This document shows positions 1 to 64,000 of a stretch of 64,000 nt of DNA, piece by piece. Location of the stretch: positions 11,617,187 to 11,681,186 of the forward strand of contig OZ316898.1 in NCBI GenBank assembly GCA_973895155.1, read 5' to 3'. Below the pieces are notes generated by a model. That model made no database searches and was not told where the DNA came from. It saw only the letters and a list, made by a program, of their open reading frames with translations. Position numbers and translations under genes: made by a program. The stretch comes from Marsupella aquatica (Eukaryota; Plantae; Marchantiophyta). Numbering within the stretch: the stretch's first letter is position 1; each line of letters begins with the position of its first letter.

Positions 1-582
1 AAGAGGAGTTGCAGCCAAACTCTTGATGAAAACAATAGATTCTGATTTGCATGTAACTCTGCCCATTCTGCTTGGGTCGGGTTTGAGCGTTCAGGCTTCC
101 CTCACAGCAAGAGAAACTGAGTCGTATCCAACTAAATAACCTTCTCAAAAGCTCTCAATACCGCCACATTTACTGCCAAACTTGCCGATGGGACAATTGG
201 TACTCGACAGGTCCCCATCTCTCTCAGATGGGCATGTTCAACTACTCTGTCCTTCTTCATCGCAGGTGAACTTTCTTCCGTGCCTTGCAATCACGTGAAT
301 CCCCGCGCAATGTTTCATCTCCCAGCTTGGACAGTTCCTTCTCCCAGCTTGGACAGTTCGTGCGTCTGATGCAGATGCTACTCAGTCTTTGAATTGAAAA
401 CAAGCCCTTCCTTGTTGCTGCTGAGAGCCTGGGTTGCTGTTGTTTCAAGGGTCTTTGCTAAATTGCCTGAGCTATTTTGGTCACAACTATGCTATACAAC
501 GTGGTCAGGTGGTGTTCTTGTATGTCAATCACCCATGCTGTGACAAGCACCCTACAAGAACAAACAACAGTGGGCAGTCAAA

Positions 583-873
583 GGGGCCCTATTAAGTCCC
601 AAGTGCATCTGGTGGACTATTAAGTACACAAGATGCTAGAGGGGTCTTTTTAAATCCAAACTTGTAAGTGGCACCAGGGGCCCTATTAAATCCCAAGTGC
701 ATCTGGTGGACTATTAAGTACACAAGATGCTAGAGGGGTCTTTTTAAATCCAAACTTGTAAGTGGCACTTGGAGCTATATTCTGGAGCCTGTGGACTATT
801 AAGTATACAAGATGCCAGAGGGGTCTTTTTAAATCCAAACTTGTAAGTGGCACTTGGAGCTATATTCTGGAAC
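583..873. repeat. Tandem repeat, ~94-bp unit, ~3 copies
   Basis: The unit GGGGCCCTATTAA...GTGGACTATTAAGTACACAAGATGCTAGAGGGGTCTTTTTAAATCCAAACTTGTAAGTGGCAC starts at 583 and 677; a third variant copy runs to ~873. Confidence 0.9.
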
Positions 874-884
874 CTATATGATGA

Positions 885-1050
885 AACTGCTATATGGTGA
901 ATCCACCTTTCAAATTTTGTCGTATTCTGATTTTGTGTACTTTCTTGGTCATAATGTGTTTTTCTTTGCATGTGTATGTATGGTTTTGTGTGTTATGTCA
1001 CTCTTGGCATATATTTTACATGTACTTACTTTTTTATAATAAAATAAATT
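885..1050 (+). repeat. Dispersed non-coding repeat (MITE-like), copy 1 of 3
   Basis: TGCTATATGGTGAATCCACCTTTCAAATTTTGTCGTATTC matches, diverged and reverse-complemented, segments at ~17150-17300 and ~41290-41405. Confidence 0.65.
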
Positions 1051-1975
1051 TAATGAATTACATATATCACTACAAGACAAAAAAAGAGGCATGTTCCAGG
1101 ATGAACATGCTATATCTAGAATGAAGCCAATAGAATGCGGCTTTTGGGTGCTGGCAGGTTTAGGGCTGTGACAACCAGTGACAAAGGCAACCATGGACCT
1201 GAGTGAAGGTCGACATTCAGGCTACTCCTTTTAAAACATGGATGGACAGCAAAACACTCTTTTGTGCTTTACCGTTATATTAAATCAATGAGTGAGATTA
1301 TATTAAATCAATGAGTGAGAAAACACATTTCATCTTTGGAAATAGTAGGTGTGTCAATTATTAATTAATTTTGAAAACATTAGGCTCCTAGGAAAGATCT
1401 TTCCAATGAGCTCCTAAGTATCCCAAGAAAAACCTATTCCATAAGGCATAGATGGAGATATTGAATGACTAAGTTAAGTGCTTAACATTGGGAAGTGTGG
1501 ACAATGAATGAACGACAATCTGTAAAAAGTTTGTTGTGATTTGATCCTTACAATGAGTGATCCATAATCTTTAGTAATTCATAGCTCTCTTAATTTTTTA
1601 TTTTTCACAAGTGATATAGATTCACTGGACAGATCTTTTCCAGGAGTTCAAGTGAAAGCTAATCACATCAAGGGAGATCGTGAAGGTCCAAATTTGCTAT
1701 TAAAAGAGTGCCAATCAATGAATGAATGAAGGGTGTCAATGAGTGAAAATGTAAAGGTGTCAGAGTCCATGGGGGTTGATTGGTTAAACATCCTCTGTCC
1801 CTCAAAACAAAAAGCTGTGGATCCAAGTTACCAAAATTAGTCAATACTGCTCTTAAAAAATTGAAACGTGCACTATTTTGTTCTCCTCTGTCTGAGGCTC
1901 TGAGCCTCTGACCCTTGCACAGTGCACTATTTTGTCCGCCCCCTACCTGGTGGACACCAACCCTCTAAGGACTCC

Positions 1976-2051
1976 GTCCATCTAGGCTTCAACTCAATAG
2001 AACATGGAAAAAGTCCATCTAGGCTTCAACACAATAGAACATGGAAAAAGT
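1976..2051. repeat. 37-bp tandem duplication
   Basis: GTCCATCTAGGCTTCAAC(T/A)CAATAGAACATGGAAAAA occurs twice in tandem. Confidence 0.85.
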
Positions 2052-3109
2052 AGAAGGGCTCGGTGCATCTATAGGCTTCAACTCCAAAAAACATTAAAAC
2101 AAATTTGTGCTATATTGGCCGTAAAGCTACTGTACTGTAACAAATGGTCGTAGTGCAGACATTGGCTGACCACGTACACAATTAGAACAATGTACGAGAC
2201 GGACCAAGTACGGAAGAGGTACAATTTGGGTACTGGCATAACACAGTAAAGGAGGACGATGTGTTTAATCCTTTATTATTTGAGGGGGACCCAATGTTTT
2301 TTAGCACGGTCGGGCATGATTAAGAATGGATGGGACTAAAAGGGGGGTTTTACAAGAGCTGGGGCATCAATTCTTTTTTATTCTATGTGTGAATGCAATC
2401 TGAGCCATTCAAATAGAAGAATAGGCCAGATTCCACTTTATGTGAACTTGGGGGCACAATCAAACATAACCATTACCAAACCTTGTCATGTCTAAGAGGG
2501 CCCTTGTGAGTCCTTTTTTTCCTTATGTGTAAAAACCTTCCACCTCCTCTTGAGGTGGTTTTAAAAAATGGAGCAAGAGGCAACTTCTTTTCTGGAATTT
2601 GCATTCATTATATCCCAACCTGACACATTTTGGGTCAGGCATTTCAACTTTAGGCGTATGGGAGTTAATCTTATTTATAAAGCGCCAACTACAAGCTAGA
2701 GTTGGGGCACATTTTGAGTCACGCATTTCAGCTTTAGTGTATGATAGTTAAGCTTATTTATAAAACGCCAACTACAAGCTAGAGTTGGGGTCTAGGCTTC
2801 TAGAGTAAGCCTCTAGACTGTAACTCCATGGTTCATGTCCATGTGTATGAGAAAACTCATGACTATAATATATGTCAAATGATAATCATACATGCCTTTT
2901 GTCGTGATTTCTATTTATATTAAAAATGAGCTTTATGACCCCATCATAACATATGTACATAGAAAGAGAGATGTGCATAGAAGTATGGTATGTTATCATG
3001 TATGATTATTAAAATGATGACATGCATGATTATATTTTTATCATTTCATCAACCTTCAAAAAATGTGAATAAATAAAATATATATTTTGGTGACATTTTT
3101 ATTGTCCTC

Positions 3110-3149
3110 CCCGCTGTTCGCATTCAAAGAACGGGTAGTCGGGGCTAGT
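3110..3149 (+). mobile_element. Probable Helitron 3' terminus
   Basis: Imperfect GC hairpin CCCGCTGTTC...GAACGGG followed ~10 bp later by CTAG|T (3145-3149). The 5' end was not located. Confidence 0.45.
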
Positions 3150-4214
3150 TACTAATAAATTGGGAACGTAAGCTACTTTCAAGGGCTAGGGTCTAGACCC
3201 TACCTTTGTGTAAATACAAACTTGGACTAAAAACTAAGGACAAGATTGGACTCTAAATAGGGACAAAGTGAGGGTGAACATAAAATGAGGATGGGCCAAA
3301 TATAAATGGGAAATAGGATAGAAATTACTATTTTTTGAAAAAAATTTGTCTTCATCCCTGTTTACAGCTCTAGGAGCGGGTAAATCAGGCTTATATATGG
3401 GATGTAATTCCTGAGGAATTTAGAGCCATCACTCCTTGGTTACAATACTTTGGAGACCCATAATACTATGCAATCCGGGATGCAATCCTTTTGTGGTATG
3501 AGGAAATATGTGTTTTGACCTGACAGCACACTGAGAAAGAGCATAAACAAAACTTCCATGCACCTATTGGGTAGTGCAATCATGCACATGGAGCAGTGTA
3601 AAGAATGTTGTTCCATGCACTAATGATATAGTGCATACCATGGATGAGTGCAGGCTTGGGGCATTATCCCGGGAGCCTGCACTTAGACACCTATACTACA
3701 GGCGGGTTCATATCACTCATATATTAACAAAGGCTAAGAAATGTTCAGCCTGGTGATCAAACTTGATAACCCTAAGTTGTGAAAACCCCAAAGAATTAAA
3801 GCCATTAACTAGAGAATAACATGTCCCTATAGTTGAGTCCCCCTATCACCCGACCCTTGAAAGCCATCTGTGAAATGAACTTCCTGGGAAAAGCCTCTCC
3901 TCTCCCGGATATCTGTCCAGGAGAGGCAACCTCCCCTGGGCACTAACATCTCATAATGCAACAACCTATACCCTATGTATGATGGAAATGAGCAAGAAAG
4001 AGGAGCCAAATCAGCCAAAGGGGCTTTTTGCTTAATTCATTGGCCCTATAAGGTTCTATAAGGGGGTAAATGTCCAATATATCTTCCTTTTTCACATTCA
4101 AGTCACTCCCTTCCTCAACTACGTACAACTCCTCTCCTCAACTATATAAGGAAATAAATTGTATTACTGGTGAAACCTGGTGAATTCAGGTCTGATGACT
4201 GACATTGATATTTT

Positions 4215-4405
4215 AAAATGTATATATCACTGCCAAAGAAAAATCTGCCTTATGGTGAGATAGGATCCGTGGAGCCAAAAACCCAATAAAGAAGGGGGGG
4301 CGAACACAACAGGAAATCCAGGAAGAGCCAAGCAGCCCAATAGCATCAAAGCCCAAGAGTCCAAACAGCAAAAGAAATAAGGCCATACTGAGCCACAAAC
4401 TAGAA
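4215..4405 (-). mobile_element. Degenerate 3' end of a non-LTR (CRE-related) retroelement family
   Basis: T-rich tail ending ...GGATCCTATCTC...TTTGGCAGTGATATAC, similar to 37560-37735 (which follows a CRE-like C-terminus) and to 5940-6095. Confidence 0.4.
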
Positions 4406-5939
4406 ATCCTGGTAAAGCTCCACGGTCATCGCTTGGTCATAAACAAATGCCATTTGGATTCGGTACCTGTGACCATGTTAACAAGTACACAGCGCACAGG
4501 GTACTTGTTAAGGGCTGCCTCAAAGATAAATATTCTATGGAATCTCATCTTGTGTGAAAGGCCCTCTCACAGGCATGTAATGCAATGAGAAAACTCGGGG
4601 CCCTGCTTATCTTTTTGAGGACGGGTTCTCTCATTTTACACGAATGTGTGCTTGATGCTTCAATTTTCTCACAATTAATTTTTATGTGGGTGGTTCATTT
4701 TCAATTGATTGGCTGCTGTTGGCTTTAGAAGGATGATGGCAGCCTTTGGAGCACTTGAACCAGCATCCTCCATCAGGGCCTGGGCAGCTACTGCATGGAC
4801 GTTTTTTGCTGCTTGCACCGGTTGCTATTATCCTGCTATTTTTCCAGACAGGTCACAAGAAAAAATGCAGACTGGCAAATTGAGCATTCAGTTGGTGGGC
4901 TAGAAAACTTTTTCCCAGTTTTGGCAAACTGCATCAACAACGCTTGCCACGTTGCCACATGTGCGAACCGACACCAGCTTCACTGTTCCTCCTTATTCTC
5001 CACAGCACACACTACAATGATTGTGTGCTTTGTGAAAGGAGCATGCCCAAATGGCAGCCACTGGTGCATGACAAAATTTTGTTTGGGAGGACTTGACAAT
5101 TCTGGCCTGCATTGGCGTCCCTTAAAGGTCCATTTACCAGCCCTCAGCTGGTAAACACATGCCGATGCTTTTAAAGTTGGCAAGTGCCATATCCTAATGG
5201 CATGTGTGAGCCCTACAGAATGCTGATGTGGAGGAAATTGTTTTGGCCAAAGCTTTCAAGTACTGCAAGAATTGGTATTTCTTTGTCAGCTTGGCCCATC
5301 CCTACATCTTTGGTCTGGAGTAGCCCACTTGCTCAGATTGATCAAGCCAATAGCACAATTTTACTTTCTCTCTGCCTTTTCACATGGCAGTTCCTACTTG
5401 TGTTGGGCCCAGGCCAAACTACTTTTGAAACACACCAACAATTTTTCCTTTTCCTTTCAATTACATCTGTATTAATCCCTTCCATTTTATTTTAATTGCC
5501 CAAACCACATCTTTTGCTAATCCTAGCACAAACCCTTTCTTGCAAATCATGGAAAAGGCATAAAGAAAAAGTATACCGGCCGAAAGCCCCAAGAGTGGAA
5601 GCGGATTGTGCAAAGGACTAAAGTCACTGGAAAGCACTTTATTCATAAAAAGCACTTGAGTACTGTGTTTGGCCATTTCTGTAGATTATCACCACTTTAT
5701 CTTGTTTAGTACTTTGCTTTGGTTTCTTCCTCGTCTTCTCCCAATCATTAATCTTGGGAGGAGAAGTTGGCTAAAGGAAGGGGCATGCAATCACCATAGT
5801 GAGGTAAAACCATTCAATGTCTAGTGTGGAAAAAACAACATAGTCTTGAGGGCAGAGCAAATTAGCAAAATAGAACTCAACCCAATGAGCATTCTACATA
5901 CTCACAAGAAAAAGCTTGTACTCAAATCCTAATCAGCCT

Positions 5940-6095
5940 TGGTACACATCAAATTGCCACAAAACAAGGGATGCCCAAGCGGGAGATATGATCCTATAGG
6001 CCAAAGACCCAATCAAAGGGAGGCAATCAAAGAGCCAAAAAGAACAAGGGACAAAGGCAAAAAGCCCAACACACCAACAACAAAGCCAAAAAGAA
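5940..6095 (-). mobile_element. Degenerate 3' end, same family as 4215-4405 and 37560-37735
   Basis: Shared motifs CTCCCTTTGATTGGGTCTTTGG...GGATCATATCTC...GCAATTTGATGTG on the minus strand. Confidence 0.35.
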
Positions 6096-6102
6096 AGTTG
6101 GA

Positions 6103-7765
6103 GTTTTTTTTAACTTTTAATTTATTCTGCGTGAACCCCATGGATGGGGGAGACAAAGAGGCTAGAGGCAACAGTCAAAAGGCAGAAAGGGGGAGCGGTA
6201 TGGGTCAGGGGAAAGAATCAGCCACTGAAACCTTGCCCCATTATCGCTAGGACATAATCTGCATCCAGAAGGGATCACACTATCAGGAACAAATCCACTA
6301 AAAAAACTAATCAAACTAGGCAGTGTGATCACTGCAACCAGATCCTATCACGATACCTAAGTATCTGAGAGCAGTATGGTATACCGGAAGCTACTCTCTA
6401 TTTGATTCTAATTGCCTAACACCATTACGGATGATCACCACTCGTTCTGCTTCCAATAATTCAGTGGCACAGACCAAACGCCGGTGTTTCCGACTAGAAC
6501 CAGAAACCGCTATTACAGCCTTCATGTGATCTAAAGTCTCAGAGAATATTGCAATCGGATCACGTACTTTTTTCCTAGTCAAGTCCAAGGTCTGCCCATT
6601 ACAGGCTAGCCAGATGCTCCAAAGAATATGATTGATTAAGTAAATCCGCAACGTACTCAGTAGGTTCCTCCTTCTAGTAGACAACAGTAGGTCAATCAGG
6701 CCCATGTCACCGCCAACAATTAGTCCATTCAGCCAGCTTCTAGCTCCTCTCTAGCACTTCTGAGCATGTTTGCACTAGAAGAAGATATGCGAAATGGTTT
6801 CCAATACTCCTAAATATAGAACACAATTCATGACCATCTGATTTGTTAGTTCAGTGCCTGCAATCCTGAAAAAAGTCCATGAGCAAGAATTCTCCAAATG
6901 AATGTCCAAGCCCCGGAAGCTAAATCAGAGATCCATACTCTTTGCCAGACAATATTCCATTCGACTTCAGTAAGAGTGACATCCCATATCCTGTTGAGTC
7001 TACAAAAGTCAGACCCTTTGGAACATAGCACCTCATAACTCCGATGGTTAGGTAAACTAAAGCGTTTGGGTTGTGAATCCATGTCAATCCAACGCCAGTG
7101 CCTTGCTGAGGAGTCCAAATTATCCTCCCCATAGATAGATCTATGAATTACTGCAAAAAACTCAAGGTAGTGAATTATGTTTCTCAATTCTAGGCCACAC
7201 ATGCGCTGCATCCTCTCAGTCAAACGCATCCATTCATCCTCTGTCGTGGACCAAAAGTCACCCACCTTCCTAACGGCTAAACAGCCATAGACAATCACTA
7301 TGGCCATCCTGCAGTTATTTGTAAGGTCATAAAATCCAGTCAAGCAACGTAGAAGCTTCAATTCCCCAGTGCCGTGGGATAGTACCAAAACCTAGACGGA
7401 AGATAAGGTTTTCTCTAGCCTGCTCCCACGCACTCTAGATCCGTCCGGTATTAATTTGCAAGCTTACCAAAGGAGTGAGGAGTAGCTTATCCTTCATTGA
7501 TTGAGTACTGATTCCTGCGCACGGTCCAAAAATTCCTCCACCTAGTTAACAGAAGGTTCTCAACAAACATCTTTGCCCCTCCGGACTGATTCCAGGCGAT
7601 CAAGGGCACCAGTGAACCACTTACACAACAGAGCATCTGAATGGCCCTAAACCCAGACCACCATCTGCCTTCAACCACATCAGTTTGTTCCATGCCACCA
7701 GAGGGATCCGCTTTCCGCCATGCACGTTTGTTCCCTAGAAGAAGACCCTGCTCAGAGCTATCAGT
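6103..7765 (-). mobile_element. Degenerate 5'-truncated L1-clade LINE (ORF2 C-terminus and 3' UTR)
   Basis: Broken frames WNIVWQRVW...FIWRILAHGLF (zf-RVT region) and HILWSIWLACN. The minus strand has AATAAA and an A-tract at ~6103-6127. Confidence 0.75.
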
Positions 7766-9054
7766 TTCTTAGCCAACAAAGTTGGGGAACATATAAACAT
7801 CATATGATAAATAGGAATCGCTTGTAACACATGCTTTACCAATAGTACTCGACCAGTAAAGGACAGTATCTTGGAGTTTTGATTGCTTGGAATGCTTTTC
7901 AATTGCTGGGATGACTCTCAGAGGTGTTTTGTTCGCAGTGACAATTTTTTTCCAAGCAACTTGAAGAGTACTCAAATCAAATAAAAATTGGCTGATGTGG
8001 GAAAGAGATGATGTAGCAATTTTAAAGTGGGAAACTTACCTTTGGGTCCTCAGTCTTTGTGGCTTGGTTCTGCTCCTTCAGAAAATTCTTATTCTGACTT
8101 AGTTGTGCTAAAAGAAAATGTATTTAGTTCAATCCCCTAAACTCCAGACACAGGGGTGTGGAGGGTATATGTGTGTGAGTGTGATGCGTTTTGTGGGTAG
8201 ACAGTGGATGGGAGTTCTGATTATCTCCTTGGCCCCTGGCGGGGCCCCAGGGTGTCCACTTTGTGACCCTGATTTAATCACCTCTCCCTCTTGCAGCTCC
8301 CTGTTGTATTTATGGGGGCTCACCCTGAAATGGGTCCCTACAAAGAATGTATGTCGCTATTGGGGTGAGGAGCGTCTACTAAGTGTTCTTCCTCCTTTCA
8401 TTTCAAGCCAAAACTGGAAAAGTATTTTAATTAAAAAAAAAGATTTTCAGCACTTCCAGCAGGGTTGCTAGCTGGGTTTCCATATCAGCTACTCATAACT
8501 ATTTTGCACTTAGCATGCCAGATAGACTTAGAAGGGTAAAGGGTTTATCTTCACCTTGTGAGAGAACCCCATAATCTCCCATGTTGGACTGTTTGTCATG
8601 AGAACAAGACTGAATTCTACTAACCAAGGCTTATGGATTGCGTTCAAAACATCTTTTTGAATGCAAATGACATATTTCCATTGTAGAAATAGTCATACTT
8701 TTGGGTCTCAAAAATGGCCTGAATTCACCTAGGGATTTATCCCAGGATCAATATCAAATTCATGATCATTGACTAACAAAGACAAGGGTGCACAAAGGTC
8801 ACAAGAAAAGGCACATGCCATACTATTTCTAAGATCAACATGTGAAATCAATTGTTTATAATTAACAATAACCGTGTGCCCTTTCAACCAACTGTAGTTT
8901 AAGTTATTCACTTATTCTTTTTGAGTCATTGTCAAAGATGCTTGTTTTGTAGTATTGGGGTAGGTCAACACGTACTATTGGGGTAGGACAAAATTTTAAG
9001 ATGCATCTAAATAGTTGATTAGAGATAAGACCGTTTGGGCTAAAATTTTCAGTG

Positions 9055-9165
9055 TTGTTGCCTAGCATTGGGGACCTATTTGCTGAACATATTAGAACAA
9101 AAACACATTTAATTTCCCAAAATGTTCCAATGACCTTTATCAAACAAATCAGATGAAAGAGATTG
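9055..9165 (+). repeat. Dispersed repeat, also at ~15505-15606
   Basis: GTTGCCTAGC(A)TTGGGGACCTA...TTCCCA-AA--TTCCAATGA...ATCAAAC-AATCAGAT-AAAGAGA is present at both sites. Confidence 0.65.
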
Positions 9166-9779
9166 AAGAGAAATTAAAAAAAAAGTGAGTTGGGATTGGG
9201 AGAGGGAAAAAACTGGGTGGGAGATCAAGGTGAGCCAAAGGGACCAAGGAAATTGAGATTCCAAGTTTAGATCTAGTTGAGCTCTAGCCATTCATTAGCT
9301 TCCACCTATGTTCTCTGTTCAGCTTCGTTGAGTTTTACTTTAGAGTTAGCTACTAAAAATTGGTATGTTCAATGAGTGATTGAGTAAATTGAAGTCTAGG
9401 AGTAGGACATTAGGGTAGTGCTTTTTATGCATGAATTGCATAGAAAGCCCAACGAGGGGGTACTAGCAGTAGGTGGGAACATATAATTGTTATTAAAATT
9501 ATGAAGAGCCTCAGATCTTTCTTGATCTTAAGGACAACCATCTGATCTTCAAAGATTGTCTTAAAGGTTCTCCGAAATCCAACTATCGTTAAAGGCTCCT
9601 GCACATTTTGCTTAATATTTGTTCCCCTAAGTTTCTTTGTATCATTTGGCCAGGAGAAGGAAAGATTCTTGGAGTGTTTCACCAATTAAAAATTCACTGT
9701 CAACAACAGTTATAACCCTGTCATCTTGGCTTCTGCAAACCTATATAATTACTAGCTCAGTACCCGTGCATTGCACAAA

Positions 9780-9975
9780 AAATGTCGTGTCGGCCAAGAT
9801 TTGGTTGAGAAAAAAATATCTTGTCAGCCAAGAGGTCGTTAAGAAAAAAATGTTGTGTTGGTCAAAAGGTAGTTGAGAAAAATATGTCGTGTCGGGCAAG
9901 ATGTCGTTAAGAAAAAATTGTCATGTCGGCCAAGATGTCGTTGAAAAAAAAGATGTTGTGTCGGCCAAGACATTA
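9780..9975. repeat. Degenerate tandem array (CCAAGATGTCGTTAAGAAAAAA-type unit); related array at ~11460-11705
   Basis: Repeated TGTCGTGTCGGCCAAGATGTCGTTAAGAAAAAA-like units. Confidence 0.8.
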
Positions 9976-10048
9976 TTGTCCGGGTGACCGTGTTTTCTGA
10001 TAAGAGCATGTTGGCTCTTATGAAGTAAACCTTGCATGCCCATAAGTT

Positions 10049-10132
10049 CTACACTAAAACCAAAATAATAACTTTAGTAATAAGAGTAGTCTACACTAAA
10101 ACCAAAATAATAACTTTAGTAATAAGAGTAGT
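10049..10132. repeat. Perfect 42-bp tandem duplication
   Basis: CTACACTAAAACCAAAATAATAACTTTAGTAATAAGAGTAGT occurs twice in tandem. Confidence 0.95.
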
Positions 10133-10889
10133 GAGTATTAAGAAATTTTCAAGTGAAACTAATATACTATTAAACCCTATTCCACCATACCTGCAGACCA
10201 ACACTTCTTGGAAATTAATCTTTCTACGACATATGATCATAATATCAAGAGAAAATGAAACAAGAATGTCATCTGGACTCCTATTTAGATCAATGATCAA
10301 TAGAAGACAAAGGTAATGCACTCCCACTCCTCTCGGTAAAACACTATTGGGTATACTATTGGCTTGCTAGAATTACGATAACAATTATAAATTGAGCTCC
10401 AAAATGGTAGGTTAAATGTTGTCTCATGGACGGCTTGTCTTAAATATGGACTCTAATAAAAAATAGGTTACGAAAGGGAAGATTAGAGATATTTTTCTCT
10501 CTTGGATTTATAATAACTCTCTTGTTTCTTTGCTATCTAGACCAAAGAATGCTCCACCCCTAAGCTCTCAAAGAGACCTTGTTGCCAAAGGTTCAATCTA
10601 CAAGTCTACCACTTATTTCTTTGCTATCCGAACCAAAGACAGTATGTCCCACTACTATGTACATAAGGCAAAGAATAGAAGAGAAAGATGAGAGATGAAA
10701 AGAGGACCGCTTTGACGTAGGAATGATCAAAACGTAGGAATGAGGAGAGAGTGCCCATCACCACTTTATTTATACTGAATCCAAGAGGGTATGGATTACA
10801 CTCAAACGCTTGGATGAACGTTTGGATAAAAGCCAAGTGGCACACATCCAACGTGGGGATGTGTGCTAGTACTATTGCAATCAAAACAA

Positions 10890-11330
10890 ATGATGCATGC
10901 ACCTAAAAAAATTTGTGCATGCATACACCTTGTGGCTTGCATATTTGCTCACCTTGCATGAGCATAAAATAATTATTTGCATGCATCTAAAATAATTTGT
11001 GCATGCACTTTGTGGCTTGCATATTTTCTCACTTTGCATGCGCATAAAATAACTATTTGCATGCATCTAAAATAATTTGTGCATGCACTTTGTGGCTTGC
11101 ACATTTGCTCACCTCACATGTGCATAAAATAACTAAGTCATGCAAATAAAATAATTTATATGCATCTAAAACAATTTGCATGCATGCACCTTGTGGCTTA
11201 CACATTTGCTCACCTTGCATGCACATAAAATAACTAATACATGCAAATAAAACGATTTGCATATGCATCTAAACAATTTGTGCATGCATCTTGTGGCTTG
11301 CATAGTTGCTTACATTGCATGCACATAAGT
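10890..11330. repeat. TGCATGCA-rich minisatellite, ~80-bp unit, ~5 copies
   Basis: The unit TTTGTGCATGCAC-TTGTGGCTTGCATATTTGCTCACCTTGCATG-CATAAAATAA-TATTTGCATGCATCTAAAATAA is repeated. Confidence 0.9.
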
Positions 11331-14300
11331 AATAGTTAAACTATTTAGTTATCTTGTAACAAAATATAAACATAATCAATATACTTAGTGATCTAGTGAT
11401 TTCATCATAAATAATTGAATTATCATGATATTGTTGAAGAAAAATACCTGTGCGTTGCACAAAAGATGTTGTTAAGAAAAAAGATGTCGTGTTGCCCAAG
11501 ATGTTGTTATGTGAAAGATGTCATGAAATAAAAAGATGTAGTTAAGAAAAAATTAATCATTTTGCCAAAGATGCCATTATGTGAAAGATGTTAAGAAAAA
11601 AATGTCATTTTTCCAAAGATATCGTGAAGTAAACGACATATAAGAAAAAAGGTATCGTTTTACCCAAGCTGTTGTTATGTGAAAGATGCTATGAAGAAAA
11701 AAGTCAAGGAGAGAAGAAGCGAGTCAACTAAGAATCAGGGTTGTTGTGGCTCGTTGCTGTCATCACAACATGCATCCAAGGGGCGACATGGTTTTTCTGG
11801 TCCTATTCCTTTGTCGTTGTCTTTTCTTGTTTTGTTTTTGTTTTTACCCAAAATGCCCCTGCATTGAATGACAACTACTCTATAAATTGGCGCAACGTTA
11901 TATTATCAATTTCAGGTTTAGGGTTTAGCAAAGATGACCATACTGTCGCTATCCTTTCAATCCCCGTGGGTTGCATAAAAGATGTTGTTTGGTTAAAGAT
12001 GTTGTTGAGAAATAGATTGTGGTGCAAAATAAATCTTTGAATAAAAATAATAATTTGTTACTATATATTACTGCATAAGAACTTTTGTTGAGTGAAAGAT
12101 ATCATTGTGCAAAATACTGGCTAGGGTAGCCACAAAAGTTCCCTTTTTTTTCTTTTTTTCTCCTTGCACAAAAAAATTCTTGAATAAAAGATGTCATTGC
12201 ACAAAAGATTGGCTATGACAACCACAAAAGTATAACAAAATGAGAGGTATTTTTTACCTTTGCCCCCCTTTTTCTCTTCTGTTCCTTTTAAACCTTAACC
12301 TCCCCCTTTTCCCCATTTCCCTATTTTTGGTCGTCTCTTCTCCTCATTCACCATCACTCCACTTGCTCGCCGCTCCCCCCCTCCCCACCCATGCAAGATT
12401 GGAGCCCATCGAGGGGATGCCCTACATTGTGAATGTGCCCCTCGTGGGAGTATCCTCCTTGATCCTCGTGCATTGTGTTAGTCTTTCACTTTTTTGGGTG
12501 TTTAGTGTTATTATTTATTGCTTGTCTTGGACTATGGTACAACTTTTTGTGAGTCACACTAAATTCAATTCACACTTTGGCTTAATTTTTTTACCTTTGA
12601 CAATATTTTTTAATTTTTGTGCCCTGCAAATTTGAACGAAGACCACTCTAAAAAGTGGCACAACTATGTATTATAGGAGTTAATAATTAGATTTTGTACC
12701 TGGCTATTAGCAAAATATTTTAGGATACTTGTGATACCTGAAATAATTTTCCAATAAAAAGTTTAAGAATGTTCTGAGTATTTTGATGTAAGCATTGATA
12801 TTGTATTGCATGCATCATTTTTAATTTTAAAAATAAATGAAAACGGGAGAACATGCATTCCCCTCGCTACAAACCTTGAAGTACATAAGTACGGGTCCAC
12901 AGACTAATTTATTCCCTATTGTCCCTTGTGGATATGATTTGGCTATTGACTATATATCTGACTACAACAAGACGCCAGGTTGACTGGATTCTCAATTTGG
13001 GCGGCAGACAGTTGGTACAGAAAGGGCCTGTATATAAATAATTCCTATGCTATTAATTTGTTTGGTGGTCCTTATTAGAAGGTAATACCTTTCAAGTGCC
13101 ATCAAGGAAGCGCACAATTTACACATGGGGAAGGGAGTACTGCCATATATAATATCCCTGAATCTCCTCTAACAGTACTCCAAGTAGTATACAATAGATT
13201 CGATGCTTCTCAAACAACAATAATAACTATATATTGGTGTCATTTGGAAGGTAATACCTTTTCCAAAGAAAACAGGGAAATGCACGATTTAGTCATGGGA
13301 AAGGGGACTCCTACGGTACAATAAATCCCACGTTGTACTGAAGATTCTTACTTGCGTTTTGTCCTGATTGTAAATACAGTACTTCTGGGGCCACATAGAT
13401 CTCCCTTACCTGAGAGTGGCTTCACAAGACCTAGGACACTTAACCAAACTGGAGAGTCACTTCTTGGTTTTGTACAGTGAAGGGTAATAGTATTTCCCCA
13501 ATGGACCTCCAAAAGGTCCAAATAACATCTTGGAGACCAGACAGAAATTGGGGTGAGGAAATTGCCATTAAAGTTATCCCTAGTCTAAGAGGGGCAAAAC
13601 CTGGGCCAGATTCCCAACATGTGCTTTTTGATGTATCTTGGGTTCACATGTGTTAACCTAGTACTGGGGTTACAAGAAGCAGCCCAATCTCATGAAGCCG
13701 CTCACAGCAAAGCGGAGCAGCTTGCGAGCTTGGGAAGCAGCTTAATCTCAGGAAGCAACTTGCATTTGGATAATTCTTAGCAGCTTGTAGCATGGAGGGA
13801 AGAGTCTAAGCACGCAGCATGGAGGCAAAGAACATCAGGCCCTAGGCAGGGTTGCAGTAGAAATGCTGGACCTGGGGAGCAATGGGAGGGAAACGTCAGG
13901 CCTGGGCCTAACTCATGGTGAGAAGGGCCTTGCACTGTTGGGGAGACAAAAATAGGGTTTCACCCTGTTTCTTGCCCCCAGTAGTGAAAGTTTTGGCTTA
14001 GTGTAACTTACCCAAGAATTATCAGGAAAGTCATGACAAGTTGCCCTCAATCATGCACATTGCAGAAAACTTTATTCACTTCAAACAATGTGGGAGCCAC
14101 ACTTCCTTCTAAACTGTTACCCATCCTACATGGAATAGAGCGGGGTTTAAGTTCTGCATTTGCAGAACCCTCAACACTGCATTTTGACCCCTCAACACTG
14201 CATTTTGAGGGCTGATGGAACACTGCCCTAAAAGACTTGATGAGGTCAGCATGGCAGAAGAATGCCCCCAAGGTCCCGCCTTTCAAAAAAGGACTTGCTG

Positions 14301-15678
14301 GCCCGCCGTTGTGGAGCCCCTCAATCTACTTGTAGATTCAATTTTGTTTTGATCCCTCCTTTCAACCAAGAAAAACCAAAATACAAGCACGAAGAGTCAA
14401 CACAAGCCAAATGAACCGAAAGTATATAGGTGGGGCCCTTACGACTAAAAGCCCAATTAACATTGGAGTTACTAAGGGATGGAATCCTTTTTTGGCAGGC
14501 TAATAGCATTCACGAATCTATTTTCACTTAACGCATCACGTGGGCAGCTAGGGTAGGGATGAGAACCCCTCTAACTTGGAGTAGAAATCAACGAAAATGC
14601 ATGACTGTCATTTTATTTGTGTATGATGAAAAGGTCAAATTAAAGACCTTATGGACTGGCAGGTTGATTGTGGGGCTAGATGGACCGCCAAAGTTAAGGG
14701 GGGCTTTACCCATCAGTGGGGGCCATTCAGTGCCTCTCCATCCAAAGCAAAACTGATGGTCATTCCCTTACACAAAAGTTAAAATTCCTGAGCATATATG
14801 TGTCAGGTCAAAATATTCAGGAAATTATTTATTCTAATAAATATCCTGAATGCATCTGCAAAAGTAATTTGAGATTTAGTAGCTGCATGCTGGTATCTAG
14901 TCACATGCACAACCATAGTTAATCTTGTTAGGATTATTCTTTTTAACACTAATAGTTGTATCCAAATCATCTAGTGACAATGTTTGTTATAACAAGCACA
15001 TTGAGTTCACTATTTACATTCAAAGTCCTTATTTTCTCATCCTTTATGGACTCCTGTCAAGATTACGTACCTCAAAAGAAAAATGCTTTGCAAATTCTCT
15101 GGCTCCTTATGTGGCCAAGTTAGCATTTTTTTGTCATAGACACGGAAGTTTGTGTTTGTGGTAACACACAAACACAACCGTGAGTGTTTAACTGGAGGCC
15201 ACCAAAAACGGTGAACCATAAATGTTTTTGTAACAACAAACAATAATGCCAGAAAGAAACCATACGAAGAAGAGGTCTAATTTCTGCGATTAATGAATGA
15301 GATCAGATGTTGATAATTAAGTGTGATGGTGTGCACATTGAACTAGCAGACAACACTTTAAGTTCATCAAGTGTTTTTTTAGTTTTCAAGGTGTTGTTTC
15401 TGCACTACTTGGATAAGTCACCATCCTAAGTTGCATCAAAAGAGTTTTCCAGCCATAACTGCCTCATCTCCAACTGTCTGTTTGGGCTATGAGTTATTTT
15501 GTGTGGTGTTGCCTAGCTTGGGGACCTACTCACTATAAAAATTTGTAGAGAATAGAATTCCCAGAACTTTCCAATGATCCTCATCAAACCAATCAGATAA
15601 AAGAGAATAAAAATGTGGTGGGGGAAAATAAACTAAATGTATGTTGATAATTGTCAATTGACATGAATGATTTGGCGG

Positions 15679-16313
15679 ACTCATTTGTATCCACATAAAA
15701 TCTATGGAGTGCGGCTTGAATGGATCACAAGTGAAAGGTTGTGTAAGAGGCAAAAGAATGAGCACCTTTCTTTTAAACCACAACTTGCTCTATAAAAGGG
15801 GAAGTGTCCAAGACCTCCCCCTTTTTCCATATTTCAATCACTGTTCTCCTCTAGCATGCCAGTTTGCTCCAATATTTCAGGAAAAATCTCCTTTTAATGG
15901 TAACTACGGGTAACCCGTAGCTTTTGAAGGGCAGTTGTGGTTTAAGACGTATTAGAACCTTGACTAACACCACTATGAGTCAGCACAAAAATGAATCATT
16001 ATTGGACCCAATTACAAAGGGTGAGAAAATAATGAACTCTGTGTACATGTTTTAACATACTTTTTCAATAGATATGTTATAGCAAACTTTTGCCATGACC
16101 ATTGTTAGCGGGTGAGTAACTTCTTTATATAATGTTCACCATAGGTCCAACATGGGTCCACTCAGTAAGTCATTTATGCAGTAACTCATAGTGGTGTCAA
16201 TATTTTGCAAAAGAACAGTGTTTGTTATCGTTTGCCTCCTACATAGGTAGCCTTTCACTCTTGATCCATTCAAGCCACCCTCAATAATTCAATCCATGTG
16301 AATGCAAATGAGT
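15679..16313. mobile_element. Foldback / long-TIR MITE (MULE-like)
   Basis: ACTCATTTGTATCCACAT..GGCTTGAATGGATCACAAGTGAAAGG on the left pairs with CCTTTCACTCTTGATCCATTCAAGCC..ATGTGAATGCAAATGAGT on the right. Inner arms at ~15960-16010 and ~16150-16200 also pair. A partial copy lies at ~35230-35365. Confidence 0.7.
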
Positions 16314-17149
16314 ACTGTCTATGATAGTGAAAGTTGTGCATTTTGTTTTGTATTGACCCCACTAGAGGTCCCTTCCAAAATTTGAGACTCCACAGCGCGC
16401 CACATCATTGAGACGCGCTGCAAACAGGTACAGATTGGTTTACAAAATAAAATTACTTCAACATTCGTGTCTGTGACATCATTTTGGTAAAATTGAGGAC
16501 GCCATGCTGTAAATCTTGATGTAAAAATGTTTGAAAAATAACCATTTTATTTACCCTAGGTAACAGACTGTTCAATTATTAGGAGGGCCCACCTTTTTTT
16601 TTTTTTACCCTGAGTAACCGCTGCCCACCCGCATTCTGAGTTGTGTTTCAATTGAATAATAACTAAAACTCTCCTGGCAAGTTGATCTGATGACAAAGTA
16701 ATCGTGACAATTTTCTCGACCTTCTCAATCAAAACAGGTGGGGGTCCACAAACTAATTAGTGATATGCAGATGATCTTATTTTTTTGTGGCAATATAAAC
16801 AGGACATTGACTAGGAAGACTTACTGTCTGTGATAGTGAAAGTTGTGCGCATAAGGTACAAGAGTAAAAGTACACATGTAACGAAAAATAATAATGAAAA
16901 GTAAAAGTATAAGTCTATGGTATTGGGCTGTGTCCATAATGTACACAAGTAGAGATACCTATCTACTTACCTTAGGTAATGACACTCAATTAATTAAAAC
17001 CATAAATTTTGGACAAAAAACCATGAGTAGAACTTAAAGACACAAGGAGTACACTTTATTTAGATAATTTCTTCTTCACTCATGAGACAAAGGGCTAGAA
17101 ATTCCATGAGCTTTGTTAAAGGATGGTTGAACTTAAATATAGCAAAGAT

Positions 17150-17300
17150 TAAAAAATTTGGAGGGGTGGCGGAATAAATTCAAAATATAAATATACAAGG
17201 GATACACCTTGGTAAGACACATTGAAATAAAAATACATAACACAAGAAGTTTGAATAAGACAAAATATTGAAAGTTGCATTCACCATACAGCAATATAGC
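17150..17300 (-). repeat. Dispersed repeat copy 2 (family of 885-1050)
   Basis: Reverse complement reads ATTGCTGTATGGTGAATGCAACTTTCAATATTTTGTCTTATTC. Confidence 0.6.
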
Positions 17301-18942
17301 AACATCAAAAATTTTCAACCTTGAGGCTTCGAGATATAATAATTTCTGATGGATATTCTGTTGAGTACCAGCAACACTCTTTTTAATCTTAACGGAGATC
17401 AAAGGCGGATATGGTTTCACTCAGCTGTCTCTACTTGACTTGTTGGGGTTCCAATATCAGCTTGTCTTGGTTTGACTGGTCTTGGGCTGCAAAATAGCAA
17501 CATCGTTTGCCTTGGCAGGCTCGCTCTTGGATTTGGACCTGGCCGGGTTCCCAGTATCAGATTTTGGTTTGACTTTCATGGGGCCACAAATTAGCATCAT
17601 AGGCGGCTTCCTTAACCGACGCTAGCTCTTGGGTACGTTTGGACCTGGCTTCTTCACCGGGATATGAATACATTACTATGAGATGGAAGTTTGATGGGTT
17701 CATTTTTGGTGGTGGCCGGGGTGGTGGTTTGACTGCTTATTTATGTAGGCCTGTGTCTGGATGCAGGTTGTGGGGGAAGATGGCGATTTCCCAGATCTTA
17801 TTCAAGCTGGTCTTCCTGGGTTTGTTTGCTGGGATTTGGTTGCTCCTGTAGATCTTCTGCTGTTCTGGCCCTCCTTCTAGTTTACCAGGTTTTCCTTTCT
17901 CCTGGTCCCTCCTCTCGCTGATGTGCCTCCTCTCTTTTGGCCATCTGGGCGGGTTTGGCCGCAATTGATTGCTTTTCTTTCAGGCCTGGCCTGTCTCCTC
18001 CTATCAGACTTTTTTTTTTGTGTGTTCCTGGCTCCCCCTATGGAATAAAGTTGTTGGGCTTTTGCACGTTTAAAAAATTCCTAAACATTCATATCATTAG
18101 CCCCCCAAAACATTCATGATAATGATATGAATGTTTATGAATGATAGCCCAAGGTTTTGATCTAAAAATTTGGTGTGAAAAATATTCCTTGCATATTCAT
18201 GACCTTCTCAGATAAAATTGCAACTCTTTGAAAGCTGTAAATTGTGCTACTCTCCTATTCTTTATTTGTAAAAAGTATGACATGTTGATAAATTAACCTA
18301 TACTTATCAAAAACAAATACAACCTAGATTTATATACTTCTGGACATTTTACCTGTATGGTGGGATTGAATGATGTTGTCCACAAAATTGTAGCCCAAAA
18401 AAGTTTTGAAAGCCTGAAATCGTGTAATGCATTTTTCCATACGAAAAGTCAGTTCTTACGAAGCTTCCGTACAGAAGGAACGGACAATCCTAAGATAAGC
18501 TTATTATTTTTGTCTATAAATCAATGGCTATTCATAACTTGACAAAGGTCAAGCCAACCTATTCCAAGGCAAAAGGACTAACAATTGCAGAGCTACTGTA
18601 TCTCGTTTTGTATTGCTATTGTTGGGAACTAACAAATAGGCTTTATGTTGCTGATGTGTCATCAATGTATCATACAACCATTCTACAGCATGTTTTGTGA
18701 CTTTTCAGACTACGGTGTTGTGTGTGGGCTGTGGCGTTTCTAGCTTTTATATGACCACTGGCGGTTTAAGAGAATCTGAACCAGTTTTCAGACCGCTGTC
18801 AGCATCCGCCAAATTATTCAGGCCTATTCCAGACTTGAATTGTCCTGCCCTACCAAACCAGAAACTGTGTCGCACTGGTCCATGCCGCTTGTGCCTCAGG
18901 TGCGTAGATAGGAGGTATTCCATAATGCGAGCAAATAGGAAT

Positions 18943-20069
18943 AAGGCAGACCTTGCTGGGCGTATGCACGCTTTCACCCTCTCCAGCATCCTCACCGAGG
19001 CACCTGACACGGACCGAGCTCGGATTCTTTCTTCCGGAGGGAAGGGCGCAGGAGGCTGGCTTCAGGCCAATCCAGTCATTCCTCACCTGCGGATGTCTTC
19101 AGCGGAGTTTGCGACAGCCATGCGTCTTCGTATGGGCTTGCCCCACCCACTTCTTGCTGGTTTACCTCCTACTTGCACTTGTGGGAAGCCTTGCGATGCC
19201 ACAGGTGTCCATCTTCTTCGATGCAGTTTGGGCGGCGAAACCATTTTTGTTCACGACGCTGTGAGAGATGCGACTGCTCAGGTTCTCTCTGGCTCTTTGG
19301 TCTGCGCGCGGCGGGAGGTGGTGCTCGAGTTACCTGGTCCTCCATCACAGCGGTTACGGGTGGATCTTACCATGGTCCGTGACGGTCACCGTACTTTGGC
19401 AGATGTAGTGGTGGCAAACCCATTGCGCCAAGACATCATTGGGACAGCGGCAACAACGGCAGGGGCAGCAGCATCACGAGCAGCACAAACGAAGGAGGCC
19501 AAATATGCTGCACGAGCTTCATCTGATAGCTTCCTGCCCCTTGCTCTTGAGATATTTGGGCGTCTTCATCATCAGTTCGACGGGCTTCTTCGCCAAGCTG
19601 CTCGGGATGTTCACGGCCGGATGGGTCCCACCGGGCCCCCGCTATCTGTTTTGACCACGCACTTTCGCCAACGCATTTCAGTCACCTTACAGCGTGCTCA
19701 AGCTCGGGCCGTCTATCGTCGATCTCTGACAGTGGGTGCTAGTGTGACTCCGCAGCGGCTAGCCCCCCTAGAGGACATTCCTGTCCCACTTGCCGATCTA
19801 GTTTCGACACTTGATGTAGACCACTAGCTTGTAGCCACATTTGCTAGGTATGATGAGGACCTCGGTCCATTTGCGGTAGTTTTAGTTACTCTTTCTTGGT
19901 TTTTAGGGGTTTCCTTTTGCTCACTTCTTTTAGTTCCTCTTTCTTGGTTTTTAGGGTTTCCTTTTGCTCACTTCTTTTGCGTTTGGTTTTGTCCACTTGG
20001 GACCTCTCTTGTTTATTCTTTTGTACTCTATTTGGCCTTTTTCTGTATAAAGTATGTGTATATTCCCTA
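18943..20069 (+). mobile_element. 5'-truncated CRE-clade non-LTR retrotransposon (CCHC finger and restriction-like endonuclease)
   Basis: Open frame to 19827 contains AGGWL..P, CTCG...HLLRC, HDAVRD, RVDL..LADVVV, KEAKY, PLALEIFG and ISVTLQR. T-rich 3' UTR has a ~48-bp duplication. 10-bp TSD AAATAGGAAT at 18933-18942 and 20070-20079. Confidence 0.85.
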
Positions 20070-21495
20070 AAATAGGAATGGTATTCTATAATGCGAGCAA
20101 ATATGAATATTGTTAGCGAAGGGAGTATTGTTAGCGAGACACTTGTGGTTTTAAATTTCTTTTGCTTTTTGCTGCTTTTCTATTTTGTGTGTGTTTATTA
20201 TGACTCCAGATGGCTAACAGATAGCTAGCAAAAAGAGGGGTCCCCAAAATGGATGTTTTCAACAAGGTTACTGTTAGCGAGGCAATTGCATATAGAAAAA
20301 TTAGGGGTCATGTGAGGAAATTTTTTGCTCATGCGAGGAAAATTTCTACTGTTTCCTCGCACTCTACAATGACCCCGTCGATGGTAGAGTGTTAACATAT
20401 GGGGCACGTTGGAAGTTCAGTTCAGTACGTCTAGTTTCAGATGCAGAAAAGGCGTAGATTGGGTTTGACAGGCAGGAAAAAACTAGCTGGGTGCCCTCCG
20501 GATGTGCTGATGTTGGCAATTGGCATTTCCATTGTGTTATTTGACTCGAGAAGTAACTTGAATGTAAATAGAGTTATGATTCTGTCTCGGGCAGGTCAAT
20601 GTGGGGTTCAATGGGGGTGAAGCTTGCGCTTTGCCGTAGGCTCCCTTGTTGAGCTTGTAAAGCTGCTGGATGATCCAGCAAACACGTTGCATGTCATCTG
20701 ATTTGCTGTTGGCTAGTATATCAGTGAGGAGGCCATCTTCACTGCTCTTCTTGAACTTGTCTATTAAGGAAATCGCTTGGGCACGGGTGAGGTCCACTAT
20801 CATGTTGATGGGCATCTTGAAGAGCAACAGAGTAAATGATCACAACTCCACAAAGAGTGTCTTCCCAGCTCCTTAATCCCTGTCCAAGCCACAATCAGCA
20901 CAACTTGATGCAATTGTGAAACACATAGTAATCTATACAAAACATAAGGTTCTGTCAACCACCTTTACACTAATATGTAAACTAACGCTGTCTACACAAA
21001 GTTCTCACAAAACTGAAGGCGTTAGAGAATCCAAGCGTTTCTTTCAACTGGTGCTATTTCAAAAAATTCACAGTTAAATTCAAAATTAAAAAATATAATG
21101 CAAAATATTGATATATCAATGAAGAGAATTCCAAATGATCACTTATTTTACCCTATTCTATTATTTCTTTAATTCAAGTGTTACTCTTCATCATTGGGTT
21201 ATTTTTACAGGGTCTAACCATTTTTCTTTGCCATCCCACAAAGACTAATCATTAGGATGTTCTTCTTGCACAACTAGATTTTCTGGTTTGTGACCAGTGG
21301 CTGATGTGGCTCAGTATGGTGCCAAGTATTTTGGAAGGAGTTTCCCATGAGTTTGGTAACAAGAATATTGGGAAAGATCTCAATCCTTTTGTACTTGGGG
21401 GTCAAATTTCTCATAAGGAGTGGCCCTTTAATCTGCAAGAATCTTGAGAAAGATCTCAGCCCGTTGCTATTTGGAATTCAGGGCAACACTCAAAT

Positions 21496-21706
21496 TGTTG
21501 GAACTTTGTAGAAAGTTCCTGCCGTTACAAGGAAGATCTGATCTTGTCGTGTAGCGCGTATTTATCGGGCTCTCTCTCTGCTGTCGGATTTAGGGTCTCT
21601 CTCCTGGACGTTGATTCCCTTCCTTCCTGGCTGCAGCTGCCGCTACTTATTGGTTCATCGTCTCTGCACCTTTAGTTCATATTATGGTATGTTCACGTTT
21701 TCAACA
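21496..21706 (+). repeat. 5' LTR (211 bp)
   Basis: TGTTGGAAC...TTTTCAACA; 2 substitutions versus the 3' LTR. Confidence 0.97.
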
Positions 21707-21718
21707 TGGTATCAGAGC
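21707..21718 (+). promoter_or_regulatory. Primer binding site (tRNA-iMet)
   Basis: TGGTATCAGAGC immediately after the 5' LTR. Confidence 0.95.
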
Positions 21719-21878
21719 GCAGCTCTGCTCACTCTCAATAGATTAGATTAGTAGAGGCGTAGTAATCCAGGTAGAAAAGTTCCCTGGCCTCTTACTCCTG
21801 CATCTGAAGTCGCGACAGTAGTCCTGAGTGAAAGTTCCTCATAGCACAGACTGTAGCGACAGATCGTGTCATTCAGAC

Positions 21879-24800
21879 ATGGAATTGTTAAAGTGTTTTT
21901 CTGAGAGTGACAAATTAGAAGGATCCAACAATCATTTAGCGTGGACCATCCTCGTCAAGAATATGCTGAAACGTGATGAACTCTTCACTGAGCTCAACTT
22001 TGGCGTCAAGCCTGATGCCAATGGTCAAGTCCAAGATGGCGGAGCTCATCTCACTACACGTGAGATTGAAAAGAAGAAAGTACGGGCCACTTCGATTCTC
22101 GCTGCTACAGTGAAAGCAAAATACCTGCCGACAGTTGATAAGTACTCAGATGACCCAGCCAAGTGCTGGGACCACTTCCAACAACGATTTGGTGGTGCTC
22201 TTGTGCAGAGACGATTAATGCTGGAACAGAAGCTTGCAGACATTCGCATGTCTGACGGCACCTCTGTGGAAGACTTCATCAACAACGTTAACAATATTGG
22301 AAGACTTCATCAACAACGTTAACAATATTGCTGGCCAACTGAGCAGCATTGATGCTGAAGTTGCCGATGACAAACTGATTCACCTGGTCCTTCGTGGACT
22401 CCCCCCTAGCTGGGGTTCTTTCGTGTCTGTTTTTTCTTCTGACCTCTCTCGCAACCCTCCTCCTCAGTTTTCCACTCTCATTGAGCGTATGCAGGCTGAA
22501 GAACTCTGGAAGAAGAACTCTCAGCGCGAACCTGTTGAAGAGGCACTGTCGGTCACTCGGTTTACCAGACCAAATGGTCGTGGTCGTGGAAGGTTTCAGC
22601 CTTGGCCTTCCTTCTCTGACCCTCCTCGCTATCCCTCTTACTCTCGTGCTGCAGGAGGACATGGGATCCGCCGCAACACCACCTGCAACTACTACGGCAA
22701 ACCTGGACATTGGGAGGCTGACTGCGATCTCAAGAAGGTGGATGAGCAGATTGCTCAGCTACAACTTAAAGCTGCTGGCTTACGACGCTTTCGTCCTCAA
22801 GCCAACGTTGCTGAGATCTCTCATGAGGACGAAGATTTCTACGAAGAGGAAGAAGAAGAAGAAGGCGAACCCAGTAACACTGCTCTTGAAGCCAATTTCA
22901 CTGAGATTCTTCCTAGTCGCGAATCTAGTAATTGGATCTTAGACTCAGGAGCTAGTGTCCATGTCTCTGGCGACAAGTCTGTCTTCTCTGGACTAAATCC
23001 GTCTACTAGCTCAGGATCGGTCGCCACTGCAAGTGGTACCAAACTTCTTGTTGCTGGACACGGTACTGTCAACATTGATACAAATAAAACAGTCCGCAAT
23101 GTTCTCTATGTGCCCGGTCTTTGTCGTAATCTTATGTCCGTAGGTAATCTCACTGATGCTGGTCATAATGTTATGTTTAATTCCAAGTCCTGCCTTGTAT
23201 TCGACAAAGATAACCCTCACAAAATCTTTCTCCGCGGCACTAGGGACCCCGCAAATCATCTATATCGGTTAACCCAGTCTCTCCCATCTATTCCACCCTC
23301 ATCAACCTCCTCCCGCCTACTACCTCGGGTTCTATCTCAATCTGCACCTGTACTTAGTGTTGAATCTTCTCCCTCAGACTGTCCTGTCGATCTATGGCAC
23401 CGACATCTGTGTCACGTGAACTTTCAAATGGTCCACCATATGTCTCATCGCGGTCTTGCTCTCGGTCTTCCATCTTTACCGAGAGTCAAACGGTCTTGTG
23501 AAACTTGTACTGTCGCCAAACATCATCGCAACAAGACACCCAAGTCGTCTGCTACTCGTACTTCTCGCCCTTTGGAGATTATTCACTCTGACCTTTGTGG
23601 TCCTTTTCCTGTCTCCACATCTTAAAAATACATACTCACGTTTATAGATGACTTCTCTCGATTTACTTGGGTTTATTTCCTTTCTAGTAAAGCCGAAACT
23701 TTCCAACGTTTCCAGGAATTCAAGCTTCTTGTCGAGAAGCAATTCTCGCTTCCGATCTCATGTCTCCGTTCCGATCGCGGAGGTGAGTACCTATCCACCG
23801 AATTTCTTGCCTTCTGTCGACAACACGGCATCCGTTGTCAGCTGACCGTGGCTCGCACACCTCATCAGAATGGAGTGGCCGAACGAAAAAATCGTACCCT
23901 CCTTGAGGGCACCAGGAGCATTCTCCTCAGCTCTAATATTCCCATCTCCTTATGGACTGAAGCTGTTCGCACTGCTAACTATACACAAAATCATTGCGGC
24001 ACTTGGGCACTTCACCTGCAAACCCCATTCGAAGCTTTACACGGTAAGAAACCAGATCTTTCACATCTCCGTGTTATTGGCAGCCTTGCTTATGTTCTTG
24101 CCCGGGAACCTCAAATCCATGTGGTTGTTGCATATACAGCTCTTCGGTGATGGTGCCGTTGAGAAAGGCAGTGATCACGTCCATATGGTGTAGGTCCCAG
24201 CCGTTTGCCACAGCCAGAGCGATAACAGTCCGTAGGGTGGACCATTTTACAACGGGAGCAAAAGTCTCTAAATAATCAACACCATAACGTTGTTCGAGAC
24301 CACGAGCAACAAGTCGTGCCTTTAGCCTGAAGTGAGTTGGATGCAGACATGGCTTGGAGCGAAGAACCCACTTAGCAGACAAAGCACGTTTACCTGGTGG
24401 AAGTGGAACCAGATCCCATGTGCCCATCTTGATGAGCGCATCAAATTCCTCCTTCATAGCTGCTCACCATAGGGGATGGGCAAGAGCTTCGGTAACACTG
24501 ATGTCGTCAGACTCAGGTTGAGAGGATTCCACAAGGAATGTGTCAAGCTGATCAGCCCGATTGGTCATGTCATAGTCGTTATGCCAAGATGGAGGGCGTC
24601 TGACACGGAGAGAATGACGAGTGGCAGGAGCATGAGAGTCGGGGAGCTCGGTGTAGTCAGGAATCTCGATGTCAGCATCCGGAGGCACAGGCGGAACGAG
24701 CTCAACACCGTTAGGGGCAGCGACAGAGTTGTCATCAGTTGGGGCAGCAGCAGAGTTGTCGATGGTAGCTACCCCCTCTTGGTCAGGAGGACCAACAAAA

Positions 24801-26224
24801 GGTTCACCAAGCAAGTGTTGAAAGATCTTGGTGACAGCAGCATGATTAGAGGGGAAGTCCCCACGGATAGACTCATGAATGCTAACATTGGAGGCAATGA
24901 TAATACGTCTTCGAGAGGGGTCATAGCAACGATATGCTTTAGATTGTTCATCGTATCCTAGCAGGACAGTCTGGAGGGTCTTGGCGCTGAGTTTAGTGCG
25001 TAAGTGAGGAGGAACAAGAACATCTGGTCTGTCGTCTTCGCCGCTCCCTTTACGGCCTCAAGCAATCACCCCGTGCTTGGTACGAAGAAATAAATTCCTA
25101 TCTGATTGCTTCCGGATGGACCAGGAGCATGGCTGACAACAACTTATACTTCCTTCGTGAAGGCTCATCTATTGTGATTCTCATGCTCTACGTGGACGAC
25201 CTCCTAGTCACTGGTAGCGATTCGGAGAAAATTGCTGAGATCAAATCTCAACTCCACAATCGATACGACATGAAGGACCTTGGTCTTGTCCAAAAATATC
25301 TGGGCATTGAATTCCAACGTACGTCTGCTGGGCTATTTCTACACCAAACTTCCTACTGCCAACAACTTGTTGCTGAATACGGCATGACCGGGGGCACACC
25401 TGAATTTATTCCTCTTCCTGAAGGCCATGTTCTCACGTCAGACAAATACACCTCCTGTGGATGTCTCTGATTATTGTCATGCAGTTGGGAAACTTATATT
25501 TCTCACTCACACTCGTCCCGACATTGCCTATGCTGTCGGCATCGTTAGTCGCTACATGACTCGGCCTCAACAAAGTCACTGGGAATCTGTCAAACACATT
25601 CTTCGCTATCTTAGTCACACGACTGACTACGGTATTCATTATCAAAAATCTCCCTGCCCTCTTCTTACTGGCATTACCGATGCTGATTTCTTGGGCTGCC
25701 CTGAAACTCATCGTTCCATTGGCGCTTATCTCTTTCAACTCGCTTCGGGCCCAATTTCCTGGTCTAGCAAGCAACAACCTACTGTTTCAGACAGTACCAC
25801 TGAAGCGGAGTACAAAGCGCTCTCTGAGGGAGCAAAGGAAGGAGTCTACATTTGTCGTCTACTCTCTGAGCTCAGCTCCGACTCCTCTCTCCAGGTTCCT
25901 CTTACCTTTTCCAACCTGTCTATTCAGCAAGATCTTTCGCAAGCAGCTATTCCCTCTGCTCTTGACCTTCACCTACACTGTGATAATCAAGGCTCTATAA
26001 AACTCGCTCGCAATCCAGTTTTTCACGCCAGGACCAAGCACATAGAGGGGAAACACCATTTCATTCGTGAACGTGTGCTTGAAAGGGAAATTTCACTTTC
26101 TTACATTAATTCTGTTGATAATCCTGCTGACTTGCTCACCAAGCCACTAAGTCGCCTCAAATTTGAGAAACACAGAACCTTTACTGGAGTCAAATCAATT
26201 AAAGCCGCTCTCACTGCCAACTAG
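21879..26224 (+). pseudogene. Copia gag-pol polyprotein, disrupted
   Basis: Motifs: gag with zinc knuckle CNY(Y)GKPGHWEADC, protease WILDSGAS, LWHRHLCH/CETC, integrase HSDLCGP/RSDRGGEY/NGVAERKNR, RT KARLVARG/MDVITAFLNG/LYGLKQ/YVDD, RNase H TDADF/EAEY/CDNQ/ADLLTK. Lesions: 31-bp duplication 22267-22328, stops at 23623-23625 and 24464-24466, inversion 24101-25014, frameshift ~25445. Confidence 0.95.
24101..25014 (-). other. Inverted segment of pol bounded by 9-bp inverted repeats
   Basis: ATGTTCTTG at 24092-24100 and CAAGAACAT at 25015-25023. Re-inverting restores AYVL-VPPHLRTKL and FEVPG-QEHLVCRL in frame. Confidence 0.93.
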
Positions 26225-26229
26225 CCTAC

Positions 26230-29200
26230 TGTATGCAAGAAGGGTGTCCAACACTATCTCTGGGGGTGTGCGTCGGAGTGAAAGGTTGAGCAAGAAGGTG
26301 GTACCTACAATGGCAGAATGTGGAGATGACATGGATGCTGCACAGGTGGGTGCAAACACTAGACAAGAAGATGCAGATGATGAATATTTTCCAGAGGAAA
26401 TGGATGAGGATGGGGGTTATGAAGATGAATACATTGCAGAGCAGCCCCAAAAGAAACAGGTAAGTAGTTTTCCCAACAAGGTTTTGAGTTAAAAACTCTT
26501 ATTTGGAGGTTTCATATGTTCAGTACTACACATATGTACCTTGCTTAGTTCCTGACATTGTAGTTGGTGATGTGATGCAGCGTCCTGCCAGTTCTGTTTT
26601 GCCTTCAAAACCTGTGCATGCACCATACCAGCAGGGGGGGCTGACCTTTGATCAAGGTTGGCAAGGTGGTAGTAGTGGTAGATCCCAGGCTGGTGCCCAA
26701 TACTATGGCAGGGGGCAAGCTCTAGGTTATGCCTATGGTAGAGGCAGAGCAGGTCCAAACCCACAGTCTCGTGGGTTTGGACGTCCACCTCAACCATGGG
26801 GATGTGAGTATATATCTATATGCCAGTTCTTTGTGAAGGCATGACACTCCTGAATTTCAGACTGCATATCAATTTTTGACATTGTTTGGGATGTATTGGA
26901 TTCAGACAACATGAAATTCTGTCCACCTACCATTGCATGCAGATTCTGCCCAACCTGATTGGGCAAATGCTAGTAATGATCAGTTCCAATGTCCACAAGG
27001 ACAAACATGGGTTGAACCAGGTTGGGAGGATGCTGGTGGGTCGTGGAATGAACAAGGTTGGGAAGGTGGTGAAGGTAATTGGCAAGGATATCAAAATACA
27101 GTACCTACAAACGCTGGAAGAGGGGCAGGTAATGTCTGATCTTGTCAGCAATGGAAGAACCCATTATATCTGGAGTCCATTCACGTGGGGGGGGGGGATT
27201 CTGCACATGTATAATGATAGAAAATGTATGTGTGCAGGTTGGACAGTCGAACCATCGACTCAAGTATTCACTAATGCCCCTATGCAGATGCAGCACGGAA
27301 GGGGGACAGGTATGTCGGTGAATGTTCAGTTGTTTTCCTACAATTTGTACTTAGTTTTCAGTACATATGTTTGCACACACATACCTAGAAAGTGACATCA
27401 TTCGGCCCCTGTACTAGGCTGGACAGGTGGTCCAGGGTCGCAACAATTTCAGAGTGCAGTCCCTGCACAGGCATCTACAGGCAGAGCTACAGGTATGTAT
27501 GTTTGAAGAATTTTTCTTGAAGTGAAGCATTGAATGTTGCCGTCATCCATTCTGCTGTATGTAGTTCTCAAGCATGAATGGCATTGTATTTTCCCAGGTG
27601 GCTTCAGAACCCCAGGTAGGGTGAATGAAGGGGTGGCCAATACAACGCCCAGTACTACCGAGAGCAGTGCACGAGGGGAGGTGACAAAGAAAGGGAACGT
27701 AAAGTTGAATGAGAGACAATGGGTGGATGCTGAGTGTCCTCGCAAGAACCGATGGCATGCTAATTTGAAAGCTGAAGTATTGCGTTGGTTAGATGTGAGT
27801 GTTATTAATTTTAAAAAACAGCATCCAAAAGATTGGAAGACTGTATGTGAAAATGTTGCTGGCAAATGGAATTATGTGGGCAGTGATGATGGCGTGGACA
27901 TAGGTTGCCTAGAGAGTACAACAGGGAAAATCATCAAGCAAGAGAGGTGGAGAATGCATAAGGCTTGGAAGGAAGGTGGGGAGAAGCCAGATATGCCTCC
28001 ACCAGCCAGTTGTGATGATAAAGTGTGGGCAAGGTTAGTAGCTTATTTTGTAACAGATGCTTCAAAAAAGAAGAGTTCACAGATGACCGAGGCCAGGTTG
28101 AGTGTTCAGAACCCTAATCTGACAGGAAGGACCGGCACTGCACCGACAGCTAAACGTTTGGTAAGAATGAATGGCCTAGCTATGTAATTTATGCTACACT
28201 ATGTACCGTTTTTTAGTGTAAACCCATACATGTAAACTTTGTTTTTTAGTGTACGTTCCCTGAATATTGATCGATAACTTGTGTTTGCCATGCATGTGCA
28301 GAAAGCCCAATTGGGGCAAAGCCTTTCAAAAGAAGAGTTGAGGGCTGAAATTGTGAACACCCGGGCTCAAGAGGGTGCATCTGAATCCTCCAAGCATGTA
28401 AGTTATATGAGTTATGATTGGTAATTGAATGACCTGCGTTGAATTTCAGGTGTACACTATATATAACATTGATTGTGCATATATTGCCCAACATTTCATA
28501 TGGAGTGATTGAACCTATACCCCTGTGTCATGTAGGGAGGTGGATCTTCACTTACAGAGATAAGTGGTCGTTTGAAGGCTGTCGAAACATGTCTTCCAGA
28601 GATCAATGAACGTTTGAATTCATTGACTGACTTGTTCCATGTGAACTTCAAGACATTAATGGAAGTTGTTGTGTCGGTGAGAGATAAAATTGATTCCAAT
28701 TCTGCAGGAGTTCCACCATCACCACTTGAGGTGGCAAAGTCGATGCACTCTTCTGGCATGCCAACGACATGTAGGCTTGAAGGTAAGGCCTTTACAACTG
28801 TGTGGGATATGATTATTAAATGTATAGTTTGAATTGACATTGTTTGTTGAATGTGTTATTTTCAGTAACATATATTGTGGTTGTTGTGTCCATAGAGAAT
28901 AAGACAGGTGCTACAGAGAAGAAATATGAGAACCTGGCAAATACTCGTTGTAATTTAGAGGCAACAAAGTTGCAGTCTGTACAAGCAACTTGTTTGACAG
29001 AGGGCAGTCAACCATGTTTGGATAAGGATGACATTGGCAAGGGAGTGGATGATATCAATGTTGGGGCAAATGAGGATATAAGCAAGCATGACAATGATAC
29101 CATTGAGCCAGATTCATGCTATGTAGATCTTGACTCCATTGCAGAGATAAATGATTTGCAGAATGTATCATTCTCAATGATAGGTGTGCCTCTTGTTGAG

Positions 29201-30547
29201 ATAAATCCAACCAAAGAGTTAGTTGGTATGACACTCCCAGGTGATGAACCTGCTACTGTGACAGTCCTAATAGAGGAACCTACTGAGCCTAGCTTCACTA
29301 CTGTGAAGAGAGGAAGCATGCGCACACGAAGCAAGTCTGCTGGTGGGAGCAAAGCCACGTCAAAGGTTTCATACAAACCTCCAAGAACGGTGCTGGCAGA
29401 AAGATCTAAAGTGGAAGTGGGGAAAGCACCTAATGCTGAGGGACAAAGTGGCTTGTTAGCTGTTGATGAGAGTGGAACACGAGTAGGATTTGGCAGAGTG
29501 CAGGTTGGTTCCACAACGTTCCATGGCAAGAGGATTCCCCCAAGTTATTCAGTAGTGTTAGTCACATTACTAGTGAAACCTAAAGTTGTCCTTCCCATTC
29601 CAAACACAAATGATGATCCTCCTCAAAAGACACTTGGAGATGCTGCAGGTTCTTTGGTATTATGGCCAAGCAAGTTCATAGAGGATCCATAACAATGTCA
29701 TGCCATTATTTGTTTGTAGTGTGAGTCATGTCATGTAGATTTTAGATGTCAAGAAGCAGTACAAGAATCATGTCCTCTTGGAGATTCATAGTATCATGCA
29801 TGTGCTTTCAGTTATCTCATCCTGCAGTCATCAATTATGAGTTCCTGTTTTGTCTGAATTACATTGATCACATTGTAAACTATTCCATTGGAATTTAAAT
29901 GATCTTCATTTTTTAGCAAGATTGTGATTGTGTTTAATTCTTATGAATGTTTTATGTAGGATCTGCTTATATGATGCTTTGTTTCATGTGGATGTCATTC
30001 ATGCTATGTTCATTTCTTGTATTCAATGTGTTATATTTCTAAAGTTAGAACATCAGTTTCTATGTATTGTAATGTGGAGTGCTCTCTCTCCTTATGAACT
30101 GTCCCTCTGTGTTCATTAGTCATGGTTATAACTTGCATGGTGAACCTTATTAGTTATAAACATGAGTATATAGAGTCCCAAATGGTTTTGTTGTGTGACG
30201 CGGGCCAGGGTCTCCATTGGTCTCTCCTATGACACTAAATGGTCACACGCTAGTCGTTGTTGAATGCGGGTAAGTCATGTATGTGACTTACTATGTGACT
30301 CGCTGAAGTCATATTGCAGTCACGTAGAAACAAGGCTAGACTCCACAATAAAGTCACAGATCAGTCACAAATGGGTATCAAGCAAGTTGCAAAGCCCAGT
30401 ATCAATAGTGACTTCCATTTTTTGGTCTCAACTTTTGCAACTCCAAGGGTCACAGCGTGGGTCAAGTCACGTTGAGTCACAATGAAGTCACATGAGCCAA
30501 AATGAGTCACATATTGCGGTCTCAGTTCACCTCGGATTCTTCTAGTG
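26230..30547 (+). mobile_element. Nested CACTA (En/Spm) element lacking its 5' end
   Basis: 3' TIR CACCTCGGATTCTTCTAGTG (reverse complement CACTAGAAGAA...) ends at 30547. Dense GTCAC/GTGAC subterminal repeats at ~30190-30520. TnpA-like gene present. No left CACTA terminus; left boundary approximate. Confidence 0.85.
26310..29692 (+). CDS. CACTA TnpA-like (Ptta/En/Spm family) protein, 9 exons, N-terminus possibly truncated
   Basis: Phase-consistent GT-AG exons 26310-26459, 26581-26803, 26943-27128, 27238-27309, 27418-27492, 27598-28160, 28302-28397, 28536-28782, 28896-29692. Motifs VWARLVAYF..KKKS.....R......GRTG and C-terminal FHGKRIP...V.V...LP.P...TLGDA.G..VLWP. Confidence 0.8.
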
Positions 30548-30578
30548 TTAACTATCTATCACTTTCTTATCCCTTCTG

Positions 30579-31241
30579 CTAATGCTCATCTATCTCATAC
30601 TCTACTGCTCTACGATGATACCTCATAAACTGCTCCGCCTCTACCAATGTTCTAAATGCCTCGTGACAATTCCCTGAATAACCCGTCACCTGCATGCTTG
30701 CATCTGCCCACGATCCATATATTCCAGGTACTCGACCCACTGCTACTGCATAGTACTACTTCGGCGCTACTCCTCCAGCAACCCGGCTCCCCTCTCGCTC
30801 CTCCGCCCTCTGCTGAACCCTCATCTTACTTGGCCATCTCCTCAGAATCGACGCTGCCGCATACTGTTGCTCCTTACTACATGGTTTCCATTGCTAGTCG
30901 ACTTTCATCTCCTCCTGTGTGTGCTTCTTCCTTGGTGTCTGCTCGGACTCAGAGGGGGCTACCAGCACACTCTTCGGCACTTTCGGTGGAGAAATCCATG
31001 CATCAGAGGGGGCTTCATCTCCTGCTTCGCTCTTGCCACCTGCCACTTTTTCGATCTCTTCATGACCACAATCGTCTTTCGGCTCCAGTTCTCTCACCAA
31101 GCGCGCCAACAGCTTCACTGTCTTGTGGGCAATTTGGAGCAGCAACCCCACTGCCTCTAACACTGTCCATAACGTTCTTAACACTGCACGACACATTGCC
31201 CGTCCTGTCTCGGTCTTCATTTCTCCTGTTTGGATCGACAT
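30579..31241 (-). pseudogene. Antisense extra ORF of the Copia element with a C-terminal RNase H1 N-terminal (Cauli_VI / hybrid-binding) domain; 2 in-frame TAG stops
   Basis: One 221-codon frame from ATG 31241, with internal stops at 30894-30896 and 30756-30758. Positions 30755-30624 read YYAVAVGRVPGIYGSWADASMQVTGYSGNCHEAFRTLVEAEQFM. Confidence 0.85.
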
Positions 31242-31264
31242 CCCTCTCAGACTAAATCTTCCTC

Positions 31265-31273
31265 GAGAGGGGG
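31265..31273 (+). promoter_or_regulatory. Polypurine tract
   Basis: GAGAGGGGG directly before the 3' LTR. Confidence 0.9.
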
Positions 31274-31484
31274 TGTTGGAACTTTGTAGAAAGTTCCTGC
31301 CGTTACGAGGAAGATCTGATCTTGTCGTGTAGCGCGTATTTATCGGGCTCTCTCTCTGCTGTCGGATTTAGGGTCTCTCTCCTGGACGTTGATTCCCTTC
31401 CTTCCCGGCTGCAGCTGCCGCTACTTATTGGTTCATCGTCTCTGCACCTTTAGTTCATATTATGGTATGTTCACGTTTTCAACA
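31274..31484 (+). repeat. 3' LTR (211 bp)
   Basis: Near-identical to 21496-21706 and followed by TSD CAAAT. Confidence 0.97.
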
Positions 31485-32053
31485 CAAATTTCTAATCAGG
31501 AGAGGATGCATTTGTCCACTCAGTCTGACCATCGCTGCTGGTTGCTTTGCATGCCAAATCCTGATCCAACAAGGTGAGCGCACCAAGAGAGACCTGACTC
31601 AGACTAACGAATGAGTCCCATAGTTGCAAACCCACACTATGCTCAATTCACTTGGACAATTTATCAAATATCTGTCCTCTCACAACAGGCCAAGCTCGCT
31701 TCCCACATGATTTCTGTCCGCACATGATTTCGTTTCCGCTGCCCCTTCTTCAGCTCCAATGCTCAGACTACAATCGCAGCCAATTGCAGGTGTGTTATAA
31801 TCATGGACATTGGGAGTGAAGAGAATCATTGAAATTTCATTGCAGAATTTTTCTCCAGTTGACAACGAATGCTCATCCATTCGAGAGATTTCGAAACAAT
31901 AAATCTAGTATTGAAACCTGGAGGTATTTATCTAGACATCAACTTCAGGAACTGGTCGACGTGCAGGTCGTAAAGCGATCACTCCATCAAGATCTCCACT
32001 GGATGCTCGGATTGTAATCATAATGCACTGTGGACGAAGCTTAGAGGTCATTG

Positions 32054-32310
32054 CATGCAAGTTTACAATTATACAGTGCTGATTACAGATTTCCAATAAT
32101 TTTCGTAAACAGTGTATGGGTCATTCTAGTGACAGGATAGTCTTTTAGTTCAGAATATATGTCAAAGTGAAGCTCTGTGCACCAAGCTTGGAGGCCATGC
32201 AAGTTTACAGTTACATTGTTGATTATAGATTTCCAATGAGTTTTCGTAAATAATGTATAGTTCATTCTTATGACAGGATGATCTTTAGCTCAGAATTGAT
32301 ATCAAAGAGA
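32054..32310. repeat. Diverged ~140-bp tandem duplication downstream of the KAR gene
   Basis: CATGCAAGTTTACA...GATTTCCAAT...TTTTCGTAAA...TCATTCT..TGACAGGAT occurs twice. Confidence 0.75.
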
Positions 32311-33115
32311 AAAGGTTAAGCCCAACGGCTACTATCTACTGGGTTAGATCGACATACATCCATCTCGTCTTCATTTAATAAGATATGATTTCTCCTTGGC
32401 TCTTTCATCCTTCGTAGATTGTCTTTACAACAGTTCAGTGATCTACACAAACTGTGCTTCGAAGTGATACCTAGACAAACTGTTCTTCTTTGGGTTTCGA
32501 AGAACTGCATTCACGAAAACGCAAAATGAATCTAATTTTAATTGCATCGGGTAATGATTTTTCGGAAAGTGTAAATTTGGATTCTAATCAAAACCATTCC
32601 GAAACTTCTGTACTGATCTTTGAGCCGGGAATACGGCCTCCAGAACTACAAGTTGCTGCAGTTTCAGGCTCCCAGGAAACGCTCTCATGGGTTCCATAGA
32701 GGCCCGAATTGCGGTTGACAAGTGGGTCGGGATCCACTGCCGTTACGGTGATACGGGCGCGGCGAACTTCCGTGGACAGACAGACAACGGCGCTAACCAA
32801 AATAAGGGAACGCCGCATTGTTACATGGACAGTAACGCAAGATCTCGAGGACAGAGAAAACTACATTGTGGACAAATCCTGTAGTTACAAAAATGCTCGT
32901 CAACTGGACATAAGAGCTGTCGATCATGTTCTCTGATGACAAATTTCCAATGCAGATAGAATTTCTCAAAATTTAAATTAGCACTCGAACTAACAGGCCA
33001 TCGCCTGTCTTCCCCACTACTCCTCTCCTGCCAAGAAAGGCATAGCAAACCTCAAATGTTTCAGCAAATTACATGTTAGGAGGAAATTACATGTTAGGAG
33101 CTCCTCTACGCGCGA

Positions 33116-34315
<1,200 letters not shown>

Positions 34316-36189
34316 TTAAATTTTCGCTCAGAAGCTCGAGAGCTGAGTTCTCGAAGTGATCGCCCAATTCCCTCCGCCCCGGTAAAGTACCGAACCCGCT
34401 CTCACTTTGTCTGGGATGCTCCGTATTCCGACACAAACAGGATCATCACGTTTTCCTCATATTCCAGTTCCATCAATTCGTGTTTGTGAATGAAGGGGCC
34501 TGCAACGGGGACGGCATAGTGGGCCTTCAGGACAGAATAGTGTCCTTGCGAATCTCACTTTCTAGCAAACTCCGGGAAAGCTTTGTTTTTGTCTCTTATT
34601 GGGATACCCCCCTGTGTGAGAACCATTTCAAAAAGCGCAGTATAATGTACATGAGACTCTTCCTTGTAGCAGAACTAGCCCAACTCCAGATTTTCCCTGT
34701 TTGCTCCCCTGTATTAGCGAGTCTTTTGGAACACTACTTCAGTGACCTTTTCCCCTGACCGGAATATTGCAGGCCAGGTCACAGAGGAAGAATGTGACCG
34801 TGAGCATACACCCAAACGCGCTCTGAAACTGCAACTGTGCCCTTCGAGAATCATCGGTGCTCATTCAACATTGATGATGTTGAGTTGATTGAACAAAACT
34901 GGAAACAAACTCCAACCAACTGTTGAACAAATCTTGCCTTTGGGATCCTGTCTCAAGGTTTGGCACTCTTTGCTTCTTTGGAAGTGTGATATACACTACG
35001 TTAATTTTTTCCTTTCAGATTACACTTCAACGTCAAAAGAAATTTTCTCTAGATTTCTATTGTAGACTTTAGAGTATAGAAACAGTGGACCTACACTGAT
35101 GGTTTTGGGGAATAATGATCATTACATACAAATATTACTCAACTGTCAACAATGGTCGTGGCCAAGTTTTGTTCCCAACATGTCCACTAAAACCATTTGT
35201 CATAACATGTACATGAAGCTCAATATTTTCTCATCCTATATCAGCTCCAGTGATTATTCATTTATGCACTGACTCAGTGATGTTAGTACGACTTAAAAAG
35301 AAAAAGCTATCATTTGCCACTAACACATTCAACCTTTAGCTCGAGATTCATTCAAGCCGCCTATAATCCTTGTCTCTTGCCACTATTAGTTAAGCAAACA
35401 AACTAGGGTTAGGTTGACATGATTGAACGGTCAACATTAGGCCACGTTTCACCATGTGATGATTGTCCATGTCCTTTACCCTAACCACAACACCCTCCAC
35501 ATTGGGTTGGGTCTCCTGGCTGGCCCACTCACTCAGGCATCCCCTCTGGTTGAGGGCAAGAGCGGGCCATCACTGCTTACGCTTATTATGTACTTAGAGG
35601 ATTTGCCCGAATTCCTGAATGTATGCACACTAAGGGCTCCCTGTACCCAGATTCCCCATTCCCATCCCTAGTAATCACCAGCATAGTTTATATGTCAAAA
35701 GGTTCTCTAAACAGAGAAATTAGGGCCTATGGCTATGGCTATGGGTCATAAATGGAGTGTGGCGTGGAGTGACATAGGCTTTTGCCCCCTTTGACTTTTC
35801 ACTTTTCACTAAATGTTCCTTTGGAGACACAAACCATTCAAAATTGTCAGCTTGAGCTTGTAGCAGGCCTGCATACATACGATTTTGGATGGATACTCCT
35901 AAGGTCAAACTTATATGAAAGGTTGGAGACTCACACCCACTGATAGTGGGAATCCAGTACTCCCAAACTAGGGTGAACGGAAAGATACCTTGGGAATTTT
36001 TGGAACACTGGAGTACAACTAGTTCTCTATTATTAAACTGATGTTAGCCCGGCCAGGTTTAGGGGAACAGGATCTCTCAACTTCACTTGCCCTTGGGATC
36101 ACAACTCCTGACAAGTCATGTCTTTAATAAACACCCTTTGTTATTTTTCTCTTTATAATCTTTGGTGCTTTATGGAGAGAAGGAGCAGT

Positions 36190-36452
36190 CCATAATTGGA
36201 TTGGGAAATTCCCAAACCCCATCTCTTCTTTAAACAAAAATAGTAAAAATTAAAGTCTCTCAAGCCTCTAAGTGCCTTAATGCCTGTTATCAGGGCATCA
36301 TGCATGGGCACCAACAGCCCCATAATTGGATTGTGAAATTCCTAAACCCCATTTCTTCTTTAAACAAAAATAGTAAAAATTATAATCTCTCAACCCTCTA
36401 AGTGTCTTAATGCCCCCGTTGTCAGGGCATCATGCATGGGCACCAACAGCCC
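36190..36452. repeat. 130-bp tandem duplication
   Basis: CCATAATTGGATTG.GAAATTCC...CAGGGCATCATGCATGGGCACCAACAGCCC starts at 36190 and 36320. Confidence 0.9.
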
Positions 36453-37289
36453 CTCAAAACTTGAGCAAGAAGCTCTATTTTTTTAATGCATTACCGCCCA
36501 CAATGTCCTGATACCGGGGCATTACTATATACATAAGGTCCACTTTACTACACTCTTTTTGTAAACTAAAAACTAATATATGCCAAAATATATATTTACC
36601 CCTTAACTAGTTTCTTTTCTGGCTGGAGGTCACCTTCTCTCTGTGGCTAGGTGAAAAGAATAATATGAAAGTTATTTCATTTGCTCATATGGTTTTGCTC
36701 GGCTAGGTGCAAAGAATGTAATAGAATTTATCATGTGCTGACATGGCTTTAATCTTGCCGTGTTTCAATCTTAAATTGTGAGGCCTCTTTTCCATGCTGG
36801 GAAAACAGACTCAACTTAATTTCTTCTTTTTGGAGTTCACGGTTGTACAGGGTTAGAACACATAGAGCAGGGCCCTTAGCTCCATTTTCTTCTTGATATT
36901 AATATCAAACAAGTACTATTGTCCACCCTTTATTGGGTGGTGTGTTCCCATCAATTTCATCCCTCCCCTAGTCCAACAGAGTTGTAAAATCTGCCAAGAA
37001 GTTGTTTAACCCCAAAATATCAGGTGAGTTTTTTCTTCCTCTCCTGCTAGACCAAGCTGGTCTCTACTCCTCCAGAGCTAAGTTTGTCTTGTTCTGAACT
37101 TTGGGTTACTTAGAGAACACCCACAGGTCTGGTGGTCGGGTCCAGCCAGGAGCATAGTGGGACCAGCCAGCCCGGTTCTTGAAGCCCCATGGACTGTGCC
37201 CAGTCTATGCTGCCCAGTGTGGCCCGAGCTTGACAGTCAGGGGCTCCACAAGCTTGCAGGGCACAGCCCCACCAAGATCAATCATAGTG

Positions 37290-37735
37290 CAATTTGCCTC
37301 TCAATTTCAATCAAACCACTTTGCAGCTGCTTGGGCACTCAACGTTCAAACCACAGTTGGGAAGAGTACAGAGTGGAGGCCTTATTCCCCAATCAATGTC
37401 CTCACTACCTTCTTTAGACAATAGGTGTCTGTTGCACTGGATGAGGCTCATGCATACACTAATCTTAATTTTTTGGGCCAAGACTGTCAATTTCAGTGAC
37501 TAGACATATCCCCGTCTTTGTGACCTTCCTATGCAGTTTACTCTGGAGCTTTTATCAGTTTAGTTTGCTGCTTAGTCAAGCTTTGGATTTTGGAGATTGT
37601 TGAGCTTTTGCCTTGTTGGTCTTCCTTTGAGGCTTTTCACTTGTTGTTCCTCCTTTATTGGATCTTCTTCCTTAATTTTGGGATCCTTTGCCCCGGTTTG
37701 GTGCCTTTTGTTCGTTTGCAGTGTGATATATATAC
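37290..37735 (+). mobile_element. Old degenerate CRE-like 3' fragment
   Basis: PINVLTTFFRQ*VSVALDEAHA aligns with PLSVLTTHFRQRISVTLQRAQA of the 18943-20069 element; a T-rich tail follows. Confidence 0.55.
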
Positions 37736-37814
37736 ATGAGACTCATGTGAACTTGAATTGAAATTGATAACCATGAGCTTGTTGACTCATATGGTCTTAG
37801 CCACTTTACCTACA

Positions 37815-39963
37815 CAGTCAACCGCGGATAAGTGCAGGCTTCTGGGAAGATACAAACAACCAGCACTTATCCATGGAGTGCACTATGTTATAAGTGCACC
37901 CAATATCAATTATGCACTTCTCCATATGTGCACCCTCTGCAGACCAAGTAAGTGCTTTTAAAGAATAGGTTATATGCACTTCCCCATATATATGGTGTCA
38001 GGTCACACACATTTGACTCCTCATACCCTTGTAGTGCATGATAATAAGTGTATGAACCACTTTATGTTGTCACTTATGCACTCATCACTAAATGTTTCTT
38101 AGTGTATGCATTGAAGTTACAACTAACAAATGCATGTGTACACTTGTCAACAGTAATGCACTTATATCGTTGTCATTACCAGTATTTTGTTATTTTAGTG
38201 TGAGCACTTATGCAAACAACAATTTTCTGTGCATTTACAAAAGAAATTGCTCTAATGTTAAAGAACCTATTTCACCATGGATTTTTCAACAATGGCAATG
38301 CTAGCAGGTAGGGAGTTAGCACTAGAACCTATGAAAGATGCAACATTGCCGTTGAAAACACTGAGAACATCTTCTTTAATTGCAGCAAGGTTAACCATTG
38401 GAGGCAGGAGATCAAGGTACTCGGACGACAAACCAAGACCTTGCACTACCTGAAGGAGACTCTTTGAATCCCTCAATTTATGATGCAGAAACAGAACCCG
38501 GGGCCCATGGTGCTTCTCACTGAACTCTGTAATTATACTATTTGGAGTGAACACAAAGCACACATTTACTCATAATTCTTAGGAAGACTCCCTAGCTGGG
38601 TCATTCTCCGTAGTACATGTGAGCATCTCAAGTCCATGCTACTTGCTAGACGATCTACTAGAAAAACCACACGAATACAACAAGCAGGTGACAAACTTGA
38701 CTTCATCTTATGGCCAAGGGCTAACCTTGAGATACCCAGCGCAATGACTCAAAATGATGCGAATGATTGAAGAAACTGACATAACTTTCAGGAGTTGGAA
38801 CCACTCCCGTAGTAGCACTATTCAGCCCCATCAATTTCCAGGTAGGACTGGTAGGAACAAACATCACAAGCTCATTGATTGGGACAGGAAATGCAGACAA
38901 GACATTAGCAACATTGCTCCTCACTTTTCACACTTAGTCTGGACCTGTAGCAAGAGGAAGGCTGAAGAGAGATGCCAACACTCTAGACATTTTGGTCCGT
39001 GAGAGATGATCAATAGATACCAATGTTGGCTTAGATATGAGAAACACAACATTGTGAAGCTGAATTGGCTTACTATGGACAACTTGTTCACGTGGCTCTT
39101 TAGAACTTCCTGGCCAGACTGACTCTAGCTGCTTTTGGGGGTGGGGGGGTGCAGGTTAGCCCCCCGGGCCTCATGGCTCCACGTGGGCTTTGTTGCCTCT
39201 TGCTTGGGTGGTTCTGCCCCCTCGCTTGCTATAAAGCTCTTTTTTTTATTAATAGTGAAAAAAAGTTAAAGGACCACATGACCAATCTGCACTCAAAGAG
39301 CATTCTCCCATAAGCAAATTGGGTGCATCCAGGTCACCAGAAGTATTTTGTCATTTTTGTATGAGTACTAAAGCAAACAGCAATTTTTGTGCATTTACAA
39401 AAGAAATTGCTCTAATGATAAGGGACTACATGACCAATCTGCACTCAAACAACATTGTCCAAGCAAAGCCAACCAGAGCCAAGTTACCAAAATAAATTAA
39501 TATATCAGGAGATTTTTTGGGTCAATATTTAAAGCTAAAAAATTTAAAAAGTGAATTATTTTGTCCCCAATTTTGTCCACCCCAAAGGTGGCGTACAATG
39601 GTGGTTTAAACATATAGTTTATGTACATAATGCAGGTTACCGGTGTGTAATCGCTTTTTGAGGTACCTGCTATTTCCATAATCTCTTGCCCAGATGTAAC
39701 CTTTTTCTGGCAACGAGCTCCAACAGCGAGCTCAAAAGGCACAAAACATAGAAGGGCGGGCAGCAGCGAGCTCCAAAAGCACAAAATACAAGCATGAATA
39801 TAGTCATTATCCTATATAGAATGTACTAACTTATGCACTGTGGCTAGTAACCACAGACCAGACCATCATTATCTTATGTAGAATGCACTTATGCATGGTG
39901 GCTAGTAACCCCATACCAGACCATCATTATCCAATACATAATGCACTTATACACGATTTACTG
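37815..39963. mobile_element. Non-autonomous Tc1/mariner (pogo-like) DNA transposon relic with nested L1
   Basis: Left TIR CAGTCAACCGCGGATAAGTGCA versus the reverse complement of the right end CAGTAAATCGTGTATAAGTGCA (4 mismatches). TA follows the right end. Many internal GCACTTA/TAAGTGC motifs. Confidence 0.55.
38264..39264 (+). mobile_element. 5'-truncated L1 fragment with TSD
   Basis: Degenerate zf-RVT FHHGFF...ERCNIAVENTENIFFNC, an A-tail at 39258-39264, and a 7-bp TSD GTTAAAG at 38257-38263 and 39265-39271. Confidence 0.75.
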
Positions 39964-40559
39964 TAACTCTATGAAAACCATAGTTCCTTTGAGGTATTTG
40001 CTTCAAGGTATTTACTTGATAGAACCCCTGAGTTTTGGGGTAAGTTGATTCAAGGTCTATCAAGGTCAATCAATGGTCTGGGTCATTTAGGGGTCCTATC
40101 AAATAACACTTTTCATTTTTGGGGTATGATCAAGAAATAACTCTAGTGTAGTTCCTCCCCTCCAAAGTTTGGTTTACTGAAAATTCTGTCAGAAAGGCAT
40201 CTTCTCGGCATGCAAAACATTTCTGGAGTCCCTTGCTATTTTCACAATCTGTTGCCTAGAAATAACCTTTTTTGGACAGAAATTGTGTATTATAATGCAT
40301 GTCTAAGTAGGGGTTCTAGCCCTGAACCAGGCTCCAACAAAACAAGAAAACCTTCCTAGCTGCCACTGGTTAGGTTTTCTTCAATTTCTGGTCACAGGGT
40401 TACAGGTTAGTAACCCCAACCAGACCTCATTAGGGCATGTCAAAGCTTAACCATAAGAATAGTCTTATGGCTGAAACTTTTTGGACATAAAGTTCTTATG
40501 GGACATGTATTTAGGTAGTGGGTACAGAATTATGTCATGACCATAAACTACTTTTATGT

Positions 40560-40850
40560 CCTTGGTAGTATCTTCCTTATGGAGCTGTTTTGACACGCCT
40601 TATAAGGGTCATAAAAGATTTCTATGTCCTTGGCGGCATCTCTCTTATAAGGGCCACAAAAGATTTCTATGTCCTTGGCAGTATCTCTATTTTGATACTC
40701 CCCATTTGGCCCTATCTCTTTTATGGAGCTGTTTTGACCCACCCTATTATCCTATACGTACCAGATCTCTTTTATGGAGCTATTTTGACACACAGTCCCT
40801 ATTTGGCAGCATCTCTTTTATCTCTTTTATGGAGCTGTTTTGACACACCC
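40560..40850. repeat. Degenerate tandem array (ATCTCTTTTATGGAGCTGTTTTGACAC core)
   Basis: The core occurs 4 times, plus a duplicated TATAAGGG.CA.AAAAGATTTCTATGTCCTTGGC. Confidence 0.8.
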
Positions 40851-41289
40851 TATATAGCATTATAGCATGCTCATCCATCCTGGAACATGTTTGAGTTTTT
40901 GTCTTGTAGTGATTTGAAAGTAAATAAAATATGAGAACATAACTAGAAGGATTGGTGCACAGTGACCAATGAAAAGTACAATCAAGGATGCTACCATGAG
41001 TGCATTTAATTCAATGTCTTCATGAATGACACCCATTTCAATAAAAATCATAAACCTGGGAAAAGAAAGACTTAAGGGAAATTTAAGACACAATCAGAAA
41101 CATTTCTGTCACTCATGAGAATACTTTGTTCAAGTGGTGGAGCCATTCCTTTTTCTTTGATAAATCACAAACATCAAAATTTTTAAGGAGGCTTTGATAA
41201 ATCACAAACATCAAAATTTTTAAGGAGGCTGCCAAAATAAGTTCAAAATACTCTATAATCTTAAAATTATAGAGGTACACAAATTAAAT

Positions 41290-41405
41290 AAAAATGTATA
41301 TTATACACAGGCTGCCCCTTGATAAGGCACATTGAAATAAAAATATGTGACACCAAAACTTTGAATAAGACAAAATAAAGGTGTATTCACCATATAGCAC
41401 TTTCA
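41290..41405 (-). repeat. Dispersed repeat copy 3 (family of 885-1050), upstream of the RELCH-like gene
   Basis: Reverse complement reads GTGCTATATGGTGAATACACCTTTATTTTGTCTTATTCAAAG. Confidence 0.6.
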
Positions 41406-42364
41406 AAAGTTTACGTGATACGTATAGGAATACCATAGTTCCTCCCATAGTCCCATTCCAAAGTTTGCGCTGGCAAGCACTCGGCTGATGAGACAGTCTC
41501 TCAGACTCTGAGCCGTCAGTGAGTGCTCTGTCTGGTCGAATAACGCACAGGATTCCCACTTTTTGAGCTTGAGAGGAGTGTAGAAGATTGCAAAAAGAAC
41601 CACCATGCCGATCCAGCTTGTTCAATTTACTCGCCTGCTGCCTGCAATCGAAGCTATCGGGTCCTGATCGTCCATCTCTCTTCTCCGGACGTCGAGTGAG
41701 CGGCTTCGTCTTTCTTTCCCTCGTCATCGACTACCAGCGTTTTTTATGGTTGACGTGCGATTCCATTTTCGTCAGTGAATGCAGGTGAAGTTTATGTTGA
41801 AGTTGATGTTGAAGCTGATGAAAGTTTGCTCCTCATTGTGCTGGCCCATGGAGGCAGGTACAGAGGGCGGGCTCGAGTGAATTGAAATTTGGCATTCTGG
41901 TAAACATTCAAAAGAAGATCTCGCGCAAAATGCCATTTGATAGAATAGTAGAAGCGTAGGAGTGTGTGCTTGCCTGCCTGGGAGTGAGGAATGTCGCGAG
42001 ATTTCGAGATCGCTCGGGCCGGCGAAGGGGAGGGGACGGGAGGGCGGGGCAATGTGAATAGATGAGGTGATGTGAGACTCATGCTGTGAATTGACGAAAT
42101 GAGTGTGGTCGCCTTTCATCACTGTACAGTCGTTGAGGAAGGACAGACAATGTTGTGCATTAGGGTTCAGCAGGTAAAGGAATGGCAGTAGCGGGGCAAG
42201 GAGGAGAGGAGAGGTTGATGATTCGATCGGATCGGATAGATCGATCAGGGCGGCGAGCAGAAGAGCGAGCGAACGGGCTGGTGGTGAATCGTATTGGATA
42301 TGGTGGCCGGGGGGCCGGGGAGTTGTGGTGAACTGAGATGAGGGGAGGATGATGGGATGAGACA

Positions 42365-45300
42365 ATGGAGGCCGACAAAGCCAGCACGCGGAATGTGGTG
42401 ATCGACTTCCTGCTGGGAGAGCACTACCTGCTCAGCGCTTTCGAGCTCTACCATGAGCTGTTGGAGGACGGGCAGGCGGCAGCAGCCGTCAAGCTGCACT
42501 CGTTCTTCACGGACCCGGACATGTATCCCCCCGAGCAAATGCGCGCCCTGCAGAGCATCGATGCGCAGTTGCTTGCCGACGAGAGGGAGGCCGCCAGTGA
42601 GCGAGCGGCTGTCTCGGAGTACGAATTGCGGCTTGCCCGAGAGGACATCCTCAGCCTCCAGGAGAAGTTGGAGAGCCTCCGAAATGCCGAACGCGCAACA
42701 GTGCTGAAGGAGAGTTCAGCAGAGCTCCATGGAGATGTTGGATTAGAGAATCACATTAATAATAATGGTGATAATAGTGATGGCAGTAACTTCCAGGGCA
42801 AGGAGAAGAAGAGGAGCTACAGAGATCTGCCGCCGGTGGGTGACATGGAGAGGAGAGATCTGACATGTGCGGTGACGGAATTTCTAGTCTCCGCTGGGTA
42901 CAAGCTGACGGCAATGACTCTCCACGAGGAGGTGGATCAGGATTTGGATGACTGGCCGAACCAGGTCCCGGATGCTCTTCGCCGATATTATCTCTCCTTT
43001 CTCTCTTCCTCCGTTGATGCTGTTGAGGAGAAGGCCGGGTTACAGGCTGAGAATGCCTCTCTTCAAGCTGAGAATGCAGCCCTGGTCAGAGCCAAGGAAG
43101 CAGTTGAGAATGAACTCCAGTCTGTGACTAGAGCTCTGGAGGGTGCGAGGAAAGATGGCAAGGAGAAAGACCGTCAATTTCGGCAGCTGAAGGAATCACT
43201 AAATGTGGCAGAAAAGCAGTTGAATGAATTCAGGTCAGAAATCACTTCACTGAAAGTTGAGTTGGAAATGTCAAACCGAGATATCGAAACTCACCAACCC
43301 TCAGCGGCTCTAGCAGCTCCTGAAGCTCTCGAGGTTCCAGAGGTTGTGCCTTTGGCTGGAGAGGATGGGACAGAGATAGATGTTAATGACAGCAATCCTC
43401 CTGATTCAACTGAAACTGAGGAGGATGACGAGGAGGAGGCAGAGGCAAGGGCTGTTTTTGGGTCACCAATCTCTTCAAGGTCTAGTACTGTCAAAGAGGA
43501 GGCAAGTTTAGTTTCATCTATCGCGGTTAATGGCCATACAGCTGAACCGGAAGAAGAAGGATTCAAAAATATGTTGACACCTGAGGAGCAGCTGGATGTA
43601 CATGAAAACCGAAGAGAGCCCGACGAACAGCAGCTGCACCAAGAATCAGAAGTGCACACTGTCCGAATTCTTGCTGATGCGCTGCCCAGAATTGTGCCAT
43701 ATGTTCTAATCAATTACAGGGAAGAGCTTCTGCCCCTTATCATATGTGCGATTGAGCGTCATCCTGACGACACTGTTCGAGATTTGCTGACTAACACACT
43801 CTTTAATTTGATAAAGAGGCCTGATGAGCAACAAAGGCGAGTGATTATGGACGCTTGTGTCACTCTAGCCAGAAATGTTGGCGAGGTCCGAACGGAAACC
43901 GAGTTGCTGCCTCAATGCTGGGAGCAAATAGATCACAAGTACGAGGAGAGAAGGGTTTTAGTGGCTCAGTCGTGTGGAGAATTGGGGCAGTTTGTTAAGC
44001 CAGATATGCGCCCGTCTTTGATTCTGTCAATTGTCCAGCAACTAATTGAAGATGAAGCCACTGTTGTGCGGGAGGCTGCCGCCCATAATTTGGCCCTTCT
44101 TCTTCCACTGTTTCCCAATTTGGACAAGTTCTTCAAGGTGGAAGAGTTTCTGTTTTCGCTGGTCTGTGACCCAGCTGGGAACGTGGTTGAAACCAGCCTG
44201 AAGCAGCTGCTTCCGGCTTTGATTGCTTGGGCCAAGCCCGACAAGCAGCTTCTGAGCCATCTTCTAAGTACACTCCTGTCCCGTCTTTTGGGGTCAGTGC
44301 AACGTTGTCCACCCTTTTCAACTTTGCAGGATTCTCTCGAATTCCAGCTCCGGATTTTGGGAGAAAGGGAAAGGTGGGTGGCGGATGCCTTGTTGAGAAC
44401 TTTAATTGCGCTGTTACCAGAGGTGCGACGTGTTGCATCTGAAAGCTGTCCATTTCCAGACATATTTTTTGAGGAGGAAGAGGAATTGGATGCGTTTTAC
44501 TCCGAGGAATTGCTGAAGCTATATCTAAGGTCAAACGTGGAATGGCCCGATTTCGATTGGCTTCCTGAGGACTGCTTCCCGGCACTGCTGCATCTGGCCA
44601 GCATGCTGCCGCCCAGAGAGGAGGGTCTCCGCACTCGGCTGGCACAACTTCTCAGGACAGTGGGCAAACTTTTTGGTGTAACCTATCTAACCACCATTAT
44701 CTTGCCGATTTTCTTGATGGCTTCTGGTGATTTTGCTGATACCTCCCATTTGTCATTACGACTTGCGAAGAGGATAAAGGGATTCAAGCCATTAACACCA
44801 AAAGCGGAGCAGTTGGCTCGCACTTGCGTGCTCCCCTTGCTACTCGCTGGAGTGCTCGGGGCCCCGAACATGCCAGGGGAAAGTCTTGCAAATTACTTGA
44901 GGGACTTGGTATTGCAATCTAGCATCAACCATGGCTCCTGGACGAATGTCCACTCTCCAGAGCTTGTCGATGCAGTGAGATTTCTCTGTACTTTTAAGGA
45001 ACACCTTGATGTCGTCATTGGCGTCCTTTGGGACTGTGTGGTCAACCCCAATGCAAATGTAAAAGCTACAGCTGCTGTTCTCTTTAAATCGTTTGTCCCA
45101 TACATTGATTTGAGACTGGCCACCCAACAGGTTTTGCCGGCATTGGTAACTCTTGGGTCAGACACAAATCTGGTTGTGAGATATGCCAGCATTGATGCTT
45201 TTGGAGCGGTAGCACAACACTTTAACGACGATGCTGTTGTGGACAAGATCAGGGTACAGATGGATGCTTTTCTGGACGACGATGGATCCCACGAAGCAAC

Positions 45301-45832
45301 CATTGCAGTTGTACGCGCACTTGCTGCTGCAGTTCCCCTAACTTCGCCGAGTCTTCGAGACTATCTGATGCAAAAGCTTGTAGTTTTGTCAGCAGCAACA
45401 AACCAGAACTCCAATCTTGCAAGGCGGAGAGAAAAAGTGGACGCCTTCTGCGAAGCCATCCGTGCCCTGGATGCAACAGATATTTCGGCCACTAGTGTGA
45501 AGGATCTTCTGGTTCCTACCATTCAGAACCTTTTGAAAGACATGGATGCTCTGGATCCAGCTCACAAAGAAGCATTGGAGGTGATAGTCAGAGAGAGAGC
45601 AGGAGGGCTGCGGTTGGACCTACTCAGCAAACACCTGAGGAAAACATCAATGGGTGGCCTTTTTGGAGAAGGGGGATACTTGGGTACTCCATCTGGCACC
45701 AGTCAACCCCCAACAATACCCGAGTCTTCAACACTCGAACCCACTCCTTCTCCTTCCACTACTCCTGCCCAACCAGCAGAAGGGCGATTGAAGTTCTGGA
45801 GAACGTTAAGAGGCACAGGCAGTGAGACTTGA
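42365..45832 (+). CDS. RELCH: RAB11-binding RELCH/KIAA1468-like LisH, coiled-coil and HEAT repeat protein, 1155 aa, intronless CDS
   Basis: LisH-like motifs FLLGEHYLLSAFELYHELL and EFLVSAGYKLTAMTLHEEV, a coiled coil, conserved ILADALPRIVPYVLIN.REELLPLI and LFNLIKRPDEQQRR, then HEAT repeats. Confidence 0.9.
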   Translation: MEADKASTRNVVIDFLLGEHYLLSAFELYHELLEDGQAAAAVKLHSFFTDPDMYPPEQMRALQSIDAQLLADEREAASERAAVSEYELRLAREDILSLQEKLESLRNAERATVLKESSAELHGDVGLENHINNNGDNSDGSNFQGKEKKRSYRDLPPVGDMERRDLTCAVTEFLVSAGYKLTAMTLHEEVDQDLDDWPNQVPDALRRYYLSFLSSSVDAVEEKAGLQAENASLQAENAALVRAKEAVENELQSVTRALEGARKDGKEKDRQFRQLKESLNVAEKQLNEFRSEITSLKVELEMSNRDIETHQPSAALAAPEALEVPEVVPLAGEDGTEIDVNDSNPPDSTETEEDDEEEAEARAVFGSPISSRSSTVKEEASLVSSIAVNGHTAEPEEEGFKNMLTPEEQLDVHENRREPDEQQLHQESEVHTVRILADALPRIVPYVLINYREELLPLIICAIERHPDDTVRDLLTNTLFNLIKRPDEQQRRVIMDACVTLARNVGEVRTETELLPQCWEQIDHKYEERRVLVAQSCGELGQFVKPDMRPSLILSIVQQLIEDEATVVREAAAHNLALLLPLFPNLDKFFKVEEFLFSLVCDPAGNVVETSLKQLLPALIAWAKPDKQLLSHLLSTLLSRLLGSVQRCPPFSTLQDSLEFQLRILGERERWVADALLRTLIALLPEVRRVASESCPFPDIFFEEEEELDAFYSEELLKLYLRSNVEWPDFDWLPEDCFPALLHLASMLPPREEGLRTRLAQLLRTVGKLFGVTYLTTIILPIFLMASGDFADTSHLSLRLAKRIKGFKPLTPKAEQLARTCVLPLLLAGVLGAPNMPGESLANYLRDLVLQSSINHGSWTNVHSPELVDAVRFLCTFKEHLDVVIGVLWDCVVNPNANVKATAAVLFKSFVPYIDLRLATQQVLPALVTLGSDTNLVVRYASIDAFGAVAQHFNDDAVVDKIRVQMDAFLDDDGSHEATIAVVRALAAAVPLTSPSLRDYLMQKLVVLSAATNQNSNLARRREKVDAFCEAIRALDATDISATSVKDLLVPTIQNLLKDMDALDPAHKEALEVIVRERAGGLRLDLLSKHLRKTSMGGLFGEGGYLGTPSGTSQPPTIPESSTLEPTPSPSTTPAQPAEGRLKFWRTLRGTGSET

Positions 45833-46890
45833 TATTTGTTCTCGTTAATGTAAAGTAAGGTCATGCAAACTTGCCCCAAATTCAGTAGTCCGAACGTCGT
45901 CTTGGGGGCTGAATTTCGTGCAAGTTCTATGACCTTCTTGAGATCCTAGCTCTCAGACTGTGTCATCCAATTTACTGTGGGAAGAAAGCTCTGCCATCGG
46001 TTTCCTACACCTTGAATCTTCGTGGAATTCTCCATTCTTTACTGAAAACAAAAGCTATTATGTTCGGTTCACGTTCTGGAACTGGCAACGGACACAGACG
46101 GCACCTTACTGTAGAGAGCTTTATGCGTCATTGATCTTTGAAGAGCTCGACAATTTATTTCTGATCGAATTTTTGTGTAGAGTAGAACTACCTAATGAGC
46201 AAAATTGTGTTCATTCGAGACCAAATCCATAAGCTGGTCCACGTCTTTCAGTCGTTCAATGAACCCTAATGTTTACGTTATTCACACACTCAGGGGTAAG
46301 ACCTCTCCCTCTTCTTCAGGGCTTGGGTCTGTAATCACTATGTACTTTATAAAATTGTTTCCCTTTTTATCATATAAAAAGTCAATGTGTGGCTATAGAT
46401 TTCACTCTTGTTCCATCTCTGTGCAGTGTCACTCTTGGGCCACTGAAGAAATGCCATTGGCTAGATTCTCATGTGTAATGATTATATACACAATGGCCAA
46501 TACGTATCTCTAAAGGCTAGATGGCTACATTGTCTTGTGTAATTAAACGCAGTGGTTTCATTCGAACTTCTCCTACTCACATGTACGGAATATGCCAGTT
46601 TTACGAGGCAAACATCATTAGACCCTCTGTAAAAAACAACCAACATTTCACTCTGCCAGATTTATGAAGCAAACAGCATTGGGCGCTTCGTAAAAAGGGT
46701 CCGAAACAGCTACAGACGTGCACCAGGATTCGAATGCATGTAATGCAGAGCGTCACAAGTCAGATAGTCACTAGACAGTTGTACCAGCAACATCATAAAC
46801 CCAATTTATTGATAAATTAGTGTACATTGAAAGGGTTGTGCCCCAAGTTGATTAAACATGGATCACCAGTTTGCAGAGTACGAACTTGAG

Positions 46891-49800
46891 TTAGCAGGGG
46901 AGCGACATCTCAGAGCACAGTGTCCAAGCCCAGTTCTTGGCTCCGGCCCGAATAGAAACAAATTGATCTGGGGAGATCTCATGTCTCCATTCACAACCTA
47001 ATGAACGGCCTTCTGTTGGAAAATTCCTGAAACAGTAACACCAAAGTAGACAAAATCGAATCACTGTCTAGGCCCAAACATTATCTATTTATAACGGCTT
47101 TTGCAGAAAATCTTGTTAACAACCCGCCCAACAACGTACTTTAGATGAGAGACTCGGCCAAACACCACTTCACTTCTTGTGGGCTTTGAATAAAACGTTT
47201 TGCAAAACAGTTCATTTTCTTGTCCTTGAGTTTACAACATAGGGATAGATGTGTACATACCTTGACATCTGCAGAAGATGCATTCAGATACATTTAATTT
47301 CATGATACAGAATGGGTCCAATTAACCATCTAGGAACGATACGACATTCCATATTGTGAAAACAGCAGGGCCTTCTAGCAGCAGGAACCAGCTTAAAAGT
47401 ATTGATAGTCCACCCAAGGCAGAAGCCACCTACCTGTAGGTCCACATCCAGCTATTCTTCTTGGTGGTGAGGGATGTTGTGACATCCCATTTTGGAGGAC
47501 CTCGATGGTACTTAGTAAGCTTTAACACTAGATTCCCTCTCCCGTTCAGTTGATGCTTTCCTTCAAAGCTGTCACGAACAACAATGCACGCATCATGTAC
47601 ACAGCTAAAGTCCATCACCGCCAAACTTCTCGCACACTACTCATTCGATTATAGTCTCAATATCGCATTCTGATAGATATGTTGGCTGACAAATACAGGA
47701 CTAGCCCACAACAGGATGGTGCACAGACGACGTATAGCCAGTAACTCGTAGCGCTCGCGGCTATAAGGATGTTATAAGCCAAAAATGTCAATCTGGACAT
47801 ACCTTGTGGAATCCTCTTGCTTCAGATTGGTGTTGAAACATGCACCAACCATGATTTGATCATGGATCTTTTGCATAGCGTTCATACAGAACTTCTGGTC
47901 CCCGTTCAAGTCAGTTGCAAGACTGCACCCATACAATTTTTGCATCACATAACTGAGCACGGAATGAAATATTAGCTACAAAGGTAATCAAAATCTCTCT
48001 GGAGTTCCTCTTCCGCCATATTCGGACTGAAAGTATACTCCAAGTCAAATCAATGATCGAATAGAAATGACTGCCACGATGCCACCGACTGGTCAACTAC
48101 ACCATCACCACATTCGGAAATTAGCCTAAGTTGGAAATTGACGTCGTTAGACTAACGCTAACGCAGGTTTTCGCTTTAGATGCTTTGGCTTTGGTAAAAC
48201 TAGCCTCATATGAAAAGGGTACGTTAAGATATAGTGTTGTCCATAGTAAACTAAGTTGTAAGCTACATATTTACCTAGTTCAGAAGTAGTGTGGGACAGA
48301 CAAACTTAAAGGTGGAACTCAATTTATCTAGTTCAAAACTAGTATTGATCACACTGAACGTTGCAGAGGGTGTACTTAATTTTTCGCAGAACAAGGACAC
48401 CAAACTGATCCGGAACAAAACTCTCGAGTTTCAAGTGAGCCCGTCCACAAATTGTTCACTCCTCCAACAGTGATTCTCACCTGCTAGAAAGGAAACCTGA
48501 TCTCCACACTGGAATGGTAGCCATCAACCTTAGTGCATTTTGGCCCCTGCCACCAAGAATAATCTTAACAGGCATCATTTGCAACATTACATCAAATAAT
48601 GTTTATTGGCCATCCATTTTAGTCGGAACACAATGCTTTCAAAAATCCCGAGTCCTCCCGTCGGATCCTACGTAACATACAGAAATATCTAATTTAGCTC
48701 AGACCCAACAGAGCAGCCACTTCCACGAGTAAAGAAATGCAAACCTCAAATCTGAGATGATGGAGTTCAAAAATACGATATCGTTCAGCACATTTCTTGC
48801 TTGAAGCTTCAAAAGTCTTTCACCTGTTCTCAAGTTGGTCATTATGCTCTCCAAGACCTATCCAGGAAACATCATGGGTCGATTGTTACAGAGTAGCCAT
48901 TTCCGGCACCGAGATCATGATATCAACAGAAAGTACTTCGACCAAAAACCCACGACCTGGCAAAAGAAGAGAAAGTTATCCGAACCGAGCAAGATATCGA
49001 CAACACTCGTCTCAGAGTACACAGCGGATTAATGTTGCTCACCTCTTGGTTGCCTATTTTCTTCTCCCTTTGCAGCTCCACTTCGAATGAGCAATCACCA
49101 GACGAGCTTGTGCACAAACTGGGGAGAACATATCGCTATCAGCTCCAGAACTATGGAAGAAAATGTAGCGAAATCCCTTTCTGAATTCGTATGATACAAG
49201 CTAGAGACTGTTGGCTTATCGCTAAGAGTCAACATATGTACACATGTTTCCTGGTACTCAATAGGAGTTCGAAAGTTAATTCCCCGCAGTTGCGAGACAA
49301 TCAGCGGAAGATCCAATTCTCAGATCCACATTCTCTCCGTGTTGGTGTTATGATTCGCAGTTCCTTTAAGTTCAGACTTCAGTATTTCCGTCGCGGTTAT
49401 ACTCAACAAAGGTTCAACTTATGGTTATGTCGACGTAGTAGCTACAACTAACAAGGAATTAAGGCTCGAAAATGTTTTCAAGTGACCAATCCTCGAAATG
49501 AAAAACTAGAGTCCCAGAAACCGCTCGTACTTACTTGGTAGATAAAGTGGAGTAGTTTATGAAGCTATGCGTGGTATTGACGTTAAAATTATTTCCTGCC
49601 AAAGTCAAAAGGATCAATATGTAAGACCTTTCTGAACCTAATTACGAAAGACTGGCCACACGGCCTCACAAGGGGAATGCTACAACTTTTAAAGTACTTA
49701 TCCCAGTGATGCAAACAACTCCTTAGGCACGACAAACACTGTTTAGCTTAAGAATAGCATAAGCATGGCCTAGAGGGACCGAAAATTAGATAACATAAAC

Positions 49801-51115
49801 TTAGAAAGGGGACGTATGTAACGAGAATTGCCACAAACCTCCTTTAAGATCATCAGCATATTGAGTTGCTAGCGCATGATTTCCCCCAAATTTGTGTGAA
49901 GTCGAAAGCCATATCGATCTCTCGTCGACCTGCATCCCCTGTTGAAACCCAGTGGACACTACCCAATAACCCCACCGAGGCATCGTCAAGAGAGACACTC
50001 GTCCTAAGCTCGTCGAGAAGGAAATTAAATTCTGACCAATATTCAACCAAGTAGCAAGACCAGGGCCCTTGTGCGCAGCAAAGCCTACGTGAACCACAAG
50101 TTCATCCTTTTTTTTTTGAAAAGAAGATAGCTTTGAACATTTCCCACAGCCAAAATACGCGAACACTGTCTTTTACCTGAGTGGTTTTGATCAATTCTAA
50201 AGTTCTCTTCCAAAGTTTTTCCTTGTGGTAGTCCCCAATATTTCCGAATATCATCTTCATCCTGTACGATCAATCAACCAAGCGACTTTTAAAGTGTATC
50301 CATTTCTGTAAATTAATTCCAAAGAATAACTCCTCCTACTAGCCCTTCTGTGTAAAGAAACATAAGGCAGTCTCGACTCTGGGACGGAAGGTGCAACACG
50401 TCGCCAATGGTATTGAATCTTTTACAGGAAAACTACTAATGGCCTTGTCCACTTAGAACAAGCAGTACTCGAGGAGGAGCAGGGTGGAGGGGGGAAGCAG
50501 AGGACCGAGAGGAAAGGCAGAAGTTGAGCTCACACGAGAATTGTAAAGCTTCCCCAATGGCTGATAATTAAAGGCGTTGGGACCTCTCCTTCGCTCATTC
50601 CAAAATTCTCCTACGACTGTCCCCGAAGTAGACGCTTCCGGTATATCCACGGCCGGCTTCGCACCGTGCAAGTGATCCACCCGCCCTCTTTTGATCATGT
50701 CGCGGATAGTTGTCCTGCTCGCACTCCTCTCATAGACGTCACTAAGCGAAGCCTGTGCGGCCCTTAGTGGCAGTCTACGGGCCGCCCCTTTGCGTACCAG
50801 CACCGCAGCATCTTTTGCATCTGCAACTTCTTGTTGAGATTGAGATGGCCTAGAATGCTCAACTAGCTCTGCTGATAAATACTTCACGAAACTTTCCCGG
50901 GGCTTACTGAACGCGAAGCTGTTCTCTAGCACCTGTTTGGGGTGGTGGCCAAAATGAGCCTCATTGAAGGAGTCGAAATCTACCGATGGTAGTAAACTGC
51001 TCACGTTGAAGTTACAGAACAAACTGGCTGATGCGCACTCCTTCCATTGAGGCCCGCAGCTTTTCGAACGTCGAGTAAACCGCTCAGACCGCCGCTGCTG
51101 ATTCATTGCATTCAT
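46891..51115 (-). CDS. Uncharacterised multi-exon gene; disordered N-terminus and probable beta-barrel C-terminal region
   Basis: Phase-consistent GT-AG exons 51115-50534, 50261-50177, 50084-49839, 49595-49535, 49118-49043, then an unresolved part within 49000-48000, then 47952-47803, 47568-47434, 47026-46891 (TAA). The start codon is uncertain. Confidence 0.65.
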
Positions 51116-52089
51116 AATTAAACTCAATCTGTGTGTCTCCCTTTCAAAGCACAAGAGGCCCCTCATGAGCAAATAACCGGCCGGGTCTCGTGAGCTCTCA
51201 TGATTAAGACACTGAAAACCTATCAGCACGGTCTTATCTAGACCTCAATTACGAGATAGGGTTTTCCTATCTCATAGTTACCAACCGATAACAGCTCACA
51301 CCGTCACCTAACCCGCTCTTTCCAAAGCTCTCGGCCGACGAGATTCTCGTCCCTGCACGAATTCACCAATCAAAACACGTAAACCAACAATCACCAGTTC
51401 AATGTCTCAACTAAATGCCATCGAGCTTGCATTATCCACCACTCATGGTTCATTCCTCTTCAGAAGCCATAGTGACGCATGCCCACACTTCCAAAGAAGA
51501 AGAAGCTCAAAACGTCCCAAAGCTCAGCTACGCACGCTCCATCTACTACCAAGACAGCGGAGCCAAATCCAGAAACAGAGGGCGTCATCGACATGGACGG
51601 TGTTACAACTATACCCATCAGCTGAGCAAAGGACGCGAATGATGGAGGCAGAGCGCCTGAAATTCGGGGCAGATGCAATGCCGCGCTCCCCGCTCGAGGT
51701 CGATGAAAGCCACTTCCGGCACTTCGTCGGCAGCTCAGGGGCGAGCAGCTGTGGCGGAGGAAATCGTGGATTGGCACAAGGGCTCGACACAATTGGTCGC
51801 TCTCTGTGCTTCAATAATGTCGACGGGACACAAGGAGCGCTCTCTCAACAGTAATGTCGACGGGAGAGAAGGAACGCTTTTAGGGGGTCTCAAACAGAGG
51901 CCGTAAACCAGAGTTTTTTAAAGTTCCCCAAATTCCACCTCCCCAAAAAGCTTTCGCCATTTTTGGCGAAAATTAGTTTGTATGTTTCTGTCTCATTAAC
52001 GGCGAAAATTAGTTTGTATTTGTCTGTCTCATAAACCACAGGTCCACAGGTCTCATTAGCCAGAATCTAACACTTATCCTTACACCAGA

Positions 52090-52170
52090 TTTTAAAATTT
52101 TTTGTGCCCTGCAAATTTGAATGAAGACCACACCATTTTTTTTGGTACAACCTCTTATTGTAGTTCTTGA
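52090..52170 (-). mobile_element. Fragment related to the 5' end of the Helitron at 9752-12691
   Basis: TTTTTGTGCCCTGCAAATTTGAA(T/C)GAAGACCAC is shared with ~12613-12647. Confidence 0.55.
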
Positions 52171-52737
52171 TGTAGGGAGAGACAGTCAGGAGAATAACCA
52201 GTTAAGGAATCTTTTGAGCATCATGCCCTTCACACACTGGACATTGGCCACTCTGGAGAAAAAGAAAACACCTTATAAAATACACTGGCATCAACCCTTC
52301 CTGAACTTTTTTCTTTGTATGTGTCTACAAGGTTAAGAGGCATAACCAGTGGTTAATTCTCTTGTATGTGTCTACAAGGTTTTGAGGCATTACCCCAGGT
52401 GAAGCCCCAGAATGCATTACCCCCCACTGAAGACACAGAACCCCTGGACCAGCCTGACATTGGGATTATGAAATTTGAATGAGAAATAGTAACGTGCAAG
52501 TGGTAGAGAGTGATGGAGCAGACTTTTCCTACTTAAAGATGAACTGAATCTTGTGTAAAAATTCACTCAGACTTTACTCTCAGTAACTCATCCCCACTTA
52601 GGAGATGATGGTTGCAACCGGGCTCAGCGCCTTCAGGGATTACAGCCCATTACCCTTCTTGGGGATGGGTTACCCTACACATAACCCGCAGAGTGACAGG
52701 GATGTAAAGTCTTGTTTAGAGGGCATGCTCGGATATA

Positions 52738-53050
52738 ATGCCCTGAAAAACGAGAGCTTCGGTTCAAGTTTTGAGAGCCTATTATTGCCCACCCATAGTG
52801 CTTTGGCCACAGGACCTTAGTACACTAAGTTGAAGGCCCCATTTAGTACATTTGAGGGCCCCCATAGAATGCCCTGAAAATAGAGAGCATCAGCTGGAGT
52901 TTGGAGAGCCTATTATTGCCCATAGTGCTTTAGCAACAGGACCTTAGTACACTTTAAGGCCCCATTAATGTCCGGGAAAACGAGAGCTTCAGCTCAGGTT
53001 TTGAGATCCTTTATTGCCCATGGTGCTTTGGCACAGGACCTATAGTACAC
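52738..53050. repeat. Diverged tandem repeat, 3 copies, upstream of IPMS
   Basis: ATGCCCTGAAAA..GAGAGC.TC....AGTTT.GAGAGCCTATTATTGCCCA..TAGTGCTTT.GC.ACAGGACCTTAGTACAC occurs three times. Confidence 0.8.
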
Positions 53051-53376
53051 ATTCCCAATCCCTACCATCAGGCCTGGGTTCAGGCATGTAAATGGTGCTC
53101 TATCAAATGATGCTGGGAGTCAAGTTGAGGGACAAATTCTGTAGGACAGCCACTATGCAAGTTGGGCCTTAAAAGTCTACTTTAGCACTAAACTGAAAAG
53201 CCGGGTAAAGTTATCTTCAATTTATTGAGTAGATACTTTTCCACCACTTACACCCAGCCGTCATGTCAACTGCTTTTTGACTCTAAGTAACGTTCACGTC
53301 TGAATTGAATTACACCCAGTAACTGTAACGTTGCTCTGCATTTTGATCTGTGGGAAGCGATGGACGCAGCAAAGCG

Positions 53377-53404
53377 GAGCTGAGCTGAGCTGAGCTGAGC
53401 TGAG
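53377..53404. repeat. (GAGCT)5 microsatellite in the IPMS 5' region
   Basis: Read directly from the sequence. Confidence 0.9.
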
Positions 53405-53942
53405 AGCAGATAGAACGAGTTTGCATCACGGCAAAGCGATGAAGAAGATTGATCATGGCCGACTTTTCCGATCATGGCTCTAGACAACTGCCATGATTTT
53501 GTCCAATTCTCACATCCGATGACACAAGCAAACCAGTATTACGGAGTCGTAAGTGGCTTTGGACTGTACAGTGAGCTGTAAAAAGGGGAGTATCGACCAA
53601 AACCCCGCTCGAAGATTTAGATGAGCTCACGAATGAGAGGCATGAGGAGTCGAATGCAAAGCTGAGCTGCTGTGCGCGGCTGCCCCGGCTGAGGAGCTGA
53701 GGGATTTCTCGTGGTTCGGGGTTTTGTAGTTCGGTTTTTCTTTGTTGAACCAGATTCGGCTTGCAGTCTGTGCAAACGTATGAGGATTTCGGTGGTCCGG
53801 TTTGAAGGTGTAACAATTCCACCGTCTCGTTCTCCTTTTCGGCATTGACTTCGAGCACAGCTGCTGTACCTCATTCCCCTTGTCCCTTCCCTTGTTTCCC
53901 AAGCTGCTCCTGATTCTCAAACGGCACTCTCGTTCAACCCCA

Positions 53943-56900
53943 ATGGCGACCATTTGCTCTCCCAGTGTTGTGGTGCGGACTGGCGTGACTGAAGGAGCAG
54001 GAGCTGTATGCGCTTCCAGAGTGCTGGATCAGAGTGGCAAGACCTGTAGGGTTTTCCCATCGGCGGGGCTCTGTGCCCGTTCCTCCTGCTCTGCTACTTC
54101 TGCGCCTCGTTCCTGCTCCTTCACAGCAGTTGTAGGGGCAGGGACTAGACGGATTCTGAGCAATTCGAACAAGCAGCGGCATCAGCAGAATAGAAGGGCT
54201 CTGCAAAGGGAATCGGCAGCTGTTGTGGTAGTTTGCAATGCTGCAGAAGCGAAAGAGAGGCCGCGGCGGCCAAAGTACATCCCGAATCGAATCGATGACC
54301 CTAATTATGTGCGGATTTTTGACACCACTCTGAGGGACGGGGAGCAGTCTCCCGGGGCCAGTCTGACCAGCAAGGAGAAGCTGGATATAGCCCGGCAGCT
54401 GGCGAAACTGGGGGTGGACATTATAGAAGCCGGATATCCGAGGTCTTCTCCAGATGATCTGGAGGCTGTGAAAATCATTGCCAAGGAGGTGGGAAACGCA
54501 GTTGACGATGACGGCTACGTGCCTGTGATCTGCGGGTTGTCCCGGTGCAACAAGACGGACATTGACTATGCGTGGGAAGGCGTGAAGCAAGCGTTGCGCC
54601 CGAGAATTCATACTTTCATTGCAACGAGTGAGCTCCATATGAAGCATAAACTGTGCAAGACACCTGATGAAGTCGTTCAAATTGCAAGGGATAGCGTTGC
54701 CTATGCACGGAGTTTGGGCTGTGATGATGTGGAGTTCAGCCCTGAAGATGCTGGAAGGTCTGTTGTGCTTTCTATCTCCACGCAGTACGAGAGTCGTTTC
54801 TAAGTGCACAGAAGAAATGGAAATTGGTGCTAGCAAGGCTTAAATCTTACAAGGAGATGGGTGACCAATCAAGCAGTTCATTCGTTTGCAATTTTGTGGA
54901 ATTGATATGGGTTGTCCTTCGCCGAGAAGCATCTTCTAACATTCTTCATGTGTTATCTTAAAATTGAACCTTTATCTTTTCTGGGAACAGCAGTGCAATG
55001 ACTCAAGCTGATAACAGCTTCAGACTTAGCAACGCATTGACTTTTGGTTTTTAGGAATTAGACCGTTTTGAACATTAATTGTGACGACAGCCAAAATATT
55101 AATGAGGTTTCCAACGATCCTCTTTTATTGACCTTACTCCCTTACGGGTTCTTTTTCTTTTCGCAACTGTCCTTATCCTTTCGGTCCACCTCCTGTCCAT
55201 TTTTAACGATTATGCCATCTCCATAGTAGGCCGCTAATTGCCAACTTATCTGGGATGCATGGGCGAGCTGCAGGTCAGATCCAGAATTTCTGTACCGTAT
55301 TCTTAGTGAAGTGATAAAAGCTGGAGCCACGACGCTGAACATTCCAGACACTGTGGGTATCACCCTGCCGACAGAATTTGGGGGACTCATTGCCAAGCTC
55401 AAAGCCAATACAACTGGGGCCGAGAACGTGATTTTCTCCACGCATTGCCAGAATGACCTCGGATTATCTACGGCCAACTCTCTTGCGGTATAATGCTTTC
55501 TTATCAGTACTATTAGTGTGGCTGAAGTGTCCATGTACCTTTGTTTCACCAGATTTCGATGTACTGTGTGGGTAAATGTGAATTTTTTAAGTCAAGGGAA
55601 ATTAGCGTCTTGGTATTGTACTGGCTAATTTTTTAATTCTCTTCTCTGTTTACTTTGATTTACTTGACTTCGTGTTGTAAAAGCAATCTGACGTCTTGGA
55701 TAGACGAGGCCTCCCATCTTATTCGTGAGACAACAACTAATTTGAACGCTATAAGACACTGACGATAGATCCGGCTCACCTTGTTGTTCCGGTAAAGCCA
55801 AGTCAGCTTAACTTTCAGAGTATGCGAACTGAGCTGGGGTGAACGAATTTTCTAGGGTGCATATGCTGGTGCTAGGCAAGTGGAGTGTACCATAAATGGA
55901 ATTGGTGAGCGAGCTGGAAATGCATCACTTGAAGAGGTACAGTGTGAAGAGTTCTGTCGACCCATGTACGCCGGCATATTACTGCATATTTTTAGCTGCG
56001 GAGCGTTTGTTTAGAGGACGTGGTTTGAGAAATTGCGTGAGATGCTTAGTGACAGTCTGGTTTAGCAGACAAAATTATAAAATAGCAGTTGTTTTGTCTC
56101 GTTTTCTGAGTATTGGAGACGACCACAGAGCAGTTTGGCAGATTGTCGTTCTGGATAGGAACCATACAGCACGTGGATATGGTGCCTCTGTTTGGTACAG
56201 GTCTCCTTAAAATTGTGATGGCGACATCTGACACCATATTCTGCAATGCCCATTTCTAGGTTGTAATGGCTATTAAGTGCAGAGGCGAGGAGCTGCTCGG
56301 GGGCCTTTATACAGGCATCGACTCCAAGCATATAACTATTGCTAGTAGAATGGTAACGCTGCTATCTCTGAGAGTTGACCAAGGGTGCATGCTTGATTTA
56401 CTGAAAATGACCCTTTTGCGCAAAAACAGTGCACATTTTGCTGACGTGGCACTCCCACATGTGGATTGTTGTGCAGGTGGCTGATCTCACTGGAATGGTA
56501 GTTCAACCGCACAAAGCCATAGTGGGTGCTAATGCGTTTGCACATGAGAGTGGCATTCATCAGGTGTGAAACAATGCAACCATTACATACTGAAATATTT
56601 ATCTTTTCTCTCTGGACTTCTAGTGGAATGCTCCCGCAAGGATATTGACGTAAATTAAATGTGTAATGGATTAATACGTGTCTCTTGCATCATATGGTTG
56701 TCTCTATCATAATCTGCTGTTGCATATTCACAGGATGGGATGCTTAAACACAAGGGAACGTATGAGATTATTGCTCCTGAAGAAATAGGGCTTCTACGTG
56801 CTGATGAGGCAGGGCTGGTACTTGGGAAGCTGAGGTAAACTGTCAGACTTCGGGAGTCCAGTCTTATGAGTCATGCAATTAGGCACTGTTGCCCCGGTTT

Positions 56901-58770
56901 CAACAATCGTTGTTCCTCTCGTTAAGGCAGTGGAAGATTTTGGGCCATGTCTGCACCTTTTACTGATGAGGTTACCCTTTCCTGTGCTTTTTGCCAAACA
57001 GTGGACGTCATGCACTGAAATCTCGTCTACAGCAGGTTTGCGACAGCCCTCTGTAATCCTTTTTGTGTGTGGTGGTGGTAGATCTTGCTCTTGCTAAGCT
57101 CTGTTAGGTTCGAAACAAAATATCATATTCAACACTAGGAATTAACTCGCTTTTGAAGAGATGTTAATGGCTGTCGTTGCCTTAACAGCTTGGTTACGAG
57201 TTGGACGGCAGAAACTTGGACGAGATCTTTAAGCGTTTCAAGTCTCTCGCAGATAAGAAGAAGGTGCGACACGATTGACATCTGCAATTATTGGTGTGCT
57301 TTTGCAAGTTCTTTAATTCCCTGTACATTGTCGATGTGGTCAAAATCCTGCCGTGTTTGTACCTGTGTGCAAGTGATAGCCAGTGTCACATTGCGTTTCA
57401 TCTCTTTATCTTTACATTTCCTCATTACTTACACTCAGACGACGGTTCAAACAATATACTGTCATACTGGTTGTTGTCGTAAGATGACCAGGACTTATGG
57501 GAGCAGTTATGAGAACGCAGCAGTCGTGGTCACAGGCTTTCCGATCTAAGAAACCTCTAGAGATGATCACAATGACACGTGTTCTTTATTCCGGACCCTT
57601 GATGCTGGTTGCCTGTTTCTGGTTGAACAGAGCGAAGCCGGGAATCTGAACTGCGAAGGAAATCTGAAGTCCGTCTGTGTTTGTGTGAATGCTTGACGTT
57701 TTGTCTTGCTGTGATTCTATTTGCAGACAGTACATGATGATGACCTGGAAGCTCTTCTTTCTGACCAAATTCACCAGCCAACCGTGATTTGGTCTCTTGC
57801 AGATCTCCAAGTATAGCAACTTACTTTCTGTGTAGAAGACTATGTTTTGTCCAAATTTTGTAGAATAGAAAACGAGAGGGTAACAAACTGTTTTGAGAAG
57901 CGTATTAGATTGGTGACTGTATTGAAAACGGGACGGTTGGAGGGGAAGAGATTCAAAGCTTTGTGCGTACTTAAAAAAAAGGCGGATTTCAAAGTTGGAT
58001 TGGTTGAGAACACTTATTTGTTAGATGTGTTTTAAAACGTGCATTTCATGGTGACCTGCACAGGTTGTATGTGGAACCATGGGGCTCTCGACAGCAACAG
58101 TGAAGCTAGTTGGTCCAGATGGTGTTCAACAAGTCGGCACTTCAGTCGGCACAGGACCTGTTGATGCATCATACAAAGCTGTTGATATGATAGTGAAGGT
58201 TGCTATTGGAGCCTCCGGTTGCTTTACCTACGGGCAGACTAATTGAAATCACTTGTTGATCATAAACCAGCTACTTGTTTCGAAGTTAGCGTACTGAAGT
58301 TATTGTGCTTCATCTATTGTGTGGATGATGCTCACTACTCTTGGTTTGCAGGAACAAGTTACTTTGCTGGAATACTCTATGACTGCAGTAACGGAAGGTA
58401 TCGATGCGATAGCTCATACAAGGGTTGTCATTCGTGGAGATTATCCTCATTCCGTCACTCACCCACAGACTGGAAAGTTGGTTCAAAGATCTTGCAGGTA
58501 TGTTCCTGTAAATAGGGATTTACTGGGACTTGTTTAATTCGAAGGGATCTGAATTTGGGGCCTGAAAGTATGTCTGATTTATCTATATATTTTTGTTTCA
58601 TGTGAATTTATTGATGTACTGTTAATGCTTTGTGCAGTGGTACTGGGGCGGGAGAGGATGTTGTGGTGTCCAGTGTGCGCGCTTACGTTAGTGCTTTGAA
58701 TAAGCTCTTAGGCTTTAGTCGTTCCCCCAAGCCCTCTGTCAGAGAAGAAGAGTCTCAAGTTGCAGCTTAG
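53943..58770 (+). CDS. IPMS: Plastid 2-isopropylmalate synthase, 12 exons, 665 aa, with C-terminal leucine-regulatory domain
   Basis: Exons 53943-54757, 55274-55487, 55856-55936, 56260-56352, 56477-56563, 56734-56834, 57002-57035, 57189-57263, 57727-57810, 58064-58198, 58352-58497, 58638-58770 sum to 1998 nt. Motifs [32 protein letters not shown] and GTGPVDA. Confidence 0.95.
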
Positions 58771-61169
58771 AAATATCCTTAGTTTACTGCTAACCTTTTG
58801 TCATGTCTACTTTAAGGTGGCAAAGCAGAGTTGTTTAACACACATGTGCACGTTCCCAAATTCATCAGTGCCATCTTTTTGCCGAGTATCCTAAAATGGT
58901 GGTAGGAAGAAATGTCGCTGTATGTGACAATTTTTCGCAGGCAATAGTAACACCTCGAAGAAGTGTGCAAAAGAGTTTTACGTGGCTCCTATATTCAATC
59001 ATGTGTGATGGCATGGATTTGCGATTATGTCAGTTTGAAGAAATAGTAACTTTTAGTCACTCGCATATTGATTGATGAAGCTACTGTTCATTCAAAGATT
59101 CTACGGTAGTAACTAACGTACATCCCATTGTGAAAGTTAGGATTTTGTTTCAATCTTTGTCAGGTATATGTGTACTCTCGACTCCGTATTGGTTTTTGGT
59201 AGATTGTCCACGAGCTATTATGTAATCCTTACTCGAGAGCATTTTGAAGGCAGACAAGAGCTCAATAATGATGCCAGACTTCGTGGTCTGCCCCACGTTC
59301 TGCCTTGAGTGCAATCTGTAGAGTTGAAGCTAAGTGTGAAACCCCAATTGACAATTCCATCCTCTTGGTTGAGATCCCTAACTGTGCTGCTCTGCGTGTG
59401 GGACGAGGTTGAGTAGATAAGGCCAGTGCAACACATTACGATACTTGCGAACATCAGATCCGTAATAATGTAGGGTGATATTTATCCCCCTTTGGAGATT
59501 TAGGGCCTGGCATTTCACAAGCGAAACTTATTCCTCGTACAAATGATTTACACCTGACGACGTTCCTCACTGAGTTCTACCGAACTACAGAGGTCCTCAA
59601 TTCCGTTAAAATTGAACTAACACACGAAACCTTCGAAGAAAGAACCACCACCCGTTCGAAGATTACTCTTTATCTTATTACTCTTTATCGTATTACTGTC
59701 TCGCGATACCTTGCATTCGCAGTGAATATTCTCCTACAGGGGGACAGTGTCTTTGATTTAACTCAAATCCCATTTTGTACTGTCTTCCATTTGTCTGTGT
59801 TCTTTGACAAGTCGCCTCTTCTCGTCAAATTGTAAATTGTTGTCATGTATATGGTTCCCCTGTCATCAGTCTTTCCCACTTTACAGTGCTACAACAAAGC
59901 TTGGCAGGTTGACGTATTGCACGAAGAAAAAAATGAGGGAACCGCGATGTCCAGACTATTACGCATTTAAGTGGATGACGTTGAAAACTAGGATGGCGTT
60001 GGGAGGGTACGAAAGGCACATAAAAGGGAAGGATATACAACAATGACGACGGATACCCACACTGCCAGCAGCACAGAAGAGGGGTTTGATCAGAAAGCAT
60101 GAGTTCAACATTCACAGAGTATTAACATGGAATGGAGATCAGGTTGCATATCTCCATCCAATTGAAACACAAATAGAGCACATAATTCAATTCAAAGCAG
60201 AGGCAGTAATCAAAACGAAATATATTATGGCAAAAATTTACAATTGCCTGGCACCCATAGCTTGGACATTGAGAATCGGCGTGGAGTCAATGGAGGAAAG
60301 CAAATTAGGCAGACTAATGACGGAAAGGAGAACAACAACCGAAAAAGTTCACAATCACAACAAGGATCAAAATCTGGTAGATCAATCTAGTGCTCGAAGA
60401 GACTTAATAGTCGACATGAGCTAGTTCAACACTGCCGCGTCCCAGAAAGCAGCAGGAGTTAGAAGCAACGATGATTACAAACGACCGGAAACTTCAGGAA
60501 GGACTAGCAAATCGAGGAAATAAGTCAAGAGCGGAAGAAGTGTTCAATTACTTGCATCTAAGTATTCCAATCTGAGACGCTGCAACAGAATTAATTTTGC
60601 CTAGAGCAGTTGGCTTCTAAATGCATTCCTCACAATGGAGATCTCACCACATAGGATTGTAGATGAGTCATTGGGAGGAGCCTGATGCACTGTAGAGTAA
60701 CGAAACGAAATTGGCCTGCCGAACAGTTGGGTGAGCAAGCAAAAAACACAGTCCCCGCGAATCCGGCATCAGGCAGTGCGGTAGTCAACACTGACGAAGA
60801 CACAACCCAGCACAACCTAAGGGATGGTTTTTGCATGCTATACAGGAGAGCGAATCAAAGCAGAGCTAGCAAAATTTGTTGATTAAAATTGATCATACAA
60901 CCTGAGCCTCAACAAGCAGGCACGTTGCGAACAGAGTGGGACAGAGGGACAACACTTCTCATAATATTGGCGACAACAGAGGGGGAACAGAAGTAAGTTA
61001 AAGGTTAGTAACAATTGGAGTGGCGACAGGAGGAACGGCTGCATCAAGTGAACTCCGCAAAATCTACCCCAATGTCTATGTCTCTACCTCTCTCTAGTGT
61101 ATCCCTTTGTATCCTTCGAGCCAGCCGGACATCCGCATCTGTGTCGTCAAAAATCTATCCCTGAACAAT

Positions 61170-62850
61170 CTAGTCGAACAAACTGAATCCCATGTCGTCG
61201 TCAGACTCTTCCTTCTCTTCCTCCTTCTCTTCGACCTTGGCAGCAGCAGCAGGGGCAGCAGACTCGGTGGCAGCCACTGGAGCAGCAACGATGAACTTGC
61301 TGGGATCCTGCAGAATTTGATCATTCAGTCAGTGCCCTTCTCGAGACGCAGACAGACAAAGAGATCGAAATTAGTTAACAAGCAACAATGAAACATTACA
61401 TCCAACTCGACGTTAGCATACCTTGAGAATCTCCTTTATGGTGTCGGCCTGCGGGAAGGAATACTCGGTGGCCAAAGATACAGAGACCACGTTCTTGAAT
61501 GCATTAACGAACATGTGCGGCGCAGCCGCAAGCGTGGGATAGCTGAGACCCAAAGAAAGAGCAGCAACATTCGAAACACCAGCAGAGAACTTGGCGATGA
61601 GGTCGTCCTCCGTGAGATCCAAAACCTCGGGGCTGAAAACAGACCCGTTGTCGTAAACAGACACCACAACTAGACCGTATGAGAATGGCCTAATCCCCAG
61701 TTTGGCAAGGAGAGCAGCCTCGGAGGAGCCCACCTTGTCACCCTTGTGGATAAGCTCCACGGGTGCAACAATCTCCACAGTTCCCTTATTAATCTTGGTG
61801 GGAATGTTGAGAACCTGTCCATGCAAAACCGTGGCTAAGTGCATCAGTTCACTCTCCTGGCAACTAATACAACTGATTTCGAATACAAATTGCTGGTGAT
61901 TCTGAGGAAGGGAAAACCGTCTGGCCAGCTAGGTCATCGTTAATCATAACCATTCGGTCCACTAAACCCTACAGCCAATGCAGCAATTCACACAAGGCGT
62001 ATGAAGGGAAGAGCTTCGCGTTACGAACCTGGAAGAAAGAAGTCTGCGATGGGTCGAGGCCGGTGTTTCCTGGGGGAACAACCACATCGATGGGTGCAAC
62101 TAGTCCGACGCGGGCAGGCGCTCCAACCTGGGAATAGAGCAAGACATACTTATGAGCCGTCGCCCAATAAACGCTCAAAGGAGCCTGCCTACTTTAAGGT
62201 ATAATAACAAGTGACATAATCAATTCTCTGGACATCGAGAGAAGAAAGCCATTCACTGATTCACAGCGCAATCACAGAGTAGTACCTTGTACTTTCCCAC
62301 TTCCTCGCTTACTTCCTTGAGGTCGCCTTTGGTGAAAATGAGACCGACATTTCCCTGGAAGAACCAAATCATGCAGCGCACGGAACAGAAATGAGAAACA
62401 GCCTGAAACACCAGTGGAACCCTAAAATTCCAGATAACAGCATTACCCTGCATAATTTGCTAAGTCTCTCATGACTATAGCTGAAAGTGAACGGACAGTA
62501 CCGAACTGAATAAAGCTTCAGCTCCATAGAGGAAATCACGGTTGCCAGCCCTGTCTAGGGTAGGGTGGAGAAAGAGCTGCGAAAATACATACCACAAGGA
62601 GGGGGATAATATTCAAGTATGCTGTATTTCCAGTCTTCTCTGCGTGAATACGGATCGAACGCTTCATCATCGTGTTCTTCCCCATCAGAACCACCGAATC
62701 GGGCCTCAGCCCCTGCCTGATACCCTGCAGCTGTTTCGATCCCACATTATCCGCCGCACACACCAGCACCTGTGTGAACTGCTCCAGCAGCTCACACAGC
62801 TTGACGTCATAGTGCTGCTTCTTCTCCGCCTTGGTGCCCTTGAACCCCAT
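61170..62850 (-). CDS. RPLP0: 60S acidic ribosomal protein P0 (uL10), 5 exons, 318 aa
   Basis: Exons 62850-62593, 62354-62286, 62127-62029, 61814-61422, 61307-61170. Motifs [20 protein letters not shown] and C-terminal [13 protein letters not shown]. Confidence 0.97.
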
Positions 62851-63179
62851 TTTTTTTTTCTACTCCTTTCGCACAAATCACCAACAACTGGATCAACTGA
62901 TCGACAGCAAAGCCGAGCAGTAAAATCAGGATCCAACGTCGAAGAGCACTTCGAAAGATTTACGAGAAACCCAGGAGTGGGGGCCAAGTCGAGTTCGATG
63001 TCCCGAGCAAGGTGGGTAGAAATTTCTCTCTACCGCTTTAACCCCTTTCGCCCTCGAAAATCCTACGAGAAAACGAGCTCAACCACACTCGACGCGCGAA
63101 CTCAAACAACGAAAAGAGGCACTTCTCTTTGTGCTCACGAACTTAGTAAACCCTTCACTCTGCGCACAACTTTAGGGCA

Positions 63180-63189
63180 TTCAGGGTTT
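63180..63189 (-). promoter_or_regulatory. Telo-box-like motif upstream of RPLP0
   Basis: AAACCCTGAA on the minus strand. The canonical AAACCCTA telo-box is typical of plant ribosomal protein promoters; this has one mismatch. Confidence 0.3.
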
Positions 63190-64000
63190 GGACGGTCCAG
63201 ATCTTCCAAGATCTGCGGAGATCTGCCCTAAAGTGTCTCATCTGCGCGAAACTTGCGGAAGGTGTTTAGTGAGCTCATCAGGACAGAGAGCCTGAGGGTT
63301 CGGACGCGGCCACGGCTTCATGCACCCTGCGCAGCGCGGGAGCATTCAGTCGCAGTTTAGAGCTATCGGTTTGGCAGCATTGCGCGGAGATAATCAGAGG
63401 AATACACCGGTTCTGCCATGCGAAAAACGCAGAGTTCGCTTTTCAATCGGTCCGAAATACCTGCAAATGCTTGCCTGTTCTGCGCCAGAGTTTTGGACTG
63501 CTTAGGATAAGCTGGGTGCGAACGCTCGCCTGGGAATTCTGATTTCATTCACTGGATGCCAATTGGAAGGAGGGAATTATGCCCGTGAAATGGTGAGCAA
63601 AATGTTGAGATGATAATGCTTTGCAAGCTGGGCTGTCCATGGTAGCAAAGGCCTAGTTGGTTGGTTAGTGGTTCTGGCGACGTAAAATTGATGAGTTGAG
63701 GTGTTGCTGCAGGCTTCTTCATTGGCAGCCAAACCAGGGGGGACAAATAGGAAGCCAGACGCTATTGGACGTGATGAAGAGTATCGAGAGCATCAATGGT
63801 GTTCGGACTGGTCGATGGCAGGTCACTGCTTCTCAGTATCGCCCTAATCAACGTGGTTTGTTTCTTCCCGGTCCAATTGTTCTACTTTAGGGGTTGGAAT
63901 GCTGCTACTGTACGAGTTAGAGGATTAGTATTTGCGCCTAAAATTGATTCCCGACTAAAACTCACGCTGCAGCAGACCACATTATCACTTTGCAGCCGTT

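What the first reader, a model, noticed from the sequence alone, without database searches (positions are those of the whole stretch)
30579..31241. Copia retrotransposon carries a hidden antisense gene with an RNase H1 hybrid-binding (Cauli_VI) domain
Seen: between the nested CACTA end and the PPT, the minus strand has one 221-codon frame starting 33 bp from the 3' LTR. It reads as an amphipathic/hydrophobic helix (VLRTLWTVLEAVGLLLQIAHKTVKLLARLV), a charged linker, then K*YYAVAVGRVPGIYGSWADASMQVTGYSGNCHEAFRTLVEAEQFM. Two TAG stops split it, so the ORF track misses the domain. Established: this matches the RNase H1 N-terminal / caulimovirus viroplasmin domain (Pfam Cauli_VI, consensus YYAVxxGRxxGIYxxWxxCxxQVxGYxGAxHKSFxTxxEA), which binds RNA:DNA hybrids and dsRNA. 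The domain also occurs in CaMV P6/TAV, a translational transactivator and silencing suppressor. Copia Pol RNase H has no such domain. Inference: this lineage encodes an accessory hybrid/dsRNA-binding protein, probably transcribed antisense from the 3' LTR. It could assist reverse transcription, shield replication intermediates, or counter siRNA silencing. I do not know of this architecture in plant Copia, but cannot confirm novelty without a search.
Basis: partly seen in the sequence, partly recalled or inferred. Interest (0 to 1): 0.88.

Follow-up and report, generated by a model that had tools for sequence, protein, structure and literature searches.

The report
Antisense hybrid-binding gene in Copia
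A plant Copia retrotransposon lineage carries, backwards between its polymerase gene and its 3' LTR, a small conserved extra gene with the nucleic-acid-duplex-binding domain of RNase H1 but no nuclease; the copy in this window is a broken one.

Summary
The minus-strand frame 30579-31241 has 221 codons and two in-frame TAGs. Its last 58 residues hit Pfam Cauli_VI (RNase H1 N-terminal / hybrid-binding domain, HBD) at E 2.4e-17. It lies inside a complete Ty1/copia element (LTRs 21496-21706 and 31274-31484, TSD CAAAT), tail-to-tail with pol and 33 bp from the 3' LTR.

It is not a one-off capture. Contigs from four public runs carry sister copies without the 4.3-kb nested repeat, and they read another letter at both stop codons. 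Two more diverged Copia elements (Logan contigs L001, L002; pol 66-81% identical) have intact 156- and 163-aa antisense ORFs at the same place. These ORFs share the same build: an N-terminal hydrophobic helix, a disordered linker and a C-terminal HBD. Third-codon-position changes dominate in the HBD.

Transcription and binding are untested. The family lacks the basic pair K59/K60 of human RNase H1. My preferred mechanism, a non-catalytic duplex binder that shields element-derived dsRNA or RNA:DNA from host silencing or nucleases, is inference only.

First readers of this scan noted the same architecture at four other places of this genome.

Verdict: a real feature, a new variant of the known class of antisense extra ORFs in LTR retrotransposons.

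The parts
21491..21495 (.). Target-site duplication CAAAT (left copy)
   Evidence: Same 5 bases at 31485-31489
21496..21706 (+). 5' LTR, 211 bp, TG..CA
   Evidence: Direct repeat with 31274-31484, 2 mismatches
21707..21718 (+). Primer-binding site TGGTATCAGAGC
   Evidence: Directly follows the 5' LTR; the assignment to initiator tRNA-Met is from general knowledge
21828..26224 (+). Degenerate gag-pol in Copia order (gag, protease, integrase, RT, RNase H); frame breaks and an inverted block at about 24077-25057
   Evidence: Pfam Retrotran_gag_2, Pol_BBD, gag_pre-integrs, rve, SH3_retrovirus and RVT_2. The SH3 C part and the RVT_2 N half are found on the minus strand. The pol C-terminus is 66-81% identical to L001/L002 pol
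26231..30547 (.). Nested 4317-bp piece of a very high-copy CACTA-like repeat, 5'-truncated, inserted in the spacer between the pol stop and the antisense-gene stop
   Evidence: Word depth is 1e3-1e5 against about 1e2 for the flanks. Contigs of 4 runs join 26230 to 30548/30550/30554. Loose ends at 26231 show that other copies run on leftwards. CACTAG terminus and GTGACT repeats at the right end only
30579..31241 (-). Antisense accessory ORF (pseudogene here), 220 codons plus stop. A second ATG at 31196 aligns with the start Met of the intact homologues
30627..30755 (-). Hybrid-binding domain (Cauli_VI / RNase H1 N-terminal domain)
   Evidence: PF01693 at E 2.4e-17; 1QHK at E 3e-6; the homologue's model matches 3BSU with TM 0.81-0.83
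30756..30758 (-). Second in-frame TAG, directly before the HBD
   Evidence: All contigs laid over 30758 in 4 runs read another letter (table 3)
30894..30896 (-). First in-frame TAG
   Evidence: All contigs laid over 30896 in 4 runs read another letter (table 3)
31086..31214 (-). N-terminal hydrophobic/amphipathic helix (residues 9-52)
   Evidence: AlphaFold2 helix 9-52, pLDDT 85-96. Kyte-Doolittle 19-residue maximum is 1.54, borderline for a membrane segment
31264..31273 (+). Polypurine tract, inside a block of about 22 nt (PPT plus LTR edge) that is identical in L001 and L002
31274..31484 (+). 3' LTR. A TATA-like ATAAATA on the minus strand at 31337-31343 lies about 100 nt upstream of the antisense ATG (not tested)
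31485..31489 (.). Target-site duplication CAAAT (right copy)

Best explanation
SHOWN. The stretch is a dead copy of a real, lineage-specific accessory gene of a short-LTR Ty1/copia lineage. The gene fills the interval between the pol stop and the polypurine tract and reads antisense, tail-to-tail with pol. It encodes a protein of about 155-220 aa built of an N-terminal hydrophobic helix of about 45 residues, a fast-evolving disordered linker and a C-terminal RNase H1-type hybrid-binding domain. There is no nuclease domain. In this window the gene carries two private in-frame stops. Its host element is also dead: it has a 4.3-kb repeat fragment in the spacer, an inverted block in pol and frame breaks.

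INFERRED (about 0.35-0.4 on its own). The gene is transcribed from an antisense promoter in or next to the 3' LTR. The protein acts as a non-catalytic duplex binder that sequesters element-derived dsRNA (sense genomic RNA paired with its own antisense mRNA) and/or RNA:DNA intermediates. This would keep them from the host's dicing/RdDM machinery or nucleases. The role would resemble that of the caulimovirus P6 protein, which carries the same domain. The helix would localise or multimerise the protein.
For: The domain is real: PF01693 at E 2.4e-17 and 1QHK at E 3e-6.

The element is a complete Copia with LTRs, TSD, PBS, PPT and the Copia domain order.

Sister copies carry the gene.
- Contigs of 4 runs from 2 organisms bridge 26230 to 30548/50/54 without the insert.
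- One 1267-nt contig, about 87% identical, runs from the pol end through the HBD and N-terminal regions into the LTR.
- Every contig laid over 30758 and 30896 reads another letter at the first base of each stop.

Independent families carry it too.
- L001 has the LTR edge and PPT, then an intact 156-aa ORF at 72-542, then convergent pol 66% identical to the window's, with RVT_2.
- L002 has 66 nt of LTR and the PPT, then an intact 163-aa ORF at 149-640, with the pol stop 14 nt away and pol 81% identical.
- A 1-aa variant of the L001 protein occurs in a third run.
- The PPT/LTR-edge block is identical in all three elements.

The three proteins share the same three-part build.

There is coding constraint.
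- HBD codon-position differences are 4/12/30 for L001-L002 and 18/10/33 for window-L001.
- HBD dN is 0.21-0.36 with dS saturated.
- Whole-ORF dN/dS for L001-L002 is about 0.19.
- No other long ORF is conserved in this interval.

Structure:
- P0136 models as helix 2-47, a linker with pLDDT below 50, and a beta-beta-alpha-beta-alpha domain.
- The best PDB match is the human RNase H1 HBD on an RNA/DNA duplex, 3BSU, with TM 0.81-0.83 and rmsd 1.6 A.
- The best viral matches are caulimovirus transactivator/viroplasmin proteins.
- The window's own N-terminal piece models as helix 9-52.

The aromatic residues equivalent to human Y29 and W43 are kept.
Against: - There is no RNA evidence at all: no listed run is on record as RNA, so promoter, strand and expression are untested.
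- Human K59 and K60 are E/Q and A/G in this family. K/R holds the K59 position in 83% of 346 related HBDs.
- The window's HBD core has net charge -2, so affinity for duplexes may be weak or the domain may be repurposed.
- N-terminal homology between the window and L001/L002 is weak: 17-19% identity and no BLASTP alignment. It rests on position, helix prediction and a few shared residues.
- dS is saturated, so dN/dS values are rough.
- Only three diverged families are in hand. Protein searches found no others.
- The window copy itself cannot make the protein.
Confidence: 0.6

Rival explanations
1. Same gene, but it serves replication. The free HBD would hold the RNA:DNA intermediate inside or near the virus-like particle, acting in trans as a processivity or positioning factor for the Copia RT/RNase H. 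Alternatively it would shield minus-strand intermediates and the PPT primer from host RNase H1.
For: In RNase H1 this domain binds the RNA:DNA duplex, as in the solved complex 3BSU, which is the top structural match. A retroelement makes exactly that substrate. The Copia RNase H region has no HBD of its own.
Against: The basic pair K59/K60 is missing. An antisense-encoded protein is not co-translated with Gag-Pol, so its packaging would need an extra signal. Unchecked first-reader notes report HBD-only cargo genes in DNA transposons of the same genome (s1-769232, s1-771461, s1-776084). Those elements have no reverse-transcription step.
Confidence: 0.2
2. Same gene, but the HBD no longer binds nucleic acid. 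The protein would be a small scaffold ('mini-viroplasmin'). The hydrophobic helix would drive self-assembly or membrane anchoring, and the HBD would serve as a protein-binding module that recruits host factors.
For: The K59 position holds E/Q, a minority state (12% of 346 HBDs), and the core is neutral to acidic. The helix is confidently predicted and borderline hydrophobic enough for a membrane, with KD19 of 1.5-1.7. The best viral fold matches are caulimovirus viroplasmin proteins.
Against: Y29 and W43 equivalents, and an Arg after the FxT motif, are conserved, and basic residues flank the domain in L001/L002. No partner is known.
Confidence: 0.12
3. The selected product is the antisense RNA itself. 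It would act in copy-number control or in self-silencing through dsRNA with the genomic RNA, and the ORF would be incidental.
For: Antisense transcription of LTR retrotransposons with proposed regulatory roles is discussed in PMC7264820.
Against: A Pfam domain is kept at E 1e-17 in three elements whose DNA has diverged to 60-69% identity in that block, with changes concentrated at third codon positions and intact ORFs of 156/163 codons.
Confidence: 0.05
4. A one-off capture of a host RNase H1 fragment by this copy, or a part of the nested CACTA-like insert, with no family-level meaning.
For: Gene-fragment capture by LTR retrotransposons is known (PMC7264820). A Cauli_VI gene captured by a single Helitron copy has been described in Pleurotus (PMC4289320).
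Against: The segment is present in sister contigs that lack the insert and at the same position in two other Copia families. The HBD is C-terminal, not N-terminal as in RNase H1. The insert ends at 30547, outside the ORF.
Confidence: 0.02

Closest known systems
Hybrid-binding domain of eukaryotic RNase H1 (human 3BSU, yeast 1QHK; Pfam PF01693)
   Same: Sequence family (E 2.4e-17) and fold (TM 0.81-0.83 to 3BSU for the homologue P0136). The aromatic Y29 and W43 equivalents are conserved.
   Different: No RNase H catalytic domain follows. The domain sits at the C-terminus behind a helix and a linker. K59 and K60 equivalents are E/Q and A/G. The gene is encoded by a retrotransposon, not a host gene.
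Caulimovirus P6 / transactivator-viroplasmin (the other founding member of PF01693)
   Same: A reverse-transcribing element carries the HBD in a non-nuclease accessory protein. P6 proteins are the best matches in the viral structure library, with up to 41-43% identity over the domain. From general knowledge, P6 also has an N-terminal self-association helix upstream of the domain and suppresses silencing.
   Different: P6 is about 420-540 aa with further RNA-binding and protein-binding regions, and it is encoded in sense. This protein is 155-220 aa, has only helix + linker + HBD, and is antisense. Colinearity of the helices was not shown.
Antisense additional ORFs between pol and 3' LTR (aORF-3R) of plant Ty3/gypsy elements: Grande gene23, RIRE2, Retand ORF4 (TRP28 domain)
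   Same: Same position and orientation, and conserved within families; function unknown (PMC7264820, PMC11963269).
   Different: Those are in Gypsy (Tat/Retand) elements with POL-3'LTR regions of 3-6.5 kb. They encode TRP28 or Smc-like domains or nothing recognisable. Here the host is a Copia with a 0.5-0.7 kb interval fully occupied by the gene, and the domain has a known biochemical activity.
capE, a Cauli_VI-domain gene captured by a Helitron in Pleurotus ostreatus (PMC4289320)
   Same: A transposable element carries a PF01693 gene.
   Different: It occurs in a fungal rolling-circle element, in one enlarged copy, and is described as a captured gene. It is not a conserved family feature.
Retroviral antisense genes driven from the 3' LTR (HTLV-1 HBZ)
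   Same: An accessory protein is encoded antisense and starts next to the 3' LTR (discussed in PMC7264820).
   Different: The protein is unrelated (bZIP). An antisense promoter is demonstrated there and not here.

Membership tests
Pfam PF01693 Cauli_VI / RNase H1 hybrid-binding domain | HMM score above the curated gathering threshold | tested here: met
   63.4 bits against a cut-off of 21, E 2.4e-17, profile positions 2-44 of 44
Pfam PF01693 Cauli_VI / RNase H1 hybrid-binding domain | Beta-beta-alpha-beta-alpha fold superposable on a solved HBD | tested here: met
   Tested on the intact homologue P0136, not on the window's broken copy: 3BSU TM 0.81-0.83 and rmsd 1.6 A over 45-47 columns, then 1QHK
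Pfam PF01693 Cauli_VI / RNase H1 hybrid-binding domain | Conserved aromatic residues of the DNA-strand pocket (human Y29, W43) | tested here: met
   Y and W are present in the window, L001 and L002. In 346 related domains Y occurs in 94% and W in 76%
Pfam PF01693 Cauli_VI / RNase H1 hybrid-binding domain | Basic pair contacting the phosphate backbone (human K59, K60; mutated in the WKK binding-dead control, PMC8677849) | tested here: not met
   E-A in the window, Q-A in L001, Q-G in L002. K/R at the first position in 83% of 346 related domains
Pfam PF01693 Cauli_VI / RNase H1 hybrid-binding domain | Binds RNA:DNA hybrid (and dsRNA) | not testable with these tools
   Needs EMSA or fluorescence polarisation with purified protein
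Eukaryotic RNase H1 (enzyme) | RNase H catalytic domain (PF00075) C-terminal to the HBD | tested here: not met
   The only Pfam hit of the ORF pieces is Cauli_VI. P0136 and P0151 carry PF01693 only. The HBD is the C-terminal end of the protein
Ty1/copia LTR retrotransposon | Paired LTRs with TG..CA, 5-bp TSD, PBS and PPT | tested here: met
Ty1/copia LTR retrotransposon | Domain order gag, protease, integrase, RT, RNase H, with RVT_2-type RT | tested here: met
   Retrotran_gag_2, Pol_BBD, gag_pre-integrs, rve, RVT_2 in that order; one block is inverted in this copy
Antisense additional ORF between pol and 3' LTR (aORF-3R, PMC7264820) | Located between pol and the 3' LTR, antisense to gag-pol | tested here: met
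   30579-31241 on the minus strand, between the pol stop at 26224 (spacer plus insert) and the PPT at 31264
Antisense additional ORF between pol and 3' LTR (aORF-3R, PMC7264820) | Present in all or most copies of the family, not in one copy | tested here: inconclusive
   Present in sister contigs of 4 runs and in 2 other families. A full census of copies was not possible. One possible deletion derivative is seen (joint 30691 to 31258, weak)
Antisense additional ORF between pol and 3' LTR (aORF-3R, PMC7264820) | Antisense transcript | not tested
Caulimovirus P6 / transactivator-viroplasmin | Large multidomain protein (about 420-540 aa) with further RNA-binding and ribosome/eIF3-binding regions | tested here: not met
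   The protein is 156-220 aa with only helix + linker + HBD. P6 lengths are; the P6 domain list is from general knowledge
CACTA (En/Spm) transposon, for the nested insert 26231-30547 | CACTA terminal inverted repeats at both ends, subterminal repeats, 3-bp TSD | tested here: not met
   Only the right end has CACTAG plus GTGACT repeats. No left TIR is found within 3 mismatches, and other copies continue leftwards of 26231. The Transposase_24 hit is below the cut-off

The most novel reading that the evidence does not exclude
The helix + HBD protein would be a portable counter-defence or 'mini-viroplasmin' module that different transposon classes of this plant genome have each acquired. It is shown here for Copia; unchecked first-reader notes report it for a MULE and other DNA transposons. 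On this reading the module blunts duplex-RNA or R-loop-guided silencing. It would also tie the HBD of caulimovirus P6 to an older pool of such genes carried by transposable elements.
Probability: 0.2. Interest if true: 0.9.

Novelty: new variant of a known kind. Interest (0 to 1): 0.68.

Why it matters
Antisense extra ORFs between pol and the 3' LTR have been known for decades in plant Gypsy elements. A 2020 review states that none of their proteins shows clear similarity to anything (PMC7264820). The 2025 Retand survey found mainly a domain of unknown function (PMC11963269).

Here the extra gene sits in a compact Copia lineage and is conserved across diverged families. It carries a domain with a solved structure and a defined biochemical activity, so standard assays apply. 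The open question of what these antisense genes do becomes directly testable: does the protein bind RNA:DNA or dsRNA, does it suppress silencing, and where does it localise?

The finding also gives a second reverse-transcribing lineage, besides the caulimoviruses, that carries a free HBD without a nuclease.

I found no paper in the searchable library that links PF01693, viroplasmin or hybrid-binding domain with an LTR retrotransposon gene. That library is not complete.

Tried and rejected
- The search for homologous proteins with the 58-aa HBD piece and with the N-terminal piece found nothing. This is a blank within the tool's length and word limits only.
- The same tool with P0136 found only its own cluster, P0151 and one ordinary RNase H1.
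- The metagenome scan with alignment A3 gave 52 loci, all generic HBDs at about 40% identity. None has Copia pol or the N-terminal helix nearby. The first attempt with A2 had no usable conserved stretch.
- The viral-contig scan gave 9 loci from giant viruses and phages, none related in context.
- Exact look-ups of the window's 115-aa ORF and of its pol ORF are not on record.
- P0129 and P0023, which share a GNCH-type motif, are not in Copia context. One lies in a fungal genome.
- The ESM Atlas look-alikes of P0136 are Basidiomycota Cauli_VI hypotheticals. This is a lead only and was not followed.
- A second apparent HBD-like match at 26736-26752 on the plus strand is a chance 17-mer in a frame full of stops.
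- The plus-strand 199-aa ORF overlapping the gene has no counterpart in L001/L002.
There is no verdict.
- A paper search for the SRR18067 run numbers, to name the hosts of L001/L002, found nothing relevant. The neighbouring reductase gene points to Streptophyta only. 'Bryophyte' is not verified.
Full report
**1. The observation**

On the minus strand, 30579-31241 translates to 221 codons, with ATG at 31241 and a terminal TAG at 30581-30579. Two internal TAGs lie at 30896-30894 and 30758-30756.

The 58 residues after the second TAG hit Pfam PF01693 (Cauli_VI, 'Ribonuclease H1 N-terminal domain') at E 2.4e-17. The score is 63.4 bits against a curated cut-off of 21, over profile positions 2-44 of 44. 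The same piece hits the solved yeast RNase H1 N-terminal domain 1QHK at E 3e-6. The N-terminal 115-aa piece has no Pfam hit. AlphaFold2 models its residues 9-52 as one long helix with pLDDT 85-96, followed by disorder.

**2. The host element**

- 21496-21706 and 31274-31484 are 211-bp direct repeats with two mismatches and TG..CA ends.
- They are flanked by the 5-bp duplication CAAAT.
- The 5' LTR is followed by TGGTATCAGAGC, and the 3' LTR is preceded by GAGAGGGGG.
- Between them, on the plus strand, lie Retrotran_gag_2, Pol_BBD, gag_pre-integrs, rve, SH3_retrovirus and RVT_2. Integrase comes before RT, which is the Copia order.
- Pol ends at 26222-26224.

This copy is dead in several ways. 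Gag is split over two frames. A block at about 24077-25057 (the C part of SH3_retrovirus and the N half of RVT_2) reads on the minus strand. In addition, 26231-30547 is foreign.

**3. The nested piece**

Laying the contigs of four public runs on 25900-31600 gave three results.

- 26231-30547 has word depths of 1e3-1e5, against about 1e2 for the Copia flanks.
- Contigs in all four runs join 26230 to 30548, 30550 or 30554 with 1-11 other letters between.
- At 26231 other copies of the repeat run on leftwards.

The right end carries CACTAG and a cluster of GTGACT/AGTCAC subterminal repeats. No matching left terminus exists in the window. The Transposase_24 hit inside is below Pfam's cut-off. The piece is therefore a 5'-truncated fragment of a very abundant CACTA-like element, not a whole nested transposon. 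It sits in the 37-nt spacer between the pol stop and the stop of the antisense ORF, outside both.

**4. Is the antisense ORF a family feature?**

Yes, on three lines of evidence.

(a) Sister copies appear in the laid runs, which come from two organism labels and two studies.
- Near-identical contigs cover 30550-30732, 30703-30861 and 31017-31298.
- One of them continues straight into the pol end without the insert.
- A 1267-nt contig, about 87% identical, runs from the pol end through 30601-30895 and 30988-31413 into the LTR.
- At 30758 and 30896, the first bases of the two internal stop codons, every contig laid in all four runs reads another letter. The stops are therefore private to, or rare outside, the window's copy.
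- I only observed this. I built no consensus and no repaired frame.

(b) Independent families carry the same gene. A HMMER search of 1.84 billion representatives with the HBD piece gave 2156 hits, mostly multi-HBD proteins. The best single-domain hit was P0136, 156 aa and 62% identical.
- Its contig L001 starts with the reverse complement of the LTR edge plus PPT (CCAACA CCCCCTCTC). It then has the intact ORF at 72-542, followed by a convergent Copia pol. The pol is 66% identical to the window's C-terminus and is preceded by RVT_2.
- A 43%-identical relative, P0151 (163 aa), lies on L002. L002 has 66 nt of LTR, the same edge and PPT block, the intact ORF at 149-640, the pol stop 14 nt beyond, and pol 81% identical to the window's.
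- A one-residue variant of P0136 occurs in a third run.
- The block of about 22 nt comprising PPT and LTR edge is identical in the three elements.

(c) First readers of this scan noted the same architecture at four other places of this genome (s1-775355, s1-768021, s1-763467, s1-768052). These notes are unchecked and count as leads only.

**5. Coding constraint**

The three proteins align into the same build: helix, variable linker, HBD. The window's second Met (ATG at 31196) aligns with the start Met of the other two.

| Pair / region | Differences at codon positions 1/2/3 | Other measures |
|---|---|---|
| L001-L002, HBD | 4/12/30 | |
| window-L001, HBD | 18/10/33 | |
| HBD, all pairs | | dN 0.21-0.36, dS saturated |
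| L001-L002, whole ORF | | dN/dS about 0.19 |
| L001-L002, helix | 15/12/21 (weaker bias) | |
| Linker | none | |

No other long ORF is shared in this interval. The window's plus-strand 199-aa ORF has no counterpart in L001/L002. The selected product is therefore the protein in this frame, at least for the HBD.

**6. The protein**

The AlphaFold2 model of P0136, built on a five-row alignment, gives three parts:
- helix 2-47, pLDDT 81-92;
- a linker at 48-104, pLDDT below 50;
- a beta-beta-alpha-beta-alpha domain at 108-154.

Foldseek's best PDB matches are the six chains of 3BSU, the human RNase H1 HBD on an RNA/DNA 12-mer, with TM 0.78-0.83 and rmsd 1.6-1.7 A. 1QHK follows. In the viral library the best matches are caulimovirus transactivator/viroplasmin proteins.

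The helices reach Kyte-Doolittle 19-residue maxima of 1.54-1.72, which is borderline for a membrane segment. Basic residues follow them.

In the alignments to 3BSU and 1QHK the equivalents of human Y29 and W43 are kept. F58 is H. K59 is E (window) or Q (L001, L002). K60 is A or G. W43/K59/K60 is the triple used as the binding-dead HBD control (PMC8677849). Among 346 HBDs of the 153 closest proteins, K/R holds the K59 position in 83%, Q in 9% and E in 3%. The window's core has net charge -2, against a mean of +0.95. The fold and the aromatic pocket are canonical, but the basic clamp is not.

**7. How it most likely works**

Shown:
- a conserved antisense gene for a nuclease-free HBD protein in a Copia lineage;
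- this copy is a pseudogene in a dead element.

Inferred:
- The gene is transcribed from the 3' LTR side. A TATA-like ATAAATA lies on the minus strand at 31337-31343, about 100 nt upstream of the ATG. This is untested.
- Its mRNA is fully complementary to the 3' end of the genomic RNA, so the element inevitably makes dsRNA.
- I favour, at about 0.35-0.4, a duplex-sequestering protein that keeps this dsRNA and/or RNA:DNA intermediates from the host's silencing machinery or nucleases. This is by analogy with the role of P6 in caulimoviruses (general knowledge).
- Unchecked notes that DNA transposons of the same genome carry HBD-only genes (s1-769232, s1-771461, s1-776084) tilt me towards a silencing-related role rather than one specific to reverse transcription.

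The rivals are a trans-acting helper of reverse transcription (0.2), a scaffold that no longer binds nucleic acid (0.12), an RNA-only function (0.05) and a one-off capture (0.02, refuted by section 4).

**8. Comparison with what is known**

- Antisense extra ORFs between pol and the 3' LTR are known in Gypsy elements (Grande, RIRE2, Retand). The 2020 review says no clear similarity has been described for any of their proteins (PMC7264820). The 2025 Retand survey finds mostly TRP28 (PMC11963269).
- A Cauli_VI gene captured by one Helitron copy is reported in Pleurotus (PMC4289320).
- I found no paper in the searchable library that links this domain with an LTR-retrotransposon gene.
- The protein is a member of PF01693 by sequence and fold. 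It is not an RNase H1, because it has no catalytic domain. It is not a P6, because it is too small and lacks the other regions.

**9. Limits**

- There is no RNA evidence.
- The hosts of L001 and L002 are unknown.
A neighbouring intronless reductase gene resembles Streptophyta clusters, but 'bryophyte' is unverified.
- dS is saturated.
- N-terminal homology between the window and L001/L002 is weak.
- The structure of the HBD was modelled on a homologue, not on the broken window copy.

**10. Verdict**

Function and transcription remain open. It is a new variant of a known kind, with interest 0.68.

Noticed in passing
window 24077-25057: An inverted block inside pol. The C part of SH3_retrovirus and the N half of RVT_2 read on the minus strand, between rve (plus strand) and the C half of RVT_2 (plus strand). 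It may be a real rearrangement or an assembly error.
   Followed up: partly
window 26231-30547: A 4317-bp, 5'-truncated piece of a repeat whose word depth in four runs is 10-1000 times that of the flanks. It has a CACTAG end and GTGACT subterminal repeats on the right only. How a one-ended fragment came to sit cleanly in the 37-nt spacer is unexplained.
   Followed up: partly
window 26230 / 30548-30554: Sister copies differ in the short spacer between the pol stop and the antisense-gene stop. Three junction forms occur, with 1, 5 or 11 other letters (tables 5 and 5c).
   Followed up: no
window 30691-31258: Contigs in three runs join 30691 to 31258, skipping 566 bases. This may be a deletion derivative that lacks most of the antisense gene. 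The shorter side is only 22 letters, so the evidence is weak.
   Followed up: no
window 21828-22319 and 22219-23622: The gag domain Retrotran_gag_2 is split across two overlapping frames, which indicates a frameshift inside gag in this copy.
   Followed up: no
window 33116-34210 (minus strand): An intronless 364-aa short-chain dehydrogenase, 3-oxoacyl-ACP-reductase-like. Its nearest Atlas clusters are from Streptophyta.
   Followed up: partly
window 36190-36414: Two 95-nt direct repeats 130 nt apart, 93% identical.
   Followed up: no
L001 705-707: The pol of L001 stops about 52 codons earlier than the window's pol, so that element's pol is probably also damaged although its antisense ORF is intact.
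   Followed up: no
representative proteins P0001-P0011: Many of the closest HBD proteins carry 3-8 tandem hybrid-binding domains and no other recognisable part. Their origin and context were not examined.
   Followed up: no
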